Origin: an uncultured Eubacteriales bacterium
Lineage (GTDB): Bacteria; Bacillota; Clostridia; Oscillospirales; CAG-272
DNA: 64,000 nucleotides
NCBI GenBank assembly: GCA_900545935.1
Contig: URAP01000006.1
Coordinates: 2,669-66,668 of the forward strand
Reading direction: 5' to 3'
In this document: in pieces, positions 1 through 64,000 of the stretch
How positions within the stretch are numbered: the stretch's first letter is position 1
Layout: the number at the start of each line of letters is the position of its first letter
Program-made: the position numbers and the translations under genes
Notes under the pieces: generated by a model
The model's input: only the letters and a program-made list of their open reading frames with translations
The model's database searches: none
Told to the model about the DNA's origin: nothing

Positions 1-1061
1 GGATAACGGTAAATAAAGCTGTAATAATAAGTATTGTGCCGTTCGAGTCCTGTGATGTTATTATACAGAACTCGAATTCGAAAAAGTGTCTTGACATTCA
101 GGACATTACCGTATCGGGTTCGGCTGCCATTATAAATACCTCGGATCTGGATGATTCTCAGAGGTGGCATTTGGAACTTTTGCGTGACGGAGGATATTAT
201 ATAACGTCTGTTAAGACCGGCAGGTATCTTACCGCTCCGAATACACCCATGCCTGAGCAGTCTATTACTGTCAAGGACAGCGTGCCGTCCACGGAGGGAA
301 TCTGGAGCTTTGAAAGAATTGATACCGGAAATCCGGATGAATATCGGTATAAGCTCCTTCCGAGGCATGCAGCGGGGCATCTTTCCCTCAATGCGAACTC
401 GACCGATGAAGGCGCAAGCCTCGTCGAGGGCAACTACAACGCAGAAAAGTCGACATGGCAGATCTATACCGTGAGCGATTATTCGATGTATCTGCGCGGA
501 TATGAGGACGGCGATACCAATATGCCTCCCATTCTTTCCGCTTGTCAGAACTCTATGAAAACAAATGCCGGACTCAGCGGCTGGGGTTCGACCGGCGCGA
601 CAAAGGCAGAAGTTATGCTCAATCTCACCACCACACGTATGGCGTTTTTCCTTACCCACGGAAACTATGCCGCCGTACAGCTGAATGCGACCGAGAATCT
701 TACTACGAGTGATCTCCAGAGCCTTGGAAATTCACTTTTCACAAATCTGAAATTCGTGTTCTACGGTGCATGCTCGACCGGTTCCGGCGGAGCAAGCTAT
801 AATCAGAACCTTATCAATGTCACCGGTTCGAAGGGAGTTGACTGTGTAGTCGGATACAGAGGATCAATTATGGTGTCCGAATGCAATGCGTTCTATGCTC
901 CGTTTGTTGAGGAGCTGTCTAACGGTTCAACCGTCGAGGAAGCGTTGGCTGTCGGTCATGAAGTGGCGCTTGAGAATGCGGCTGAGAACGGAAGAACTCC
1001 GTCTATGAAGCTCTCAACACTATGCTACTACGGCGATCTGACCGTTAAGCCCTGCGCATGA
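1..1061 (+). CDS. Ricin-type beta-trefoil lectin domain protein with a C-terminal His/Cys (caspase-fold-like) domain; the 5' end probably lies upstream of the window
   Basis: The frame is open from nt 3 to the TGA at 1059-1061, and the track start at 36 is only a GTG. There are three QxW-like trefoil signatures (SQRWHL, EGIWSF, STWQIY). The C-terminal half carries FFLTHGN (His codon 657-659) and FVFYGACSTG (Cys codon 771-773). Confidence 0.6.
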   Translation, partial: ITVNKAVIISIVPFESCDVIIQNSNSKKCLDIQDITVSGSAAIINTSDLDDSQRWHLELLRDGGYYITSVKTGRYLTAPNTPMPEQSITVKDSVPSTEGIWSFERIDTGNPDEYRYKLLPRHAAGHLSLNANSTDEGASLVEGNYNAEKSTWQIYTVSDYSMYLRGYEDGDTNMPPILSACQNSMKTNAGLSGWGSTGATKAEVMLNLTTTRMAFFLTHGNYAAVQLNATENLTTSDLQSLGNSLFTNLKFVFYGACSTGSGGASYNQNLINVTGSKGVDCVVGYRGSIMVSECNAFYAPFVEELSNGSTVEEALAVGHEVALENAAENGRTPSMKLSTLCYYGDLTVKPCA

Positions 1062-1074
1062 AAGGAGCTGCAAA

Positions 1075-2052
1075 ATGAAAAGAACGTATAAATTATTGCT
1101 GACTACCGCTGCTGCCGCGCTTATAACCGTATCTGCCATTTCGGCGAGCGTATTACTGACAAAGCCCGCTGCGAGTGCATTTGATAGCGGATATGTCGCG
1201 GTGGATGCCACCTCCGACGACGCTATGGGCTGGCTCGGACTTGAGCATGACGGTGCGCTCGATATCAGAGACGGTTATACCGAGACTGTGGATGCGGATA
1301 TTGCCTCCGAGCGTGTTCTTCAGCTCTACGGCAAGAGTGTAAGAGCACGCTATGACGGCTCTGTTACCGACAGTCACAGCAGATTCGGCTACGATATCTA
1401 TCGCATTGCGGACATTGATGATTATTTTGCCGGTCACGAGGCGGAGTATGCCGCAGCCGGCTACGGGGAGCGCAAGATCGAGAAGCTGAAGGAGAAGGAT
1501 ATGTATGGCAAGGTTTTGATCGACAGAGCCGACGGCACTGTTCGCTCATTCTTCCTCCCGATACTTATCGATCTTGACGGCGCGAACGATGATGAGGGTG
1601 TAAAGACTGCTGCTATGGACTGGCTCAGCCGATATGTCGATACGGCAAAATATAACAACGTTGCCGTCAGCAGCATCGGCTCGCGTTATGAGATCATCGC
1701 AAGGAGTATTGCGGCAAACGGACTCGAACTCGAGAATATGTGTCTCGCGGTAACGGCAAACGGCGTTGTCAGTGCTATAACCCGCAATCCCGTTCATTAC
1801 GCGGATGAGGCAGCGGCGCTCGGCAGCACGGTTATCGAGAATGCAAGAGCGGCGGCAGATGCAAAGCTCGCCGCGGTAATCGGCGAGAACGGATATACGC
1901 TTGACGGCAGTACCGTGACCTCCGCACAGTATTCAGAGTACGACGGTCGACCGATGATAATGTTCAGCTACGAGCTTACCGCACATGACGCGGATGATGC
2001 CGAGGCTGAGTCGTACAGCGACCTTGTGGATATTGCGGTCTTTGCCGACTGA
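1075..2052 (+). CDS. Membrane-anchored or secreted hypothetical protein
   Basis: An AAGGAG SD sits 8 nt upstream of the ATG and 14 nt after the upstream stop. The N-terminus is a signal/anchor (KLLLTTAAAALITVSAISASVLL). I recognise no family. Confidence 0.6.
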   Translation: MKRTYKLLLTTAAAALITVSAISASVLLTKPAASAFDSGYVAVDATSDDAMGWLGLEHDGALDIRDGYTETVDADIASERVLQLYGKSVRARYDGSVTDSHSRFGYDIYRIADIDDYFAGHEAEYAAAGYGERKIEKLKEKDMYGKVLIDRADGTVRSFFLPILIDLDGANDDEGVKTAAMDWLSRYVDTAKYNNVAVSSIGSRYEIIARSIAANGLELENMCLAVTANGVVSAITRNPVHYADEAAALGSTVIENARAAADAKLAAVIGENGYTLDGSTVTSAQYSEYDGRPMIMFSYELTAHDADDAEAESYSDLVDIAVFAD

Positions 2053-2490
2053 AGCCATACATTGTTGCAGAATACCGAAATGATGAGACAGCCCTCGGGG
2101 AATACTCCGGGGGCTGCAATTATTTATATATGTTTGGGTCTGCGATTTTGCCTGTTTTGCAGAGGATACGACAAAAATATCTGAATTTTTGTCGATATCG
2201 GTAGACGGAATAATAGAGTTTGTATATAGGTCGGAATCTGTGCTGTCGCATGGTTTGTGTGATAATTACGAATATTATAAAAAATGGCTCTGAATATTGA
2301 CTGATATAGGATGATATGATATATTAATATTGTAAATCACATTATACTATGTAGGACATTATAATAATACGCGTATATCGAAATTTCGGGTCGGACTTAT
2401 GCTCGGCTTGCGGTACGGAAAGCGCAGAGGCTGAAATGCAGTGATCATAGCCTCCGATGAATACGTAAAGGGCGAAACGGCTGAGACACA

Positions 2491-2526
2491 AAATATAAAA
2501 TGAGCCGCCCCGTAAGGAGCGGCTCA
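2491..2526 (-). terminator. Intrinsic terminator of gap
   Basis: TGAGCCGC-10 nt-GCGGCTCA, followed on the minus strand by TTTTATATTT. Confidence 0.7.
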
Positions 2527-2587
2527 CAATAATCAACCTTGCCGGTGAACCCTGCCTTATGCAGCGCCCGCCGTGACTTGGCAGAAC

Positions 2588-3619
2588 TTACGCAAGCTCT
2601 GCGAAGTACTTGATGGTACGAACCATCTGGCTGGTGTAGGAGTTCTCGTTGTCGTACCAAGAAACGACCTGTACCTGATAGGTGTCGTCGTCGATCTTGG
2701 ATACCATTGTCTGAGTAGCATCGAAGAGAGAGCCGTAACGCATACCGATAACGTCGGAGGAAACGATCTCGTCGGTGTTGTAACCGAAGGACTCGGTAGC
2801 GGCAGCCTTCATAGCGTCGTTGATGGATTCCTTGGTAACGTCCTTGCCCTTAACGACAGCAACGAGAATGGTGGTCGAGCCGGTAGGAGTAGGAACGCGC
2901 TGAGCGGAGCCGATGAGCTTGCCGTTCAGCTCGGGGATAACAAGACCGATGGCCTTAGCTGCACCGGTGGAGTTAGGAACGATGTTCTGAGCGCCTGCTC
3001 TGGAGCGGCGGAGGTCACCCTTTCTCTGAGGACCGTCGAGGATCATCTGGTCGCCGGTGTAAGCATGAACGGTGGTCATGATACCGGAAACGATCGGGTA
3101 GGTATCGTTAAGAGCCTTAGCCATAGGAGCGAGGCAGTTGGTGGTGCAGGATGCAGCGGAGATGATCTTATCCTCGGTGGTAAGCTCCTTGTGGTTTACG
3201 TTGTAAACGATGGTCTTAAGATCGTTGCCTGCGGGAGCGGAGATAACGACCTTCTTAGCGCCTGCGTTGATGTGAGCCATGGACTTCTCCTTAGAGGTGT
3301 AGAAGCCGGTGCACTCAAGAACAACGTCAACACCGAGCTTGCCCCACGGGCAGGTGTTAGCGTCCTTCTCAGCATAGATCTTGATCTCCTTGCCGTCAAC
3401 GATGATGGAATCATCGGTAGCGGATACGGTGTGCTTGCCCTCGCCGATCTTGCCGCAGAAGGAGCCCTGAGCGGTATCGTACTTAAGAAGGTGAGCGAGC
3501 ATCTTCGGGCTGGTGAGGTCGTTGATAGCAACTACTTCGTAGCCCTCAGCGTCAAACATCTGACGGAAAGCAAGACGACCGATACGGCCGAAGCCGTTAA
3601 TGGCAACTTTAACTGACAT
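2588..3619 (-). CDS. gap: Type I glyceraldehyde-3-phosphate dehydrogenase
   Basis: N-terminal NAD-binding motif [11 protein letters not shown], catalytic SCTTNC motif, and full length of 343 aa. Confidence 0.95.
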
Positions 3620-3974
3620 AGTAATATCCTCCGATTGAGTAATTATTGTAATATATTTTTACACGGGTATTGTACCTCTTTTTCCGCGCATTTACAAGGC
3701 ATTATTGAAATTATTTTTATTTTTGTTACATTTATACTACTATAATTACGTAAATGCCGCGGATTTCGGCGGCGTGGCGTTCTTTACGGGAAGAATCTTA
3801 CTTTTGCGCGGCAACGCTGATATTTTTGTGTGCGGAAAGCCGCCGCAATATGTGCCGAAATGACGGCATAGGTGAGCCACGGATCTGCCCGCAGAGCACA
3901 GCTTCGGGGGATGCATGGGGGCTTGAATAGGAACTCGCAAGCGGATTTTGCCTTCTGTCGTTTGCACGTGTCGT

Positions 3975-3998
3975 ATTATTGCTTATAAAAGCAATAAT
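3975..3998. promoter_or_regulatory. Perfect 10-bp inverted repeat (candidate operator) in the gap / 4163 divergent region
   Basis: ATTATTGCTT-ataa-AAGCAATAAT. Confidence 0.3.
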
Positions 3999-4042
3999 TG
4001 ACGAGAAAAAACAAAAAAACAATAAAATGATGAATTTTGTAT

Positions 4043-4071
4043 TTGAAATTTTGAGGAAAATATACTATAAT
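4043..4071 (+). promoter_or_regulatory. Sigma-A-type promoter for the 4163 gene
   Basis: TTGAAA (4043-4048), a 17-nt spacer, then TATAAT (4066-4071). Confidence 0.6.
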
Positions 4072-4162
4072 ATGTGTAATACAAGATGCGGCCGGAGAGA
4101 CGGTGCAGCGTGGCTGTGCGGTGCGCGGCGGGCGAATGTCCGAACCTGAGGAGGTAGTTTTT

Positions 4163-5194
4163 ATGGATGTTGAACTTACAGTAACGCCGATAATTGTCTT
4201 AGGCGACGGTGATCGTATTATATATAAAAATGCAGCGGCGAAAAAGCTGCTGCCCTTTTGTCGAAAAGGCACGACGATAAACCGATATCTGTCATATACC
4301 GGAGAGAGCCGGTATCTCGACCTTGTCAGGCAGAGTGAGGGGTGTGCAATAATCGAGCTGTCCGAGTCGCTCGGGCGCTGCTATCGCGCGCTCACGGTTC
4401 GGCGCGACGGCGTTGTTGTAATGACGTTCCTGCCGATACTTCAGGGCGGTGCAAAGGATGTGCTTGCAGAGTACGCAGAGACGCTATCGTTTGCCGCCTC
4501 TGACGGAATAATGGACTTTGTTCTGCGCTCGAGCGATTTTGTAGATCGTCCAGCGCCCGCCGCCGCATGGAATTATACGCGAAGAAATACGACGCTCTAC
4601 GAGTTCTCCCGTGAAATATGCACGGGGTCCTCCTGTATGTCGCTGCCGCTCTCGAGCACGCTCAAGCGCATTACCGAGTCACTTTCCGCGAGACTCGCAC
4701 TGCTGAGCCTGAGATTCAGAATAACCATGCGCGGAAGTGCCGTTCAGCTCACGCCGATAACCGATATTGCTGCGTTTGTTTATGCGTTTATTCCCACGGC
4801 GCTTATGATATGCGAGGCATCCGGCGGCGCATGCTGTGCCGATATAGAATGCTACGGAGAGACGGCGGGCGTCAAGATATCCGGAAATGTCGGGAATTTT
4901 GTTCTGCCGGATGATGTTTCGACGCTCGCAGAGCTCGGAGAATTGCTCGGCGGCAATATGCCGATGCTGATAATAGGCGATGCCGCCATTATCTCTGCCG
5001 GTGCCGACCTGAGAATGACACAGTCTGACAGTGATTTTGCCGTGGAGATGATATTCCCGATGAAGTCGGTCATACCCTCGCATCTGTTTTCACCGAAGGA
5101 AGAGCAGTCACTCACAGAGCGTTTTTTTGCGTCGATAGAGAGTACTATCGGTATGATAGGTGCCGAGGCAGAGATCCCGGGGCGCGGCGAGTGA
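4163..5194 (+). CDS. Hypothetical cytoplasmic protein with a PAS-like N-terminus
   Basis: A GAGGAGG SD (4148-4154) precedes the ATG at 4163, which I prefer to the GTG at 4103. The N-terminus IIVLGDGDRIIYKNAAAKKLL resembles a PAS core. The remainder is unrecognised. Confidence 0.55.
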   Translation: MDVELTVTPIIVLGDGDRIIYKNAAAKKLLPFCRKGTTINRYLSYTGESRYLDLVRQSEGCAIIELSESLGRCYRALTVRRDGVVVMTFLPILQGGAKDVLAEYAETLSFAASDGIMDFVLRSSDFVDRPAPAAAWNYTRRNTTLYEFSREICTGSSCMSLPLSSTLKRITESLSARLALLSLRFRITMRGSAVQLTPITDIAAFVYAFIPTALMICEASGGACCADIECYGETAGVKISGNVGNFVLPDDVSTLAELGELLGGNMPMLIIGDAAIISAGADLRMTQSDSDFAVEMIFPMKSVIPSHLFSPKEEQSLTERFFASIESTIGMIGAEAEIPGRGE

Positions 5195-5294
5195 TGCGTA
5201 TCCGAAATGCCTGAGCGTGTATCTGCATAATGCTTCGAATGTTTTTTTCTTTGTGTCGTGCTGCATATCGAGTATCGGATAATATCTTAAGTAT

Positions 5295-5334
5295 AAAAAT
5301 ACCGTCTGTGTGGTGAAGCACAGACGGTATTTTT
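5295..5334. terminator. Bidirectional terminator between the 4163 gene and livF
   Basis: AAAAATACCGTCTGTG-8 nt-CACAGACGGTATTTTT. Confidence 0.8.
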
Positions 5335-5486
5335 AATACATTTGGCGATGAATCGGAAAGCAGTATCCGTCCGCCGCTCGAGTGACAGCATCGCTTTAAC
5401 AAATGCTTGAGCGGATTCAATGGATTCAATGCTCGTCATCGCCGCTTGATTATTAAATTTTCAAGACGGTTATTTAGTCCTTACTG

Positions 5487-6200
5487 TTATTTAGCCTTTC
5501 CGAGATATGCTTCCTTAACCGACTCGTTATGCAGCAGCTCGTCTCCGGTGCCGGTGAGTGTAAGCCTACCGGTCTCGATAACATAGCCGTAGTCGGCTAT
5601 CTTAAGCGCAAGATTGGCGTTCTGCTCGTTGAGAAGAACGGTGATGCCCGCCTTGTTGATGGTAACGATGATATCAAAGATATCGCGTACGACAAGCGGT
5701 GCAAGTCCGAGCGACGGCTCATCCATCATAATTAGCTTCGGACGGCTCATCAGTGCGCGCCCGACCGCGAGCATCTGCTGCTCACCTCCGGAGAGCGTTC
5801 CTGCATGCTGCCAGTGACGCTCACGCAGACGCGGGAAGAGAGAGTAGACATATTCGAGATCGTTGCTGAGCTTATCCTTGCGCAGATATGCGCCTATCTT
5901 CAGGTTCTCGAGGACGGTAAGGTTCGGGAAAACTCTGCGTCCCTCGGGGACGAGAGTTACGCCGCGTGCGACTATCTTATCCGGGGACAGTCCCACAATG
6001 CTCTCTCCGTTCAGGAGAATGTCACCGCTTGTGGGGCGTACGATTCCCGATACAGAGCGGAGAATGGTCGATTTACCCGCGCCGTTTGCACCGATGAGGG
6101 TGATTATCTTCCCCTCCTGGACATTCATTGAGATGCCGTCTACTGCGCGAATGCCGCCGAAGCGAACATTCAGGTCTTTTATTTCAAGAATATTACTCAT
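5487..6200 (-). CDS. livF: Branched-chain amino acid ABC transporter, ATP-binding protein
   Basis: Walker A GANGAGKST, signature LSGGEQQ, LivF-like length, and an 8-nt overlap with livG. Confidence 0.9.
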   Translation of the reverse strand: MSNILEIKDLNVRFGGIRAVDGISMNVQEGKIITLIGANGAGKSTILRSVSGIVRPTSGDILLNGESIVGLSPDKIVARGVTLVPEGRRVFPNLTVLENLKIGAYLRKDKLSNDLEYVYSLFPRLRERHWQHAGTLSGGEQQMLAVGRALMSRPKLIMMDEPSLGLAPLVVRDIFDIIVTINKAGITVLLNEQNANLALKIADYGYVIETGRLTLTGTGDELLHNESVKEAYLGKAK

Positions 6201-7038
6201 CTTCGTCTACTACCCCCAGATATGCCTCGATAACGCGCGGGTTTGCCTGTATCTCCGCAGGCGTTCCCTCCGCTATCTCCTTGCCGAAGTCGATAACATA
6301 GATGCGGTCGGAGATGTCCATGACGAGGTTCATATGGTGCTCTATGAGCAGGATGGTGATATTGAACTTTGCGCGGATATCGTGGATAAACGCGGTCAAC
6401 TCCTCGGTCTCCTGCGGGTTCATTCCCGCTGCGGGCTCGTCGAGCAGCAGCAGCGACGGCTGCGTTGCGAGCGCACGGGCTATCTCGAGCTTGCGCTGCT
6501 TGCCGTAGGGCAGGCTCGTTGCGAGCTCGTCCTTGACATCCTCAAGCTCCACAAGGCGCAGCAGCTCGAGCGTTTCTTCACGCATTCTGCGCTCCTCGCG
6601 GTAGTTAAGGCGAAATGTCGCGGTCAAGAAGTTGGAGGTGCGGCGGAGGTGCTTTGCGGTCAAAACGTTGTCGAACACCGTCATTGACTTGAACAGCCGT
6701 ATATTCTGAAATGTTCTCGCCATACCGAGCTTTGTCAGCTTATCGGGCGTTTTTGTTATTACAGAATGATACTTGCCGAGATTTTCGCCGGCATATAGGC
6801 GGCGCATCTTACCGTGCGGATGATTTTCGATTATCTTTTCGCCGCAGAAGCTGATGCAGCCGTTCGTCGGCTCGTATTCGCCGGTGATCACGTTAAAGGC
6901 GGTTGTCTTTCCTGCACCGTTAGGACCGATGAGGGCGACTATCTCGCCGCGGTTGACATCCATCGTCAGGTTGTTGACGGCGACAACGCCGCCGAACTGC
7001 ATTGTTATGTTTTCTACGTGCAGAACATTTTCGCTCAT
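6193..7038 (-). CDS. livG: Branched-chain amino acid ABC transporter, ATP-binding protein
   Basis: Walker A GPNGAGKTT, the LivG-type insertion, and the C-terminal IEAYLG motif. Confidence 0.9.
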   Translation of the reverse strand: MSENVLHVENITMQFGGVVAVNNLTMDVNRGEIVALIGPNGAGKTTAFNVITGEYEPTNGCISFCGEKIIENHPHGKMRRLYAGENLGKYHSVITKTPDKLTKLGMARTFQNIRLFKSMTVFDNVLTAKHLRRTSNFLTATFRLNYREERRMREETLELLRLVELEDVKDELATSLPYGKQRKLEIARALATQPSLLLLDEPAAGMNPQETEELTAFIHDIRAKFNITILLIEHHMNLVMDISDRIYVIDFGKEIAEGTPAEIQANPRVIEAYLGVVDEDE

Positions 7039-8126
7039 TATCGCGCGTCCTCCTTTGCGGTCTTTTTGCCCTTACCGGAGAAGAATCTGCCTATCCGGAC
7101 GCAGCTGTCGTATACCGATATTTCTCTCGTTCCCATGATACCTCGGCGGAAGAAGAGCACAACTATCATGATGAGCACCGAGAATACGACCATACGGAAG
7201 CCGGGGCCGAGCAGCGGAACATTCTCGTTCTCGAGGTCGAGAAATTTCAGCCACCACTCGGAGGAGGCATAGTAGATAAACGACGCGATAAGCGAGCCGG
7301 ATATCGAGCCGATACCGCCGATAACTACGACGAGCAGTATCTGATAGGTCATTGCAGAGGTGAAGGATACCGAGGAAACGGCAGAGTTGCACATTGCAAA
7401 CATTGCACCCGCAATGCCGCAGAAGAAGGAGCTTGTCACGAAGGACAGCCGCTTGTGGTGGGCGAGGTTGATGCCCATTGCTTCGGCTGCTATCTCATCG
7501 TCGCGAATAGCCTTGAAGGCTCTGCCGTAGGTCGAGTTTATCAGTAGGACTATAATGCATATGCACACACCCGCGAGCGCGGCGTATACCATTATGTTCT
7601 TAGGCGATGTAAAGTTGTTTATCGGGTCGGGTCCGTTCGTGACGGGTCCGAACTGCGTCAGCTGAACGAGTCCGCGCACTATCTCCGCAAAGCCGAGTGT
7701 GGCTATTGCGAGGTAGTCGGACTTGAGGCGCAGTACCGGCAGACCGATGAGAAACGCGAAGAAAGCGGCGACAAGACCTGCGAGCAGCAGCGCGACTATC
7801 ATCGGCAGCTTGAAGTTGACGATGCTGTCTCCGTAGTTGCGGAATACGGTGGTGCGCATGTCGGCAGCGATGGTAAAGACGGAGTATGTATACGCGCCGA
7901 GCAGCATAAAGCCCGCCTGACCGAGCGAGAACAGTCCCGTAAAGCCGTTGAGTAGGTTCATTGCGACCGCCGCAAGAGCAAAGGTGCAGACCTTACGCAG
8001 CACCGAAAACCACATCGAGGTGGCGGGCGCGGTGTACTGTATGATCATGAAAACGCCGAAGATCACGAGAACGAGTATAAGGTTGCAGATGGTTCTCTTG
8101 TATCTGTCCCAGAATGAGGTTTTCAT
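7038..8126 (-). CDS. livM: Branched-chain amino acid ABC transporter permease
   Basis: Polytopic membrane protein whose stop overlaps the livG start. LivM-like LSLGQAGFMLLGAYT motif. Confidence 0.85.
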   Translation of the reverse strand: MKTSFWDRYKRTICNLILVLVIFGVFMIIQYTAPATSMWFSVLRKVCTFALAAVAMNLLNGFTGLFSLGQAGFMLLGAYTYSVFTIAADMRTTVFRNYGDSIVNFKLPMIVALLLAGLVAAFFAFLIGLPVLRLKSDYLAIATLGFAEIVRGLVQLTQFGPVTNGPDPINNFTSPKNIMVYAALAGVCICIIVLLINSTYGRAFKAIRDDEIAAEAMGINLAHHKRLSFVTSSFFCGIAGAMFAMCNSAVSSVSFTSAMTYQILLVVVIGGIGSISGSLIASFIYYASSEWWLKFLDLENENVPLLGPGFRMVVFSVLIMIVVLFFRRGIMGTREISVYDSCVRIGRFFSGKGKKTAKEDAR

Positions 8127-8129
8127 ATA

Positions 8130-9011
8130 TCACACCTTCTCTCTTGTCTGCTCGCCGAAGATGCCGTTTGGCTTTACAACGAGAATGATTATGAGCAGGG
8201 CAAAGGAGATAACGTCGGCAAAGTCGGCGAGTCCGAATGCCCTTGCAAGGCTCTCTACGATACCGATTATTATCGCGCCCACGACCGCGCCGGGAACAGA
8301 GCCGATACCGCCGACGACCGCAGCGATGAACGCTTTGATTCCGGGGGTGGAGCCGGCGAGATGGTTGATTCCCGAGTTCTTGGAAAAGTAGAGCAGCGAG
8401 CCTGCGGCTGCAAGGAATGCGCCGATGGCAAAGGTTATCGAGATAACGCGGTTTATCTTGATGCCCATGAGCTGCGAGGTCTCGAAGTCACGTGATACCG
8501 CGCGCATCGACATACCGAATTTTGTATGATTGATGATGAGCACGAGTATTACGGTGAGCACTATCGCGACCACCGGAGAAAGGAATACCGATATCTTGTC
8601 CTTTACTCCGAACAGCACAAAGCTGTCGCTCAGGAACGGGAGGGCGGGAAACTGCTTGGACATACCACCGGTAACGTATGCGACGACATTCTGAAGCAGG
8701 TAGGAAACGCCGATAGCCGAGATCATTACCGACATACGCGGTGCTGAGCGGAGCGGCGAATATGCACATTTTTCGATAAGAAAGCCTATCAGTACCGTAA
8801 GCGCAATCATAATGATGATGGCGACGAGCGGCGGCATGGTTGGGAAGTCCGCCATCAGATAGATCAGCAGCATACCGGATACCATAAACAGATCGCCGTG
8901 GGCAAAGTTTATGAGTTTAAGTATGCCGTAGACCATGGTATAGCCGATGGCGACGAGCGCAAACTGACCGCCGGTCGCGAGACCGCGGATCAGGTATGGC
9001 ATAATATTCAT
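8130..9011 (-). CDS. livH: Branched-chain amino acid ABC transporter permease
   Basis: The internal ATG at 9011 (MNIMPYLIRGLATGG) gives a canonical LivH N-terminus. The 51-codon upstream extension in the track is Arg/Cys-rich and not protein-like. Confidence 0.85.
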   Translation of the reverse strand: MNIMPYLIRGLATGGQFALVAIGYTMVYGILKLINFAHGDLFMVSGMLLIYLMADFPTMPPLVAIIIMIALTVLIGFLIEKCAYSPLRSAPRMSVMISAIGVSYLLQNVVAYVTGGMSKQFPALPFLSDSFVLFGVKDKISVFLSPVVAIVLTVILVLIINHTKFGMSMRAVSRDFETSQLMGIKINRVISITFAIGAFLAAAGSLLYFSKNSGINHLAGSTPGIKAFIAAVVGGIGSVPGAVVGAIIIGIVESLARAFGLADFADVISFALLIIILVVKPNGIFGEQTREKV

Positions 9012-9231
9012 GGGCTTTTTAGGTCCTTTCGGTTTGATCGTTGTTCGGATATGCGGCGGCGTATGCGCACGGCGCACACAGCAGCGCGCACACAGAATAT
9101 ATCGGGGGGTGCCGTACACCGCAGCCGCAGCTGTGTGTACATTGCTGTGTGTAAGGCAATACACGGAGTATATCTTTACGCCTTATAACGCAGGCGGCAT
9201 ATCCTTATAGCTGGAAATACAGCCGTATAAT

Positions 9232-9278
9232 CGCAGCCGCGGCGGTACACCGCATGGGTGTATCGCCGCGGCACTGCG
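9232..9278 (-). promoter_or_regulatory. Hairpin of about 20 bp in the binding-protein/livH intercistronic spacer
   Basis: CGCAG-CCGCGGCG-GTACACC ... GGTGTAT-CGCCGCGG-ca-CTGCG. No U-tract follows on the minus strand. Confidence 0.5.
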
Positions 9279-9485
9279 AGTTATAGCCGTAGACTGCCGT
9301 AGGCAGCTATTCTTTTGGGGTATCGGCTGTCAAAAAACTCGTAATTTTACAGCCGCGAATCGGTTGTGGATAGATAAAAATGCCCGGGAAAATGTTCTGA
9401 GTGATGCCCGCAGCATAGTATTTCTGCTGTGCTAAAGCGGGATAGTCAATTTTTTGCCCCGACTTTTTTTCATACCCTCAGAGGA

Positions 9486-10769
9486 TTACTTGCTTATAGT
9501 ATCCCACGCGAAGTTTGCCATAACCGAGCCCTGGAATGGATCGAGGAAGCAGGTACGGAAATAGAAGTCATGTCCCTCGGTTACCGATGCATTGGTGCAG
9601 GAAACGCCGATGGCGGGGATGCCTGCTGCCGCAAAGGTATCTGCTGCTGCGATGGAAACACCGGAGCCGTAGGAGCCGAGCGAGATGAGCGCATGCTGGT
9701 TGACGATGTTGGAAGCTGCGGTAACCGCCTGCTCGTCGACCGAGCCGTTATCGGAGACGTACAGCTCAACGGTGTACTCCTCGCCTGCGATAGTTACCTT
9801 GTTGTCGAGGCTGTTAGCGTACTGAGCGCCGATGACCTCCTGCTTACCGCCTGCGGCATTATCGCCCGAGGTAGGCTCAAATACGCCGATAACGATCTTC
9901 TTGCCCTCGGTATCGAGCTTGACACCGTCGGTGGTGTAGGTGGCGGGAGTGCCCTGAGTTGCGTCGTTTGCGACGGTCTGAGTCTTGACAAACTCAAACT
10001 TGCCGTCGCCTGCCTTCTTTATGTATGCGCAGTCCTTGATAGCGTCGCCGTTCTTGTCGAATGTGATGTCGCCGGTAACGCCGCCCTTGTAGTTGAGCTT
10101 CCAGAGTGCGGTAGCGATATCGACCGAGGTCATATCGGCACCCTTTTCCTCTGCAGCTGCGCGGATAGCGCTGAGTGCTACATTGTAAGCGTCAAAGCCG
10201 AGAGCGGACACGGCTGCTACGATATCGTTGCCGCCGTTCATCTGGAGCTTGTCGGGATTATCTGCGAGCCACTTCTTGAAGCCGGTGACGAAGTTGCCTG
10301 CCGCCTCGGAGGAGGTATCGGACTCGTCGAAGAAGGTGGAGCAGTAGACATCAAGATCGGTGCCCTTTACAGCGTCGAGAATTACCGAGTGCTCCCATGT
10401 GTCGCCTGCCATGATCGGGCATGTGACGCCGACATCGTTTGCGTTCTTGAGCAGATTAGCCGCAACGGTTGTGGAGTTGGGGGCGAAGATCACGGCAGCC
10501 TTCTTGTCGATAGCCTTCTGAAGGTAATCGGAGAAGTTGGTCGTGTTCTTTACGAAGGTCTCCATTATAACCTCACCGCCGAGCTTTTCAAAGGCGGTCT
10601 GAAAGTTGCTTGCGAGACCGAGCGAGTAGGTGTCGCCTTTCTCCGCGAGAACGTATGCGACGGGTTTATCGCCGGTGGCCTGGTCGCCGTCGGTGGAGGT
10701 CTGTCCGCATCCCGTGATGCAGAGGCTGACCATGACGATGGCGAGGACAAGTGCAAAAAACTTTTTCAT
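9486..10769 (-). CDS. Type I (Leu/Ile/Val-type) substrate-binding lipoprotein with apparently circularly permuted domain order
   Basis: A GGAGG SD precedes the ATG at 10769. Lipobox is LCITGC. Residues 35-263 match the C-terminal half of LivJ/K-type proteins and residues 290-427 match the N-terminal half (KKIVIGVFEPTSGDNAAGG...). Confidence 0.8.
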   Translation of the reverse strand: MKKFFALVLAIVMVSLCITGCGQTSTDGDQATGDKPVAYVLAEKGDTYSLGLASNFQTAFEKLGGEVIMETFVKNTTNFSDYLQKAIDKKAAVIFAPNSTTVAANLLKNANDVGVTCPIMAGDTWEHSVILDAVKGTDLDVYCSTFFDESDTSSEAAGNFVTGFKKWLADNPDKLQMNGGNDIVAAVSALGFDAYNVALSAIRAAAEEKGADMTSVDIATALWKLNYKGGVTGDITFDKNGDAIKDCAYIKKAGDGKFEFVKTQTVANDATQGTPATYTTDGVKLDTEGKKIVIGVFEPTSGDNAAGGKQEVIGAQYANSLDNKVTIAGEEYTVELYVSDNGSVDEQAVTAASNIVNQHALISLGSYGSGVSIAAADTFAAAGIPAIGVSCTNASVTEGHDFYFRTCFLDPFQGSVMANFAWDTISK

Positions 10770-10850
10770 ATGCTTTTCCTCCATGTTTCTTTCGGTTTGC
10801 GTTTTCCCGAAACAAGCTATATTCGTGCGCAAACCGCATATATTACAAAT

Positions 10851-10879
10851 AGTATATAACATTTTTTTGCATTAGTCAA
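10851..10879 (-). promoter_or_regulatory. Promoter of the liv operon
   Basis: On the minus strand: TTGACT, a 17-nt spacer, then TATACT. The leader to the ATG at 10769 is about 75 nt. Confidence 0.55.
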
Positions 10880-11417
10880 GTATTTTGAATTGAAATATGA
10901 CATAATAAAGATTTTTTTTGAAATCGGTGTTAACGATATTTTGGCAATAAGACGAGATATTTCCTTTTTATGCTTCAAATGCAATTAAAAGGATTCGGAT
11001 GAGAGTTGTGATATTGCCTTACAGTCTCGCTTGTCGGCATTATCCGTAACCCCGTATTCCGCCGTTTTTTTGCCGGCGTTTGCCGCACCCGATCTAATGG
11101 CTTGCCGTATTCGCTGCGAAAATCCGTCCATGCATTATATTCGTGCGGCGGCGGAATGGTTACGTGCATTGCACAGATATGTTTTATTCGCGGTTTTTTT
11201 ACGGCGTCTGTTTCCGCAGTGTATCCCGCTCTACGGTCGGAAGCCGTCGCTTTTGACGGTAATTTCCGAGGCTGTGCTTTTTTGAGTCGTATATACATAT
11301 TTACTCTTTATTTTGCGCGGATGATGTGATATAATAAGGTAAACAATGCGGTGTGCCGTACGATCCGTCGGCAGCTTGCCGCGAACTGTATATACTATTA
11401 TATGGAGGGAAACTTCT

Positions 11418-12218
11418 ATGAAATGCACACACTGCAATTTTACTACTGCGGAGCGGATATCCTACTGCCCTAACTGCGGTGCGCCGATGGTGCCCGAAGA
11501 GCAGATGTATACCGCACCCGGTCAGAATGCTGCGGAGAGCGGCTCGCGCACCTTTGCGGCGCTCGGCAGCGGTCTCTTCCTCGCGCTATGCATACTTGTA
11601 AGCGCATCTACGCTCATAGGCTGCTTTCTGGGCAGCTATTCGGTAATCGGAGTGCTCTTTACCGTCTTTCTGTGGATGGTCTTTGCCGCGCGCCGAAGCG
11701 GAAGGATCGACACTGCGCGTCTGCGCTGCATCAGCGGTACCGTTCTTGCTCAAATGATAGTTGCGCTGGTGTTAGGCGGTCTTCTTGCCGTACTCGCCGT
11801 TCTGATTATGGTCATCTCACATGCGTTTGGTTCGGGAATACTCGTTCAGAGCATTCATGATGTGCTCAATTATTTGTATCCCGGGGCGATCGGCAGCTTC
11901 GGATGGCTCACGTCGGGAGTTATTTCTGCATATGCCGCCGTTATCGGCATTGTGCTTATTGTAAATGCGGCGGCTTTTATCACTATCGCTATCATCGGCT
12001 GGGGAAAGCTCCATCGCTTCGTACGTTCGGTATACAGACATGAGCTCGATCCGAGCGTTCCGTATGAGTGCGCTTCGGGTGCACGTGCATGGGCGATCGT
12101 TTTTGCGTCCTTTTGCGGACTCGGGATCGCTTTCACGGGATTTTTCGGTGCATGCAGCTGCGCGGCATACATAATTTTCGCGCTCATTATCGGTAAGTAT
12201 TTCATCCGGAAGGGCTAA
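11418..12218 (+). CDS. Zinc-ribbon (CxxC-x10-CxxC) multi-pass membrane protein
   Basis: A GGAGGGA SD (11404-11410) precedes the ATG at 11418. MKCTHCNFTTAERISYCPNCG is followed by several hydrophobic helices. Confidence 0.7.
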   Translation: MKCTHCNFTTAERISYCPNCGAPMVPEEQMYTAPGQNAAESGSRTFAALGSGLFLALCILVSASTLIGCFLGSYSVIGVLFTVFLWMVFAARRSGRIDTARLRCISGTVLAQMIVALVLGGLLAVLAVLIMVISHAFGSGILVQSIHDVLNYLYPGAIGSFGWLTSGVISAYAAVIGIVLIVNAAAFITIAIIGWGKLHRFVRSVYRHELDPSVPYECASGARAWAIVFASFCGLGIAFTGFFGACSCAAYIIFALIIGKYFIRKG

Positions 12219-12528
12219 TGATGATATTTTTCCGCACTGCGCACGTTCAATTCTCTCTGTTATGCTTAAAGGCGATTGGGGGCAAAAGCGTATAAGCAAA
12301 ACCGGTGGGATAGATAGAATTGTTCGGGGTGTGCGGCTTTGTTACTTCGAGCGTGCAAATGTACGTCGAGGAGCGAGAATGCCCGCAGAAAAAGTGAATT
12401 TCATTCTTTCGGAAAAAACCAATGAAATTTTCTTCGTTTTTTTCGGCTCTTATATTGTACCAAAGCGGAATATTCTCATTTTTTACTTTTTCGGTTCGGA
12501 TTTTTTGTGTCCCCGTTTTCGTTTATAC

Positions 12529-12557
12529 TTGCATCCCGGGTCTGTTTGTGATACAAT
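12529..12557 (+). promoter_or_regulatory. Promoter of the patatin-like gene
   Basis: TTGCAT, a 17-nt spacer, then TGaTACAAT (extended -10). Confidence 0.55.
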
Positions 12558-12598
12558 GTGAAAAACAGCTGAGACAGGTTATACGGAGGTAGGATGCT

Positions 12599-13441
12599 AT
12601 GAAAACGGCACTTGTTCTTGAGGGCGGAGCTATGAGAGGTATGTATACCGCAGGTGTGCTCGATGTGCTGATAGAAGCGGGTGCGCACTTTGACGGCGTT
12701 ATAGGCGTATCGGCGGGCGCGCTGTTCGGCATGAATTTTCTTTCAGGGCAGAAGGGCAGGGCACTGCGCTACAACCAAAAGTACAACAGTGACCGCAATT
12801 ATATGGGTCTGCGTCCGCTGCTGCGAGAGGGAAATATCGTCTCTACCGACTATGCGTACAGCCGCGTGCCGTTCGTGCTCGACCCCTTTGACAACGAAAA
12901 GTTCAAGAAAAATCCCACTCCTTTCTACGCCGTTATGACCAATATCGTGACAGGAAAGCCGGAATATAAGCGTATACGGGATGTTTTTGAACAGGTGGAT
13001 TGCCTGCGTGCCTCCGGCTCGATGCCGTATGTCTCCCGTCCGGTCGTTATCGGCGGGAAAAAATATCTCGACGGTGCTATCACAGACAGTATTCCGTATG
13101 ACTTTATGCTGTCCAAGGGCTATGACCGCCTGCTCGTCGTGCTCACAAAGTGCGACGGCTACAAGAAGAAGCCCGCATCGCCGATAATGGCGGATCTGCG
13201 CTACGGACTGAGATATCCCGAGCTTGCCATGCGCATCAAGACCCGTCATGTGATGTATAACTCTCAGATATCGCGGTTGAAAAAGCTCGAGCATCGCGGC
13301 GTTGCCGATGTGTTGCGCCCGTCGGTTCATGTCGATCTGAGCAAGACCGAAAAGGATCCGAAAAAGCTCGAGGCGCTGTATCGCGTCGGCGTTGAGGACG
13401 CGCATGAATATATCGCGGCGCACGGTGTACCGGGCAGATAA
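12599..13441 (+). CDS. Patatin-like phospholipase
   Basis: Oxyanion motif EGGAMRG and nucleophile elbow GVSAGA. SD GGAGGTAGG lies upstream. Confidence 0.85.
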   Translation: MKTALVLEGGAMRGMYTAGVLDVLIEAGAHFDGVIGVSAGALFGMNFLSGQKGRALRYNQKYNSDRNYMGLRPLLREGNIVSTDYAYSRVPFVLDPFDNEKFKKNPTPFYAVMTNIVTGKPEYKRIRDVFEQVDCLRASGSMPYVSRPVVIGGKKYLDGAITDSIPYDFMLSKGYDRLLVVLTKCDGYKKKPASPIMADLRYGLRYPELAMRIKTRHVMYNSQISRLKKLEHRGVADVLRPSVHVDLSKTEKDPKKLEALYRVGVEDAHEYIAAHGVPGR

Positions 13442-13491
13442 GCGCCTTAGACGAATATGCCGCATATACAGTTTAATATGTAGGAATTTTA

Positions 13492-13532
13492 CAGCACCGC
13501 TCCGATACATCGGGGCGGCGCTGTCGTTTTTT
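13492..13532 (+). terminator. Terminator of the patatin-like gene
   Basis: CAGCACCGC...GCGGCGCTG stem followed by a T-run (13526-13532). Confidence 0.6.
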
Positions 13533-13762
13533 CGGCTCGTTGCCGTTTTTATATGTGCCGATATAATGTTTCGTCTTATAATTCGGTTATGAGGTGTTGT
13601 ATCGAATTACATGCCGTATGTGGGTATCGTACAGCTTTTTGAACTCGTCATGTGTGAGCTGTGCTATGTTTTTTTGCCTTAAATCTGCGGATGCTTTGCT
13701 GCTTCGCGCACTTAACAGCCGTTTGTTTTAGAATATTTTACCTTTGCTTTACCTTGCTGTTA

Positions 13763-13791
13763 TTGACAATCGGACGCTTTTTTGATACAAT
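13763..13791 (+). promoter_or_regulatory. Promoter of pyk
   Basis: TTGACA, a 17-nt spacer, then TGaTACAAT. The leader is about 135 nt. Confidence 0.6.
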
Positions 13792-13932
13792 GACTATGAA
13801 TTTGATTTTAAGGTAAGAGACGGCAGTTGCCGCAATAGGCCGCAAGCGAGCTGCTCTGTTTCGGTATTTTAAGCGCGGCGCGACTGCCGGTGATCTCCCG
13901 AGGGGATCACTGCTCGTACATGGGAGGATGAC

Positions 13933-15348
13933 ATGATGAGAAAGACGAAGATAGTATGTACGATAGGACCCGCCTGCGAGGATGAGCAGACTCTGATAGA
14001 TATGGTAAAAGCGGGGATGAACGTCGCAAGACTGAATTTTTCCCATGGCAGACACGAGGAGCATCAGGAGAAGATTGATCTTATCAAGGCGGTGCGAAGC
14101 AAGCTCGGCGTTCCGCTCGCGATAATGCTCGATACCAAGGGACCCGAGTACCGTATAGGCACCTTTAAAGATAAGAAAGCCATCCTCCGTCAGGGCGATC
14201 GCTTTGTGTTCACTCCCGATGATATCGAGGGAGACGAGACGCGCGTTTCGGTCAGCTATAAGAATCTTGCCGATGAGCTCGGTGCGGGCGATCAGGTGCT
14301 TGTCAACAACGGACTGCTGATATTCACCGTTACCGCGATAGAGGGCAGAGATGTCGTCTGCCGCGTGGATGAGGGCGGCGAGATATCCAACCGCAAGAGC
14401 ATGAGCTTCCCCGGAAAGGTGCTGCATCAGATATACCTGAGCGAGCACGACAAGGAGGATCTGCTTTTCGGTATTAAAAATGATGTTGATTATATCGCCT
14501 GCTCTTTTGTATCCTGCAAGCAGGATGTTCTCGATGTGGTAAACTTTCTACGCGAAAACGGCGCAGATAAGATGGGCATCATAGCTAAGATAGAAAACCG
14601 CTCGGGTATAGATAATATAGAAGATATCTGCTCGGTATGCGACGGCATAATGATAGGCAGAGGCGATATGGGCGTTGAGATACCGTTCGAGGAGCTTCCG
14701 GCGATACAGAAGGGACTTATCACAAAGTGCCGCCTGCTCGGCAAGCGCGTTATCACCGCGACCGAGATGCTCGAGTCGATGATAAACAATCCCCGCCCGA
14801 CGAGAGCGGAGATATCCGACGTTGCAAATGCGGTATACGACGGTACGAGTGCTATCATGCTCTCCGGCGAAACTGCGGCAGGCAAGCACCCCGTGCTGAC
14901 CGTTGCAACTATGTCGAAAATAGCCGAGGCGACCGAGGAGAGCATAAGCTACCGCGAGCGCTTTCACAATGCGACATTTCGTATTCGCAACGAGATAGAT
15001 GCTATCTCGCACTCGGTCTGCGGCATGGCGATGGATATCAGCGCTAAGGCTATCGTCGTATGCTCGATATCCGGCATGACCGCGCGCATGGTCTCTCGTT
15101 TCCGCCCGCCGGTCGATATTATCGGACTTTCGGTAAACGAAAAAACGTGGCATCAGCTCTCGCTCTCGTGGGGCGTTACACCGGTAATGTGCGAGCTTTA
15201 TCCCTCGACAGATGTGCTCTTTTATACCGCAAAGCGGCTCGCCAAGCAGACGCTCGGTCTGCAGAAGGGCGACCGTATAATTATTACCGGCGGCACCGCG
15301 ACCGGAACCACAGGCAATACAAACACGATACGCGTTGAGACTATATGA
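13933..15348 (+). CDS. pyk: Pyruvate kinase
   Basis: KIVCTIGPA, NVARLNFSHG and MVARGDLG-like (IMIGRGDMGVEIP) motifs; 471 aa. Confidence 0.95.
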   Translation: MMRKTKIVCTIGPACEDEQTLIDMVKAGMNVARLNFSHGRHEEHQEKIDLIKAVRSKLGVPLAIMLDTKGPEYRIGTFKDKKAILRQGDRFVFTPDDIEGDETRVSVSYKNLADELGAGDQVLVNNGLLIFTVTAIEGRDVVCRVDEGGEISNRKSMSFPGKVLHQIYLSEHDKEDLLFGIKNDVDYIACSFVSCKQDVLDVVNFLRENGADKMGIIAKIENRSGIDNIEDICSVCDGIMIGRGDMGVEIPFEELPAIQKGLITKCRLLGKRVITATEMLESMINNPRPTRAEISDVANAVYDGTSAIMLSGETAAGKHPVLTVATMSKIAEATEESISYRERFHNATFRIRNEIDAISHSVCGMAMDISAKAIVVCSISGMTARMVSRFRPPVDIIGLSVNEKTWHQLSLSWGVTPVMCELYPSTDVLFYTAKRLAKQTLGLQKGDRIIITGGTATGTTGNTNTIRVETI

Positions 15349-15388
15349 GCGCACCGAAATAATTGAATAATGATAATATAGATGTTTT

Positions 15389-15450
15389 GCGGCAATATCT
15401 TTGCCGTTTGTGCCGGGACTGTTAAAACTTGTTTTTTAACAGTCCTTTTT
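15389..15450 (+). terminator. Tandem terminators after pyk
   Basis: Hairpin GCGGCAA/TTGCCGT (15389-15407), then GGACTGTTAAAA-loop-TTTTAACAGTCC with T5 (15416-15450). Confidence 0.7.
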
Positions 15451-15932
15451 CTTTTGCTTCCCGCCTGATTAAAACGAGATGATCACTTATTCACATTTTC
15501 GATTCGGTTTTTTCGCCTTTTTCAATCCGGGTATTTTAGCATCACTATCCTTTTTCGCGATTTTGATTGGCAGATGCTTTATCCGCACGCTGTTTTTTTC
15601 TTTTTTACGTATTTTTTTTAAAAAAACGGATATACAAAATTATATCGAATTAATATATTTGCTATTCACCATATGAATAACAGAAAATACGCTATCGTTT
15701 CACCGAATATGGGAACATAATGTAAGTAAATCTATTATAAGGAATTGAATATCTAAAATTAAGGCATACTTCAATATATCAGGCGGCGGTATTTGGTGAT
15801 AATGACGGCATTTTCGATAACATAATTTGGTAAATCGCATCCATAAAATATAATTTCAAAAATAAAAATGTGATTTTATAACATAATAGCTATCTTTTTC
15901 ACATCTTGTATCGAAAAAACTCTCAAAAAGAC

Positions 15933-15961
15933 TTGATTATTTTCAAAAAGTGTGTTATTAT
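15933..15961 (+). promoter_or_regulatory. Promoter of the sugar ABC operon
   Basis: TTGATT, a 17-nt spacer, then TGtTATTAT. This predicts a leader of about 300 nt. Confidence 0.5.
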
Positions 15962-15982
15962 GAACTCGCAAATAAGAAATCC

Positions 15983-15999
15983 GTGAAGAATTTCTTCAC
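15983..15999. promoter_or_regulatory. 17-bp palindrome just downstream of the sugar ABC promoter (candidate operator)
   Basis: GTGAAGAA-t-TTCTTCAC. Confidence 0.35.
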
Positions 16000-16267
16000 T
16001 CTTTGTTTTCGGAATCCGTAATTATATAGTTTTCTTTGACTTTGAATTATTGTGGTTGCCTCTTCTGTACTTACCCCGCCGGATGCGGATCGGTCAGAGA
16101 AAAAACAAAGGGTGAATTTTTTCTTCTCGCAGCCGGACGGGCACTTAGGAGGGTGTCGACGGACTGCGTTTACCCTCCGTGCAGCGATCGCAGTCGATCA
16201 TCGGTCGGCGCAGTCGGATGAGGGAACGCGATTATTCGTAAAAAACTCAAGGAGGAGAACATACCAA

Positions 16268-17767
16268 ATGGAAAAAACGGTTCTTAAAATGAGCGGTATA
16301 TCAAAGCAGTTCTCGGGCGTGTATGCGCTGCGTGATGTCAGCTTTGATCTGCGCGAGGGTGAAGTGCACGCGCTCATGGGTGAGAACGGAGCCGGAAAAT
16401 CCACTCTGATGAAGATCCTATGCGGAATATACCCGCGGGACGGCGGAGAGGTGGAGCTTTTCGGAAAGCCGGTCGAGTTCAAAAACATTTCGGAGTCTCA
16501 GGCGGCGGGTATCAGCATCATACATCAGGAGCTGAATATGATGAACCACCTGACTGTTGCGCAGAACATCTACATCGGCAGAGAACCGAAAAAGGGTATC
16601 TTTATCGACGACAAAAAGATGATCGAGGACGCACAGAAGCTCTTCGAGCATATCGGGGTCAATATCGACCCGTCGGTAAAGCTCGGCAGTCTGACGGTCG
16701 GTAAACAGCAGATGGTCGAGATAGCCAAGGCGGTCTCGCACGAGAGCAGGATACTTGTTCTTGACGAGCCGACGGCGGCGCTGACCGAGGCGGAGGTCGA
16801 GGAGCTGTTTGCCATCATGAACGATCTGCGTTCGCGCGGTATCGGCATGATCTACATCTCGCACCGTATGAACGAGATCACGAGGATATCCGACCGCGTT
16901 ACCGTAATGCGTGACGGAACCTATGTCGGTACGGTCAATACTGCCGACACCACAAAGGACGAGATAGTAAAGATGATGGTCGGACGAGTTATCCTCGGCG
17001 ACCACAAGCAGCAGAGCACCTGCCCGCCGGATGCGGAGACGGTACTTGAGGTCCGTGGGCTGTGTTCGGGCAGGGCGGTTCGCGATGTCAGCTTTACGCT
17101 ACGGCGCGGCGAGATACTCGGCTTTGCCGGACTCATGGGCGCGGGCAGAACGGAGACGGCGAGAGCTATCTACGGCGCAGACCCGATAGACAGCGGCGAG
17201 ATATACATCCGCGGGCAGAAGGTGACGCTCGGAACACCGCAAAAGGCGGTCAAGGCAGGTATCTGCTACCTTTCGGAGGACAGAAAGCGCTACGGTCTTA
17301 TGCTTGACAAATCGGTCGCGGAGAATACCGCGCTTGCCTCACTCGACAGTTTTATTTCCGGCGGCTTTATCCGCGACGGAAAGATAGTTCAGGCTGCGGA
17401 AGAGTATAACGCAAAGCTCAGGACCAAGACTCCCTCGATGCAGCAGAAGCTGCGCAACCTCTCGGGCGGAAACCAGCAGAAGGTCGTTATCGCCCGTTGG
17501 CTGCTGCGCGACTCGGATATCTTTATATTCGACGAGCCTACGAGAGGAATCGATATCGGAGCAAAGAGCGAGATATATACCCTTATCGAACAGCTTGCGG
17601 CGGACGGAAAGGCGATAATCGTCATATCCTCGGAGCTTGCCGAGATACAGCGCGTGTGTGACCGTGTCATAGTTATGTGCGAGGGAAGAAAGACCGCAGA
17701 GCTTGACATCGGCGACGCGACGCAGGAAGAAATAATGAAATACGCGACCATGAGGGAGGAGATATAA
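16268..17767 (+). CDS. Sugar (ribose/galactoside-type) ABC transporter, duplicated ATP-binding protein
   Basis: An AAGGAGGAG SD precedes the ATG at 16268. Two ABC cassettes are present (GENGAGKST; LSGGNQQK). The 72-codon upstream extension in the track has no start signal. Confidence 0.9.
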   Translation: MEKTVLKMSGISKQFSGVYALRDVSFDLREGEVHALMGENGAGKSTLMKILCGIYPRDGGEVELFGKPVEFKNISESQAAGISIIHQELNMMNHLTVAQNIYIGREPKKGIFIDDKKMIEDAQKLFEHIGVNIDPSVKLGSLTVGKQQMVEIAKAVSHESRILVLDEPTAALTEAEVEELFAIMNDLRSRGIGMIYISHRMNEITRISDRVTVMRDGTYVGTVNTADTTKDEIVKMMVGRVILGDHKQQSTCPPDAETVLEVRGLCSGRAVRDVSFTLRRGEILGFAGLMGAGRTETARAIYGADPIDSGEIYIRGQKVTLGTPQKAVKAGICYLSEDRKRYGLMLDKSVAENTALASLDSFISGGFIRDGKIVQAAEEYNAKLRTKTPSMQQKLRNLSGGNQQKVVIARWLLRDSDIFIFDEPTRGIDIGAKSEIYTLIEQLAADGKAIIVISSELAEIQRVCDRVIVMCEGRKTAELDIGDATQEEIMKYATMREEI

Positions 17768-18805
17768 ATGGAACAAAAAAATAAAGGGCGTAAAAAGGTA
17801 TCGCTCGGTAATCTTATAATTCTGATAGCACTTATCGTGCTGATAGCACTGTTCTATCTGCTTAATCCGAATTTCCTTAATTCATATAATGTGCTGAGTA
17901 TGATGCAGTCGCTTGCACCGTATGCCATTATGGCTCTCGGTGTTACATTCGTCATCGCGACCGGCGGCATTGACCTCTCGATAGGTACGACGTGTATTGC
18001 GGCAGCGGTCATTGCCGGTAAATTCTATACCACCGGCGCATATCCGCTGTGGGCTGTTGTTCCGATCATGATCGCCATCGGCACCGCAGTCGGTCTGCTG
18101 AACGGTATTCTTATCGCAAAGCTCAAGATGCCCGCGTTTATCGCAACGCTCGGTACGATGATGCTCACGCGCGGACTCAGCGCTCTTATCGTAAAGGATC
18201 CTAACATCTTCTTCCCGACCGGCACATGGTTCAACAACGTGTTCTCTGCAGCGGGCAAGGTACCTACCGGATTGTTTTGGGTGCTCGGATTTATGCTGCT
18301 CTGCATGTATCTGATGTATAAAAACCGTATCGGCAGATATATACTCTCAATAGGAAGCAATGAGGAGGCTACGCGCCTCTCGGGTATCAATACCGACAAA
18401 TACAAGATCATCGCGTATGTATTCAGCGGCTGTGCAGCCGGAATCGCGGCTATCTTTTGGTCCGCTGCATTCCCGACCGTCGCCGCAGCTACCGGTAACG
18501 GCATGGAGCTTGACGCTATCGCCGGCGTTTACATCGGCGGAACGAGCGCGGCAGGCGGCGTTGCATCGGTCACAGGTTCGGCTATCGGCTCGCTCATGCT
18601 CGTTGTTATCCGCTCCGGACTTAACTTCGTTCTCGCGAGATTCAATATCAATCTCAATGCAACCTACGTTACCTACGTTCTCACCGGAATCATCGTTGTT
18701 GTTTCCGTCCTGATGGACGTTCTCAAGAACAAGGATGAGGGCAGAGTACGTTTGGATAAGAAAAAAATTAAAAAAACGGAAGGAGGACAGACGCAGTCAA
18801 AGTGA
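17768..18805 (+). CDS. Sugar ABC transporter permease (RbsC/MglC-like)
   Basis: Polytopic membrane protein that starts 1 nt after the ATPase stop. Confidence 0.85.
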   Translation: MEQKNKGRKKVSLGNLIILIALIVLIALFYLLNPNFLNSYNVLSMMQSLAPYAIMALGVTFVIATGGIDLSIGTTCIAAAVIAGKFYTTGAYPLWAVVPIMIAIGTAVGLLNGILIAKLKMPAFIATLGTMMLTRGLSALIVKDPNIFFPTGTWFNNVFSAAGKVPTGLFWVLGFMLLCMYLMYKNRIGRYILSIGSNEEATRLSGINTDKYKIIAYVFSGCAAGIAAIFWSAAFPTVAAATGNGMELDAIAGVYIGGTSAAGGVASVTGSAIGSLMLVVIRSGLNFVLARFNINLNATYVTYVLTGIIVVVSVLMDVLKNKDEGRVRLDKKKIKKTEGGQTQSK

Positions 18806-18885
18806 TCGGTCGTGCAGTACCGATCGAAAAGCAAGGATAAAATAAAAATAACCGCCATATGCGGAAAAAAGAGAGGAAAATTGAC

Positions 18886-19953
18886 ATGAGAAAGACACGT
18901 ATTCTCAGCGTATTGCTCGCAACGATGCTCGTTGCACTCCCGCTTGCAAGCTGCGGCACACAGACCGAAGGTGGTAATGGAGATTCTTCAACAACGAAGG
19001 ATAAAACAATTGCCGTAGTTGCTAAGGGCGAGTCACATGCATTTTGGCAGTCGGTAAAGAAGGGCGCAGAGGACGCGGCATCAAAGTACGGATATAAAAT
19101 CACTTTCCGCGGTCCTGCTTCAGAGTCGGCAAAGGATCTTCCCTCGCAGATGGAGATGGTAAGAACGGCATTGTCAAACGGCTGCTCCGCACTCGTTCTC
19201 GGAACGATAGGAGAGGGCTTCAACGACATGCTCGCACAGGCAAAGGACAGCAATATCCCCGTTGTTCAGTTCGACAGCGGTGTATGGCAGGCTGATATCG
19301 ACGCGCTCAACAAGTCGGGCAAGAACCCGATAGTCTCGAGCGTTGCCACGAGCAATCGTCTTGCGGCAGGAGTTGCTGCGGAGCATTTCTTCGCAGAGCT
19401 GAAGGATGAGATAGCTGCATCGACCGACGGATACGTTATCGGTGTTATCCAGCACGACGAAACTCAGACGGGTATCGACCGTGCGGGCGGCTTTATCGAT
19501 AAGTTCACCGAGCTCGCAGACGCAGATGCGACCACTAAGGGCAAGTACACCATCGAAAAGGAAGTTAAGCCCGGTGATGCAGATAACGCTTACAAGACGG
19601 CTCTTGAGGCTCTCTTCGAGAAGAATGCCAAGGCTATCTTCATGTCGAATGAGGGTGTAGTTAAGCAGGTCAGTGATGCTGTAAGCGCAGCAGGAACAAA
19701 GTACGATTCCATCAAGTTCTGCGGCTTCGACGCAGGCTCTAAGCAGATCGAGTGGATGAAGGCATCCTCCGGTCCGAAGCTCATCGGTGCAGTTGCTCAG
19801 GACTCCTATCAGATAGGCTACAATGCCGTCGAGCAGGCTGTATTCGCTATCGAGGGCAAGACCGTTACAGCCGATGTTGGTATTGAGGGTACATGGTGGG
19901 ATTCGACAAATGTCGATGACATGATCGCCTCCAATATCGTTTACGAGGGCTGA
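18886..19953 (+). CDS. Sugar ABC transporter substrate-binding lipoprotein (RbsB-like, type I PBP)
   Basis: ATG at 18886 and lipobox LPLASCG. The TIAVVAKGESHAFWQSVKKGAEDAA motif is typical of ribose-type binding proteins. Confidence 0.85.
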   Translation: MRKTRILSVLLATMLVALPLASCGTQTEGGNGDSSTTKDKTIAVVAKGESHAFWQSVKKGAEDAASKYGYKITFRGPASESAKDLPSQMEMVRTALSNGCSALVLGTIGEGFNDMLAQAKDSNIPVVQFDSGVWQADIDALNKSGKNPIVSSVATSNRLAAGVAAEHFFAELKDEIAASTDGYVIGVIQHDETQTGIDRAGGFIDKFTELADADATTKGKYTIEKEVKPGDADNAYKTALEALFEKNAKAIFMSNEGVVKQVSDAVSAAGTKYDSIKFCGFDAGSKQIEWMKASSGPKLIGAVAQDSYQIGYNAVEQAVFAIEGKTVTADVGIEGTWWDSTNVDDMIASNIVYEG

Positions 19954-20123
19954 TACGTACGCTTGACCGGCGATACTGTTTAGTGAAAATATTTACGGAA
20001 AAAACTGCAGCATATGCTGCGGGCGAATATTGCCGCGCGAACCGTAAACGAAATAAGGCAGATTTATAATATCGGATGCCGCACTGTCTCAAATGCAAGT
20101 GGCAGAGGCATTCCGGTTCCCCT

Positions 20124-20157
20124 CTCCCCGCGCAGATCTGCGCGGGGAGCTTTTTTT
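20124..20157 (+). terminator. Terminator of the sugar ABC operon
   Basis: CTCCCCGCGCAG/CTGCGCGGGGAG followed by T7. Confidence 0.8.
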
Positions 20158-20293
20158 GCTCGAGAGGCGCTGTGAGTGTGCAGAGTATCCGACGGCAGTA
20201 AGCGCGTTGCTTTAGCGTTGAGGCTAAGAATCTGCCATGGTGGATGGTATTTGGAATATATGGTCGGTTTGTGTGGTTTACGACCGATTTTGC

Positions 20294-20322
20294 TTGACTT
20301 TTATGAACAAAAATATTATAAT
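20294..20322 (+). promoter_or_regulatory. Promoter of the NSS transporter gene
   Basis: TTGACT, a 17-nt spacer, then TATAAT. Confidence 0.6.
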
Positions 20323-20435
20323 GTATTATACTGCGCCGAAAGAAACGGCGCGCATGGGCTGCGCATAGCTGCGGATGTATCGTAGGCGGCATTGCAGTCC
20401 GTTTTATCTGGTATATTATTCTCGGAGGATATTTA

Positions 20436-21800
20436 ATGAAAAGGGCAAGAGAATCGTTCGGCTCACGACTCGGCTTTCTTTTAGTCAGTGCAGGCTGTGC
20501 CATCGGCATAGGAAACGTATGGAGATTTCCGTTTGTCGTAGGACAGAACGGCGGCGGAATATTCGTACTCATCTATCTTATCATGCTCGTAATAATGGGA
20601 CTGCCGGTGCTCTCGATGGAGCTTGCGGTGGGCAGAGCAAGCAAAAAGAGCGCGGTGCTTGCGTATAAAACGCTCGAAAAGCCGGGTACCAAATGGCATA
20701 TTCACGGATGGTTTGCCATAGTCGGCTGCTACCTGCTCATGATGTACTATACGACGGTCTCCGGTTGGATGCTCAATTATTTCTTTAAGTTTGCGATCGG
20801 TACCTTTACCCGCGGCATGGATACCGAGGCATGCGGCAGCGTTTTCTCTGATATGCTTGCCTCTCCCGGCGAAATGGGACTATGGATGGCAATTACGGTC
20901 GTAGCGGGCATATTCATTTGCAGCATAGGCGTGCAGAAGGGACTTGAACGTATCAGCAAGGTAATGATGAGTGCCCTGCTCGTGCTTATTATCGTGCTTG
21001 CGGTGCACAGCTTTACGCTTTCCGGCGCGGGCGAGGGAATTCGCTTCTATCTTGTGCCGAATCTTGATAATGTCCGTTCGGTAGGCCTCGGAAATGTTAT
21101 AGTAGCGGCTATGAATCAGGCATTCTTCACGCTCAGCCTCGGCATTGCGGCTATGGAGATATTCGGCAGCTATATGAGCCGCGAGAGCACGCTGCTCGGA
21201 GAGGGTGCGTGCATCTGTGCGCTCGATACCTTCGTTGCGGTCGCTTCCGGACTCATTATTTTTCCCGCATGCTTCAGCTACGGGGTAGAGGTCACGCAGG
21301 GACCGAGCCTTATTTTCGTCACCCTGCCGAATGTGTTTGTCAATATGTCCGGCGGGCGTATATGGGGCAGCCTTTTCTTCCTCTTTATGACCTTTGCGTC
21401 TTTCTCTACGGTCATTGCCGTATTCGAGAACATCATGTCCTCCTGCATGGACAATTTCGGTTGGAGCCGCAAAAAGGCTGCGGTCATCAACGGCATTATC
21501 ATTCTGATAGCGAGCATTCCGTGCGTGCTCGGATACAATGTGCTCAGCGGCTTCCATCCTATCGGAGGCAGAGACATACTCGACAGTGAGGACTTTCTCG
21601 TCAGCAATATTCTTCTTCCGCTCGGCTCGCTCATCTACCTGTTGTTCTGTGTAACTAAGTGGGGCTGGGGCTTCAAGAATTATCAGGAGGAGGCGAATAT
21701 CGGTAAGGGTATCAAGGTCGCCTCGTGGATGAAGTGGTACTTCATGATAGTTATTCCGATACTGATAATCGTTATCTTTATTATCGGACTCATCGGCTGA
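20436..21800 (+). CDS. Sodium-dependent transporter, neurotransmitter:sodium symporter (SNF/NSS) family
   Basis: N-terminal SRLGFLLVSAGCAIGIGNVWRFPF signature and about 11-12 TM helices. Confidence 0.9.
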   Translation: MKRARESFGSRLGFLLVSAGCAIGIGNVWRFPFVVGQNGGGIFVLIYLIMLVIMGLPVLSMELAVGRASKKSAVLAYKTLEKPGTKWHIHGWFAIVGCYLLMMYYTTVSGWMLNYFFKFAIGTFTRGMDTEACGSVFSDMLASPGEMGLWMAITVVAGIFICSIGVQKGLERISKVMMSALLVLIIVLAVHSFTLSGAGEGIRFYLVPNLDNVRSVGLGNVIVAAMNQAFFTLSLGIAAMEIFGSYMSRESTLLGEGACICALDTFVAVASGLIIFPACFSYGVEVTQGPSLIFVTLPNVFVNMSGGRIWGSLFFLFMTFASFSTVIAVFENIMSSCMDNFGWSRKKAAVINGIIILIASIPCVLGYNVLSGFHPIGGRDILDSEDFLVSNILLPLGSLIYLLFCVTKWGWGFKNYQEEANIGKGIKVASWMKWYFMIVIPILIIVIFIIGLIG

Positions 21801-21840
21801 GCTTACCGCTGCATGGCTGCGGCGGACAAAAATCAAGAAC

Positions 21841-21891
21841 AAAAGGCGGCATCCGCTGCGTCATGAGACGTGCGGATGCCGTGGTTTTTTG
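21841..21891. terminator. Bidirectional terminator between the NSS gene and the EamA gene
   Basis: GGCATCCGC-15 nt-GCGGATGCC, flanked by an A-run and a T-run. Confidence 0.65.
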
Positions 21892-21937
21892 TTGTGCTGA
21901 TATGCTGCTTTTGTCGATGGCAGGCTTCTCCCCGAAG

Positions 21938-22840
21938 TCAAGCCGGTATCTCTTTCGCAGTGCTCTTATGCGAGAGGCGGATGTTGAGCAGCACGATAGC
22001 GGAGAGTATCAGTGCTATGCCGATGAGCTTTGCGGGGTTAACGCTCTCGTGAAAGACGAATATGCCGACAAGACAGCCTACTAGCGGCTCGACTGCTACG
22101 AGTACACCGGCGACCGATGCGTCGGTATGACCGAGACCGATGGTGTAGAAGAGATACGGCAGCAGACCGTTAAACAGCGCAAGACCTATTTCCATGGGAA
22201 TAACGACCGGGTTCGATGCTGTTTTTTCGATAATGGCGATCGGATTTGTCATGAACAGAAAACCGATCGTTCCGAGCAGAAAGGTGTAAAATGTTACGGT
22301 GAGCGAGCTGTATTTGCGCAGCGCGTAAACGCCGAAGATGGAATACAGCGAGTAGAACAGCCCCGCGCCGATTCCGATGATCAGGTCGAGCGCTCCGAGG
22401 GCGCTGCTGCCGAGCATTCCCGAGACGAGGGCGACGCCGGAAACCGTCAGCACTATTGCGGCGATTTTCTGCGCCGTTATCCTCTCACGAAAAAGAACTG
22501 CCGAGAACAGCATTACAAAGACCGGCGAGGTGTAGAGCAGCGAGGCGGCGATGCCTGCCTCAACATTGATAACGGTAGTAAAATAGCAGTAGCTGAACAG
22601 TGTGACGCTGATTATTCCGGTGCCGACGAACATCCACATGTCGCGCAGCTGCACGCGCAGCAGCGAGCGGTCGCGTATCAGTATAATAACGAGCAGCATC
22701 AGCGTGCATAGACTTATGCGGATAAATCCGATCTCCTTTGAGTCAAAGCCGTAGTCGGACAGCGCGGAGACAAATATGCTCAGGCATCCCCACAGAGCTC
22801 CCGCGAGGACGAGAAATGCGGTAGACAATTTTTTAGACAA
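21938..22840 (-). CDS. EamA/DMT-family transporter
   Basis: Ten-helix pattern with two EamA-like halves. TTG start with an AAGGAG SD 8 nt upstream. Confidence 0.8.
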   Translation of the reverse strand: MSKKLSTAFLVLAGALWGCLSIFVSALSDYGFDSKEIGFIRISLCTLMLLVIILIRDRSLLRVQLRDMWMFVGTGIISVTLFSYCYFTTVINVEAGIAASLLYTSPVFVMLFSAVLFRERITAQKIAAIVLTVSGVALVSGMLGSSALGALDLIIGIGAGLFYSLYSIFGVYALRKYSSLTVTFYTFLLGTIGFLFMTNPIAIIEKTASNPVVIPMEIGLALFNGLLPYLFYTIGLGHTDASVAGVLVAVEPLVGCLVGIFVFHESVNPAKLIGIALILSAIVLLNIRLSHKSTAKEIPA

Positions 22841-22898
22841 CGGACGGTCTCCTTATGTGTAAATGATCTCGGCACGTCAGACCGTGCAAACAAAAAAT

Positions 22899-22926
22899 AT
22901 TATATCACGCATTTTTCGATTGTCAA
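22899..22926 (-). promoter_or_regulatory. Promoter of the EamA transporter gene
   Basis: On the minus strand: TTGACA, a 16-nt spacer, then TGaTATAAT. Confidence 0.55.
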
Positions 22927-23372
22927 TAATTAAATTATCCGTGCGAATTTTTGCTGCGGAAACGATGTACCGCTGTACTCATACGCGCTGCACCGCCGCA
23001 GTGAAAAATCCGCAGGGTCTTTTGCGATATTGCGATATTGTACGTGTATATGCCGCACTGCCGACTCTGCAGTTTTTGCGTTGCCCATCGAGAAAAGTCC
23101 GCGCCGCACCGGCTGCCGCGATAATAATGTGCGGATAAAATCAGCCGACCCGGCTTGGAAGAGATAAAAAAGATGCAGAAGCGTCGAAAACCGCCTCGTT
23201 GCCGTACAAGCGTACGGCAGAGACGGTTTTCGGAGGTAGAAAAAACGGATAATCATTCCTTCGGAGAAATCCGACAGGATTTCATCAGCTTTCTCTGTAT
23301 TCGTGCTGAATATCAGCTTAATAATTGCTCTTATCCGTTTTTTCGGTCTGCGCTTTCTTAGCCTTCCGAGAC

Positions 23373-24953
23373 TTACTTCTGTTCTATATGCTCTATGGTA
23401 CGCTTAACGCAGTCGGAGATCTTGACCGTGCCGACCTCAAAGATAGAGGTCTCGAGCTTATCGTTATAGCGCTTGCCCCAGTACTCGGGAATGCTCTCGA
23501 GACCGTTTGCCATACCGAGGATAGAGCCTACGGTAGCGCCGTTGCAGTCGGTATCGAAGCCGGTCTGAACAGCAAGGCAGATGGAACGGCTGTAATCACC
23601 GCCGCCGTAGAGCAGACTTGCGGTAACGACCATTGCATTCGAGAGTGTGTGGCACCAGCCGTGCTCGGTGTACTCATCGTACTCGTCGTGGATGAGCTTG
23701 TAAGCCTCCTCCTCGGGCATGCCGTTCTTGTAGTTCTCGAGCACACGCATAACAGCCTCATAGAAGCGTGAGCTGTACGGGATCTGAGCCAGACCGCCGA
23801 GGATGATATCCTCGATATTGTCGGTAACTGCTGCGACCGCAAGTGCTGCGGCAACGAACAGCTCGCCGTAGATACCGTTCTTGACGTGCGAGATGCATGC
23901 ATCGCGGTATGCCATCTCCGCAGCCTTTTCGGGGTCGCCGGGGTTGATGTAGCCGAAATAGTCGCCTCTTATCTGCGCGCCGATCCACTCGCGGAACGGA
24001 TTCTTATAGATAGCGGACTCGGGCGGCAGGAAGCCTGCAACGAAGTTATGATACGCTACGCGCTCCGCGGTGCAGTACATGCACTTGCCCTGGCTGTCGA
24101 GCCAAAGCCATGAAACATCGCGGGAGCAGAAATCTCTCGAGTACTTGTCTATCAGACGCTGACCGAGAACAACATAGTTCAGATCGTCGTCGCAGATCAT
24201 ATAGTCGAGGGCATCGGCGTAGAAGCGCTGTGAAAAGGGATACTCGTACTTTTTGCATATCTCGTCGTTGATATCTGACTTGTAGATATAGCGCTTCATG
24301 GGATAGTTGCCGGTCTCGGTGAGGAACGGGATAAGTTCGTTCGTCTTGATGCCCTCGATGGTCCTTCCGAGCATGCAGCCGCATATTCTGCCCATCCATG
24401 CGCCGTGTATCTTGCTCTCGAGGCGGGACTTGTCTACCGTGCCCTTTACCTCGTGCGGACGGCGGAGCAGCTTTATCTCCTCAAGGTCGGACGGCTCGAT
24501 GTACTTGTAATCGCTGCGCTGCGGGCAGTTCATTACTACGGTGTAGAGAACGTCGCAGAGCTTTTCCTTCATCTTGCCGTGCGGCAGGTTCGAGATGGAC
24601 TGAAAAACGTCCTTGTAGGGCTCGATATCCTTGCCCTCCTCGTATGACTGCATATACTCGGTCATGATGTAGCTCGAGTATGACTCGTATGAGTTAAGAT
24701 TCTCGAGCGGAGGCTCTATCGACTTGACTGTCGAGCCCTCTGAGGTTCTGTTATTGCTGCCGACTACGAGCGAGTCGAGCGAGATGTTGAATTTTTTCGA
24801 CATCTGTATCAGCTTTCCGAGCTCCGGCATCGTCTCGCCGCTCTCCCACTTCTGGACCGACTGCTTGGTTACCTCGAAGAGCGACGCAAACTGCTCCTGA
24901 GACATCTTCAGGCTCGTGCGGAGCTTTGTTATCCGATTATTGATGTTGTTCAT
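23373..24953 (-). CDS. XRE-family HTH domain fused to an ADP-ribosylglycohydrolase-family domain
   Basis: N-terminal LRTSLKMSQEQFASLFEVTKQSVQKWESGETMP (HTH_3). The C-terminal domain has GAWMGRICGCMLGRTIEG and GFDTDCNGATVGSILG, both ARH-family signatures. Confidence 0.8.
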   Translation of the reverse strand: MNNINNRITKLRTSLKMSQEQFASLFEVTKQSVQKWESGETMPELGKLIQMSKKFNISLDSLVVGSNNRTSEGSTVKSIEPPLENLNSYESYSSYIMTEYMQSYEEGKDIEPYKDVFQSISNLPHGKMKEKLCDVLYTVVMNCPQRSDYKYIEPSDLEEIKLLRRPHEVKGTVDKSRLESKIHGAWMGRICGCMLGRTIEGIKTNELIPFLTETGNYPMKRYIYKSDINDEICKKYEYPFSQRFYADALDYMICDDDLNYVVLGQRLIDKYSRDFCSRDVSWLWLDSQGKCMYCTAERVAYHNFVAGFLPPESAIYKNPFREWIGAQIRGDYFGYINPGDPEKAAEMAYRDACISHVKNGIYGELFVAAALAVAAVTDNIEDIILGGLAQIPYSSRFYEAVMRVLENYKNGMPEEEAYKLIHDEYDEYTEHGWCHTLSNAMVVTASLLYGGGDYSRSICLAVQTGFDTDCNGATVGSILGMANGLESIPEYWGKRYNDKLETSIFEVGTVKISDCVKRTIEHIEQK

Positions 24954-25033
24954 TTCTGTCTCCTTGTATCTTTTATATGTGGCTTATATGGTGATGTATC
25001 TGATTTGCCCGGACGGCAGCCGTGCCTGACAGC

Positions 25034-25927
25034 TCAGCCCTCTGCGGCTATTCGTGCCTCGACCTCGGCGAGCGTCGGAATGGAATTCGCCGCGCCCATC
25101 GTTTCGGTCGCCATAGCGGATGCGGCGGAGGCGCAGCGCATTGCCTCAATGGGTGTCTTGCCGCGGCTTATCGCAGCAGCAAAATAACCGGTAAAGGTAT
25201 CGCCCGCACCGGTTGTGTCGACCGGCCTTGCCTCATACGGAGCCTGATCTACCGACACTGTGCCGTCGCGATATATGCTGCCGTGACTGCCGAGCGTGAG
25301 CACGAGTGCGGTGTTCGGGTAGCGCGCCGCAAATGCCTGCGCTATCTTTTCGGGCTGCTGCTCATCGGTCAGCGCCTGACCCTCGCTGCGGTTTACGATG
25401 ACATAGCTGCACAGTCCGACATTTTCGCGGTCAACAGCGCCGTTCATCGGAGACGGGTTCCACAGCACGCGCAGTCCGCGCGCGGATGCTGCCTTGATTA
25501 TGTAAGCGGTGCAGGGGGTCTCGTTCTGCAGTATGCAGAGATCGCCCGCCGAAAAATGACCGAGCACATCGTCTATCTGAGCCTCGTCAAGCAGGGCGTT
25601 TGCACCCGCATAGACTATGATGCAGTTTTCGCCGGAGCTGTCAACCTGTATCATTGCGTGTCCGGTGCGTGCGTCGCACTGTCTCAGATACTCGGTATTC
25701 GCACCGCTCTGCGCGAGCAGCTCGCGCAGCCATTCTCCGTCCTCGCCGATGTTTCCGGCATGGTATATCTCGCCGCCCGCACGCGCGGTCGCTATCGACT
25801 GGTTAAGTCCCTTGCCGCCTGCGTGTGTCGACAGCGCGGCAGCCGAAATCGTCTCGCCGGGCTGAACGATGCGGTCAAGCTCGTAGACATAATCTATATT
25901 ACATGAGCCGAAGTTCAATACTTTCAT
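25034..25927 (-). CDS. rbsK: Ribokinase / PfkB-family carbohydrate kinase
   Basis: GGKGLNQSIA and DTTGAGDTFTGYF motifs; 297 aa. Confidence 0.85.
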   Translation of the reverse strand: MKVLNFGSCNIDYVYELDRIVQPGETISAAALSTHAGGKGLNQSIATARAGGEIYHAGNIGEDGEWLRELLAQSGANTEYLRQCDARTGHAMIQVDSSGENCIIVYAGANALLDEAQIDDVLGHFSAGDLCILQNETPCTAYIIKAASARGLRVLWNPSPMNGAVDRENVGLCSYVIVNRSEGQALTDEQQPEKIAQAFAARYPNTALVLTLGSHGSIYRDGTVSVDQAPYEARPVDTTGAGDTFTGYFAAAISRGKTPIEAMRCASAASAMATETMGAANSIPTLAEVEARIAAEG

Positions 25928-25951
25928 TCTGTTTATAATCCTCCCATATGA

Positions 25952-25980
25952 ATTATAGTCTCAAATAATGAACACTTCAA
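25952..25980 (-). promoter_or_regulatory. Candidate promoter of the rbsK / HTH-ARH operon
   Basis: On the minus strand: TTGAAG, a 17-nt spacer, then TATAAT. The predicted transcription start lies very close to the SD. Confidence 0.4.
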
Positions 25981-26103
25981 CCACCTGTCGATTGACTTTT
26001 TGACAACCGCAGGTTGACCGCCTTTGCGTGCAATGAATTTCAATGCAGAATATTCGGCAGGATCCGCCGTTTTTTATTTTCGGCACGGATTTTGCTTCGG
26101 CTA

Positions 26104-26132
26104 TTGACAGAATCGGCGCGGCATGGTATAAT
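26104..26132 (+). promoter_or_regulatory. Promoter of the pyr operon
   Basis: TTGACA (26104-26109), a 17-nt spacer, then TGgTATAAT (26125-26132). Confidence 0.7.
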
Positions 26133-26140
26133 AAGCGCGT

Positions 26141-26180
26141 ACTTTAAATTGGTCCGGCGAGGCCATCAAGGACAGCAAAT
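26141..26180 (+). promoter_or_regulatory. PyrR-type binding loop / anti-antiterminator of the pyr leader
   Basis: UUUAAAUUGGUCCGGCGAGGCCAUCAAGGACAGC resembles the remembered B. subtilis PyrR site core (GUCCAGAGAGGCU...AAGGA). Nt 26163-26176 can instead pair with the 5' half of the terminator (26245-26258; 12 Watson-Crick pairs, one G-U, one mismatch). Confidence 0.55.
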
Positions 26181-26243
26181 GCGAATATCGGCATCTGCGC
26201 GGCTGCGGCTGTGCGGGAATTGTCATTATGCTATCGTTTTTTG

Positions 26244-26271
26244 TGCTGCTCTTGATGGGGCAGCATTTTTT
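26244..26271 (+). terminator. Attenuator terminator in the pyr leader
   Basis: 8-bp stem (TGCTGCTC/GGGGCAGCA), 6-nt loop and a T6 run, 55 nt upstream of pyrC. Confidence 0.65.
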
Positions 26272-26326
26272 GTATCCGCGCTTGAACGCAACACCGATCC
26301 GCCCTTTGAATCATCGGAGGTAAACC

Positions 26327-27595
26327 ATGCCCTACACAGCTAACGCAGCAGGAATAAACACCGCGCCGGAGCAGCACGTCGTCTCCGACCGTTCTGCGGA
26401 TAATTGTTTCTTTTCGCGCGAGAAGATTTCGGAGCTTATTTCCGACAGAGATAATATTGTTATTTTACCCGGCTTTGTTGATGTACATGTACATCTTCGT
26501 GAGCCGGGCTTTTCTTACAAGGAGACGATATATTCCGGCAGCCGCGCATGCGCGCACGGAGGCTACACTGCCGTCTGTGCCATGCCGAATCTCTCGCCCG
26601 TGCCGGACAGCCTGCCGCATCTGCGCAAGGAGCTGGATATAATCGAGCGCGACGCAGCGATCCGTGTGCTTCCGTACGGCGCGATAACGCGCGGCGAGGC
26701 GGGCGGCGAGCTGTCGGATATGGATGAGCTTGCGCCGTATGTTGTCGCGTTCTCGGACGACGGACGCGGCGTGCAGGCCGACGGTATCATGCGTGAGGCA
26801 ATGCTTCATGCGGCGTCGCTCGGAAAGCTGATAGTTGCGCACTGCGAGGACAATTCGCTGCTGCGCGGCGGATACATTCACGACGGCGAGTATGCCCGCG
26901 CGCACGGACATCGCGGCATCTGCTCGGAATCCGAATGGAGGCAGATAGAACGCGATCTCGGACTTGTTCGCGAGACGGGCTGCGGCTACCATGTCTGCCA
27001 CATTTCGACCGCCGAGAGCGTCCGACTGATACGTGAGGCAAAGCGCGAGGGGCTGAATGTCACGGCGGAGACCGCACCGCATTATCTGCTGCTCGACGAG
27101 CGGGATATGCAGGAGGACGGACGCTTCAAGATGAATCCGCCGCTCCGCTCACCCGCAGACCGCGAGGCACTGCTCGAGGGCATTGCGGACGGCACGATAG
27201 ATATGATAGCGACCGACCACGCGCCGCACGCAGCGGAGGAGAAGAGCCGCGGACTTGAGCGCAGCGCAATGGGAATAGTAGGCATAGAAACTGCATTTCC
27301 GCTGATGTATACTTATCTGCTCGGCGAGGGCATAATTACAATGGAGCGGCTGCTCGAGCTGCTGCATACCGCGCCCTGCCGCCGCTTCGGCATCGATACC
27401 GGCGACGACTTTACCGTGTTCGATCTCGGCGCGGAGTATACGGTCGACCCCGAGAGCTTTATATCAAAGGGACACAGCACGCCGTTTGCGGGCAGGAGCG
27501 TAAAGGGACGCTGCCTTTGCACGGTATCGGGCGGCAGGACGGCTTACCTTGACGAGGGCTTTTCCGAGCTGCTCGGAAACGTAAGAGCGCAGTGA
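26327..27595 (+). CDS. pyrC: Dihydroorotase
   Basis: PGFVDVHVHLREPG metal-binding motif and a GGAGG SD at 26313-26317. Confidence 0.9.
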   Translation: MPYTANAAGINTAPEQHVVSDRSADNCFFSREKISELISDRDNIVILPGFVDVHVHLREPGFSYKETIYSGSRACAHGGYTAVCAMPNLSPVPDSLPHLRKELDIIERDAAIRVLPYGAITRGEAGGELSDMDELAPYVVAFSDDGRGVQADGIMREAMLHAASLGKLIVAHCEDNSLLRGGYIHDGEYARAHGHRGICSESEWRQIERDLGLVRETGCGYHVCHISTAESVRLIREAKREGLNVTAETAPHYLLLDERDMQEDGRFKMNPPLRSPADREALLEGIADGTIDMIATDHAPHAAEEKSRGLERSAMGIVGIETAFPLMYTYLLGEGIITMERLLELLHTAPCRRFGIDTGDDFTVFDLGAEYTVDPESFISKGHSTPFAGRSVKGRCLCTVSGGRTAYLDEGFSELLGNVRAQ

Positions 27596-27646
27596 GATCG
27601 GCGCAGCCCGGAAAATGAACAAGAACAGACGAGAGTGGATGGAAAT

Positions 27647-28384
27647 ATGAAAAAGGGAATATTCGAGATAACCGAAAATACAGCCGTAGCGCCGGATGTT
27701 ATGCGAATGCGCCTCGGCGGCGACTGCTCGGCGATAACGCGCCCGGGGCAGTTTGTGAACATCGCGCTGGACGGGCTGTATCTGCGCCGACCGATATCGG
27801 TGTGTGACTGCTGCGGCGATGAGCTTACGATAATATACAAGGTGGTCGGACACGGCACGGCTCAGATGAGCCGTATGGCACCGGGTGAGCGGCTCGACAT
27901 ACTCAGCGGACTCGGCAACGGCTATGACCTTTCGCTCTCGGGCGAGCGACCGCTGCTGCTCGGCGGCGGTGTCGGAGTGCCACCGCTGTACTGGCTTGCG
28001 CGCCGCCTCTGCGAGGAGGGACGGCACGTCACCGCGGTGCTCGGCTTTAACCGTGCGGACGAGATATTCTACGAGCGCGAGCTGCGCGAGCTCGGCGCGG
28101 AGGTCATTGTGACGACGGTCGACGGCTCGTACGGCGTGCGCGGCTTTGTCACCGATGCGATGGGGTCGCTCGACTATACCTACTTTTATACCTGCGGACC
28201 AGAGCCGATGCTGCGCGCGGTATACGGCGCGGCAAGGACGGAGGGCGAGCTCAGCTTTGAGCGGCGGATGGGCTGCGGCTTCGGCGCATGCATGGGCTGC
28301 TCGTGTAAGACGATAACGGGAAACAAGCGCATCTGCCGCGAGGGACCCGTCATGAAACGGAGTGATATCATATGGGAAGGCTGA
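27647..28384 (+). CDS. pyrK: Dihydroorotate dehydrogenase electron-transfer subunit (FAD/2Fe-2S)
   Basis: ATG at 27647. C-terminal CGFGACMGCSC...C cluster motif. Confidence 0.9.
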   Translation: MKKGIFEITENTAVAPDVMRMRLGGDCSAITRPGQFVNIALDGLYLRRPISVCDCCGDELTIIYKVVGHGTAQMSRMAPGERLDILSGLGNGYDLSLSGERPLLLGGGVGVPPLYWLARRLCEEGRHVTAVLGFNRADEIFYERELRELGAEVIVTTVDGSYGVRGFVTDAMGSLDYTYFYTCGPEPMLRAVYGAARTEGELSFERRMGCGFGACMGCSCKTITGNKRICREGPVMKRSDIIWEG

Positions 28385-29289
28385 ATGTAAAGCTGTGCGG
28401 CATCGAGCTCGATAATCCGATAATTCCCGCCTCGGGGACCTTCGGCTACGGCTACGAGTTTGCCGAATACTACGATATAAACTGCCTCGGTAGCTTCTCC
28501 TTCAAGGGAACGACCGCCGAGCCGCGTTTCGGAAATCCCACACCGCGCATAGCAGAAACACCGAGCGGAATGCTGAACGCGGTCGGACTTCAGAATCCGG
28601 GAGTGGAGAGGGTGATAAGCGAGGAGCTTCCGCGCCTTGCCCGCTGCTTTCATAAGCCCGTCATGGCGAATGTCAGCGGCTTCTCGATAGACGAGTACCG
28701 ATATGTGTGCGAGTTGCTGGGCAGAGAGGAGCAGGTCGGCTGGCTCGAGGTGAACATCAGCTGCCCGAATGTTCACGGCGGCGGTATGAGCTTCGGCACC
28801 GACCCGCATGCTGCAGAGGCTGTTACACGCGCGGTGCGTGAGGTGACGGGCAAGCCGATAATAATGAAGCTCTCGCCGAATGTGACCGACATTACCGAGA
28901 TAGCCCGTGCCTGCGAGAGCGGGGGAGCGGACGGAATAAGTCTTATAAATACCGTGCTCGGAATGCGCATTGACCTTGCCCGCCGCCGTCCGCTGCTCGC
29001 GAATGTCACGGGCGGACTGTCAGGCAGCGCACTGCTGCCGATAGCGATAAGAATGGTGTATCAGGTTTCCCGCGCGGTCTCGGTGCCGGTCGTCGGACTC
29101 GGCGGTGTGTCAAGCGCGGAGGACGTTATCGAGATGATGCTCGCAGGTGCGACCGCAGTCGAGGTCGGTGCCGCGAATCTTATCGACCCTTACGCCTGCA
29201 AAAACATTATCGAGGCTCTGCCCGCGACAATGGACAAATACGGAATAGAAAACCTTACAGATATTATAGGAGGATGTCACAATGAATAA
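28372..29289 (+). CDS. pyrD: Dihydroorotate dehydrogenase 1B catalytic subunit
   Basis: NPIIPASGTFGYG and NISCPN motifs. The gene overlaps the pyrK stop. Confidence 0.9.
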   Translation: MGRLNVKLCGIELDNPIIPASGTFGYGYEFAEYYDINCLGSFSFKGTTAEPRFGNPTPRIAETPSGMLNAVGLQNPGVERVISEELPRLARCFHKPVMANVSGFSIDEYRYVCELLGREEQVGWLEVNISCPNVHGGGMSFGTDPHAAEAVTRAVREVTGKPIIMKLSPNVTDITEIARACESGGADGISLINTVLGMRIDLARRRPLLANVTGGLSGSALLPIAIRMVYQVSRAVSVPVVGLGGVSSAEDVIEMMLAGATAVEVGAANLIDPYACKNIIEALPATMDKYGIENLTDIIGGCHNE

Positions 29290-30013
29290 GGACGTAATTA
29301 TTGCCTGCGATTTCCCCGGAGCCGCTCAGACGTATGCTTTTCTCGACCTCTTTACCGAGGAAAAGCCGTTCGTCAAGATCGGAATGGAGCTGTTCTACTC
29401 GGCGGGACCCGATATCGTCCGCGAGATAAAGCGCCGCGGGCACAAGATATTTCTTGATCTCAAGCTGCATGACATCCCCAACACGGTCGGGCGTTCGATG
29501 GCTGTGCTCTCGGGGCTCGATGTCGATATCTGCAATCTTCACGCCGCAGGCGGCAGCGAGATGATGCGCGCAGCGGTAAAGGGGCTGACACGTGAGGACG
29601 GCAGCAGACCGCTGCTCATCGCGGTAACGATGCTGACCTCGATAGACGAGGAGAGAATGAACGGCGAGCTCGGTATTCCGGGTGCGCTGCCCGACACGGT
29701 CATGAGGTACGCGCTGTGCGCACGCGACGCGGGACTCGACGGTGTTGTCTGCTCCCCGCTTGAAGCGCAGGCGGTGCACGAGACGTGCGGCGAGAGCTTT
29801 CTTACCGTGACCCCCGGAATACGCTTCTCGGGCGGTGCGGAGGGCGACCAGAAGCGGGTGACCACACCCGCCCGCGCCCGCGAGATAGGCTCGGATTACA
29901 TAGTCGTCGGCAGACCGATAACCGCAGCCGCCGACCCCGTAGAGGCATACCGCCGCTGCGTGCGCGAGTTTATCGGCAGAGCGACAGCGGATGCAGCGCG
30001 GAACGCGCGGTGA
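29282..30013 (+). CDS. pyrF: Orotidine 5'-phosphate decarboxylase
   Basis: IIACDF and FLDLKLHDIPNTV motifs. Confidence 0.9.
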   Translation: MNKDVIIACDFPGAAQTYAFLDLFTEEKPFVKIGMELFYSAGPDIVREIKRRGHKIFLDLKLHDIPNTVGRSMAVLSGLDVDICNLHAAGGSEMMRAAVKGLTREDGSRPLLIAVTMLTSIDEERMNGELGIPGALPDTVMRYALCARDAGLDGVVCSPLEAQAVHETCGESFLTVTPGIRFSGGAEGDQKRVTTPARAREIGSDYIVVGRPITAAADPVEAYRRCVREFIGRATADAARNAR

Positions 30014-30113
30014 GGGCTGCGCGGTGAGAGCCGTGCGGCAGAGCTTGACAAATACAGTAACAAACAAGGCAATATAAACGGAGTGCGGCGATGCCGCAAG
30101 GAGGAGAAGAGAG

Positions 30114-30773
30114 ATGCAGAAAACAAATCTGACGCAGAGACTGATAGCGACCGATCTTTTGTCGATAGGCGCGGTGTTCTTCCGTCCCGACGAGCCCTTT
30201 ACATGGGCGAGCGGTATCAAGAGTCCGGTATACTGCGATAACCGCCTGACCCTGACCGCTCCGGGCGTTCGCGGCGATATCGAGAACGGACTTGCCGCTC
30301 TCATCCGCGAAAATTATCCAGATGCAGAGGCGCTGATGGGCACATCCACCGCAGGCATCGCGCATGCAGCAATTACCGCGCATCTGCTCGATCTGCCGAT
30401 GGGCTATGTCCGCAGCGGCGCAAAGGATCACGGCAGACAGAACCGCATCGAGGGCAAGCTCGAGCGCGGACAGCGCGTTGTAGTTGTCGAGGATCTTATC
30501 TCCACCGGCGGCAGCGTTATCGAGGTGGTCGATGCACTGCGCGAGGCGGGTGCAGAGGTGCTCGGAGTCGTCAGCATCTTTACATACGGAATGCAGCGCG
30601 GACTCGACCGTCTTGCGGAGGCGAAGGTCAAAAACATCTCGCTGACTAATTTCGACGTTATCGCGGAGGTCGCTGCGGAGCTCGGCTATATCAAGAATGA
30701 GGATATTGCGCGCCTTATCGCCTTCCGCAACAACCCGTCCGACGAGAGCTGGATAGGAGGTGCGGACAGATGA
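30114..30773 (+). CDS. pyrE: Orotate phosphoribosyltransferase
   Basis: PRPP-binding [13 protein letters not shown] motif. Confidence 0.9.
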
Positions 30774-31687
30774 GAAGCCTTATCGACATAATGGAGCTGT
30801 CGACCGATGAAATAGAGGGGCTGATAAATACGGCGCTTGACATTATCGACAAGCCCGAAAAATACAACGAGTGCTGTCGTCACCGCAAGCTCGCGACGCT
30901 GTTCTTCGAGCCCTCGACCCGTACCCGTCTGAGCTTTGAGGCGGCAATGTACGAGCTCGGCGGCAATGTTATCGGCTTCTCCGAGGCAGCATCGAGCTCG
31001 GCTTCCAAGGGCGAGAGCGTCGCGGATACCGTCCGCGTAGTCAGCTGCTATGCGGACATCATCGCAATGCGTCATCCTAAGGAGGGTGCGCCGCTAGTTG
31101 CGGCACGCAATGCGACCGTTCCGATAATCAACGCAGGCGACGGCGGACACAACCATCCGACGCAGACACTCGCCGATCTGCTCACCATCCGCCGCGAAAA
31201 GGGCGGCTTTGAGGGGCTGACCATCGGACTGTGCGGAGACCTGAAGTTCGGACGCACCGTTCATTCGCTCATCCATGCAATGTCGAGATATGCGGGCGTG
31301 AAGTTCGTGCTCATCTCGCCCGAGGAGCTGCGCGTTCCCCGCTACATCATCTCGGAGGTGCTCGAGCGCGGCGGTATACCGTATGCCGAGACCACGAGCC
31401 TTGAGGAGGCAATGCCGGAGCTTGATATTCTCTATATGACCCGCGTACAGAAGGAGCGCTTCTTTAATGAGGCGGACTACTTGCGTCTGAAGGACAGCTA
31501 CATCCTGACCCCGGAAAAGCTGCGCGGAGCACGCAGCGATATGTCGGTGCTGCATCCGCTGCCGAGAGTAAACGAGATATCGGTTGCGGTCGACGACGAC
31601 CCGCGCGCCTGCTATTTCAAGCAGGTACTGTGCGGCAAATATATGCGCATGGCGCTTATTCTCAAGCTGCTGGAGGTACAGATATGA
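30770..31687 (+). CDS. pyrB: Aspartate carbamoyltransferase catalytic subunit
   Basis: FFEPSTRTR and HPTQ motifs. Confidence 0.95.
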
Positions 31688-32112
31688 TAATCGGACAGAT
31701 AAGAGACGGGATAGTTCTCGACCATATCACGGCGGGAAACGGTATCAGGATATATGACATTCTCGGGCTCGGAAAGCTCGACTGCACCGTTGCTATGATA
31801 AAGAACGCCGATAGCTCAAAGATGGGCAAGAAGGACATCATCAAGGTCGGGCAGGTCATCGACCTCGACTTTGCCGTGCTCGGTTATATAGATCCCGGCA
31901 TCACCGTCAACATCATCCGCGACGGAAAGCTGCTCAAGCGCGAGCATCTTTCGCTGCCCGAGCGCGTTACGGGCATAATCAAGTGCAAAAATCCCCGTTG
32001 CATCACCTCCTGCGAGCAGGAGCTTGAGCAGGAGTTCAGACTGACCGACCGCGAGAACAAGGTATACCGCTGTGTTTACTGCGACAGTGAGGCGCCACGC
32101 GACGCAGAATAA
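31684..32112 (+). CDS. pyrI: Aspartate carbamoyltransferase regulatory subunit
   Basis: ATG at 31684 in an ATGA overlap with the pyrB stop. C-terminal Zn motif CxxxxC...CxyC ([11 protein letters not shown]...YRCVYCD). Confidence 0.85.
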
Positions 32113-32147
32113 AAGGCAGCCGCATACATAAGCATAAGGAGAAGAAA

Positions 32148-35100
32148 ATGAAGAGAACCGATATAAAGAAGATACTTATCATAGGCTCCGGTCCTATCGT
32201 CATAGGTCAGGCAGCCGAGTTTGACTATGCGGGCACACAGGCATGCCTTGCGCTCAAGGAGGAGGGCTACGAGGTCATTCTCATCAACTCAAACCCCGCG
32301 ACGATAATGACCGATACCACCATTGCCGACAAGGTGTACATGGAGCCGCTTACGCTTGAATATGTAGCAAAGATAATCCGTTACGAGCGCCCCGACGCGA
32401 TAGTTCCCGGCATCGGCGGACAGACCGGTCTTAACCTTGCAATGCAGCTCGAGAAGAAGGGCATCCTCCGCGAATGCGGTGTTGAGCTGCTCGGTACGAG
32501 CAGCGAGAGCATCGAGCGCGCAGAGGACAGAGAACTGTTCAAGGAGATGTGCGAGTCGATAGGCGAGCCTGTCATCCCGTCCGAGATAACCTATAATATC
32601 GAGGAGGCGAGAGCCGCGGCAGAGCGCATCGGCTACCCGATAGTTCTGCGTCCCGCGTTCACTCTCGGAGGTACTGGCGGCGGCTTTGCCGAGAATGCTG
32701 CGGAGCTTGAGGAGCTTGCTCCGAATGCGTTCGCACTCTCTCCCGTTCATCAGGTGCTCATCGAGAAGAGCGTCAAGGGCTATAAGGAGATAGAGTTCGA
32801 GGTAATGCGCGACGGCGACGATAACGCCATCCCGATCTGCGGCATGGAAAATGTCGACCCGGTCGGCGTTCACACCGGCGACTCAATCGTCGTTGCACCC
32901 ATTCTCTCGCTCTCCGACAGCGACCGCGACATGCTCTGCGACAGTGCGCTGCGCATCATCCGTGAACTCAAGATATCCGGCGGCTGCAATGTCCAGTTTG
33001 CGCTCGATCCCTGCTCGAGCCGCTATTATCTCATCGAGGTCAATCCGAGAGTTTCTCGCTCCTCCGCGCTTGCCTCCAAAGCGAGCGGTTATCCCATCGC
33101 GCGCGTTACCGCAAAGATAGCGGTCGGCATGACCCTTGCCGAGATACCCGTTGCGGGCGGCACGGCAGCTATCGCTCCGAGCCTCGACTATATCGTTGCA
33201 AAGTTCCCGCGCTTCCCGTTCGATAAGTTTACTACCGTTCCGAATACTCTCGGTACGCAGATGAAGGCAACGGGCGAGGTCATGGGTATCGGCTCGACCC
33301 TTGAGGAGTGCTTCCTTAAATCGGTCCGTTCGCTCGAGATAGGTGTGTGCCATCTCCGTCTCGAGCGCTTCGATTCGGTAGGCAGCGCTGAGCTGCTGTC
33401 ATACGTTTCGGTATTCCATGACGACAATATATATGCGATAGCGGAGCTCTTGCGCCGCGGCGAGAGCATCGAGCGTCTGCATAAGGCTACCATGATAACC
33501 GAGCTGTTTCTCGAGTGTATCGCGCGCATCGTTGATATGGAGAAGAAGCTCGCTGCCGCGCCGAACGATCTCGCGCTGCTGCGCGAGGCAAAGATCATGG
33601 GCTTCTCGGATAAGTACATCGCACTGCTCTGGAACCTCCCCGAGATTGATGTATACAAGCTGCGCCGCGAAAGCGGTATCATCCCCGCGTTCCGCATGGT
33701 CGATACCCTCCACACCGGCAGCTACATAGCATATCTCTATTCCTCCTACACCGGCGAGAATCAGTCCCGCCTTACCGATAAAAAGAAGATAGTCGTGCTC
33801 GGCGCGGGTCCTATCCGTATCGGTCAGGGCGTCGAGTTTGACTACTCCACCGTTCACGCGGTGCAGACCATTCGCCGCGCGGGCTACGAGGCTATCATCA
33901 TCAATAACAACCCCGAGACGGTCTCCACCGACTATACCACATCGGACAAGCTCTATTTCGAGCCGCTCACTCCCGAGGATGTTATGGCTATCATCGACTA
34001 TGAGCAGCCTGACGGCGTTATCGCCTCGCTCGGCGGTCAGACGGCTATTAACCTTGCGCAGCCGCTCGCAGAGCGCGGTGTTAAGATAATCGGCACCGAC
34101 TGTGAGGCTATCGAGCGTGCAGAGAACCGCAAGAGCTTCGAGCGCATTCTTCGCGAGCTCTGTATCCCACAGCCGCAGGGCAGGGCGGTCACTAATGTCG
34201 AGGACGGAATCCGCGCCGCCGCAGAGATCGGCTACCCCGTGCTTGTACGGCCGAGCTTTGTTCTCGGCGGCAGAGCTATGGAGATAGTGGCGAATGAGGA
34301 GATGCTCCGCCATTACCTCAAGACTGCGGTCGAGGTCGATACCGACAAGCCCGTGCTTGTCGATCACTATATCCAGGGTAAGGAGGTCGAGGTCGACGCG
34401 GTCTGCGACGGTCACGACGTATTTGTTCCCGGTATAATGGAGCTTGTCGAGCGTACGGGCGTACATTCGGGCGACTCCATCAGTGTTTATCCGTCCTATT
34501 CCATCTCGGATAAGGTCAAGGGTACCATCCTCGGCTACGCAAAGAAGCTCGGACTCGGCATCGGTATCGTAGGTTTGTACAACATCCAGTTTATCGTTGA
34601 CGAGCACGACGATGTTTATATTATCGAGGTCAACCCGCGCTCCTCGCGTACCGTACCGTTCCTCTCCAAGGCAACCGGCTACTCGCTCGCCGATATTGCG
34701 ACCGATGTCATACTCGGCAAGAGCCTCAAGGAGCAGGGTATCTTCGGCATCTATCCCGATGAAAAGAGCCGCCACTACGTTAAGGCGCCCGTGTTCTCGT
34801 CCGGCAAGCTCAAGGGTCTGGATTTCTATCTCTCCCCCGAGATGAAGTCTACGGGCGAAGCTATCGGCTACGACCGCTCGCTCTCCCGCGCGATGTATAA
34901 GGCGCTTCAGGCATCGGGCATGAAGCTGCAGAACTACGGCACCGTTGTCGTTACCCTTGCCGACGAGGACAAGGAGGAGGCGCTCCCGATGGTGCGCAGC
35001 TTCTACAATATGGGCTTTAACATCGCCGCTACCGTGGGTACGGCGGAATTCCTCAAGAAGAACGGCATCCGCACACATAAGCTCGGTAAGATATCCGAGG

Positions 35101-35321
35101 GCAGCAACGAGATACTTGATTTCATCCGATCCGGCTTTGTCAGCTATGTTATCAACACACGTGCGATATCCTCCGGCGTTCACTATAAGGACGGCGGCGA
35201 GATACGCCGCTGCGCGACCGAAAACGGTGTTACTATCTTTACATCGCTCGATACCGTGCGCATCGTCACCGAGGTGCTTGAAGAAATGACAATTTCGGTA
35301 TCTACTATAGATGCCGAGTAA
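32148..35321 (+). CDS. carB: Carbamoyl-phosphate synthase large subunit
   Basis: 1057 aa with two ATP-grasp halves (ILIIGSGPIVIGQAAEFDY / IVVLGAGPIRIGQGVEFDY) and an MGS-like C-terminus. Confidence 0.95.
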   Translation: MKRTDIKKILIIGSGPIVIGQAAEFDYAGTQACLALKEEGYEVILINSNPATIMTDTTIADKVYMEPLTLEYVAKIIRYERPDAIVPGIGGQTGLNLAMQLEKKGILRECGVELLGTSSESIERAEDRELFKEMCESIGEPVIPSEITYNIEEARAAAERIGYPIVLRPAFTLGGTGGGFAENAAELEELAPNAFALSPVHQVLIEKSVKGYKEIEFEVMRDGDDNAIPICGMENVDPVGVHTGDSIVVAPILSLSDSDRDMLCDSALRIIRELKISGGCNVQFALDPCSSRYYLIEVNPRVSRSSALASKASGYPIARVTAKIAVGMTLAEIPVAGGTAAIAPSLDYIVAKFPRFPFDKFTTVPNTLGTQMKATGEVMGIGSTLEECFLKSVRSLEIGVCHLRLERFDSVGSAELLSYVSVFHDDNIYAIAELLRRGESIERLHKATMITELFLECIARIVDMEKKLAAAPNDLALLREAKIMGFSDKYIALLWNLPEIDVYKLRRESGIIPAFRMVDTLHTGSYIAYLYSSYTGENQSRLTDKKKIVVLGAGPIRIGQGVEFDYSTVHAVQTIRRAGYEAIIINNNPETVSTDYTTSDKLYFEPLTPEDVMAIIDYEQPDGVIASLGGQTAINLAQPLAERGVKIIGTDCEAIERAENRKSFERILRELCIPQPQGRAVTNVEDGIRAAAEIGYPVLVRPSFVLGGRAMEIVANEEMLRHYLKTAVEVDTDKPVLVDHYIQGKEVEVDAVCDGHDVFVPGIMELVERTGVHSGDSISVYPSYSISDKVKGTILGYAKKLGLGIGIVGLYNIQFIVDEHDDVYIIEVNPRSSRTVPFLSKATGYSLADIATDVILGKSLKEQGIFGIYPDEKSRHYVKAPVFSSGKLKGLDFYLSPEMKSTGEAIGYDRSLSRAMYKALQASGMKLQNYGTVVVTLADEDKEEALPMVRSFYNMGFNIAATVGTAEFLKKNGIRTHKLGKISEGSNEILDFIRSGFVSYVINTRAISSGVHYKDGGEIRRCATENGVTIFTSLDTVRIVTEVLEEMTISVSTIDAE

Positions 35322-35347
35322 TTCGGCACCATACTGCATAATATCTC

Positions 35348-35385
35348 ATCCGCCGCAGGCTTTTTACGGTCTGCGGCGGATCTTT
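35348..35385 (+). terminator. Terminator of the pyr operon after carB
   Basis: ATCCGCCGCAG-12 nt-CTGCGGCGGAT followed by CTTT. Confidence 0.6.
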
Positions 35386-35505
35386 AGTTTCATCACGCTT
35401 AATTGTGAAACACAGCCCCTGTTCAAATTCCGCGCAGGTTCCATTCGCCCTGACACATTAACCCTGCGGTAAATTGTTACGTTTTTTCGGTTCGGCGTGA
35501 AAAGG

Positions 35506-35534
35506 TTGACGGCGGGAGTGCTGTTTGGTATAAT
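35506..35534 (+). promoter_or_regulatory. Promoter of the DUF1538 / PII-like operon
   Basis: TTGACG, a 17-nt spacer, then TGgTATAAT. Confidence 0.6.
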
Positions 35535-35586
35535 AAAGAAGTATAATACATCAGAGAGATATACCGCAGACGGATGTCATGGAGCT

Positions 35587-35685
35587 ATGTGTGAATGCTG
35601 TTGCCTATATATACTGTGCTGTTGTATGATGAAAGTAAGCCGATATGCCGACGAAAGGCGAGAACCGAAAGGAGACGATAGATGA
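35587..35685 (+). CDS. Candidate 32-codon Cys/Met-rich upstream ORF (MCECCCLYILCCCMMKVSRYADERREPKGDDR)
   Basis: It lies inside the roughly 140-nt leader downstream of the 35506-35534 promoter. There are 7 Cys and 3 Met codons in the first 15 codons. The stop TGA (35683-35685) overlaps the ATG (35682-35684) of the next gene. The only SD is GGAG, 2 nt from the ATG, which is poor. Confidence 0.3.
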   Translation: MCECCCLYILCCCMMKVSRYADERREPKGDDR

Positions 35686-37244
35686 AGCTGCTGAAGCTCG
35701 GAAACCGTAATATACCCGCCCTTGAGCGAACCCGTACCGCGCTGACCGAAAAGCTGCGCGAGTCTGCGCTGTCGGTGCTGCCGATAATGCTGATAGTAAC
35801 GCTGCTCTGCCTATGCATAGCACCGATGCAGCCGGAGCTGCTGCTCTCATTTCTTTTGGGCACGGTCATGCTCGTGGTCGGAATGGGACTGTTTTCGCTC
35901 GGGGCGGAGCACTCGATGACCGAGATAGGAAACAAGATAGGAACGGCGCTGACGCGGACGAGAAATCTTCCGCTCATACTCGGCGTGTCGTTTATTCTCG
36001 GCTTTGCGATAACGATAGCCGAGCCGGATCTTCAGGTGCTCGCGGACACCGTTCCGCATATCGACAGCACGGTTCTGCTTGCTGTCGTTGGCGCGGGTGT
36101 TGGGCTGTTCATGTCGGTGTGCATGCTCCGCATAATGTACGGTGTCAGGCTCAGATGGGTGCTGCTCGGAAGCTATGCCGTCGTTTTTCTGCTCGCATCG
36201 CTCACCGACCCGCGCTTTCTTTCCATCGCCTTTGATTCGGGCGGAGTCACAACGGGACCGATGACCGTACCGTTCATACTTGCACTTGGCGTGGGAGTTT
36301 CAAATGTGCGAAGTGACGACCGCGCGGAAGCGGACAGCTTCGGACTTGTCGCGCTTTGCTCGATAGGTCCGATAATCGCCGTTATGTTGCTCGGGCTTCT
36401 CGTTGGTGACAGCGAGGGCGCATTCGAACTTGTATCTGCAAGCTACGGCAGCACCGTTGAAATAGGTCGGGGCTTTATCTCGGCGCTGCCCGTTTACATC
36501 AGGGAGACGGCGGTCGCTATGCTGCCGATAATCGCTATCTTTCTGATATTTCAGCTGCTCGTTTTTCGCATGAGCCGTCGGAGATTCCTTTCGGTGCTGT
36601 TCGGTATAGCGTATACATACGTCGGGCTCGTTCTGTTTCTCACGGGCGTAAACGTCGGCTTTTCCGCGCTCGGTGCGGCACTCGGCGCTGCTATGACCGA
36701 GGGGTGGCTGAGGTATCTGCTTATCCCGCTGTCGGCGCTGCTCGGATGGTTCATTATCTCGGCTGAGCCTGCGGTCGCAGTGCTCGAGCATCAGATAGAA
36801 GAGGTCAGTGCGGGCGCGATATCAGGCAAGGTCATAAAGCGCAGCCTGTCGTTCGCGATAGCTCTCGCAATGGCGCTCTCAATGCTGCGCGTTATGACCG
36901 GAATATCGCTGCTCTGGTTTACTGTGCCCGGCTATGCCGCCTCGCTCCTGCTGTCGTTCTTCGTGCCTGACATATATACCGCCATTGCATTCGATTCGGG
37001 CGGTGTCGCATCGGGTCCGATGACCGCAACCTTTATGCTTCGCTTTATGATGGGCGCGAGTCTCGCGCTCGGCGGGGATGTGCTGTCGGATGCTTTCGGA
37101 ATAGTCGCGCTTGTCGCAATGATGCCGCTGCTGTCTATACAGCTCGTCGGTTTTTACTACGGCAGGATCGCGCCGAAGCGTCAGCCCGAGACCGAGAGCT
37201 ACGGCGATTACGATATTATCGAGCTGTGGGAGGAGTCCGCATGA
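35682..37244 (+). CDS. DUF1538-type polytopic membrane protein (internally duplicated)
   Basis: AAGGAG SD at 35669-35674. Two homologous halves share AEPDLQVL/AEPAVAVL, IAFDSGGVTTGPMTVPF/IAFDSGGVASGPMTATF and DSFGLVAL/DAFGIVAL. Confidence 0.85.
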   Translation: MKLLKLGNRNIPALERTRTALTEKLRESALSVLPIMLIVTLLCLCIAPMQPELLLSFLLGTVMLVVGMGLFSLGAEHSMTEIGNKIGTALTRTRNLPLILGVSFILGFAITIAEPDLQVLADTVPHIDSTVLLAVVGAGVGLFMSVCMLRIMYGVRLRWVLLGSYAVVFLLASLTDPRFLSIAFDSGGVTTGPMTVPFILALGVGVSNVRSDDRAEADSFGLVALCSIGPIIAVMLLGLLVGDSEGAFELVSASYGSTVEIGRGFISALPVYIRETAVAMLPIIAIFLIFQLLVFRMSRRRFLSVLFGIAYTYVGLVLFLTGVNVGFSALGAALGAAMTEGWLRYLLIPLSALLGWFIISAEPAVAVLEHQIEEVSAGAISGKVIKRSLSFAIALAMALSMLRVMTGISLLWFTVPGYAASLLLSFFVPDIYTAIAFDSGGVASGPMTATFMLRFMMGASLALGGDVLSDAFGIVALVAMMPLLSIQLVGFYYGRIAPKRQPETESYGDYDIIELWEESA

Positions 37245-37906
37245 ACTATGTTATTTCGATAACCAAGCCCGAGGCGATGCCGCATCTTGAGCAGCTCTGC
37301 AGCGAGCTGTCCGTTCCGATATGCGTGAGTATGCACGGCAGAGGAACGGCGACGGGAAGTATGCGCGAGCTGCTCGGAATAGAGTCGAGCGAGCGGCAGG
37401 TAATGCTGTCGGTCGCATCGCGTGAGAAAACAAGGGTGCTTATAGAGGAGCAGCGACGCAGACTGCATCTCGGTGTACCGGGGCACGGGATAGTCATCGC
37501 CGTGCCGATAAAAAGCGTAGGAGGAGGCAAGACAATGGCAATGCTGAGAGGAAACGAGCCGATGGAAAAGAGCGCGCCGCCGCAGAGCTGCTCGCACGAG
37601 CTGATAGTGATAATTGCGGGCAAGGGGCAGACCGATCGCGTTATGAACGCAGCCCGCGAGGCGGGAGCACGCGGCGGTACCGTGCTGCACGGAAAGGGCA
37701 CAGGCAGCGGTGCGGAGAAATTTCATAATATCTCCATTGCCGAGGAGAAGGAGGTAATTCTCATCGTCTCCGATACCGAAAATAAGGCCGCCATCATGCG
37801 CGCCGTGCTCATGATGGCGGGACCCGATACCGAGTCGGGCGCGGTGGTCTTTTCGCTGCCGACGACCGCGGTCGCGGGCTTCGGCTTTCCCGATACCGAG
37901 CTGTGA
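37241..37906 (+). CDS. Tandem PII-like (GlnB-fold) domain protein
   Basis: ATG at 37241 in an ATGA overlap with the upstream stop, with a GGGAGGAG SD. The second half (ELIVIIAGKGQTDRVMNAAREAGARGGTVLHGKGTG...EVILIVSD...GAVVFSLP) follows the PII beta-alpha-beta pattern. The first half is a diverged copy. Confidence 0.75.
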   Translation: MNYVISITKPEAMPHLEQLCSELSVPICVSMHGRGTATGSMRELLGIESSERQVMLSVASREKTRVLIEEQRRRLHLGVPGHGIVIAVPIKSVGGGKTMAMLRGNEPMEKSAPPQSCSHELIVIIAGKGQTDRVMNAAREAGARGGTVLHGKGTGSGAEKFHNISIAEEKEVILIVSDTENKAAIMRAVLMMAGPDTESGAVVFSLPTTAVAGFGFPDTEL

Positions 37907-38076
37907 GATGATAATTTTGCTGTTATTTCGGAGTATTTATGCATATATCGTGCAATTATTAATTCGCAGATGCGCGCTTAATATGTCTATCAAGACGTGA
38001 CGGCATTGTCTTAGATTAATAGAAACGAAAAAATGTGTAATACTAAATATGTGTGCCATGCGGCAGGGAGGAAAAA

Positions 38077-39057
38077 ATGAAAACAATTGCGTTTTTTGAC
38101 TCGAAAAAATATGATATAGAAGCCTTTGAGGCGGTGAACGACGGCAGATACGAGCTGCGCTGGTACGACACAAAGCTGAGCATCGACTCGGTCGAGCTCG
38201 CGCGCGGGAAGGATGCCGTGTGCTGCTTTGTAAACGATACCGTCGACCGCGCGGTTATAGACCGGCTGTGCGATATGGGTATCGGGCTGCTGCTCGTCCG
38301 CTGCGCGGGCTACAACAATGTCGATCTGTCCGCTGCAAAGGGCAGACTGCGCGTTATGCGCGTGCCCGCCTACTCGCCGCACGCTATCGCGGAGCATGCG
38401 ATGGCGCTGCTGCTGACGCTCGAGCGAAAGATACACAAGGCATATATCCGCTCGCGTGATTTCAATTTCGACCTGACCGACCTGACAGGACATACCCTGT
38501 ACGGAAAGACGGTCGGCGTCGTAGGTACGGGCAAGATAGGCTACGCCTTTGCAAACATCTGCCGCGGCTTCGGCATGCGCGTGCTCGCGTCCGACCCGTA
38601 TCCGAATCCGTCGCTTGAAGCGGAGTACGTTCCGCTCGACCGTTTGATAGAGGAGAGCAATGTCATCTCGCTGCACTGCCCGCTGACCGATGAAAACTAT
38701 CACATGATAAACGCCGATACAATCGCGCGCATGAAGAACCGCGTTGTGATAATCAATACCTCGCGCGGCGGACTTATTGACTCTGCGGCGCTGCTCGCGG
38801 GGCTCAAGGGCGGCAAGGTACGCGCTGCGGGACTCGATGTTTATGAGGAGGAAGCGGGGCTGTTCTTCAGCGATAACTCGGCAAAGGTCGATATCGCCGA
38901 CACATTGCGCCTGCTTATCTCGCTGCCGAATGTCGTCGTCACCTCACATCAGGGCTACCTGACGTATGAGGCGCTGCACAATATTGCCTCAACAACGCTC
39001 GAAAATGCCGATGCATTCTTTGGCGGCAGAGAGAGCGAAAATGAGGTCGGAATCTGA
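38077..39057 (+). CDS. ldhA: D-lactate dehydrogenase (D-2-hydroxyacid dehydrogenase)
   Basis: GGGAGG SD and ATG at 38077. Collinear with the LdhA pattern (RCAGYNNVDL, GVVGTGKIG, SLHCPLT, NTSRG, GLDVYEEE). Confidence 0.9.
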   Translation: MKTIAFFDSKKYDIEAFEAVNDGRYELRWYDTKLSIDSVELARGKDAVCCFVNDTVDRAVIDRLCDMGIGLLLVRCAGYNNVDLSAAKGRLRVMRVPAYSPHAIAEHAMALLLTLERKIHKAYIRSRDFNFDLTDLTGHTLYGKTVGVVGTGKIGYAFANICRGFGMRVLASDPYPNPSLEAEYVPLDRLIEESNVISLHCPLTDENYHMINADTIARMKNRVVIINTSRGGLIDSAALLAGLKGGKVRAAGLDVYEEEAGLFFSDNSAKVDIADTLRLLISLPNVVVTSHQGYLTYEALHNIASTTLENADAFFGGRESENEVGI

Positions 39058-39201
39058 CAATGTGCGGATGCAGCGCGATTAATGCTTGCGACACCGTTCA
39101 GAGGTTTAATATATTTAGATCGAGGTATGGACCTTGCGCAAAAGCCCGAACAGTGTCACAGCTGCGGTTGGATGCAGATACTACGGAATAATTCAGAAAG
39201 T

Positions 39202-39248
39202 AAAACAGCGATATCGGGGGCGAACATGTCCCCGATATCGCTGTTTTT
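39202..39248. terminator. Bidirectional terminator between ldhA and rubrerythrin
   Basis: AAAACAGCGATATCGGGG-loop-CCCCGATATCGCTGTTTTT. Confidence 0.8.
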
Positions 39249-39313
39249 GCCGTAACCGTCGGCGCTTGTATAGCATCGTGCTCGGCATGCCATGCGGCTG
39301 CGCCGATGCCCGA

Positions 39314-39865
39314 TCACTTACCGAAATATCTCTTGAGCAGACCTGCGAAAGCCTTGCCGTGGCGGGCTTCGTCTCTTGCCATCTCATGTACGGTGTCGTG
39401 AATGGCATCGAGGTTCAGCTTCTTTGCGAGAGCGGCAAGCTCGGTCTTACCCTTGGTCGCGCCGCATTCAGCCTCTACACGCATGGCAAGGTTGCGCTCG
39501 GTGGAATCGGTAACGCACTCGCCGAGCATTTCTGCGAACTTAGCTGCGTGCTCAGCCTCCTCAAGTGCTGCCTTCTCCCAGTACAGACCTATTTCGGGAT
39601 AGCCCTCTCTGTGTGCGACTCTCGACATAGCGAGATACATGCCGACCTCGGAGCACTCGCCCTCAAAATTGGCGCGGAGACCGTCAATGATCTCCTGCGG
39701 GCAGTCCTTTGCAATGCCGACAACATGCTCGGCAGCCCATGTCATCCCCTCGTCGTCCTTTACCTCAACGAACTTGTCTCCTGTTGCTTTGCAGCGGGGG
39801 CAGAGGTCGGGACGGACATCAGACTCAATTATTTCACCGCAAACGGTACATCTCCACTTTTTCAT
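39314..39865 (-). CDS. rbr: Reverse rubrerythrin (N-terminal rubredoxin-like domain, C-terminal diiron ferritin-like domain)
   Basis: CTVCGEII...CPRC at the N-terminus, followed by ExxH diiron motifs ([21 protein letters not shown]). Confidence 0.85.
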
Positions 39866-39918
39866 ACGAATTTTCTCCTTTCCAGATCTTCGTTTTATGG
39901 GATGATCTCCCCGACATG

Positions 39919-39947
39919 ATTATAGCAAAATATCTGTACAAAGTCAA
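39919..39947 (-). promoter_or_regulatory. Promoter of rubrerythrin
   Basis: On the minus strand: TTGACT, a 17-nt spacer, then TATAAT. Confidence 0.6.
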
Positions 39948-40044
39948 TATTTACCGAAAAATTGTTTTCTCGACTCGATAATCTTTTGCAAACAGCAATA
40001 ATTGTCGACAAACACCGCCGCACATTTCGCTTGTAATAATAATC

Positions 40045-40078
40045 AAACAAAATACCGCCCGGCTGAGGTGCCGGACGG
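40045..40078 (-). terminator. Terminator of the MATE gene
   Basis: CCGTCCGGC/GCCGGGCGG on the minus strand, followed by TATTTTGTTT. Confidence 0.55.
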
Positions 40079-40091
40079 CAGGGGCATATTA

Positions 40092-41474
40092 TTAAACGAG
40101 CTTGTTTGCCCAGTCGCCGCGGCGGAGCAGCAGATATCCGATCAGCGCCTTGATGATGTCGGTAAATGTGACTATAATAAAGGCGGTATGTATCTCAAGC
40201 CCGACGATGTTCATCAGCAGATACGCGAGCGGAGCGACGAAAAAGCACATGAAAATACTGTCGAACAGCATAGTGACGAGTATTTTTCCACCCGAGCGCA
40301 GCGTGAAGTATGAGCAGTAGCCGAAGGCGGCGAACGGCGTTGCCGCAGCGGTGATTATTATCATAAAGGTCGCGAGCGAGCGCACCTCGTCTGTCGTATT
40401 GTAAATGCGCGGAAAGAGGGGCGAGAGTGCGATGAGCAGTCCGCTTATCACTACCGTGCAGCACATTGAAAAGGCTATCATCTTGCGGTTTGCGTCCTTT
40501 GCCTCTTCTATCCTGTCGGCGCCGAGATGGTTGCCGAGTATGATGGCGATAGCGCTGCCGAGCGACTTGTAGACGATATCGAATACCTCAGCGACCGTGA
40601 GACAGATGTTCTGCGCCGCAACGACGGTGAGCCCCGCTCCCGAGTATATCTGATTTCGGAACGTCATGCCGAATACCCACAGACCCTCATTGAGCATGAG
40701 CGGCATACCCTTGACCGTTATCTCGCGGACGAGATGCCCCGGAATGTAGAGCGAGCGGAACGCGCCGACCGCGAACGGACAGCGGAGCTTGTTTCTGTGC
40801 GTCCATACAGCGAGCACGGCGAGCTCGACAAAGCGCGAGGTAACAGTCGCTATCGCAGCGCCTACCGCACCGAGCCTGGGCGCGCCGAGCAGACCGAAGA
40901 TGAGTATAAGATTCAGACAGAAGTTAGTCACGACCGCCGCGATGCTTGCGACCATCGGGATCATAGCGCTGCCGGTCTCGCGAAGCGTTGACGAATACGC
41001 CTGAGAAAGCGCATACGGTATAAGTCCGAACAGCGCCGCAAGCAGGTATTTTTTGCCCTCCGCAAGCGTCAGCGCCGTGTCTGCGCCCGAGCCGTCTGCG
41101 TGCAGAAAAAGCGATATCAGCCCGTCGCCGAAGCATAAAAATATTGCGATGCCGACCGCTGCCGTCAGGAGATTGACTATTATCTTGAAGCGAAAGGTAT
41201 AGCGAACGCCGTCCGTGTTTCCTGTGCCGTGATACTGCGCGGTGAATATTCCCGCCGCAGATACCGCACCGAAGAGCAGCAGCTGCAGAACGAACAGCAG
41301 CTGATTGACGATGGATACGCCCGACATTACCTCTGTGCCGAGCCGCCCGACCATAATGTTGTCGAGCAGGCTGACAAAATTCGTTATTCCGTTCTGTATC
41401 ATTATCGGCACCGCCACCGCAAGAACCGAGCGGTAGAATGCCTTGCTTCCTATGTATTTTTTAATGTTAGCCAT
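40092..41474 (-). CDS. MATE-family efflux transporter
   Basis: 460 aa, 12-TM pattern, and the N-terminal AVPIMIQNGITNFVSLLDNIMVGRLG MATE signature. Confidence 0.85.
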   Translation of the reverse strand: MANIKKYIGSKAFYRSVLAVAVPIMIQNGITNFVSLLDNIMVGRLGTEVMSGVSIVNQLLFVLQLLLFGAVSAAGIFTAQYHGTGNTDGVRYTFRFKIIVNLLTAAVGIAIFLCFGDGLISLFLHADGSGADTALTLAEGKKYLLAALFGLIPYALSQAYSSTLRETGSAMIPMVASIAAVVTNFCLNLILIFGLLGAPRLGAVGAAIATVTSRFVELAVLAVWTHRNKLRCPFAVGAFRSLYIPGHLVREITVKGMPLMLNEGLWVFGMTFRNQIYSGAGLTVVAAQNICLTVAEVFDIVYKSLGSAIAIILGNHLGADRIEEAKDANRKMIAFSMCCTVVISGLLIALSPLFPRIYNTTDEVRSLATFMIIITAAATPFAAFGYCSYFTLRSGGKILVTMLFDSIFMCFFVAPLAYLLMNIVGLEIHTAFIIVTFTDIIKALIGYLLLRRGDWANKLV

Positions 41475-41531
41475 ATATCTTTCTTTTCGGCTGCCGTGTG
41501 CCGCGGCAGTCTTGTTTTTCTCAGAAATTAA

Positions 41532-41567
41532 AGGTACAAGAGCAGCTCTTGTTCCGCTCTTGTACCT
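41532..41567 (-). terminator. 12-bp hairpin after the sugar-phosphate isomerase gene
   Basis: AGGTACAAGAGC-12 nt-GCTCTTGTACCT. A T-rich tract follows on the minus strand. Confidence 0.45.
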
Positions 41568-41680
41568 ATGAATATTAATCGCTTCCCGCTCCGCGCGCCG
41601 ATGTACGGTATGCAGAGCAACTGTGCCCGCTCTCTTGGCGGGGAAAGCCGCGAGCCGAATCGTGCAGGTCTCTGCGGTTA

Positions 41681-42469
41681 TCAGAAGAATCTCGAATGCA
41701 GGAACTCACTGCTTATCCGCAGTGACTCGAACGGATCGCCGGGGCAGTTGTCAAGCTCAACGATATAATGCTTGCAGCCGACCTTCTGGCAGGACTCGAT
41801 GAGTCCCTCCCACCACATGTTGCCCTGACCGACCTCGGTATAATAGGGGGTAGGCATGTCGTTTACGCGCTTGATAGCCATATCCTTGAGATGGACGATT
41901 GCGAGACGGCTGCCGAGACGGTCCTCTATGAGATGGCGGACATCGCATCCGCCGTGATGCGCCCAGTAGGTATCAAGGGTGAATACGAGGTTTGGAGAGG
42001 TGTTGTCGATTATCATGTCATACGGAATTCTTCCGTCGGGGAGACGGATGAACTCGTGGTTATGCTGATGGTAGCTGAAGCGATAGCCTGCCTTTTCGGC
42101 ATCCGCCGCCATCTTGTTCAGGTCGACGACGAGCTGCTCATATTCCTCAACGGTGTCTGCCCACCAGCCGCCGATGCCCATGATGTTGTCTGCGAGACCG
42201 AGCGCCTTATGCTCCTCGAGTGCTCTCGGAAATTCGTCGCGGTATTTCTCGTATATATCGTGCGTACCGATGATATCAAGACCGGCATCGCGTGCGAGCT
42301 TTCCGTATGCCTCGTAGGAGATATCGCCATCGGTCGGGTGTCCTGCGGTCTGTATCTCATCGTAGCCGAGCTTCTTCAGGCGCTCAAAGGTACGCTTAAT
42401 ATCGTCCTCTGTATTCATAAAGTCGCGAACGGTAAATACCTGTGCGCCTATCTTTTCCAGTTTTTCCAT
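41681..42469 (-). CDS. Sugar phosphate isomerase/epimerase (xylose isomerase-like TIM barrel)
   Basis: AP-endonuclease 2/TIM-barrel pattern (GYDEIQ, HQHNHEF, VHLKD). Confidence 0.7.
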   Translation of the reverse strand: MEKLEKIGAQVFTVRDFMNTEDDIKRTFERLKKLGYDEIQTAGHPTDGDISYEAYGKLARDAGLDIIGTHDIYEKYRDEFPRALEEHKALGLADNIMGIGGWWADTVEEYEQLVVDLNKMAADAEKAGYRFSYHQHNHEFIRLPDGRIPYDMIIDNTSPNLVFTLDTYWAHHGGCDVRHLIEDRLGSRLAIVHLKDMAIKRVNDMPTPYYTEVGQGNMWWEGLIESCQKVGCKHYIVELDNCPGDPFESLRISSEFLHSRFF

Positions 42470-42606
42470 TGGAATATCCTCCGATACTTTTCGGTTGCGG
42501 GTGCGGCAAAAATATACCGTTACCCTTGTGTCTCGATTATATCACAAATACATATATAAAATCAATGCTTTTTGCAAAAAAGCGCTGACCGAGAATCGCC
42601 TTCGAA

Positions 42607-42639
42607 GCAAAAACGGGACCGCTTGCGGCGATCCCGTTT
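42607..42639 (-). terminator. Terminator of putP
   Basis: Minus strand CAAACGGGATCGCCGCAAGCGGTCCCGTTTTTG. Confidence 0.65.
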
Positions 42640-42720
42640 GAAAATATGCTTTTGCTTTCGGCTGCTGCGGCGGTATACATTCAAGGATTTGATATGAAGA
42701 GCCGCGCCGATGTGAGGCGA

Positions 42721-44262
42721 TTACTTTGTTGTGCGAACTGCGTCGAAGGTCTCCGTTACATCCTTATCGGGAGCCTTGGTCGCAAGGCTGACGATAACGG
42801 TCAGGAGTATCGCAACTATGAATGCGGGCAGCAGCTCATAGATATCGAGTACAGTGCCCTTGAATGCTTCGCGAATGATGAACTTCCAAATGAATACGGT
42901 AGCGCCGCCGCCTATCATGCCCGCGAGTGCGCCCCACTTGGTGGTGCGTCTCCAGAAGAGTGCGCAGAGGATAACGGGGCCGAATGCAGCGCCGAAGCCT
43001 GCCCATGCAAACGAGACGATACGGAATACCGAGGAGCTCGGGTCGCGCGCGAGGAATATGCCGATTATCGAGATGACAACGACCGTGACACGGGCAAGTA
43101 TCATCTTAGCGCGCTCGGAGAGGCGTACATGCATGGTGTCGACGAGGATATCCTGCGTAATGCTCGAGGATGCAGCTATGAGCTGCGAGTCTGCGGTCGA
43201 CATTGTGGATGCGAGGATACCGGAGATGAATATTCCTGCAACGAACGAAGGGATAAAGCCGAAACCGCTTATATATCTCGAGATATCAACGATAATGGTC
43301 TCAGCCTCGGAGTTGGAGGCGTAGGGACCGACGATGCCCGCGGTCATCAGGCTGTAACCGACGACGCCGATGAGTATCGCGATAGCCATCGAGATAACCA
43401 CCCATACAGAAGCAATGCGGCGGGATTTTTTGAGCTCATCGGGGTCGCTTATCGCCATAAAGCGGAGCAGGATGTGCGGCATTCCGAAGTAGCCGAGACC
43501 CCATGCGAGTGTGGAGACGACCGATATCGCGCCGTAGCTCGATGCCGTTCCCTTTGCAACGTCAAAGCCGCGGAAGAGGTCGGTAAAGCCGTCGAGCGAA
43601 CGAACGTTTGCAAACACCTTGTCAAAGCCGCCGATGAAGCCCTCACCGAGACCGAGCACGACAAAGAGCGCAACCGTCATGATGATGCTCTGAATAAGGT
43701 CGGTGGTCGATGCCGCAAGGAATCCGCCGAGCGCACAGTACAGAACTATAACTACCGCGCTGATTATCATTGCGGTCATATAGTCGATGCCGAACATATT
43801 CGAGAAGAGCTTGCCGCATGCCGAGAAGCCGGAAGCGGTGTAGGGGATGAAGAAGATGATTATAACGATTGCGGCAACGGCGGAGAGCATGTGGTACTTA
43901 TCGCCGAAGCGGCGTGAGAAGAAGGACGGTACGGTCACCGCGCCGATCTTCTCGGAGTAGATACGCAGGCGCTTTGCGACAAAGAGCCAGTTGAGGTAGG
44001 TACCTACGGCAAGACCGATCGCGGTCCATGTCGCCTCTGCAAGTCCGCACATGAGCGCAAGTCCCGGGATGCCCATGAGCAGATATGCGCTCATGTCAGA
44101 AGCCTCCGCACTCATCGCGGTGACGAGCGGTCCGAGCTTTCTTCCGCCGAGGTAGAAATCATCGGATGTTTTTGTTTTTCTTGATACTCCGACGCCGATC
44201 GCTATCATCATTATCATGTAGAGAACGATGGCGGCAAGTATCACCCATTCTGATGTTGTCAT
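42721..44262 (-). CDS. putP: Sodium:solute (proline-type) symporter
   Basis: 513 aa SSS-family protein with an N-terminal DFYLGGRKLGP motif. Confidence 0.8.
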   Translation of the reverse strand: MTTSEWVILAAIVLYMIMMIAIGVGVSRKTKTSDDFYLGGRKLGPLVTAMSAEASDMSAYLLMGIPGLALMCGLAEATWTAIGLAVGTYLNWLFVAKRLRIYSEKIGAVTVPSFFSRRFGDKYHMLSAVAAIVIIIFFIPYTASGFSACGKLFSNMFGIDYMTAMIISAVVIVLYCALGGFLAASTTDLIQSIIMTVALFVVLGLGEGFIGGFDKVFANVRSLDGFTDLFRGFDVAKGTASSYGAISVVSTLAWGLGYFGMPHILLRFMAISDPDELKKSRRIASVWVVISMAIAILIGVVGYSLMTAGIVGPYASNSEAETIIVDISRYISGFGFIPSFVAGIFISGILASTMSTADSQLIAASSSITQDILVDTMHVRLSERAKMILARVTVVVISIIGIFLARDPSSSVFRIVSFAWAGFGAAFGPVILCALFWRRTTKWGALAGMIGGGATVFIWKFIIREAFKGTVLDIYELLPAFIVAILLTVIVSLATKAPDKDVTETFDAVRTTK

Positions 44263-44412
44263 GATATATGCCTTTCAAGGAATTCATAATTTTCGTTATT
44301 CTATCACAATTTTAGTTAGACTGAAATACAGAATAAAGTACATACTTTTTTTGATATCAAAATCGGATATTTCAATAATATTCGTTGTAATTAAGCGATA
44401 TTTTAATAGACT

Positions 44413-44426
44413 AATGTACGTACATT
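44413..44426. promoter_or_regulatory. Perfect 14-bp palindrome upstream of putP (candidate operator)
   Basis: AATGTACGTACATT, in the AT-rich tetR-putP spacer. Confidence 0.35.
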
Positions 44427-44595
44427 TTAAAAGCGAAAAAACAGACTAAATTTTTTTCTTGTTTTTTTGATAAAATTTACGTAACAAAGCAGCTGTGTGT
44501 GAAAACGGGAATTGCAATCCCGATAAGAAAAAATAAAGGCGGAGTGCCGATGATCCGTCCTTATTTTTCTTATTCTTGTGATGAAGGTCCGATAT

Positions 44596-44620
44596 GAAAA
44601 CTAAACCTGCACATTGCAGG
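44596..44620 (-). terminator. Weak terminator after tetR
   Basis: CCTGCA-3 nt-TGCAGG, then TTTAGTTTTC on the minus strand. Confidence 0.35.
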
Positions 44621-44655
44621 GCGGTCTCAGTCATATGCTGCGGTATTTTACAGCA

Positions 44656-45288
44656 CTATTGATTAGTGCGGCTTTCCTCTGTACATGTCTTTTCGGCGGC
44701 AGCCGCTTCGGAGGTATATGAGCGCATCAGCATAGGCAGCATTCGCGCGCTGTACGAGCAGAGCGAATAGTCGCCGCCGCAGAGGCACCAGTCGTACATT
44801 ATGGCTCGTTCGTACATCGCATAAGCCTTGACTATATCGTTTACCGATACGTCGTCGCGCAGCTCTCCGCTCTGCTGCCCCGCAAGGATTATCGAGCGCA
44901 GCAGCTTATAGTATGTGCGATCGTGGTCGAGCAGGTGTTTTTCGCTCTTGGTTATCAGCTGAGAGGAGAGCAGACGGGCGAGCAGCTCGATGGAAACGGT
45001 GTCCTCTATCATGCGGAACAGCTCGCGGTTGAGGAAGAGCAGCTGCTCGATATATCCCATACCGTCGAGTCGGTCGCTCAGCTCCTCATATTTATCGTCA
45101 AAGAGATAGGAGAGCGAGGAGAGCAGAGCATCCTTTCCGCTGAAATAGTGGTAAAATGAACCCTTGGAGGTCTCGGATTCATAGATGATATCGTCGACCG
45201 TCGTGTCCTCGTAGCCCTGCTCGTAGAACAGCTTCCATGCCGTCGAGACTATACGTCCCTTTGTATTTCTTATGTTTTTCTTTTTCAT
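44656..45288 (-). CDS. TetR-family transcriptional regulator
   Basis: N-terminal GRIVSTAWKLFYEQGYEDTTVDDIIYESETSKGSFYHYF HTH signature. Confidence 0.85.
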   Translation of the reverse strand: MKKKNIRNTKGRIVSTAWKLFYEQGYEDTTVDDIIYESETSKGSFYHYFSGKDALLSSLSYLFDDKYEELSDRLDGMGYIEQLLFLNRELFRMIEDTVSIELLARLLSSQLITKSEKHLLDHDRTYYKLLRSIILAGQQSGELRDDVSVNDIVKAYAMYERAIMYDWCLCGGDYSLCSYSARMLPMLMRSYTSEAAAAEKTCTEESRTNQ

Positions 45289-45357
45289 GGCACTACCTCT
45301 TGTTGTGATTGGGGCGCTGCCGATGTCGGAACCGCCCCTTTTTTCGGAGCTGTGCTT

Positions 45358-46083
45358 TTACAGCTCCGGCTTGAATGCCGGCATAAGCTGAAGCTTGAAG
45401 AGATTCAGACGGTGACGGCGGTCGATGTTTGCTTTTTTGTCCGCGTCGTCTATCTCGCCGGTGCGGATATAGCGGTCAAGCTCGGCGTAGGTAAAGCCGA
45501 GGTTGTCCTCGTCCGTCTTTCCGCACAGCCCGTCCGACGGTACCTTGTCAACGAGACAGTCCGGCAGACCGAGCGCGCGGCCTATCGCCTTGACCTCGGT
45601 AACGGTAAGACCCGACAGCGGACTGAAATCTCCTGCGGCATCACCGTATCTTGTCGAGTAGCCTACCCAGTCCTCGGAGAGATTGCAGGTGTTTACGACT
45701 CGTCCGTTATGGCTCTGCGCAACGGCATACAGTGCGGTCATGCGCACGCGGGGCGGTATGTTGGTTCTCGTCTGTGTCGACAGCTCGAAGGGCAGTGCCG
45801 AGGTCAGCCCGTCGACGGCAGCCTTTACGTTGACAACATAGTGCTTAATTTCGAGATGGGAAACGAGCAGCTCGGCAGAGTCGATATCGGGCTGAACACC
45901 GCAGGGCATGAGCACGCCTATCACGCGGTCTTTGCCGAGCGCCTCGACGCAGAGCGCCGCCGCAACAGAGCTGTCCTTACCACCCGAGATACCTACCACG
46001 GCGTTGCAGCCGCGTCCGTTCTCTTCAAAGAATTCTCTTATCCATTCTACGCATTCGTTCTTGATCCGTACAGCGTCAAACAT
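45358..46083 (-). CDS. nadE: Ammonia-dependent NAD+ synthetase
   Basis: PP-loop GISGGKDSSV; 241 aa. Confidence 0.9.
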   Translation of the reverse strand: MFDAVRIKNECVEWIREFFEENGRGCNAVVGISGGKDSSVAAALCVEALGKDRVIGVLMPCGVQPDIDSAELLVSHLEIKHYVVNVKAAVDGLTSALPFELSTQTRTNIPPRVRMTALYAVAQSHNGRVVNTCNLSEDWVGYSTRYGDAAGDFSPLSGLTVTEVKAIGRALGLPDCLVDKVPSDGLCGKTDEDNLGFTYAELDRYIRTGEIDDADKKANIDRRHRLNLFKLQLMPAFKPEL

Positions 46084-46154
46084 TTTCTTCTCCTTCGGTT
46101 ATATGTTATATTTATATGCTTGTGATGTCTGCCGTGCTGCTCACGGCGGGCGTT

Positions 46155-49100
46155 TTACTTAGGGTCGACCTCGTCTATCGTCAGGCGAATGCGCAGATCG
46201 GGCAGCGGTCTGCCGTCCTCACCGAGCAGCAGCATTCGGAAGCGCAGCGGCTCACTCGAGGTATTGTCTGCTTCGATAACTATCCTATGCCTGCCGGAGG
46301 TCATTGTCAGCTCCTCCTCGTACACCTCGCCTCCGTCGACGTACAGCCTCAGCGGAACACTTCCCCACAGCCTTGCCTTTATGCGCTCGGTGCGTTCCTT
46401 GTCGGCAAAGGCGGTCAAAAAATAGTGCCTGCCGGCGCTGTTTGGTACGGTTATTATGCCGCTTTCGCGGTCGCGCTCGACCTTTAGCATCCATCCGTAC
46501 AGCCCTTCGCCGAGGTTGTTCAGCGAAAACTGCGGGTCGGTGTAGTATTCGCGTGCGCGGTCAATATCCTGCCAAGGCTCTATCGGCAGTGTCATAAAGT
46601 ACTGTACCGCATCGTGCTCTTCCGTGTGCTCGCAGTCGAACAGCGCGGCATCTGTCTGTGCGCCGAGTCCGGACAGCAGCTGTGCGTATACCCGTATATC
46701 CTTTTCGTCGTCCGTGCGCGCGGTGAGCGTAGATACGGTCATGCTGCCGTCGCCGAGCGGAAAACGTGAGACGAGCGTCAGCGGCTCGCGCGGGTGCTCG
46801 CGGTTCATGCTGACCATAGGGATTATCAGTGCCTCGCGGCGTATACGATGCCAGAACGAATCCTCCCATATAGTGTTCGGAACATCACAGACGAGCGCCT
46901 CTCCGCCCTCGATTTCTACCGACGAAAAGGCAAGACGCTTGTTTTCGACCTGCCTCGGAGACATCGGTATCTTGTCGTAGCGGAATAGGTCAACGGGGGA
47001 TATGCCGCGCGTCAGCGGGTCGCCCGTGACCTTCGCATGCGACAGCTCAGCAGGGTGCAGGGTAATGCGCTTGCCGACCGAGTGTGAGAGACGGTCGGCG
47101 CTGTCGCCGCTCGGTGAGATGATGAGCACATCCCCTCCCGCACGTGCAAATGCGGCAAGTGTATCGGTATCCGCGCTGCCGTCGGCGAGGCAGATGCCGT
47201 TCTCGTCACGATGCGCCAAGGCTGCGGGAAGGAGTGATGTGTGCGGTGTACCGAGACGGTCGAGCAGAGCTGCCGCCTCCGTCCCTGCCGAATAGACCTT
47301 GCGGTATCTGCGAGAAGCTGTCGTATCGGCATATTCCAGCATATTGCGCAGCAGCTGAGCCGCCTGCGGAACTGCGGAGTAATTCTCGCCGAGCTCTATC
47401 TGACAGAGCAGGATGGTGCCGCGCCCGAGCTGTGCCGCCATCAGCGGAGACCATAGGTCGCCGCCGTCGGCATAATCACCTGCAGCGCACTCGAGTACAA
47501 AGGTGTACCCGCCGCCTGCCGGCTTTTCGTAGCAGCGGTGAATAAACGGTTCGGGGCGCTCCTCTGTCACCGTCGGACCCCAGAATATCATATCCGCATC
47601 GGTAATGCCGCGCAGCAGAGGATGCTCGGGATTGCCCGCATGTGCGCTGAAGAAGTCGCCGTCGGTCATGCTCAGCTCGCCTATTATATAGGTCGACTGT
47701 GCAAGAACTATCAGTCTGCCGCCAGAGCGTACAAACTCGCGCAGAGCGGCACGCATAGGCTCGGGATCGTCGGTCAGGTGCTCGCCGAGCACGAGGATGT
47801 CACCGTCGCCGAGACGCTCAAGATAGTGCTCAAGCTCGGCGGGAGTGCCGATGTATGTGCAATCGGGGCAGAGCGGCGAGATCAGATCTCTGTTGCCGTC
47901 GCTGCCGTATACGAATACACGGTGTGTCAGGCGGAGCGGCTCGGTGCGCATGCCGCGCGGGTATATGTTGTAGTCCTGCCGGAGCGTGAACTGCTCTGCG
48001 CCCTCGTGCCGCAGCGTCAGTACAAGCTCGGCATATCCGCGCTCCGAAAGCTCGGGAAGCGGTAGGGTGAATTCGGCGGTTTTGTGTTCGGCGGGCTGCT
48101 GTGTGAAGCGCAGCTCGGTGCGGTATTCGGCGCCCGATATCGAAAACCGGCATTCGACCGTTACCTCGTGCGCCTCGCGTGTGTCATTGTATACGTCAAA
48201 GCTGCGGCGCAGCGGTTCTCCGTCGTAAAAGCTGCTGTTGTACTCGCGGCGTATTATCGTTACCGAACGGTACGCCTCGCGCATGAACGCCATTACCGGA
48301 TTCTCGCGGCAGAGCGGGTATTCCGTCGGCAGCATACCGTTGTTTATCGTCAGCGAATACTTCGGTATCTTCGGCAGCCGCGGATCGCCGGTGTATATAT
48401 CCTCGTCCGGCATACTGCGGGTAAAGTAGTAGGCAAAGTTGAAGGTCGAGATGCCCGATACGCCCTTTCGGCGCGCATCCTCCTGAAACAGTCTCTCTTT
48501 TGCTGCAAAGCCGATAGCGCACGGCTCGAAATCGTCATATGCGCCGAGCCCGACATAGGCGCTCGCGTTCTGAGGGCATACGAACCACATTCCGCCGTGT
48601 TCGCCTACCGTCAGCGGCTTTTCGCGCCGCCACTGGGCTATCGTGCCGTCGATGTTATAGTGGTAGCTCTCTATCTCGGTCATCTCGTACGGCAGCAGCC
48701 GATTGTCTCCGTCGAGCGATATCAGGCGCGTCGGGTCCTCGCGGTGCATTGCCTCCATCCAATCGGGGATATGCAGCTTGAATTCATCGCGCCCGTCGAC
48801 CCATCGCATCTCGTTTTCGATGCTCCAGAAAATAACGCAGGGATGATTTCGGTCGCGGCGGACAAGGCGAACGGCTTGTCTGCCGCAGCGCTCGAGATAC
48901 TGCGGATGTGCGGCATCCATACCCTTGCCGGAGCCGTATATCGCAGTCTCGTCGACTATGAGCATTCCGACCTCGTCTGCTGCATCGAGATAGTATTGCG
49001 GGTGCGGCTCGGCATGCAGACGAACGTAGTTTACACCGTTTTGCCGACACAACTCGTACCAGTTCAGTGCATACTGCTTGGTCATCTGTATAGGCCCCTG

Positions 49101-49982
49101 AAAGTGCCACGAGTCGCCGCGCAGATTTATCGGCTTGCCATTGAGGATGAATTTTGTCCCCTCCGTCCATATCTCGCGAAAGCCGAATCGCTCGGTGCGG
49201 CTGTCGAGGACCGTGCCGCCGCAGACAAGCTCGGCGCGCAGCCGATACAGCTTCGGATGGTCCGTGTCCCAGTACTCGGCATCCGTCCATCGGCAGACTG
49301 CCTCCCCGCAGCCGCCGTCGAACGACAGCACGGCGCGCTCGCCGTCGAGCACCTCGTAATGCATCCGCGCTCCGTCCGGGGCATCCGACAGCTCGGGCAG
49401 TACGGATATCTCTCCGCGCCGCACGGAGCAGCGTATCGCGAGGTCGGAGATATGGCTCTGCGGCAATATCTCGAGTGAGATGTCGCCCCATATTCCGCGC
49501 AGGTTGCTGCCGAACCATGATCCGGTCAGTCCCGTAGTCTTGACCGACCCGGACGTCAGAGTCGTGCTCTCGAACGATGTGCAGACAAAGGTTATCTCCG
49601 CTTCGCCGTCCGCTATGCCGTCGGTAATATCTGCATGCAGCGGAAGAAACATCTCGTCGTGATCGCATATGTGTCTTGTGCCGACGTAGAGCGCGCAGCG
49701 CTGAGCCACGCCCTCGGCATTCAGAAATACTCTCTCGCCCGGCTCTGCCGAAATGTGCACCCGGCGGCGCAGAACTCCGGTGTCAGCGTCGTTCCACCGT
49801 CCGGGATAGCCGTAGATATCTCCCGGATTAAAATCGCGCAGGGCAATACCGGGAGCCTTCCATCCCGACGGTACCGTAATGCTCTCCGCTTCGGGCAGCT
49901 CGTCCGGCAGAGAGGTGTCGCAAACCGTGCCGTACAGCGGGTAAAACTCCCAGCTTCCGCCCATGTCGATTGTTCTTCTCAT
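46155..49982 (-). CDS. Large glycoside hydrolase family 2 protein with a C-terminal extension of about 600 aa
   Basis: ATG at 49982 with a GGAGAG SD, preferred over the 68-codon upstream extension. GH2 acid/base motif NHPCVIFWSIENE and nucleophile-region GEHGGMW. No signal peptide. Confidence 0.85.
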   Translation of the reverse strand: MRRTIDMGGSWEFYPLYGTVCDTSLPDELPEAESITVPSGWKAPGIALRDFNPGDIYGYPGRWNDADTGVLRRRVHISAEPGERVFLNAEGVAQRCALYVGTRHICDHDEMFLPLHADITDGIADGEAEITFVCTSFESTTLTSGSVKTTGLTGSWFGSNLRGIWGDISLEILPQSHISDLAIRCSVRRGEISVLPELSDAPDGARMHYEVLDGERAVLSFDGGCGEAVCRWTDAEYWDTDHPKLYRLRAELVCGGTVLDSRTERFGFREIWTEGTKFILNGKPINLRGDSWHFQGPIQMTKQYALNWYELCRQNGVNYVRLHAEPHPQYYLDAADEVGMLIVDETAIYGSGKGMDAAHPQYLERCGRQAVRLVRRDRNHPCVIFWSIENEMRWVDGRDEFKLHIPDWMEAMHREDPTRLISLDGDNRLLPYEMTEIESYHYNIDGTIAQWRREKPLTVGEHGGMWFVCPQNASAYVGLGAYDDFEPCAIGFAAKERLFQEDARRKGVSGISTFNFAYYFTRSMPDEDIYTGDPRLPKIPKYSLTINNGMLPTEYPLCRENPVMAFMREAYRSVTIIRREYNSSFYDGEPLRRSFDVYNDTREAHEVTVECRFSISGAEYRTELRFTQQPAEHKTAEFTLPLPELSERGYAELVLTLRHEGAEQFTLRQDYNIYPRGMRTEPLRLTHRVFVYGSDGNRDLISPLCPDCTYIGTPAELEHYLERLGDGDILVLGEHLTDDPEPMRAALREFVRSGGRLIVLAQSTYIIGELSMTDGDFFSAHAGNPEHPLLRGITDADMIFWGPTVTEERPEPFIHRCYEKPAGGGYTFVLECAAGDYADGGDLWSPLMAAQLGRGTILLCQIELGENYSAVPQAAQLLRNMLEYADTTASRRYRKVYSAGTEAAALLDRLGTPHTSLLPAALAHRDENGICLADGSADTDTLAAFARAGGDVLIISPSGDSADRLSHSVGKRITLHPAELSHAKVTGDPLTRGISPVDLFRYDKIPMSPRQVENKRLAFSSVEIEGGEALVCDVPNTIWEDSFWHRIRREALIIPMVSMNREHPREPLTLVSRFPLGDGSMTVSTLTARTDDEKDIRVYAQLLSGLGAQTDAALFDCEHTEEHDAVQYFMTLPIEPWQDIDRAREYYTDPQFSLNNLGEGLYGWMLKVERDRESGIITVPNSAGRHYFLTAFADKERTERIKARLWGSVPLRLYVDGGEVYEEELTMTSGRHRIVIEADNTSSEPLRFRMLLLGEDGRPLPDLRIRLTIDEVDPK

Positions 49983-50157
49983 ACTTGAACTCTCCGTGTG
50001 TTTTCCGCACATGGTAATAATACGCTCCGCTCGGATGCCGCCTTGATCGCGGCATATCCCCGGTGCGCGGCGGTTTACGCGTGCGTTTTTGCATACATGC
50101 TCTGCTTCTGCCATGCTGTATATAAAAAGGGAATATATTGCAGACCTCTGTCGCATA

Positions 50158-50186
50158 AGTATATCATAAATACAGCGCTCAGTCAA
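50158..50186 (-). promoter_or_regulatory. Promoter of the GH2 gene
   Basis: On the minus strand: TTGACT, a 17-nt spacer, then TGaTATACT. The leader is about 170 nt. Confidence 0.5.
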
Positions 50187-50260
50187 TCTCCGTTATACAA
50201 ATAAAGCAGGAAGAAAAATGCTTTTTCGGTATATGTATGGTGACCTTGATAAGCTTATCG

Positions 50261-50303
50261 AAAAAACGCAAAAAAGGGATGTTAAACAGTTTCTTAACAT
50301 CCC
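50261..50303 (-). terminator. Terminator of the DUF4430 gene
   Basis: GGGATGTTAA-8 nt-TTAACATCCC, followed on the minus strand by TTTTTGCGTTTTTT. Confidence 0.7.
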
Positions 50304-50349
50304 CCTGCCGTAATGCCGTTATTCGGCATTTTGATGATTTATTTGTTAT

Positions 50350-50796
50350 TTATTTCGTATAGACCAGACGGTAAACGGTATCACTGCCGTCGCCGAGCTT
50401 TTCGCCGTCAACACCGGTGGCGGCATACTCGTCGCCGATGTAGAATGCCCAGTAGCTGCCGTCGGCGGAGTAGTCCGCCTTGATACCGTTAACGGAGGTG
50501 ACAAAAAGTCCGTACTGTCCATCGTCACCCTCGACGAGCTTGTTTTCAAGCAGAGCGTCGCCGAGCGTTTCCGCATCGGTCTTGACGGTGAAGGTTATCT
50601 TGTTCTCCTCTGCCTCAACCTCTACGGTCACGGTCTTTTTGCCGGACCCGAGCGTGGTGTCCTTGGTATAGAGAGCATTCTCCCACAGACCGGTCTTTTG
50701 CACCTCGTTTCCGCAGGCTGCGAGCCCGAGAACGCAGGTTAATATGATAACTACCGACAGCACGGAGTGCAGCGCGGTTTTGATGTTTGCTTTCAT
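50350..50796 (-). CDS. DUF4430-type small lipoprotein
   Basis: Lipobox LGLAACG. The C-terminal domain YGLFVTSVNGIKADYSADGSYWAFYIGDEYA is typical of DUF4430. Confidence 0.75.
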   Translation of the reverse strand: MKANIKTALHSVLSVVIILTCVLGLAACGNEVQKTGLWENALYTKDTTLGSGKKTVTVEVEAEENKITFTVKTDAETLGDALLENKLVEGDDGQYGLFVTSVNGIKADYSADGSYWAFYIGDEYAATGVDGEKLGDGSDTVYRLVYTK

Positions 50797-50863
50797 TTTT
50801 CTTCTCCTTTTGATAGTTGATTTTTCATTTCGGAATGTTGCTGATGCTGTTAGTCCTTACGGC

Positions 50864-50892
50864 ATTATAACGCAAACGGCGTTGCTTTTCAA
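50864..50892 (-). promoter_or_regulatory. Promoter of the DUF4430 gene
   Basis: On the minus strand: TTGAAA, a 17-nt spacer, then TATAAT. Confidence 0.6.
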
Positions 50893-50977
50893 GCGTGCTA
50901 CGAAAATTTATCCGGTGTGTATTTGCGGAGTGTAATGTGATGCAATGTGAATAGAGACACTTTTAGTGCAGAGCTGC

Positions 50978-51006
50978 TTGACAACTGCGGTGATGTGTGT
51001 TATAAT
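50978..51006 (+). promoter_or_regulatory. Promoter of the marR-tauE operon
   Basis: TTGACA, a 17-nt spacer, then TGtTATAAT. Confidence 0.65.
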
Positions 51007-51007
51007 A

Positions 51008-51036
51008 GTTCAAATTTGAAATATTCAAAAATGAAC
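51008..51036. promoter_or_regulatory. Tandem TTCA-N4-TGAA inverted repeats (candidate MarR operator)
   Basis: GTTCAAATTTGAA-ata-TTCAAAAATGAAC, immediately after the -10 box. Confidence 0.45.
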
Positions 51037-51052
51037 CGAGCGGAGGTGTGGG

Positions 51053-51487
51053 ATGAACGCGGGCATTGAATTTACGAAAAAAACGGCACTTGCCTACGAT
51101 GCGGTATGTAAGCCGCTGTGCCGGGAGCTCGGGCTGCCGCAGACGGCATTTGATATACTGATGTTTCTTGCCAACAATTCCGAATACACGACGGCGGGGG
51201 ATATCGTGAACATCAGAAGGATAAAGCCGAATCTTGTCTCGGTCAACGTCGATCGTCTTGTGCGCAGCGGATATCTTGAGCGCAGGAGTGTTTCCGGCGA
51301 CCGCAGAAAGACCTCGCTTCTGCTGACCGAGCGAGCGGAGCCGATAGTACGGCGGGGACGCGAGGTTCAGGAGCGCTTTTCGGAGCTGATGTTTCGCGGG
51401 CTTACTGAGGCGGAGAGGGAGAGCTTTCTTTACACGCTTGCCGCGATAGGTCGGAATCTCGATTCGGTATTGGAGGAGAATAGCTGA
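51053..51487 (+). CDS. MarR-family transcriptional regulator
   Basis: Winged-helix pattern (FDILMFLANN...TAGDIVNI...VSVNVDRLVRSGYLERRSVSGDRR). Confidence 0.85.
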   Translation: MNAGIEFTKKTALAYDAVCKPLCRELGLPQTAFDILMFLANNSEYTTAGDIVNIRRIKPNLVSVNVDRLVRSGYLERRSVSGDRRKTSLLLTERAEPIVRRGREVQERFSELMFRGLTEAERESFLYTLAAIGRNLDSVLEENS

Positions 51488-51488
51488 T

Positions 51489-52268
51489 ATGAAGCTGCTT
51501 ATAACGGTTATAGTTACTTTTTTTGCCGGAATGGGTGCGGGACTCGGCACCGGCTTTGCCGGTATGAGCGCCGCAGCGGTGATAAGTCCGATGCTTATCA
51601 CCTTTCTCGGTATGGATCCGTATGCGGCGGTGGGCATAGCACTTGCCTCCGATGTGCTTGCCAGTGCCGTTTCGGCATATACATACGGCAAGAGCAAGAA
51701 CCTCGATATCCGCAACGGCATAATAATGATGGCGACGGTGCTTGCCTTTACCGTCGTCGGCAGCTATGCGGCAAGCCTGCTGCCGTCGGCAACTATGGGC
51801 AGCTTCTCGGTCATTATGACCTTCCTGCTCGGAGTAAAATTTATCGTTCGCCCCGTCATGACCACCAAGGAGGCAATGGCGGGCGTATCGGCAAAAAAGC
51901 GCGCGATACAGTCGGTCGTCTGCGGCGCGGTCATCGGGCTTATCTGCGGCTTTGTAGGCGCGGGCGGCGGTATGATGATGCTGCTTATCCTGACCTCTGT
52001 GCTCGGCTATGAGCTTAAGACCGCCGTGGGTACGAGCGTGCTTATCATGACCTTTACCGCGCTTACCGGCGCTGTATCTCATTTCGTTATCGGCGGTGCA
52101 CCCGATATTACCGTTCTTGTGCTCTGCGTTGTGTTTACGCTGATATGGGCGAGGATAGCGGCGTTGTTTGCAAACCGCGCCGAGCCGCGCACGCTCAACC
52201 GCGCTACCGGTATCGTTCTTGTCGTGCTCGGAGCGGCGATATTCGCTTTTTCAATGCTCGGAAGGTGA
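51489..52268 (+). CDS. TauE/SafE (DUF81) family anion exporter
   Basis: Eight-helix membrane protein with repeated G-rich halves. It starts 1 nt after the marR stop. Confidence 0.75.
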   Translation: MKLLITVIVTFFAGMGAGLGTGFAGMSAAAVISPMLITFLGMDPYAAVGIALASDVLASAVSAYTYGKSKNLDIRNGIIMMATVLAFTVVGSYAASLLPSATMGSFSVIMTFLLGVKFIVRPVMTTKEAMAGVSAKKRAIQSVVCGAVIGLICGFVGAGGGMMMLLILTSVLGYELKTAVGTSVLIMTFTALTGAVSHFVIGGAPDITVLVLCVVFTLIWARIAALFANRAEPRTLNRATGIVLVVLGAAIFAFSMLGR

Positions 52269-52426
52269 TTCGATATAGGCGGCGATCCGCTCATATTGCT
52301 GCAGTACAGGACGCAATAAGGGCGATATCGCCGTATGCTTGTGTGCAGATTATTATGAAATTACCGCAGAATGTCGAAATAGTCCGGTGCTTTATACATT
52401 ATTTATCCTAAATGTGTAAAAAGCCC

Positions 52427-52455
52427 TTGAAAACCGCACGTATATCGTATATAAT
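52427..52455 (+). promoter_or_regulatory. Promoter in the tauE / c-di-GMP gene spacer
   Basis: TTGAAA, a 17-nt spacer, then TATAAT. Confidence 0.55.
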
Positions 52456-52512
52456 CAGGGACAGAAAAATGCTGTGATATGTGATGCTGCAACGCACAAT
52501 GAGGGCAGAACG

Positions 52513-52542
52513 GCAGTCGGCGATCAGCTGACTGCTTTTTTT
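52513..52542 (+). terminator. Hairpin plus T7 run about 60-80 nt downstream of the 52427 promoter
   Basis: GCAGTC-11 nt-GACTGC followed by TTTTTTT. Confidence 0.5.
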
Positions 52543-52575
52543 GCGGCAGGCAGCAGATGCGCGAGCAGGACGGAG

Positions 52576-52695
52576 CTATATCCGGCTCGTATGATCCGGC
52601 TGCCTTGATGCGCGCCGGCTCATATAACCGGGGTGTTCGTATGTGCGCCGATTGTTATGGTGAAAGCCGTCGGACAATATGTCCGGTTCGTATGT
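52576..52695 (+). repeat. Three direct repeats (ATAT-CCGG-yTCGTATG) spaced 50 and 51 nt apart
   Basis: ctatatCCGGcTCGTATGa (52576-52594), catataaCCGGggtgtTCGTATGt (52621-52644), caatatgtCCGGtTCGTATGt (52675-52695). Confidence 0.6.
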
Positions 52696-52749
52696 CTAAG
52701 CGCCTCTGCGCAGGCATCAACTTTTATATATTGTTTCTGAGAGGGTACT

Positions 52750-55224
52750 ATGGATAAAAGAAAGCTGCTTATTGCAGACGATTCCGAGCTGAATCGTGCT
52801 ATACTCGCAAATATGCTTGAGCAGGACTATGATATCATCGAGGTAACGGGCGGAGAGGAGACCCTTGCCGCTTTGCAGACCTATCGCGGAGAGATATCCG
52901 CACTGCTGCTTGATATCGTGATGCCGGGCATGGGCGGCTTTGAGGTGCTTGAGGAGATGCGCAGTCGTCATTGGCTCGATGATGTTCCCACCATTATGAT
53001 CTCTGCGGAGACGGGCAATGCATACATAGACCGTGCATTTAGTCTCGGTGCCTCCGACTATATCAGTCGGCCGTTTGCACCGGTGGTGGTGCGCCATCGA
53101 ATAATAAATACCATACTTCTGCACACGAAAAAGCAGCAGCTGATGGATGTCGCCGAGGGCTGGTTTCGCCGACAGGAAAAGAACAGCGAGGTGCTGGTGT
53201 CGGTGCTTTGCTACGGGATGGAACGCCGCGTGGGAGAGACCGGACTGCATATGAATGGCGTAGGCAGACTGACGGCGCTGCTGCTCCGTCAGCTGCTCAA
53301 GCGTACCGACCGATACCGCCTTTCTGCCGATGATATCGAGATGATTGCAATGGCGGCGAGATTGCATGATATCGGAAAGCTGCTCGTGCCGTCGGATGTG
53401 CTGAAAAAGCCGACGCCGCTGACCGATGAGGAGATGGCGCAGGTTCGTCAGCATACGCGGCTCGGCGTACAGATACTTACGGGGCTGCCGCTGTATCAGA
53501 ATGAGACGCTGATAAAATACGCCGTCGCCATCTGCCGCTCGCACCATGAGCGGTGGAGGGGAGAAGGATATCCGGACGGGCTTGTCGGAGATGCTATACC
53601 GATAGTTGCACAGGTTGTATCGCTTGCCGACTCGTATGACGCATTGACGAGCGAACGCAGCTATAAGCCCGCCTATCCGCATGAAAAAGCGATGCAGATG
53701 ATACATGCAGGCGAGTGCGGCAGCTTTAATCCGCTGCTGCTCGATTGCCTTGATGATATCTCCGAGCTTGTAAGGCAGGGAGTCGCAGAGCGAAATAACG
53801 TGCAGAACAGCGAGGTTCATCGCGCGGTCGAGGAGCTGTACGGCGGTCAGGACATTATGGCGGCTCGCATGACGCATCAGATTGAGGAGGCGAGCGCAAA
53901 GCAGGAGTATTTTTCCACGCAGACCGATGAGCTGTGGTTTGAGTACACCGTTCAGCCCTCCGCCATCAGCCTGTCGCACGGGGCATGTGATCAGACCGGG
54001 TTGCCTGCGGTCATCGTCGACCCGCAGAGCAATTCGGATTTTATAGATGCGGTGGGAGGAGAAACGGTGCGTGCGTTACGCGACCGGCTCGACTCGCTGT
54101 CGTCGGATGAGACGCACATCGAATTGATGGCGGATATAATGCTCGGCGGACGGCTGCGCCGCTGTCGGATAACGGTGCTCGTTATTCGCGCTCTCTCTTC
54201 TGCCGGAGTCGGATGCAGCTGCCTTGTCGGAAAGGTCGACGATATCAACGACAGTTATGCAAGGCTTGAGGAATATGACAGAGAATCGGAGAACGAGGTA
54301 ACCGAGCAGGTGCTGCTTCCGGTCACTGTGGGTGCGGGGGATGTGCTGCGCATAGCACACGATCAGGTAGGTGCTGTCATGCAGTGCTATCGAAAGATGT
54401 TTGCCATCGTTCGCCTTGTCGACCCGGGAATATGCATGCAGGTGTCAGCCGGTGCGGGCGTTCACCATATCGAGCACAGTGAACACTGCTATTCGGTATG
54501 GAACAAGTTCCATCGGTGCGAGAACTGCATCTCTCAGGAGGCCATCCGCACGAGCAAAACGCAGAGCAAGGTCGAGACCGACGGAGGGGAGGTTTACTAT
54601 GTTCTCGCATCACGCGTCGAGATAGACGGTATACCGTATTCGCTCGAGTGCGTCAATCCCATCAGGTCTGCGGCAGCGGAAGCGGAAAGTGATGAAAGCC
54701 TTTTAGGTCAGCTGCTCATACGCAACCGTCAGGTATACATAGACTCTATGACTCAGGTATTTAACCGCCGCTATTACGACGAGCGTATACGCAATCTCAC
54801 CGGCGAGCAGGCGATCGCCATGATAGACATAGATAATTTCAAGCATATAAACGACACCTTCGGACATCCGGCGGGAGACGAGGCGCTGCGCAGTGTTGCG
54901 CAGACCGTCCGCTTTATGCTGCGCAGCAGAGACGAGCTGATACGCTACGGCGGAGATGAGTTTTTTCTGTTGTTCCACGGTCTGCCGGAATATAATCTCC
55001 CGAGTAAGCTGAATCAGATATGCGAGGCAGTCCGTAAGATAAAGCTGCCGAAGTACCCGGATCTGCATCTCAGTATCAGCATAGGCGGAGTCTATGCAGC
55101 CGGAAGAATATCCGAGCTGATTCGCAAGGCGGATATCGCACTGTATGAGGCAAAGATTAAGCGTGACAGGGCTGTCGTGTTCGGTATCTCCGATAGCAGT
55201 GCTGCGAGTGGTAATAATGATTAA
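52750..55224 (+). CDS. Response-regulator receiver - HD-GYP - unknown sensory region - GGDEF protein
   Basis: REC (DDSELNR...LLLDIVMPG, Asp55); HD-GYP (HDIGK at 206, HHERWRGEGYP at 265-275); GGDEF at 734-738 with an RxxD I-site (RSRD 725-728) at PleD-like spacing. Confidence 0.9.
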   Translation: MDKRKLLIADDSELNRAILANMLEQDYDIIEVTGGEETLAALQTYRGEISALLLDIVMPGMGGFEVLEEMRSRHWLDDVPTIMISAETGNAYIDRAFSLGASDYISRPFAPVVVRHRIINTILLHTKKQQLMDVAEGWFRRQEKNSEVLVSVLCYGMERRVGETGLHMNGVGRLTALLLRQLLKRTDRYRLSADDIEMIAMAARLHDIGKLLVPSDVLKKPTPLTDEEMAQVRQHTRLGVQILTGLPLYQNETLIKYAVAICRSHHERWRGEGYPDGLVGDAIPIVAQVVSLADSYDALTSERSYKPAYPHEKAMQMIHAGECGSFNPLLLDCLDDISELVRQGVAERNNVQNSEVHRAVEELYGGQDIMAARMTHQIEEASAKQEYFSTQTDELWFEYTVQPSAISLSHGACDQTGLPAVIVDPQSNSDFIDAVGGETVRALRDRLDSLSSDETHIELMADIMLGGRLRRCRITVLVIRALSSAGVGCSCLVGKVDDINDSYARLEEYDRESENEVTEQVLLPVTVGAGDVLRIAHDQVGAVMQCYRKMFAIVRLVDPGICMQVSAGAGVHHIEHSEHCYSVWNKFHRCENCISQEAIRTSKTQSKVETDGGEVYYVLASRVEIDGIPYSLECVNPIRSAAAEAESDESLLGQLLIRNRQVYIDSMTQVFNRRYYDERIRNLTGEQAIAMIDIDNFKHINDTFGHPAGDEALRSVAQTVRFMLRSRDELIRYGGDEFFLLFHGLPEYNLPSKLNQICEAVRKIKLPKYPDLHLSISIGGVYAAGRISELIRKADIALYEAKIKRDRAVVFGISDSSAASGNND

Positions 55225-55236
55225 GGAGGCGACGTA

Positions 55237-55353
55237 ATGATAGGAGCGGAGAACGCAAGAGACCGTATCTCAGAGACGTCTTTAATGCTTCGCTGTCGCT
55301 CCGATAGTCGCCATGTCCGCAAATGGCTTTCGGTACGATATACGCAGGGCTGA
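55237..55353 (+). CDS. Candidate 38-codon small ORF (MIGAENARDRISETSLMLRCRSDSRHVRKWLSVRYTQG)
   Basis: A canonical AAGGAGG (55223-55229) lies 7 nt upstream of the ATG, overlapping the stop of the preceding gene. There is no homology evidence. Confidence 0.2.
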   Translation: MIGAENARDRISETSLMLRCRSDSRHVRKWLSVRYTQG

Positions 55354-55471
55354 TCGGCAGGGAATCATCTGCTGAAGCGGCAAGCACCGAAAAGCTGCCG
55401 CACAACGCAGCATATTATGCAGATAGATGAAACGCAGCCGATCTGAATATACAGATAGGTGATAAAAGAAT

Positions 55472-55517
55472 AAAAGCGGGCTGTTAAAAAACAAGTTTTT
55501 TTAACAGCCCGCTTTTT
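55472..55517. terminator. Bidirectional terminator between the c-di-GMP gene region and the 55653 gene
   Basis: AAAAGCGGGCTGTTAAAAAA-caag-TTTTTTTAACAGCCCGCTTTTT. Confidence 0.8.
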
Positions 55518-55652
55518 GTAATACTGATAATATGTTCGGAGCGGGTAGCTTTGTCCCGTCAGGCGTATGAGTGTACATTATGGGCAAATTTTCTGCAGGG
55601 AAGTGAATTATGCTCCATATAGGATTATCCGACAGATCGGCTCCGAAGCGTA

Positions 55653-56099
55653 TTAATCGTTCTCCGAGTCGTCGGACAGCTCTTCGATAAGCCCCATTTT
55701 TTCGACATTGCCGAGGTAACGCCTGCATGCATCTGCATTTTTCGGTGCCCCGGCGATGTATCTGCGCATCTGAACGGAAAAGTCTCGCCAACAGTCCTCG
55801 CTGCGGCTCGGTATAGTTATCCGCTCTTTTTTGAATGTAACGGAGCAGTTCAGCATTCTGCATGCCGCAAGAAAAGGAAACAGTTCCGTTATTCCCTGCT
55901 CGAATGTGACCAGAACGGACGGGATGACGATCCTTTTTCCGGGGCGGATCAGCTCGAAATGCGGTGCGCCGGAAAACGCCTCTATGTCGTTTATATGCCT
56001 TTCTTTCGGTATATTTATTCTCGGGCGCTTAGCCATCGGGGCGGTGTGTCCGTCGAGGCTGTCGTCGTGCTTACTTTTCATTGTGGATCTCGTTATCAT
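55653..56099 (-). CDS. Hypothetical protein (148 aa, acidic C-terminal tail)
   Basis: The ORF has a plausible promoter at 56177-56205. An overlapping alternative-frame ORF (55501-55863) is Arg-rich and less protein-like. I recognise no family. Confidence 0.45.
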   Translation of the reverse strand: MITRSTMKSKHDDSLDGHTAPMAKRPRINIPKERHINDIEAFSGAPHFELIRPGKRIVIPSVLVTFEQGITELFPFLAACRMLNCSVTFKKERITIPSRSEDCWRDFSVQMRRYIAGAPKNADACRRYLGNVEKMGLIEELSDDSEND

Positions 56100-56176
56100 T
56101 TTTTGCTCTTATAATATGCTCTTCGCTTTGTTATTCTTTTTGCGAATTTTCGTGTATATAACTATCGTACGGCGGT

Positions 56177-56205
56177 ATTATGACACAAATTATACGATTT
56201 GTCAA
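56177..56205 (-). promoter_or_regulatory. Candidate promoter of the 55653-56099 gene
   Basis: On the minus strand: TTGACA, a 17-nt spacer, then TGtCATAAT. Confidence 0.4.
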
Positions 56206-56360
56206 TAGTTGCTTTATAAAAATACAAAAAGAGGGAAACGAACGCGCAATGCTTTTCGGACAGGACGGCGCATCCGCCTCACTTTACGGCGATTTGTCCC
56301 GATGTACGCTTTGCCGCCGCACGGTGCTTTGTTTTAGCATGACCGAAAACCGTACCGTAA

Positions 56361-56406
56361 TATTCGACCGTGACATAAACCGATACGCGCGTTATTCGAC
56401 CGTGAC
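56361..56406. repeat. 14-nt direct duplication of the glmS 3' end
   Basis: TATTCGACCGTGAC occurs at 56361-56374 and at 56393-56406. The second copy contains the glmS stop and its last codons. Confidence 0.7.
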
Positions 56407-58221
56407 CGATTTTGCAAGGTTGCGGGGATGATCGACATCGCAGCCGCGCAGCTGTGCCGTGCGCAGCGCGATAAGCTGTACGGCTGTTACCGCCGAAATG
56501 CAGGCGAGCTCCGGCGGGAGCGGCGGAAGCGTGAATACGGTATCTGCCGTATCCGAGGCATTTTCAAAGTCGGGAGTACAAAAGAGAACCGTGTAACCGC
56601 CCCGCGCACGAACCTCGGCAATGTTTCCCGCGGTCTTTGCGTGGTAAAGCGGGTCGGTGGCGAGCGCCGCAAGGATAGTTCCGCGCTCGATGAGCGACAG
56701 TGTTCCGTGCTTCAGCTCTCCTGCGGCATATGCCTCGCTGTGAATATAGGATATTTCTTTCAGCTTCAGCGAGCATTCGGTGCAGGCGGGAAAATCCGGC
56801 CCTCTGCCGATAAAGTATGCATCGCTTTTATCACGGAGCAGCCGTGCTATCTCGGACAGCTCGCTGTCGCGCGAGAGGATGCTCTCTATTGCATGAGGCA
56901 GATCGGAGACGAGTGCGGAGGCCAGCGCTCTGCCGCGCTCTGCGCCGAGCCGTCCTCGCAGCACACCGAGTTTTATCGCCGTCATTGCGAGCAGCACTGC
57001 CTGAGTGGTATAGCCCTTGGTTGTGGCAACAGCTATCTCCGGTCCCGCGCACTGATAGAGTACATAGTCCGCCTCGACTGCTGCGGTAGAGCCTACCGCG
57101 TTGACTATGGCGAGCGTTCGCTTGCCGTTTTTCTTTGCCAGTCTCAGTGCGGCGAGTGTGTCGGCGGTCTCGCCTGACTGAGAGATAGGTATAACGAGAG
57201 TATGTCCGTTCATCGCCGGAGGACGATAGCGATACTCGGAGGCGGTATTGACCGTTACCGGAATTCCGGCAAGCTCCTCTATCCAGAATCGCCCGAGCAG
57301 TGCGGCATGCGTTGCCGAACCGCAGGCGACTATCTCGATGCCGTCCGGTTCGCACCATACGGTGTCGGGAATCCCGTCGGCGGAGAAATCGGGCAATCCG
57401 TCCGCGCCGAGCCGTGCGCCGGCGCAGCGGCGTATGGCATTAGGCTGTTCGTTTATCTCTTTTTCCATATAGCTGTCGTATCCGTCGGTACCGACAGTGC
57501 CTATACTTGCAGAAAAGGTCTCCGGCTGTCGACGCTCGGCATTGCCATCTCGGTCGATGTAATAGATGCCGCCGTGTTCAATGCGGCAGACCTGTCCCTG
57601 CGGCGGTCGAAGCATGCTGCGTGTATAGTCGAGTACGGCAGGAGCATCCGAGGCTATGAAGCACTCACCGTCGCCGACGGCGAGTACGAGCGGACTGTCA
57701 TGTCTTACGGCGTAGATCACATCCGGTATGTCGTGAAACAGTATCGCAAGCGCATAGGAGCCGCGCATCTGCTCGCATGCCTCATATATCGCCGCCTCCG
57801 GCTTGCCGAGCCTGCGATACTCGCGGTCGATGAGATGTGCGATACACTCGGTATCTGTCTCGCTGGCAAATGTATAGCCCTCGCCGAGCAGCTGCCTTTT
57901 GATCTGTGCGAAGTTGTCGAGAATGCCGTTGTGGACGAGTGTAAGGGTGTGTGATGCGTGCGGATGGGCATTGCTCTCGGTCGGCGCGCCGTGCGTCGCC
58001 CAGCGGGTGTGACCTATGCCGCAGCTGCTGTCCGGGATAGTCCCTGCCTTTTCTGCGAGAGCGGCGACTCTGCCTGTGCTTTTAACGCACCGTACCTCTC
58101 CGCCGGGCTCGGTCAGTGCTATTCCCGCCGAGTCGTAGCCACGGTATTCGAGTGCCGACAGCCCATGCAGCAGCACATTTTTTGCACTTTTCGCTCCGGT
58201 ATATCCGATTATTCCACACAT
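56392..58221 (-). CDS. glmS: Glutamine--fructose-6-phosphate aminotransferase
   Basis: N-terminal MCGIIGY nucleophile, two SIS domains, C-terminal KSVTVE; 609 aa. Confidence 0.95.
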   Translation of the reverse strand: MCGIIGYTGAKSAKNVLLHGLSALEYRGYDSAGIALTEPGGEVRCVKSTGRVAALAEKAGTIPDSSCGIGHTRWATHGAPTESNAHPHASHTLTLVHNGILDNFAQIKRQLLGEGYTFASETDTECIAHLIDREYRRLGKPEAAIYEACEQMRGSYALAILFHDIPDVIYAVRHDSPLVLAVGDGECFIASDAPAVLDYTRSMLRPPQGQVCRIEHGGIYYIDRDGNAERRQPETFSASIGTVGTDGYDSYMEKEINEQPNAIRRCAGARLGADGLPDFSADGIPDTVWCEPDGIEIVACGSATHAALLGRFWIEELAGIPVTVNTASEYRYRPPAMNGHTLVIPISQSGETADTLAALRLAKKNGKRTLAIVNAVGSTAAVEADYVLYQCAGPEIAVATTKGYTTQAVLLAMTAIKLGVLRGRLGAERGRALASALVSDLPHAIESILSRDSELSEIARLLRDKSDAYFIGRGPDFPACTECSLKLKEISYIHSEAYAAGELKHGTLSLIERGTILAALATDPLYHAKTAGNIAEVRARGGYTVLFCTPDFENASDTADTVFTLPPLPPELACISAVTAVQLIALRTAQLRGCDVDHPRNLAKSVTVE

Positions 58222-58267
58222 ATCTTTTTCTCCTCTCGGTGTATCAAGATTATCTTATCTATTATCC

Positions 58268-58939
58268 TTATTCTCTGATAACGATGCAGTCGGGGGATTT
58301 GACAATGCAATCCGGCGGGATAACTCCGCGTATCGGGGTCAGTGGGTATATGCTCGTATTACGACCGACGACCGTGCCGGGATTGAGTACGCAGCCGCAG
58401 CCGATGTCGGCATTGTCGCCGAGTATCGCGCCGAGCTTTCGCAGCCCGGTCGCATAGTCGGTATCGCCGTGAATTACGACCGGTTTGCCGTCGGATTTCA
58501 GGTTTGAGCAGACAGCACCGGCACCCATATGCGCGCGGTTTCCGATGATCGAATCGCCCACATAATTGTAGTGCGGCAGCTGCACACCGTCGAGCAGTAT
58601 GCAGTTTTTCAGCTCGGTCGAGTTTCCAATAACGCAGCTGCGTCCTGCGATGATGTTTCCGCGCAGAAAAGCGCCGGGTCTTACCGTGCAGCCGTCGCCG
58701 AGGACTATCGGCGGCAGCAGTACCGCGCTCTCATGTATCGAGACATTTTTTCCTATGACTATTCCGTCCGCGAGGCGTGTGAAGCCCGGTGGCGGTGTCT
58801 TTGTCAGTGCGGCTGCGACCGAGCTGATGTCCGGCAGCAGCTGCCACGGGTATTCATAGGAATAAAAGATTTTGCTCAGATACGGCAGCTCGCATTTCAT
58901 CAGCTCGGATGTTTTTATCTGATCATGCGTTCTATTCAC
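58268..58939 (-). CDS. Left-handed beta-helix (hexapeptide-repeat) acyltransferase resembling the GlmU C-terminal domain
   Basis: Hexapeptide repeats (IGKNVSI, LGDGCTV, IAGRSCV, IGNRAHMGAGAV, LGDNADIGCGCV). GTG start overlaps the upstream stop by 8 nt. There is no nucleotidyltransferase domain. Confidence 0.7.
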   Translation of the reverse strand: MNRTHDQIKTSELMKCELPYLSKIFYSYEYPWQLLPDISSVAAALTKTPPPGFTRLADGIVIGKNVSIHESAVLLPPIVLGDGCTVRPGAFLRGNIIAGRSCVIGNSTELKNCILLDGVQLPHYNYVGDSIIGNRAHMGAGAVCSNLKSDGKPVVIHGDTDYATGLRKLGAILGDNADIGCGCVLNPGTVVGRNTSIYPLTPIRGVIPPDCIVKSPDCIVIRE

Positions 58940-60575
58940 AGCAGTAGCCTCGCTTTCTTATCAGCTCGCACAGCTCGCTAAGATAGTGCTCTCGCTTTGT
59001 CTCATCGTCGCATTCTATCATTACGCGCACCATCGGCTCTGTCCCGCTCGCGCGCAGCAGCGCGCGCCCGCTCCCGGCAATGCGAGAATTGATCTGACGG
59101 TATCTCTCGAGTATGACCTCGTCGGCAAGAACGGCGTGCTTGTCGGTAACACGGAGATTTTTTGTTCGCTGCGGAAAAAGTGTTACACCCTCACACAGTC
59201 CTGACAGCGGCAGCTTTTTGTCGCGCATCTCCTCGGCAATCATCAGCGCGGTGAGAATACCGTCGCCGGTGGTTGCGTATTTCCTGAGGATAATATGCCC
59301 GGATTGCTCGCCGCCTAAACGGTAGCCGTTCTTCTCCATGCATTCAAAGACGAATCGGTCGCCGACATCCGTCTGTTCGTATCCTATACCGATAGCATCG
59401 AGCGAACGCAGCAGTCCGCTGTTTGACATTACCGTAGTGACTACCTTGCCTCCGTCGAGCATTCCGCGCTCACTCAGGCGCTTAGCAAAGATGTAAAGCA
59501 TCTTGTCACCGTCGACTACCGCGCCGTTTTCGTCTACCGCTATGCATCGGTCGGCGTCGCCGTCAAAGGCAAAACCTACATCGAGATGCCCGCTGCGCAC
59601 CAGCTCTTGCAGTGTTTCGATATGTGTTGAGCCGCAGCCCTCGTTTACGTTCAGACCATTCGGGGAAGCGCCTATTACCGTCGTTCTCGCACCGAGTGCG
59701 TCAAAAACCGATTTGGCTATCATCCATGCTGCGCCGTTCGCGCAGTCGAGTCCTATCCGCATGTCCTTGTAGGAGTGTGAGGCGAGCGAAATAAGGTATC
59801 CCACATAGCGGTTTCGTCCGGCGACATAGTCGACGATGCAGCCTATGCGGTCGCGCGAGGCAAGCGGAAGATCGGCGGTGCGCAGTCCGAGCCGCTCAAG
59901 GTCGCCGTCAAGATATGCCTCGATAAGCGATGCGGTGCCGTCGTCGAGCTTTTCTCCGTAGCTGCTGACGATCTTTATCCCGTTGTCGTAGTACGGATTG
60001 TGTGAGGCGGTTATCATTATCCCGCAGTCAAAGCGATCCTGCCGGGTGACATACGAGACGCTCGGGGTTGTTGTGACGTGCAGCATGTATGCGTCCGCGC
60101 CCGAGGCGGTCAGTCCTGCGACGAGTGAATACTCAAACATATAGCTCGAGCGTCGAGTGTCCTTCCCGATGACTATGCGCGGTCGGTATGCCGGCTCGTG
60201 AAAACCGCTGAGAGGCGACGAGTAGTACCAGCCGAGAAATCGACCGACCTTGTATGCCTGCTCGGAGGTCAAGGTGATATTTGCTTCGCCGCGAAAGCCG
60301 TCGGTGCCGAAATATTTATTGCCGCCGCTCGGCTCGTTTATAGATGAGCGCTCGCCCGGCTTGTCTCCGTAGATGTCTATATCATCCCGCAGCAGGCTGT
60401 CGCACGAAACGGAGAACAGCTCGCTGAGCAGCAGCACCTTGTCTATCTGAGGCACCGCCTGATCTATTTCCCATTTGGAGACCGATTGCCGTGATACATC
60501 CAGTCTTTCGGCAAGCGCCTCCTGCGATATCTGCGCCGCCGAGCGCAGGGTATAAATTTTCTTGCCAAGCGTCAT
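58932..60575 (-). CDS. glmM: XRE-family HTH domain fused to phosphoglucosamine mutase
   Basis: ATG at 60575 (MTLGKKIYTLRSAAQISQEALAERLDVSRQSVSKWE = HTH_3). A linker of about 30 aa follows, then KYFGTDGFRGEAN and the phosphoserine loop ITASHNPYYDNGIK typical of GlmM. Confidence 0.8.
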   Translation of the reverse strand: MTLGKKIYTLRSAAQISQEALAERLDVSRQSVSKWEIDQAVPQIDKVLLLSELFSVSCDSLLRDDIDIYGDKPGERSSINEPSGGNKYFGTDGFRGEANITLTSEQAYKVGRFLGWYYSSPLSGFHEPAYRPRIVIGKDTRRSSYMFEYSLVAGLTASGADAYMLHVTTTPSVSYVTRQDRFDCGIMITASHNPYYDNGIKIVSSYGEKLDDGTASLIEAYLDGDLERLGLRTADLPLASRDRIGCIVDYVAGRNRYVGYLISLASHSYKDMRIGLDCANGAAWMIAKSVFDALGARTTVIGASPNGLNVNEGCGSTHIETLQELVRSGHLDVGFAFDGDADRCIAVDENGAVVDGDKMLYIFAKRLSERGMLDGGKVVTTVMSNSGLLRSLDAIGIGYEQTDVGDRFVFECMEKNGYRLGGEQSGHIILRKYATTGDGILTALMIAEEMRDKKLPLSGLCEGVTLFPQRTKNLRVTDKHAVLADEVILERYRQINSRIAGSGRALLRASGTEPMVRVMIECDDETKREHYLSELCELIRKRGYCCE

Positions 60576-60623
60576 TTTTTCGATTTCCTTTCTGTTTCCG
60601 CAGGTCGGTACCGAAATTCCGCA

Positions 60624-60672
60624 GCCGTATCTGTCGAATCCGTCCATATTGCCGTATCAGAGCTGTCGGATA
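60624..60672 (-). repeat. Tandem direct repeats in the HTH-glmM leader
   Basis: Plus strand: GCCGTATC-TGTCGAAT (60624-60639) and GCCGTATC-agagc-TGTCGGAT (60651-60671). A third CTGTCGG lies at 60789-60795. Confidence 0.5.
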
Positions 60673-60819
60673 AGAATACTGCGGCGGTAGTGCTTTTGTA
60701 TGAGTACCTAAGGCATGCCGACCTACGCTTGCTATAATATAGTATTTTGTCCGCTTTTTCTACCAATCAAACGCGGAAATTTTCGCAACTGTCGGTTGCG
60801 ATTTCATATATTCAATGTT

Positions 60820-60848
60820 ATTATACCCGTTTTTTTCGGAAAAATCAA
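60820..60848 (-). promoter_or_regulatory. Promoter of the HTH-glmM / LbH / glmS operon
   Basis: On the minus strand: TTGATT, a 17-nt spacer, then TATAAT. This predicts a leader of about 235 nt. Confidence 0.55.
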
Positions 60849-60935
60849 ATATTATCAGCTGAAATTTAGTTGCGTTGAGATTTTATGTGAGCCTGAATTG
60901 TCATACACGATCGAGTGAAAGTGCTTTGATTGCCG

Positions 60936-60977
60936 AAAAAAATCCTGCGCAGAGACAGCAATGTCTCTGCGCAGGAT
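60936..60977 (-). terminator. Terminator of glnA
   Basis: ATCCTGCGCAGAGAC-6 nt-GTCTCTGCGCAGGAT, followed on the minus strand by TTTTTTT. Confidence 0.8.
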
Positions 60978-61060
60978 CTGAGATCGCAGTTATTTATAGC
61001 TGTAATATCGGATAAAATGCGGCTTGATGTCACTATATCGCTGCCGGACTGTTGCCGGCA

Positions 61061-63157
61061 TTATCGTACTCCGTACAGCAGATCGCCGTAGGTAGGGTAG
61101 GGCCATAGAGTACGGTCGGTGAGCGCCTCTGCCGAGTCTGCGGCGCTGCGGAGGGTATCCATATCGGAGAGGATATCGCGCTTGAAGAACATTGCGCGCT
61201 CCGCGATATTCGACATTTCGGCAGTCTCGGAGAGCTGAGTCTCGAGCTTTGTGCATGCCGCGCGCATATCGGATACGAGTGCAGAGAGGGTGGAAACGGT
61301 CTCAGCCTCGCAGTCGAGCGTGTTCGGGCAGACAGCGCGTGCTGCGTTCACGGTCTCGGCGAGCGTCTTTATCTGCCGCGAGACGGCGGGGATGATATCT
61401 CGCTTTGCCATCTCAAGCATGGTGCGCGCCTCTATCGTTATCTTGGAGCAGTAGTTGCCGAGCATAACGTCATGGCGCGAGCGCAGCTCGGATTCGCTGT
61501 ATACCTTGTGGCGGGTGAGCAGCTCGATGTTTTCACGGTCAAGCAGGTGAGGTACGCAGTCTGCGGTGGTCGGGAAGTTGCGCAGCCCGCGGCGCATCGC
61601 CTCGGCTTTCCATGCGTCGTCGTAGCCGTTTCCGTTGAAGATGATGCGCCCGTGCTCCTCGATGGTGCGCTTTATCAGGTCGTGTACGATATCGGCGAGT
61701 GCCTCCTTGCCGAGACGAGCTTCTATCTCATCGGCATACAGCCGCAGCGACTCGGCTACCGAGGTATTAATTATCGTATTTGTGAGCGAGATGGAGCTTG
61801 ATGCGCCGAGCATGCGGAACTCGAACTTGTTGCCGGTGAATGCAAACGGGGAGGTGCGGTTGCGGTCGGTGGTGTCCTTCGGCAACTTCGGAAGCACGTG
61901 AACGCCGAGGCGCAGCACAGATTTTTCCTCCGCAAGGTATGGCGTATCGTTCTTTATTGCGTCAAGAATGGCGGTAAGCTCGTCTCCGAGAAATACCGAA
62001 ACGATTGCGGGAGGTGCCTCGCTTGCGCCGAGACGGTGGTCGTTGCCTGCGTCTGCGACCGATATACGCAGCAGTACCTGATAGTCGTCGACCGCCTTTA
62101 TGACCGCACAGAGGAAGAGCAGGAACTGCGCATTCTCGTGCGGGGTCTCGCCGGGAGAGAGCAGATTTACGCCGGTATTTGTCGAGAGCGACCAGTTGTT
62201 GTGCTTGCCCGAGCCGTTGACTCCCTCGAAAGGCTTTTCGTGCAGCAGGCAGACGAGTCCGTGACGCTTTGCGACCTCCTGCATCATCTCCATGGTGAGC
62301 TGATTGTCGTCGGTCGCCTTGTTTGTCATACGGTAGATGGGTGCAAGCTCGTGCTGCGCGGGCGCGGTCTCGTTGTGCTCGGTCTTTGCGAGCACGCCGA
62401 GCTTCCACAGCTCCTCGTCGAGCTCGGTCATGAACGCCTTGACTCTCGGCTGTATCGCGCCGAAATAGTGGTCGTCAAGCTCCTGACCCTTGAGTGCGCG
62501 GGTGCCGTAGAGCGTTCTGCCGGTAAAGATAAGATCGGGACGTCGGTCGTACATTTCCTTGTCGACGAGGAAGTATTCCTGCTCGGGTCCTGCCGAGGTG
62601 AATACGCGTGCGGCATCAGATCCGAACAGACGGATAACGCGCAGAGCCTCTCTGCCGAGCGTCTCCATCGAGCGCATGAGAGGAGTCTTTTGGTCGAGCG
62701 CCTCTCCGCTGTACGAACAGAAAACGGTGGGAATGTACAGTGTCGAGCCCTTTATAAAGGCGTATGCCGTGGGGTCCCATGCGGTATAACCGCGCGCCTC
62801 AAAGGTTGCACGCAGTCCTCCGGAGGGCAGGCTCGATGCGTCAGGCTCACCTTGGACCAGCTCCTTGCCCGAGAACTCCATTATGACCCGACCGTCGCCC
62901 GCCGGTGAGATAAAGCTGTCGTGCTTCTCGGCGGTGATGCCTGTCATCGGCTGAAACCAATGTGTATAGTGTGTAGCGCCGTGCTCTACCGCCCAGTCCT
63001 TCATTGCGTTGGCAACGACGTGGGCGACGCTGAGGTCGAGGTGCCGTCCGTCCTCCATCGTGCGTTTCAGGGAGGCGTAGGTCTCGCTCGGCAGACGTGC
63101 CTTCATTGTGGCGGCGTTAAAAACAAGTGAGCCGAAGGTTTCGGGTACATTATTCAT
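61061..63157 (-). CDS. glnA: Glutamine synthetase, type III
   Basis: 698 aa, with N-terminal FGSLVFN...MKARLP and [12 protein letters not shown], both typical of GSIII. Confidence 0.9.
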
Positions 63158-63204
63158 GGTCTTTTACAAAATCCTTTCGCAGCGCGCATTGTGTCGATAA
63201 AGAA

Positions 63205-63233
63205 ATTATACCGCCTGAGGCGGCGGATGTCAA
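63205..63233 (-). promoter_or_regulatory. Promoter of glnA (GSIII)
   Basis: On the minus strand: TTGACA, a 17-nt spacer, then TATAAT. The spacer itself contains the palindrome CCGCCtcaGGCGG. Confidence 0.65.
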
Positions 63234-63365
63234 CATTTTTGCGGGAGGAGGCGCGGATTTTTGCAATATGGGTGGAATTCGTAGCAAAAATGTGTTACAA
63301 TATCTCCGTTATGTTAATGTTGTCATACAGTATTCGGACGAAAAAGAGGGGGGAGAACTGCCGAA

Positions 63366-64000
63366 ATGATACTCATAATTGCGGAGAAGCCGAGTCTTGC
63401 ACGCAATATTGTCGCGGGCATCGGAAAGATGAGCAAATACAGCGGCTATTATGAGGGCTGCGGTTATATAGTAACATGGGCATTCGGACACCTCTTCTCG
63501 CTCTGTGATATAGAGGATTATAATCCGCCGCCGAAGCAGGTGCAGGAGGGCAAGCGTCCGCGTTGGACTATGGCGAATCTGCCCTGCTTTCCGGAGGAAT
63601 TCCGCTTCCGTCTGCGCATGGGGGAGAACGGTAAGCCGGATGCGGGAATTCAGCGGCAGTTTTCGGTCATAGAGACGCTTTGCAACCGCGAGGACGTCGA
63701 CCGCATCGTAAATGCGGGAGACTCGGACAGAGAGGGCGAGATCATCGTCCGCCTGTGCGTCAGTCATGCACTGCACGGCGAGAAGCCCTTCGATCGTTTG
63801 TGGCTGCCCGATCAGACCCCGGAGACGGTCGCGGCGGCGCTGCATAGCATGAAGAGCGAGGACGAATATCAGCACCTCGCCGACGAGGGCTTTGCGCGCA
63901 CATATATCGACTGGCTGTACGGCGTGAATCTTACTCGCTATGCGACGCTGAGGACGGGTACGCTGCTGCGTGTAGGACGAGTTATTGTTCCGATAGTCAA
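63366..64000 (+). CDS. topB: DNA topoisomerase III (5' part; continues beyond the window)
   Basis: My own translation from ATG 63366 is MILIIAEKPSLARNIVAGIG...GYIVTWAFGHLF...NAGDSDREGEII, which is a Toprim domain with the DxDxEGE motif. There is no stop before nt 64000. Confidence 0.85.
   Translation, partial: MILIIAEKPSLARNIVAGIGKMSKYSGYYEGCGYIVTWAFGHLFSLCDIEDYNPPPKQVQEGKRPRWTMANLPCFPEEFRFRLRMGENGKPDAGIQRQFSVIETLCNREDVDRIVNAGDSDREGEIIVRLCVSHALHGEKPFDRLWLPDQTPETVAAALHSMKSEDEYQHLADEGFARTYIDWLYGVNLTRYATLRTGTLLRVGRVIVPIV

Follow-up and report, generated by a model that had tools for sequence, protein, structure and literature searches.

The 64,000-nt stretch of DNA analysed here (hereafter the window) carries a lipoprotein gene in which the two halves of a Leu/Ile/Val (LIV)-type binding protein seem to stand in reverse order. 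This raises the questions of whether the swap is real, whether the gene still works, how it arose and whether such an arrangement was already known. A preliminary description of the locus had proposed a clean circular permutation of the LivJ/LivK fold and had predicted that hmmscan would return two partial matches with HMM coordinates in swapped order. This is what was found: the Pfam profile Peripla_BP_6 matches the native sequence in two stretches (98.4 bits in total for a cut-off of 31.7), residues 292-422 corresponding to HMM positions 2-130 (E 1e-12) and residues 46-254 to positions 145-339 (E 5e-17). ANF_receptor also matches (56 bits, cut-off 25.4). A phmmer search of the PDB gave the same picture with 3td9, since residues 290-425 of the query align with its residues 15-147 (i-E 4e-14) and residues 41-261 with its residues 155-359 (i-E 7e-11), and the pattern with 4gnr is swapped likewise. 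In this search, no PDB chain with the swapped order was found. Among the curated NCBIfam models, none spans the whole protein, the best one being a partial match (52 bits for a cut-off of 477). In place of the collinear domain that characterizes the LIV-type family, the C-terminal segment thus comes before the N-terminal one.

The converse comparison was made with a sequence de-permuted in silico. It yields a single collinear match (HMM 2-339, 111.5 bits), and its alignment with the canonical relative P0123 extends over the full length (366 positions, 55% identity); the artificial joint shows no more than a two-residue gap. The C-terminus of the permuted protein (...FAWDTISK) and its mature N-terminus (KPVAYVLAEKGD) abut exactly on the P0123 sequence ...FAKDELNAKKAGVIFQAGDD; the two blocks are therefore complementary at their boundaries, with neither loss nor duplication at the joint. 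Taken together, the swapped HMM and PDB matches and the collinear match of the de-permuted sequence support the proposed permutation and confirm that the swapped order in this amino-acid-binding lipoprotein is real and well beyond chance.

The layout of the gene and of its surroundings is given in Table 1. The block boundaries of the preliminary description proved correct (residues 35, 263, 290 and 427 falling at nt 10667, 9981, 9902 and 9489, respectively), as did its reading of an intact gene with a Shine-Dalgarno sequence and a lipoprotein signal. A longer ORF of 458 aa starts at 10862 but the promoter-like site lies within it, and the ATG at 10769 is therefore favoured as the true start. 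In the signal peptide, the lipobox reads I18-T19-G20-C21, with Cys21 as the lipidation site, and M1, K2, K3 and C21 are invariant among 44 family members. The front block (residues 35-263) comprises most of lobe II, the second lobe I segment and the C-terminal hairpin. The rear block (residues 290-427), which also corresponds to positions 23-160 of the NCBIfam LivJ/K model, comprises the first lobe I segment, the first crossover and the first lobe II helix. The new termini had been placed in the hinge, and this part of the earlier proposal has to be corrected: in the alignment to LivJ, the break lies near residue 139/141 of that protein, within a lobe II surface loop, past the first helix of this lobe and ahead of its first strand, i.e. 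some 20 residues beyond the first hinge crossover. Canonical relatives end at ...KTQSVK, and the linker has no counterpart in them. Within this conserved linker, Y278 and L285 are invariant in the family; its median dN/dS (0.28) is higher than that of the two halves (about 0.1).

Table 1. Coordinates of the permuted lipoprotein gene, its parts, its signals and the neighbouring transporter genes in the window.
Feature	Coordinates	Strand	Basis or remark
livF-like ATPase gene	5487..6200	-	Best NCBIfam match LivF, E 1e-81
livG-like ATPase gene	6193..7038	-	Best NCBIfam match LivG, E 6e-87
livM-like permease gene	7038..8126	-	Best NCBIfam match LivM, E 1e-36
livH-like permease gene	8130..9011	-	Best NCBIfam match LivH, E 9e-57
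Spacer between binding-protein gene and livH	9012..9485	-	Unusually long, highly structured (RNA MFE)
Stop codon	9486..9488	-	Family-typical place, directly past the ...FAWDTISK helix
Lipoprotein gene (427 aa)	9486..10769	-	ORF intact
Canonical first-half block, residues 290-427	9489..9902	-	Peripla_BP_6 HMM 2-130; 3td9 15-147
Linker, residues 264-289	9903..9980	-	Joins ancestral C-terminus to ancestral N-terminus; without canonical counterpart
Canonical second-half block, residues 35-263	9981..10667	-	Peripla_BP_6 HMM 145-339; 3td9 155-359
Low-complexity tether from lipid anchor to fold, residues 22-34	10668..10706	-	Low pLDDT, variable family consensus
Signal peptide with lipobox ITGC, residues 1-21	10707..10769	-	Sequence
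Shine-Dalgarno GGAGG	10778..10782	-	8 nt 5′ of the ATG; read from sequence
Promoter-like TTGACT-17-TATACT, 5′ of the binding-protein gene	10851..10879	-	Consensus scan only

All carriers of the permuted gene are uncultured metagenome-assembled genomes (MAGs), so that a chimeric or mis-joined contig has to be considered as the source of the swapped order. Its probability is practically nil. The search for orthologues revealed numerous proteins with the same swapped order: at least 115 protein clusters, out of 270 homologues collected (the best 120 and the best 150 among roughly 7,000), have the C-N order (second half first) and the same ends, and at least 21 species-representative genomes of gut and rumen Clostridia carry the permuted form. 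It was recovered independently in NCBI, ENA, JGI and Logan assemblies, on contigs that include some of 100-430 kb. Moreover, the permuted orthologues are 57-98% identical and have thus diverged, which means that a single error has not simply been copied.

The same architecture would be left by a deletion that spans a tandem pair of paralogues and fuses the C-half of a first gene to the N-half of a second one, and the gene could then be a non-functional remnant of a tandem duplication. We regard this as highly improbable in view of the constraint on the sequence. The dN/dS against the nearest orthologue (L003) is 0.012 and the family median is about 0.1 in either half, as under strong purifying selection; the frame is intact, and the family alignment has 130 invariant columns. 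The same type of signal peptide begins all 23 orthologous genes compared, and the C-terminus lies within a few residues of the FAWDTISK helix in each of the 23. The genetic context also argues against a remnant. As had been described, the gene sits upstream of a livHMGF set, its four downstream neighbours matching LivH, LivM, LivG and LivF best; wherever a locus has enough flanking sequence, the permuted gene is followed by livH, livM and livG, and livF was confirmed in the window and in L002 only (from precomputed Pfam ABC_tran annotation). At every locus examined, the permuted gene is the sole binding-protein gene of its operon; no canonical paralogue was found within about 5 kb at these loci nor in the window, where tblastn detected no other LIV-type gene. 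These comparisons indicate that the permuted gene is neither an assembly artefact nor decaying, and the earlier judgement that it is probably functional is strengthened by the low dN/dS, the conserved frame, signal and stop, and the operon context.

AlphaFold2 predicts one compact fold with good confidence (pLDDT 88.4, pTM 0.84), and the secondary-structure elements of the model come in the expected permuted order. Around the tether, residues 19-32 have pLDDT below 50; the linker is predicted to be ordered (pLDDT 87-92). Foldseek, a sequential aligner, matched the permuted model to LivK (3td9) over 234 columns (TMt 0.53) and to LivK-like chains over 234-252 columns, compared to 360 columns (TMt 0.84) between 3td9 and the N-C2 part of a relative with a second C-half (C-N-C order); this contrast between C-N and C-N-C proteins stood in for a structural alignment aware of circular permutation. 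After the lipid anchor and the short tether, the chain would begin with the first β-strand of lobe II and run through the canonical second half, the conserved linker of about 25 residues and the canonical first half, to end at the first helix of lobe II. Judging from the pTM and the sequence correspondence, the two halves would reassemble in one chain around a normal ligand cleft. The lobes would be joined by four connections instead of three, the linker being the presumed fourth, and the membrane anchor would be on lobe II and not on lobe I.

The two blocks could instead meet between chains, the C-block of one chain completing the N-block of another in a domain-swapped dimer or oligomer, or only one block could be functional. 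Permuted and half constructs of periplasmic binding proteins (PBPs) do dimerise or swap, at least in cases such as the ribose-binding protein halves described in PMC9815098. For the LIV protein, we nevertheless consider such an arrangement improbable, because the monomer is confidently predicted as a single unit, the linker is ordered, conserved and, with about 25 residues, long enough, and both blocks are under equal constraint.

Ligand contacts can be placed by alignment with an E. coli LivJ sequence and contact numbering that we take to be correct (the numbering is self-consistent but does not come from a database record). In LivJ, S79, T102, Y150, Y202 and E226 are presumably the residues that hold the α-amino and α-carboxylate groups of the ligand. 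On this assumed numbering, S369, T392, Y48 and D123 of the permuted protein align with LivJ S79, T102, Y150 and E226, and all four are invariant in the 44 family members. The ligand cleft would therefore combine Ser369 and Thr392 from the C-terminal block with Tyr48 and Asp123 from the N-terminal one. On the same assumed LivJ sequence, Y18 is replaced by Gly307 and Y202 by Ser99; since neither is conserved, the specificity may be different from Leu/Ile/Val. The protein would bind an amino acid and deliver it to LivHM as its canonical relatives do. Overall, the gene very probably encodes the lipid-anchored substrate-binding component of an amino-acid ABC importer of the LivHMGF type (HAAT family), and its product would be a member of a conserved, permuted Type I lineage.

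Compared to LivJ/LivK and their structures (1z15, 1usg, 3td9, 4gnr), this protein is homologous across its whole mature length, belongs to the same Type I / cluster B and shares the operon partners LivH/M/G/F. It differs by its swapped halves, by the 25-residue linker that joins the old termini and, according to the model, by a lipid-anchored N-terminus on lobe II and by four inter-lobe connections instead of three. The preliminary description knew of no report of this arrangement in the family, and we likewise found no description of a permuted LIV-family binding protein in the literature searched; periplasmic binding proteins go unmentioned in the main text of the CIRPIN permutation survey (PMC13552848). 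However, a permuted Type I protein has a precedent in TpMglB-2 (Tp0684) of Treponema pallidum, a natural circularly permuted glucose-binding lipoprotein of 'Type Ic / Cluster Bc' (Brautigam et al. 2016, PMC4990184). It is an MglB-like sugar-binding protein with a Ca2+ site, for which a crystal structure and binding data exist, and its homologues are mostly found in Gram-positive gut commensals (PMC4990184). In TpMglB-2, some 70-100 residues that make up the first three N-lobe strands have moved to the C-terminus, and their sequence resembles that of canonical proteins only poorly (PMC4990184).

Both proteins are permuted members of Type I / cluster B with N-terminal elements at the C-terminus and a lipid tether, and the fourth crossover in the hinge region of TpMglB-2 would have its like in the LIV protein. 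However, TpMglB-2 belongs to a sugar-binding MglB-like family, whereas the LIV protein matches only Peripla_BP_6 and LIV models. The LIV protein, known from sequence and prediction, also has another break point and moves about 135 residues, i.e. the whole first lobe I segment, the first crossover and the first lobe II helix. By these comparisons, it is like 'Type Ic / Cluster Bc' in kind but lies outside that family, and it is apparently the first reported permuted case in the Leu/Ile/Val-binding family. Engineered circular permutants and permuted halves of PBPs, among them the ribose-binding protein halves (PMC9815098) and PBP-based biosensors, illustrate that this fold can accommodate termini in new places; such constructs are man-made, whereas the LIV lineage is natural and has been kept by selection.

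Trees were built separately for the two halves from Kimura distances, with bootstrap bipartitions counted directly. Both trees recover the permuted clade as monophyletic (bootstrap 84% and 100%), which points to a single origin. The two halves have the same nearest canonical relatives (P0123, P0124 and P0125), and the first-half block is 64% identical to the canonical N-half. The lineage would have arisen once from a P0123-like canonical lipoprotein, and the likeliest route would be a tandem duplication whose copies were fused in frame and then lost the first N-half and the last C-half. This route of duplication, fusion and truncation, already put forward in the preliminary description, is plausible, as natural N-C-N-C tandem fusions occur in the superfamily (P0165, P0182, P0231 and P0249). 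At the C-to-N junction, these fusions run collinearly with the permuted protein, as seen for P0165 (772 aa) and P0182 (780 aa): residues 38-423 of the query align in one stretch, across the junction, with residues 195-559 of P0165. Such proteins indicate that the first step of a duplication model does take place in the superfamily. However, they consist of two complete domains, are only about 30-34% identical to the permuted protein and are phylogenetically distant from its clade, and thus are not direct intermediates. No close N-C-N-C intermediate was found among the homologues listed (the best 120 and 150 of about 7,000), and tblastn detected no remnant of a second C-half in the 474-nt spacer 3′ of the stop codon.

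The C-N-C proteins P0002-P0007 (658-659 aa) were considered as duplication intermediates and rejected, since they branch inside the permuted clade; their placement outside it has bootstrap values of 11% and 0%. Over the first 430 residues, they share 96-98% identity with particular C-N proteins, and in the second C-half 97% identity with the canonical-type P0145. Furthermore, the junction of P0007 is unlike that of the others, so that at least two junction types exist. All this indicates that the C-N-C proteins arose recently by recombination with a paralogue of normal order and are derived, not ancestral. With the C-N-C proteins secondary and a close intermediate lacking, the mechanism of duplication, fusion and truncation is to be taken as a reconstruction. 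Recombination between paralogues, or fission followed by re-fusion in reverse order, may instead have produced the permutation, and the recombination of the permuted gene with a canonical paralogue lends this some weight, as does the lack of a close N-C-N-C protein. We hold such an origin to be possible but somewhat doubtful: the two halves share their nearest canonical relatives, tandem fusions occur elsewhere in the superfamily, and the signal peptide must stay in front, as it would if a fused tandem had lost an internal segment in frame.

LivJ and LivK are textbook models of hinge-bending ligand capture and serve as biosensor scaffolds. The permuted lineage is natural, well populated and 55% identical to normal-order relatives. 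It therefore offers matched pairs in which the effects of connectivity, of a fourth strap and of the anchor position on folding, hinge dynamics, affinity and permease docking could be compared, and its new termini, already tested by natural selection, could be used in sensor design. It also extends the idea of a permuted Type I protein, which the literature found had restricted to the TpMglB-2 sugar family, to an amino-acid-binding family. A more speculative reading, to which we give rather little credence, is that the permutation is not neutral: the anchor on lobe II and the fourth strap would alter the open/closed equilibrium or the docking to LivHM and would have been fixed for this reason in this Clostridia lineage. 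The lineage also recombines with canonical paralogues to give C-N-C proteins, whose N-half is predicted to pair with the newly acquired C-half of canonical order. If the speculative reading is true, this would provide a natural system for studying circular permutation and its reversal among close relatives. For annotation, it should be emphasized that permuted proteins give two out-of-order partial domain matches; public records name them only 'ABC transporter substrate-binding protein'.

Finally, the spacer that separates livH from the binding-protein gene has an RNA MFE of -169 kcal/mol (z = -4.7). An Rfam search of the flanks gave nothing at gathering score, the lone match to a miRNA model being at chance level (22 bits for a threshold of 100, E 0.59). 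The corresponding spacer measures 70-130 nt in most orthologous loci, and the long GC hairpin that it contains in the window is conserved in L003.

The two halves of canonical LivJ/LivK-type binding proteins (N-half and C-half) are in swapped order (C-N) in the binding lipoprotein of the window, and this inversion is real and far above chance. In a phmmer search of all PDB sequences, its residues 290-425 pair with residues 15-147 of 3td9 (LivK of T. maritima) and its residues 41-261 with residues 155-359. The same inversion is found with 4gnr, and every match to E. coli LivJ/LivK chains involves the C-terminal block only. As the preliminary description had predicted, the Pfam model Peripla_BP_6 matches in swapped order (HMM 145-339 on residues 46-254 and HMM 2-130 on residues 292-422); positions 23-160 of the NCBIfam LivJ/K model fall on residues 288-425. 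When the blocks were rejoined in canonical order in silico, we obtained a single collinear Pfam match (HMM 2-339; 111.5 bits compared to 98.4 bits for the native protein) and an end-to-end alignment with P0123 (405 aa), the nearest normal-order relative (55% identity over 366 positions). On P0123 (...FAKDELNAKKAGVIFQAGDD...), the C-terminus of the permuted protein (...FAWDTISK) and the start of its mature fold (KPVAYVLAEKGD...) adjoin exactly, with no residues lost and none doubled. Canonical proteins end at ...KTQSVK, whereas the permuted one runs on via a 25-residue linker to ...KKIVIGVFEP, the canonical first strand. The swapped alignments to PDB chains and HMMs, together with the collinearity after de-permutation, bear out the circular permutation of the LivJ/LivK fold initially proposed, for which the arithmetic of the residue and nucleotide block boundaries was also right.

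The ORF as mechanically called reaches 10862 (minus strand). However, the ATG at 10769 is favored as the probable true start, since (i) a GGAGG is found 8 nt upstream, (ii) a lipoprotein signal peptide (MKKFF...ITGC, Cys21) begins there and (iii) a promoter-like site (TTGACT-17-TATACT, 10879-10851) lies within the longer ORF. A signal of the same kind opens all 23 orthologous genes extracted.

Coordinates of the genes and of the spacer considered in this part
Feature	Position	Strand	Characteristics
ORF of the permuted binding protein	9486-10769	minus	intact, 427 aa from ATG at 10769
Spacer from binding-protein gene to livH	9012-9485	minus	474 nt
C-N-C gene (permuted protein plus second C-half)	L001:6001-7980		

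The AlphaFold2 model, obtained with the family alignment as input (mean pLDDT 88.4, pTM 0.84), is disordered only in the signal peptide and tether (linker pLDDT 87-92), and its secondary-structure elements follow the canonical order from another starting point. With Foldseek, a sequential aligner, only 234-252 columns of this model are superposed on LivK-like chains (TMq 0.44 and TMt 0.53 for 3td9). The search found no full-length PDB match at meaningful RMSD; the swapped chain order is therefore absent from solved structures. As a control, the N-C2 part of P0002, a permuted protein carrying a second C-half (C-N-C), matches 3td9 over 360 columns (TMt 0.84). The model strongly suggests that the two lobes are reassembled in the permuted chain.

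Lobe I of LivJ consists of residues 1-120 and 249-327 and lobe II of residues 121-248 and 328-346. In the alignment with the E. coli LivJ sequence, whose numbering reproduces Y18, S79, T102, Y150, Y202 and E226, the break falls near residue 139/141 of LivJ. Given these domain limits, it appears to interrupt a lobe II surface loop, between the first helix and first strand of this lobe, and not the hinge as previously stated. The chain would thus run from lobe II (36 to about 145) to lobe I (about 148-236), back to lobe II (about 237-265) and then, through the linker, to lobe I (291 to about 400) and lobe II (403-427). This path would imply four inter-lobe connections compared to three in the canonical form, and would move the lipid anchor from lobe I to lobe II. 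The ligand cleft is probably made from both blocks, since S369 and T392 from one and Y48 and D123 from the other align with LivJ contacts S79, T102, Y150 and E226, respectively, and are invariant within the permuted family. The positions of LivJ Y18 and Y202 are occupied by Gly307 and Ser99, and neither tyrosine is kept in the canonical P0123; therefore, the exact ligand may differ from that of LivJ.

The orthologue search revealed the same order in more than 100 protein clusters (420-435 aa, 67-80% identity, full coverage) from NCBI, ENA, JGI and Logan assemblies; where these carry an annotation, it is no more specific than 'ABC transporter substrate-binding protein'. Among the 270 homologues collected (best matches listed), 115 have the C-N order and 79 the canonical N-C order. 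In GTDB contigs (one genome per species), the permuted gene is present in at least 21 loci (L003-L021, L027 and L033), all from MAGs of gut or rumen Clostridia labelled Oscillospiraceae, Acutalibacteraceae, Ruminococcus, Lachnospiraceae or 'Eubacteriales'; no cultured carrier was seen among them. In the closest locus (L003, UMGS911), the permuted protein is 98% identical although the DNA is only about 90-91% identical; the corresponding dN/dS is 0.012 (dS 0.38). Across the permuted family, dN/dS has a median of about 0.1 in either half and of 0.28 in the linker. In the 44 members compared, 130 columns do not vary, and both blocks contain invariant motifs. The intact ORF, the low dN/dS and the invariant columns agree with the earlier view of an intact, probably functional gene; together with the independent recovery in many assemblies, they show a conserved family, neither an artefact nor a wreck. 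Among the matches listed from a library clustered at 50% identity, P0121 is the only full-length collinear representative (62% identity) and the next matches are canonical (48-54%), which makes this lineage compact and fairly young. Over the whole operon (window 5400-11400), the comparison with L003 (URDX01000002.1, a human-gut MAG) gives about 90-91% identity for DNA and 96-99% for proteins. The window probably originates from an uncultured species of Clostridia that is a near relative of UMGS911. One permuted-type locus (L017, CAVJBM010000106.1) carries the label 'Anaerovibrio sp.', and bins of Bacteroidaceae, Alloprevotella or Phocaeicola contain several canonical loci. Since all of them have sequences typical for Clostridia-clade members, these assignments probably result from binning errors rather than from horizontal transfer.

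P0123 is the nearest canonical relative of both halves (64% identity for the N-half, 51% for the C-half), followed for both by P0124 and P0125. Neighbour-joining trees were built for each half; counted over 200 bootstraps, a single bipartition unites the permuted proteins in 84% of the N-half trees and in 100% of the C-half trees, which indicates a single origin. The superfamily also includes N-C-N-C tandem fusions (P0165, P0182, P0231 and P0249), whose C-to-N junction is spanned by the permuted protein in one stretch, with an identity of only about 30-34%. The most economical route to the permutation would be duplication, then fusion, then double truncation, the first N-half being lost in frame and the signal peptide kept.

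A natural circular permutation has already been described in a Type I/cluster B binding protein, TpMglB-2 of Treponema pallidum; the authors drew attention to its fourth hinge crossover and suggested the classes 'Type Ic/Cluster Bc' (PMC4990184). Its homologues are mainly tethered proteins from spirochaetes and Gram-positive gut bacteria (PMC4990184). The permutation reported here is of a similar kind but concerns the LIV/Peripla_BP_6 family instead of MglB; its break point is elsewhere, the block moved is larger and the moved part is still highly identical to canonical relatives. In our full-text literature search, which was not exhaustive, no permuted member of the LIV family came up. Therefore, the suggested novelty appears to hold for this family but not for Type I binding proteins as a whole. 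Taken as a whole, the sequence data point to a real, conserved, naturally permuted and functional LIV-type binding lipoprotein, which is not a new kind of system but is of interest to specialists of protein evolution and SBPs.

The four genes downstream of the permuted gene in the window have LivH, LivM, LivG and LivF as best NCBIfam matches, so that the complete livHMGF set initially reported stands for the window; livH, livM and livG are found downstream of the permuted gene in all loci with enough flank. The spacer preceding livH is 474 nt long in the window compared to 332 nt in L003; most orthologous loci have 70-130 nt. Its predicted folding is unusually strong (MFE -169 kcal/mol, z -4.7) and includes a long GC hairpin (GCAGUGCCGCGGCGAUACACC / GGUGUACCGCCGCGGCUGC) kept in L003; an Rfam search of this spacer gave no match at gathering score. 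Possible roles are those of an intercistronic stabiliser, a processing site or a partial terminator setting the binding protein:permease ratio.

The C-N-C proteins (P0002-P0007, 658-659 aa) were considered as possible ancestors of the permuted ones, but this was rejected: they are nested within the permuted clade and their added C-half comes from a canonical-type lineage. This C-half shows 96.6% identity with the canonical-type P0145, with which it groups in 100% of bootstraps. The C-N-C proteins are recent products of recombination with a canonical paralogue. Over residues 1-430, P0006 shares 97.9% identity with the C-N protein P0086; P0002 shares 95.8% with the C-N proteins L015, L021 and P0068, and P0002 and P0006 share only 91% with each other. 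Five of these proteins have their junction at the conserved CFLDPFQG motif, and P0007 has it farther upstream. Repeated recombination or gene conversion is suggested by the existence of two or more junctions and of two sub-lineages, each nearest a different C-N protein. The C-N-C gene of L001 is directly upstream of livH. AlphaFold2 places the N-half against the new C-half in a canonical fold, so that these proteins would in effect be back to normal order; the first C-half is not confidently placed, since the whole-chain pTM is only 0.55. P0145 (324 aa), the paralogue from which the second C-half came, is about 80 residues short between ...GSYGSGVSIAASDTF and KQAFEKAGG..., where the N-half would end and the C-half begin; this is an internal deletion, or else an artefact of assembly or gene calling. 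Finally, P0160 (977 aa) and P0192 (714 aa) carry repeat-module extensions of 350-600 residues before canonical-order LIV-type domains, an unrelated architecture in the same superfamily.

What the first reader, a model, noticed from the sequence alone, without database searches (positions are those of the whole stretch)
56392..60848. The hexosamine operon is headed by an XRE-HTH-GlmM fusion, and glmS has no room for its ribozyme
Three translationally tight genes on the minus strand encode consecutive steps of the pathway. They are an HTH-GlmM fusion, a GlmU-C-terminal-like hexapeptide acyltransferase (8-nt overlap), and GlmS (46-nt gap). In Firmicutes, glmS is normally preceded by the GlcN6P-sensing glmS ribozyme. 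Here the gap before glmS is only 46 nt. I also found no AGCGCC / GACGAGG core in the ~235-nt operon leader (60576-60812). Instead, the first gene fuses a complete XRE-type DNA-binding domain (residues 1-65) through a linker of about 30 aa to a complete phosphoglucosamine mutase (KYFGTDGFRG, TASHNP). The leader carries tandem direct repeats: minus strand ATTCGACA-GATACGGC and ATCCGACA-gctct-GATACGGC at 60624-60672, with a third CCGACAG at 60789-60795. These could be its operator. An enzyme that binds GlcN-6-P/GlcN-1-P and also carries an HTH would be a one-component feedback regulator replacing the riboswitch.
Basis: partly seen in the sequence, partly recalled or inferred. Interest (0 to 1): 0.6.

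Follow-up and report, generated by a model that had tools for sequence, protein, structure and literature searches.

The report
DNA-binding GlmM enzyme controlling its amino-sugar operon
The only phosphoglucosamine mutase of this gut bacterium carries a built-in DNA-binding domain, and a matching conserved palindrome sits in its own promoter, so the enzyme very probably controls the operon that makes cell-wall amino-sugar precursors; that it took over the job of the glmS ribozyme is only weakly supported.

Summary
On the minus strand, an XRE-HTH/GlmM fusion (547 aa), a stand-alone GlmU-type acetyltransferase (8-nt overlap) and GlmS (46-nt gap) form one operon. No glmS ribozyme was found in the window or in the 97%-complete genome.

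The fusion is the genome's only GlmM and is catalytically complete. It belongs to one clade of at least 60 loci in gut and rumen Clostridia and some Bacilli MAGs.

It is a palindrome, GCAAC-N5-GTTGC (60785-60799). It occurs with at most one mismatch upstream of 55 of 60 fused genes and 1 of 121 unfused genes. A weaker second site abuts the -35 box. Three lineages that lost the HTH also lost the palindrome.

"Replacing the riboswitch" is only partly supported. The ribozyme was found in 0 of 14 fused genomes against 40 of 137 others. However, 8 of the 14 have no glmS, and most of the order lacks the ribozyme anyway. The third operon gene is glmS or nagB in about half of the loci, so supply of GlcN-6-P is often under the same control.

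Ligand sensing is untested. This scan met the same fusion earlier in at least 15 other genomes. I found no paper on it.

The parts
60936..60977 (-). Intrinsic terminator of the upstream type III glutamine synthetase gene. It isolates the operon's promoters.
   Evidence: A 16-bp inverted repeat followed by a T run, read.
60820..60848 (-). Distal promoter P1 (TTGATT-17-TATAAT, 10 of 12 matches). The palindrome lies about +13 to +27 from its start site.
   Evidence: A similar promoter lies upstream of the palindrome in L009-L012, L153 and others.
60785..60799 (.). Operator O1: palindrome GCAACCGACAGTTGC (GCAAC-N5-GTTGC).
   Evidence: It occurs only twice in the 2.1-Mb genome. Upstream of fused genes: 45 perfect and 10 with one mismatch, of 60. 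Upstream of unfused genes: 0 perfect and 1 with one mismatch, of 121. Half-sites are fixed, the spacer varies, and one-sided mismatches are never compensated.
60763..60777 (.). Operator O2, a degenerate copy (TCCGC-N5-ATTGG here; family consensus TCAAn-N5-GTTGG). It lies 22 bp from O1, and its right half abuts the -35 box of P2.
   Evidence: Consensus of 46 leaders. A CAA-N7-TTG core sits at offset 23 or 24 in 22 of 47 leaders, and the right half is near-universal.
60734..60762 (-). Proximal promoter P2 (TAGAAA-17-TATTAT), aligned with the conserved TTGAnA-17-TAtAAT of the family.
60576..60733 (-). 5' UTR of about 150 nt. No significant fold.
   Evidence: Fold z-score -1.0. Repeats. Absent from L153. 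Most relatives have a UTR of about 50 nt.
60381..60575 (-). XRE/Cro-C1 HTH domain, residues 1-65. The recognition-helix region, with consensus VSRQSVSKWE, is conserved.
   Evidence: Pfam. The motif is invariant in 14 sequences and at least 90% conserved in 78. Five helices in the AF2 model.
60318..60380 (-). Flexible linker, residues 66-86.
   Evidence: Variable in length and sequence. pLDDT below 50 at residues 70-83.
58932..60317 (-). Complete phosphoglucosamine mutase, residues 87-547, plus the stop codon.
   Evidence: TIGR01455 489 bits against a cut-off of 447.55. The loops TASHNP, DGDADR, GEQSGH and RASGTEP are conserved. It is the only GlmM match in the genome. Best solved relative: 3PDK, E 1.5e-120.
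58268..58939 (-). Stand-alone left-handed beta-helix acetyltransferase, equivalent to the C-terminal half of GlmU (putative GlcN-1-P N-acetyltransferase).
   Evidence: It matches positions 243-389 of TIGR03992 and 298-416 of TIGR01173. The N-terminal uridyltransferase half is a separate gene at G000:C7:18165-18911. It follows glmM in 58 of 64 fused loci.
56392..58221 (-). GlmS, glutamine--fructose-6-phosphate transaminase, the third gene of the operon.
   Evidence: TIGR01135 672 bits against a cut-off of 418. It is the only glmS in the genome, and no nagB was found.

Best explanation
The 547-aa protein is the cell's housekeeping GlmM and also the regulator of its own operon.

Inferred mechanism. 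GlmM enzymes are dimers. The dimer holds two N-terminal XRE HTH domains on flexible linkers of about 20 residues. These bind the palindrome O1 (GCAAC-N5-GTTGC, 60785-60799). Probably cooperatively, they also bind the weaker O2 two helical turns downstream, which abuts the -35 box of promoter P2. O1 also lies just downstream of the start site of promoter P1. Occupancy most likely represses both promoters. This would give negative autoregulation of three consecutive steps: GlmS (Fru-6-P to GlcN-6-P), GlmM (to GlcN-1-P), and the GlmU-C acetyltransferase (to GlcNAc-1-P).

What is shown: the fusion, its conservation, and the strict co-occurrence and co-loss of HTH and operator.

What is inferred: DNA binding itself, and the sign of regulation.

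What is open: any modulation by sugar phosphates or by the phosphoserine state of the enzyme.
For: All 120 best database clusters carry HTH plus PGM domains at 538-636 aa.

HTH residues R29, S31, S33, W35 and E36 are invariant, and S28, Q30, V32 and K34 are at least 90% conserved, in 78 sequences.

O1 with at most one mismatch lies within 300 nt upstream of 55 of 60 fused loci and 1 of 121 unfused loci.

The fused GlmM domains form one clade (SH-aLRT 99). Three nested members lost both the HTH and the operator.

In the Bacilli-type members O1 lies between the -10 box and the ribosome-binding site, at -28 to -33 from the ATG. That is a repressor geometry.

In this genome the exact O1 15-mer recurs only upstream of a paralogous XRE/Zn-ribbon gene. 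CAAC-N5-GTTG sites also lie upstream of three further XRE transcription units. This ties this HTH type to this motif.

The protein is the sole GlmM in the genome.
Against: In the Oscillospirales-type promoter O1 is centred near -65 of P2, a position also used by activators, and P2's -35 box is weak here (TAGAAA).

O2 is poorly matched in this window (TCCGC...ATTGG).

A paralogous stand-alone XRE with 48% identical HTH could bind the same site.

The disordered linker argues against tight allosteric coupling between enzyme and HTH.
Confidence: 0.75

Rival explanations
1. The fusion is a GlcN-6-P or GlcN-1-P-sensing one-component feedback regulator that functionally replaces the glmS ribozyme. 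Ligand occupancy, or the phosphorylation state of the mutase, changes DNA binding.
For: Ribozyme and fusion never co-occur: 0 of 14 fused genomes against 40 of 137 others. Among genomes with glmS the figures are 0 of 6 against 40 of 91. There are within-genus contrasts. G110 has ribozyme-glmS-glmM, while G071 has the fusion and neither ribozyme nor glmS. Four g34 genomes have the ribozyme, while G117 has the fusion with nagB. The third operon gene makes GlcN-6-P (glmS in 11 loci, nagB in 21, of 64). The active site is fully conserved.
Against: 111 of 151 genomes of the order lack the ribozyme without having the fusion. 8 of 14 fused genomes have no glmS. The 6 fused genomes with glmS represent about 3 lineages, so the association is not significant once kinship is counted. 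28 of 64 fused loci carry neither glmS nor nagB in the operon. The flexible, variable linker gives no obvious route for allostery. No ligand data exist.
Confidence: 0.3
2. The HTH-GlmM acts as an activator of P2. It binds O1 near -65 and O2 near -40 and recruits RNA polymerase to a weak -35 box.
For: O1 and O2 lie upstream of and abutting the -35 box. P2's -35 box is weak in this window (TAGAAA, 9 of 12 in all). An A-tract lies between the sites.
Against: In six Bacilli-type loci the same palindrome lies downstream of the -10 box, which fits only repression. Here O1 is also downstream of P1. Most relatives have good -35 boxes (TTGAtA). XRE autoregulators with a site overlapping the -35 box are usually repressors (general knowledge).
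Confidence: 0.15
3. The palindrome is bound by the stand-alone XRE/Zn-ribbon paralogue (G000:C43, L003), and the fused HTH is a passenger.
For: The identical 15-mer lies upstream of that paralogue. Its orthologue in G013 has the same type of site.
Against: The palindrome tracks the fused HTH across about 180 loci and is lost together with it. The fused recognition helix is under strong constraint.
Confidence: 0.05
4. O1 is an RNA hairpin (attenuator or processing site) in the leader, not a DNA operator.
For: It can form a 6- to 8-bp stem. The terminator scan lists it on the opposite strand.
Against: The stem sequence is invariant while the loop varies. All 10 one-mismatch variants are uncompensated. 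In most loci O1 lies upstream of the only promoter and would not be transcribed. No Rfam hit.
Confidence: 0.03

Closest known systems
Trigger enzymes with a fused DNA-binding domain: BirA, PutA, NadR (general knowledge, not tested here)
   Same: One polypeptide holds an active metabolic enzyme and a DNA-binding domain that acts on the operon of its own pathway. NadR also uses an XRE-type HTH.
   Different: The enzyme partner here is GlmM, with a different operator and pathway. In those systems ligand or substrate control of DNA binding is demonstrated. Here it is unknown.
Canonical bacterial GlmM (B. anthracis 3PDK, B. subtilis 7OJR, S. aureus 6GYZ)
   Same: The same four-domain mutase with all catalytic loops (E 1e-107 to 1e-120). 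It passes the TIGR01455 cut-off.
   Different: Solved GlmM chains are 443-469 aa without an HTH. Here 86 extra N-terminal residues are present (HTH plus linker). The gene is paired with a split glmU-C gene.
glmS ribozyme (RF00234)
   Same: It controls the same pathway entry point in many Firmicutes. It is present in 40 of 151 genomes of this order, always next to glmS.
   Different: It is an RNA that senses GlcN-6-P and cleaves the glmS mRNA. None is present here, and the gap before glmS is 46 nt against a model length of 167 positions.
Autoregulated XRE/Zn-ribbon regulators (HTH_3 + PF12674) of the same genomes
   Same: Their HTH is 45-48% identical and they have the same GCAAC-N5-GTTGC site overlapping their own -35 box. 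They are a plausible donor of the HTH-operator cassette.
   Different: Small stand-alone regulators with no enzyme domain.

Membership tests
Phosphoglucosamine mutase GlmM (TIGR01455) | Whole-protein score above the curated equivalog cut-off | tested here: met
   489.3 bits against 447.55; residues 89-540 cover profile positions 1-441.
Phosphoglucosamine mutase GlmM (TIGR01455) | Catalytic phosphoserine loop, Mg loop, sugar loop and phosphate loop | tested here: met
   TASHNP, DGDADR, GEQSGH and RASGTEP are present. The key residues are invariant in 78 fused homologues.
Phosphoglucosamine mutase GlmM (TIGR01455) | Mutase activity on GlcN-6-P | not testable with these tools
   Indirect only: it is the sole GlmM match in a 97%-complete genome.
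XRE / Cro-C1 HTH (PF01381) | Domain score above the gathering cut-off and a five-helix fold | tested here: met
   39.3 bits against 23. Helices at 3-13, 18-25, 29-36, 44-54 and 58-62 in the AF2 model.
XRE / Cro-C1 HTH (PF01381) | Sequence-specific DNA binding | not testable with these tools
   Inferred from co-occurrence and co-loss of the palindrome with the HTH.
glmS ribozyme (RF00234) | Covariance-model match upstream of glmS | tested here: not met
   No hit at E up to 10 in 54000-64000. No hit in the genome, while controls were found in B. subtilis and D. radiodurans.
Trigger enzyme with DNA-binding domain (BirA/PutA/NadR type) | Active enzyme and DNA-binding domain in one chain, acting on its own pathway's genes | tested here: inconclusive
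   The architecture and the operator at its own promoter are shown. Activity and binding were not measured.
Trigger enzyme with DNA-binding domain (BirA/PutA/NadR type) | DNA binding switched by substrate, product or catalytic state | not testable with these tools
   No data. The linker is disordered and variable.
Bifunctional GlmU (TIGR01173) | Uridyltransferase and acetyltransferase domains in one protein, score above the cut-off | tested here: not met
   The operon protein matches only profile positions 298-416 (51 bits against 366.85). The N-terminal half is a separate gene on contig C7 (207 bits, positions 1-242).
GlmS (TIGR01135) | Score above the cut-off over the full length | tested here: met
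   671.8 bits against 418.05, positions 1-607.

The most novel reading that the evidence does not exclude
GlmM here is a true flux-sensing trigger enzyme. The catalytic state of the mutase (phosphoserine, or occupancy by GlcN-6-P or GlcN-1,6-bisphosphate, with domain-4 closure) gates binding of the tethered HTH pair to O1 and O2. Transcription of the whole entry module for UDP-GlcNAc synthesis (glmS or nagB, glmM, glmU-C) would then be set directly by amino-sugar phosphate flux. That would be a protein-based alternative to the glmS ribozyme, spread by horizontal transfer as a promoter-operator-HTH-enzyme cassette.
Probability: 0.3. Interest if true: 0.75.

Novelty: new variant of a known kind. 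Interest (0 to 1): 0.6.

Why it matters
UDP-GlcNAc supply is essential for peptidoglycan. Its known controls are the glmS ribozyme, GlmY/GlmZ, GlmR and NagR/NagC. A GlmM that carries its own DNA-binding domain, with a defined 15-bp operator, would add a protein-level one-component control of this pathway in abundant uncultured gut and rumen Firmicutes.

It is directly testable with one purified protein and an 80-bp DNA fragment.

The data also show a modular operon in which glmS and nagB alternate as the GlcN-6-P-forming step, and a split GlmU. They suggest that a portable HTH-operator cassette has been fused to several enzymes in these genomes.

Tried and rejected
1. glmS ribozyme or any other Rfam family in the leader: none at E up to 10 and none in the genome.

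2. They are short and absent from the closest relative and from all other leaders.

3. A structured 5' UTR: fold z-score -1.0.

4. A wider regulon: perfect palindromes elsewhere in 10 fused genomes are mostly inside coding sequence (the ABC-transporter LSGGQQQR motif) or are terminator-like hairpins. The only plausible extras are a ROK-family kinase in G114 and XRE/Zn-ribbon paralogues. glmS in G013 and the glmU-N gene of this genome have no perfect site.

5. A second GlmM in the genome: none. The only other PGM-family hit is 28% identical over 145 residues.

A metagenome scan gave relatives at 76% and 70% instead.

8. Literature: three full-text searches found no paper on an HTH-GlmM fusion.
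Full report
**Anatomy.** Three minus-strand genes lie between 56392 and 60575.
- The first protein has an HTH_3 domain (residues about 4-60 counted from the conserved start) followed by PGM_PMM domains I-IV. It passes the curated GlmM equivalog cut-off: TIGR01455, 489 against 447.55 bits.
- The longest ORF starts at 60647 (571 aa). However, most of the 120 best homologues are 538-555 aa, 47 of them exactly 547 aa, and the 14 aligned ones all start at the methionine matching M1 of MTLGKK. An AAAGGAAA ribosome-binding site precedes 60575. The HTH is translated with either start.
- The second gene (58268-58939, 8-nt overlap) encodes only the left-handed beta-helix acetyltransferase half of GlmU. 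The uridyltransferase half is a separate gene on contig C7. GlmU is therefore split in this genome.
- The third gene (46-nt gap) is a full GlmS: TIGR01135, 672 bits.
- Upstream lies a type III glutamine synthetase gene that ends in a strong terminator.

**No ribozyme, one GlmM.** A permissive Rfam scan of 54000-64000 finds nothing relevant. RF00234 finds nothing in the 97.3%-complete genome, while the controls were found. The fusion is the only GlmM-like gene. The next PGM-family hit is 28% identical over 145 residues. No nagB was found, so GlmS is the only recognisable source of GlcN-6-P here.

**The fusion is a conserved family.**
- All 120 best clusters in the 5.8-billion-protein collection carry HTH plus PGM domains. 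Where a source names them, the name is simply "phosphoglucosamine mutase".
- In an even sample of 151 genomes of the order, 14 carry the fusion, about 17 carry a closely related unfused GlmM (52-62% identity), and most of the rest carry a canonical GlmM at about 40-45%.
- A scan of species-representative genomes added about 47 more fused loci. They come from MAGs labelled Acutalibacteraceae, Ruminococcus, Christensenellaceae and Lachnospiraceae, and from a distinct group labelled Bacilli, Bacillales or Erysipelotrichaceae. Nearly all are from animal or human guts.
- In a maximum-likelihood tree of the mutase domain, all 61 fused sequences fall in one clade (SH-aLRT 99). Only three unfused sequences are nested within it. 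The fusion therefore arose once.
- The clade cuts across genome families that otherwise carry canonical GlmM. Family f1, for example, holds all three types. This points to horizontal spread.
- The HTH is under strong constraint. R29, S31, S33, W35 and E36 are invariant, and S28, Q30, V32 and K34 are at least 90% conserved, in 78 sequences. The linker (residues 66-86) varies in length and sequence.
- An AlphaFold2 model (mean pLDDT 83.7) shows a five-helix HTH, a disordered linker and a four-domain mutase.
- Solved GlmM structures have no such extension.

**The operator.** Aligning the upstream regions showed a palindrome, GCAAC-N5-GTTGC (extended consensus GCAACY-N3-RGTTGC), in front of the fused genes.
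- Over all non-redundant loci with at least 200 nt of upstream sequence, it lies within 300 nt of the start in 45 of 60 fused loci perfectly and in 10 more with one mismatch.
- For 121 unfused loci the figures are 0 and 1.
- The remaining fused loci carry recognisably degenerate versions.
- The three nested unfused genes have short leaders without the palindrome, so the HTH and the site were lost together.
- The half-sites are fixed, the spacer varies, and the ten one-mismatch variants are never compensated. This fits a protein-bound DNA site and not an RNA helix.
- In this window the site is at 60785-60799.

**Promoter architecture.** In 46 Oscillospirales-type leaders the consensus runs: O1, an A-tract, a degenerate second site (TCAAn-N5-GTTGG) 22-23 bp downstream, then TTGAnA-17-TAtAAT. 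The right half of O2 directly abuts the -35 box.
- Here, P2 is TAGAAA-17-TATTAT (60762-60734) and O2 is 60763-60777.
- A stronger P1 (TTGATT-17-TATAAT, 60848-60820) places O1 at about +13 to +27.
- In the six Bacilli-type loci the same palindrome sits between the -10 box and the ribosome-binding site, at -28 to -33 from the ATG.
- These positions together favour repression. Activation at P2 cannot be excluded.

**Link between this HTH type and the motif.** The perfect palindrome occurs only twice in the genome. The second copy is the identical 15-mer. It overlaps the -35 box of a stand-alone XRE/Zn-ribbon gene whose HTH is 48% identical to that of the fusion. Its orthologue in G013 has the same arrangement. 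Of 12 CAAC-N5-GTTG sites in the genome, five lie in promoters of XRE-HTH transcription units. One of these is a second enzyme fusion inside this window (see the last section).

**The ribozyme question.** RF00234 was found in 40 of the 151 sampled genomes and in none of the 14 fused ones. But GlmS above the cut-off was found in only 6 of the 14 fused genomes and in 97 of 151 overall.
- Among genomes with glmS the ribozyme count is 0 of 6 fused against 40 of 91 unfused.
- Four of the six belong to one family, so the contrast is suggestive at best.
- 111 genomes lack the ribozyme without having the fusion.
- On the other side, the third gene of the fused operon is nagB in 21 and glmS in 11 of 64 loci. 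The NagB passes TIGR00502.
- In two genera, close relatives differ between "ribozyme-glmS plus ordinary glmM" and "fusion without glmS" (G110 against G071; four g34 genomes against G117). MAG quality is a caveat for these contrasts.
- The conserved target of the HTH is therefore the glmM-glmU-C core. A GlcN-6-P-forming enzyme is often, but not always, recruited to it. In this window that enzyme is GlmS.

The leader here is about 100 nt longer than in most relatives. O1 lies at -224 from the ATG, against about -100 to -130 elsewhere. The extra stretch holds the short repeats. It has no significant fold (z = -1.0). It is missing from the closest relative available (L153, 76% identity). I treat it as a lineage-specific insertion of unknown meaning.

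**Comparison with what is known.** The design is that of trigger enzymes with their own DNA-binding domain (BirA, PutA, NadR; general knowledge). The enzyme partner, the operator and the pathway are new to the literature I could search. This scan met the same fusion earlier in at least 15 other genomes and reached the same core reading. I derived the operator here before looking those notes up.

**Limits.** There are no binding, expression or ligand data.

**Seen in passing.** The window holds a second XRE-HTH/enzyme fusion: HTH plus ADP-ribosylglycohydrolase, 23373-24953. It lies behind a PfkB kinase gene whose promoter carries the same kind of operator-promoter cassette.

Noticed in passing
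window 23373-24953 (-), 25034-25927 (-), about 25960-26016: A second XRE-HTH/enzyme fusion (HTH_3 plus ADP-ribosylglycohydrolase, 526 aa). It is the second gene behind a PfkB-family kinase. The promoter of that pair carries ACAACCTGCGGTTGT, then GGTGGTTGA (-35 box) and TATAAT. This is the same operator-promoter layout as at glmM.
   Followed up: partly
G000:C43 (L003:1420-1926): The exact 15-mer GCAACCGACAGTTGC overlaps the -35 box of a stand-alone XRE plus Zn-ribbon (PF12674) gene, followed by a methylated-DNA-protein-cysteine methyltransferase-like gene. This gene family is a possible donor of the HTH-operator cassette, and cross-regulation with the glmM operon is possible.
   Followed up: partly
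fused loci L017-L020, L067-L080 and others: In fused operons the third gene alternates between nagB (21 loci) and glmS (11 loci). Many fused genomes have no glmS at all, which implies that NagB works in the biosynthetic direction or that amino sugars are salvaged.
   Followed up: partly
window 58268-58939 and G000:C7:18165-18911: GlmU is split into a stand-alone acetyltransferase (in the operon) and a stand-alone uridyltransferase (elsewhere). The glmM/glmU-C gene pair is also conserved next to the closely related unfused GlmM genes.
   Followed up: partly
L039 (G114:C2:122466-122480): In a same-family genome without glmS, a second O1-like site with a similar downstream layout precedes a ROK-family kinase of the glucokinase type (below the family cut-off). 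It is a possible extra regulon member.
   Followed up: partly
window 61061-63157 (-), terminator 60936-60977: A type III glutamine synthetase gene lies directly upstream of the operon that contains the glutamine-using GlmS. The two are separated by a strong terminator.
   Followed up: no
L122, L132, L177, L183, L200: Some unfused glmM loci gave matches to query residues 3-544 spanning 1.7-2.0 kb, although the gene starts at KYFGTDG. An HTH-like stretch may lie downstream of, or C-terminal to, glmM there.
   Followed up: no
window 60576-60733: A lineage-specific extension of the 5' UTR of about 100 nt with short direct repeats (GATACGGC twice, TTCCGCAG twice). It is absent from relatives and its meaning is unknown.
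   Followed up: partly
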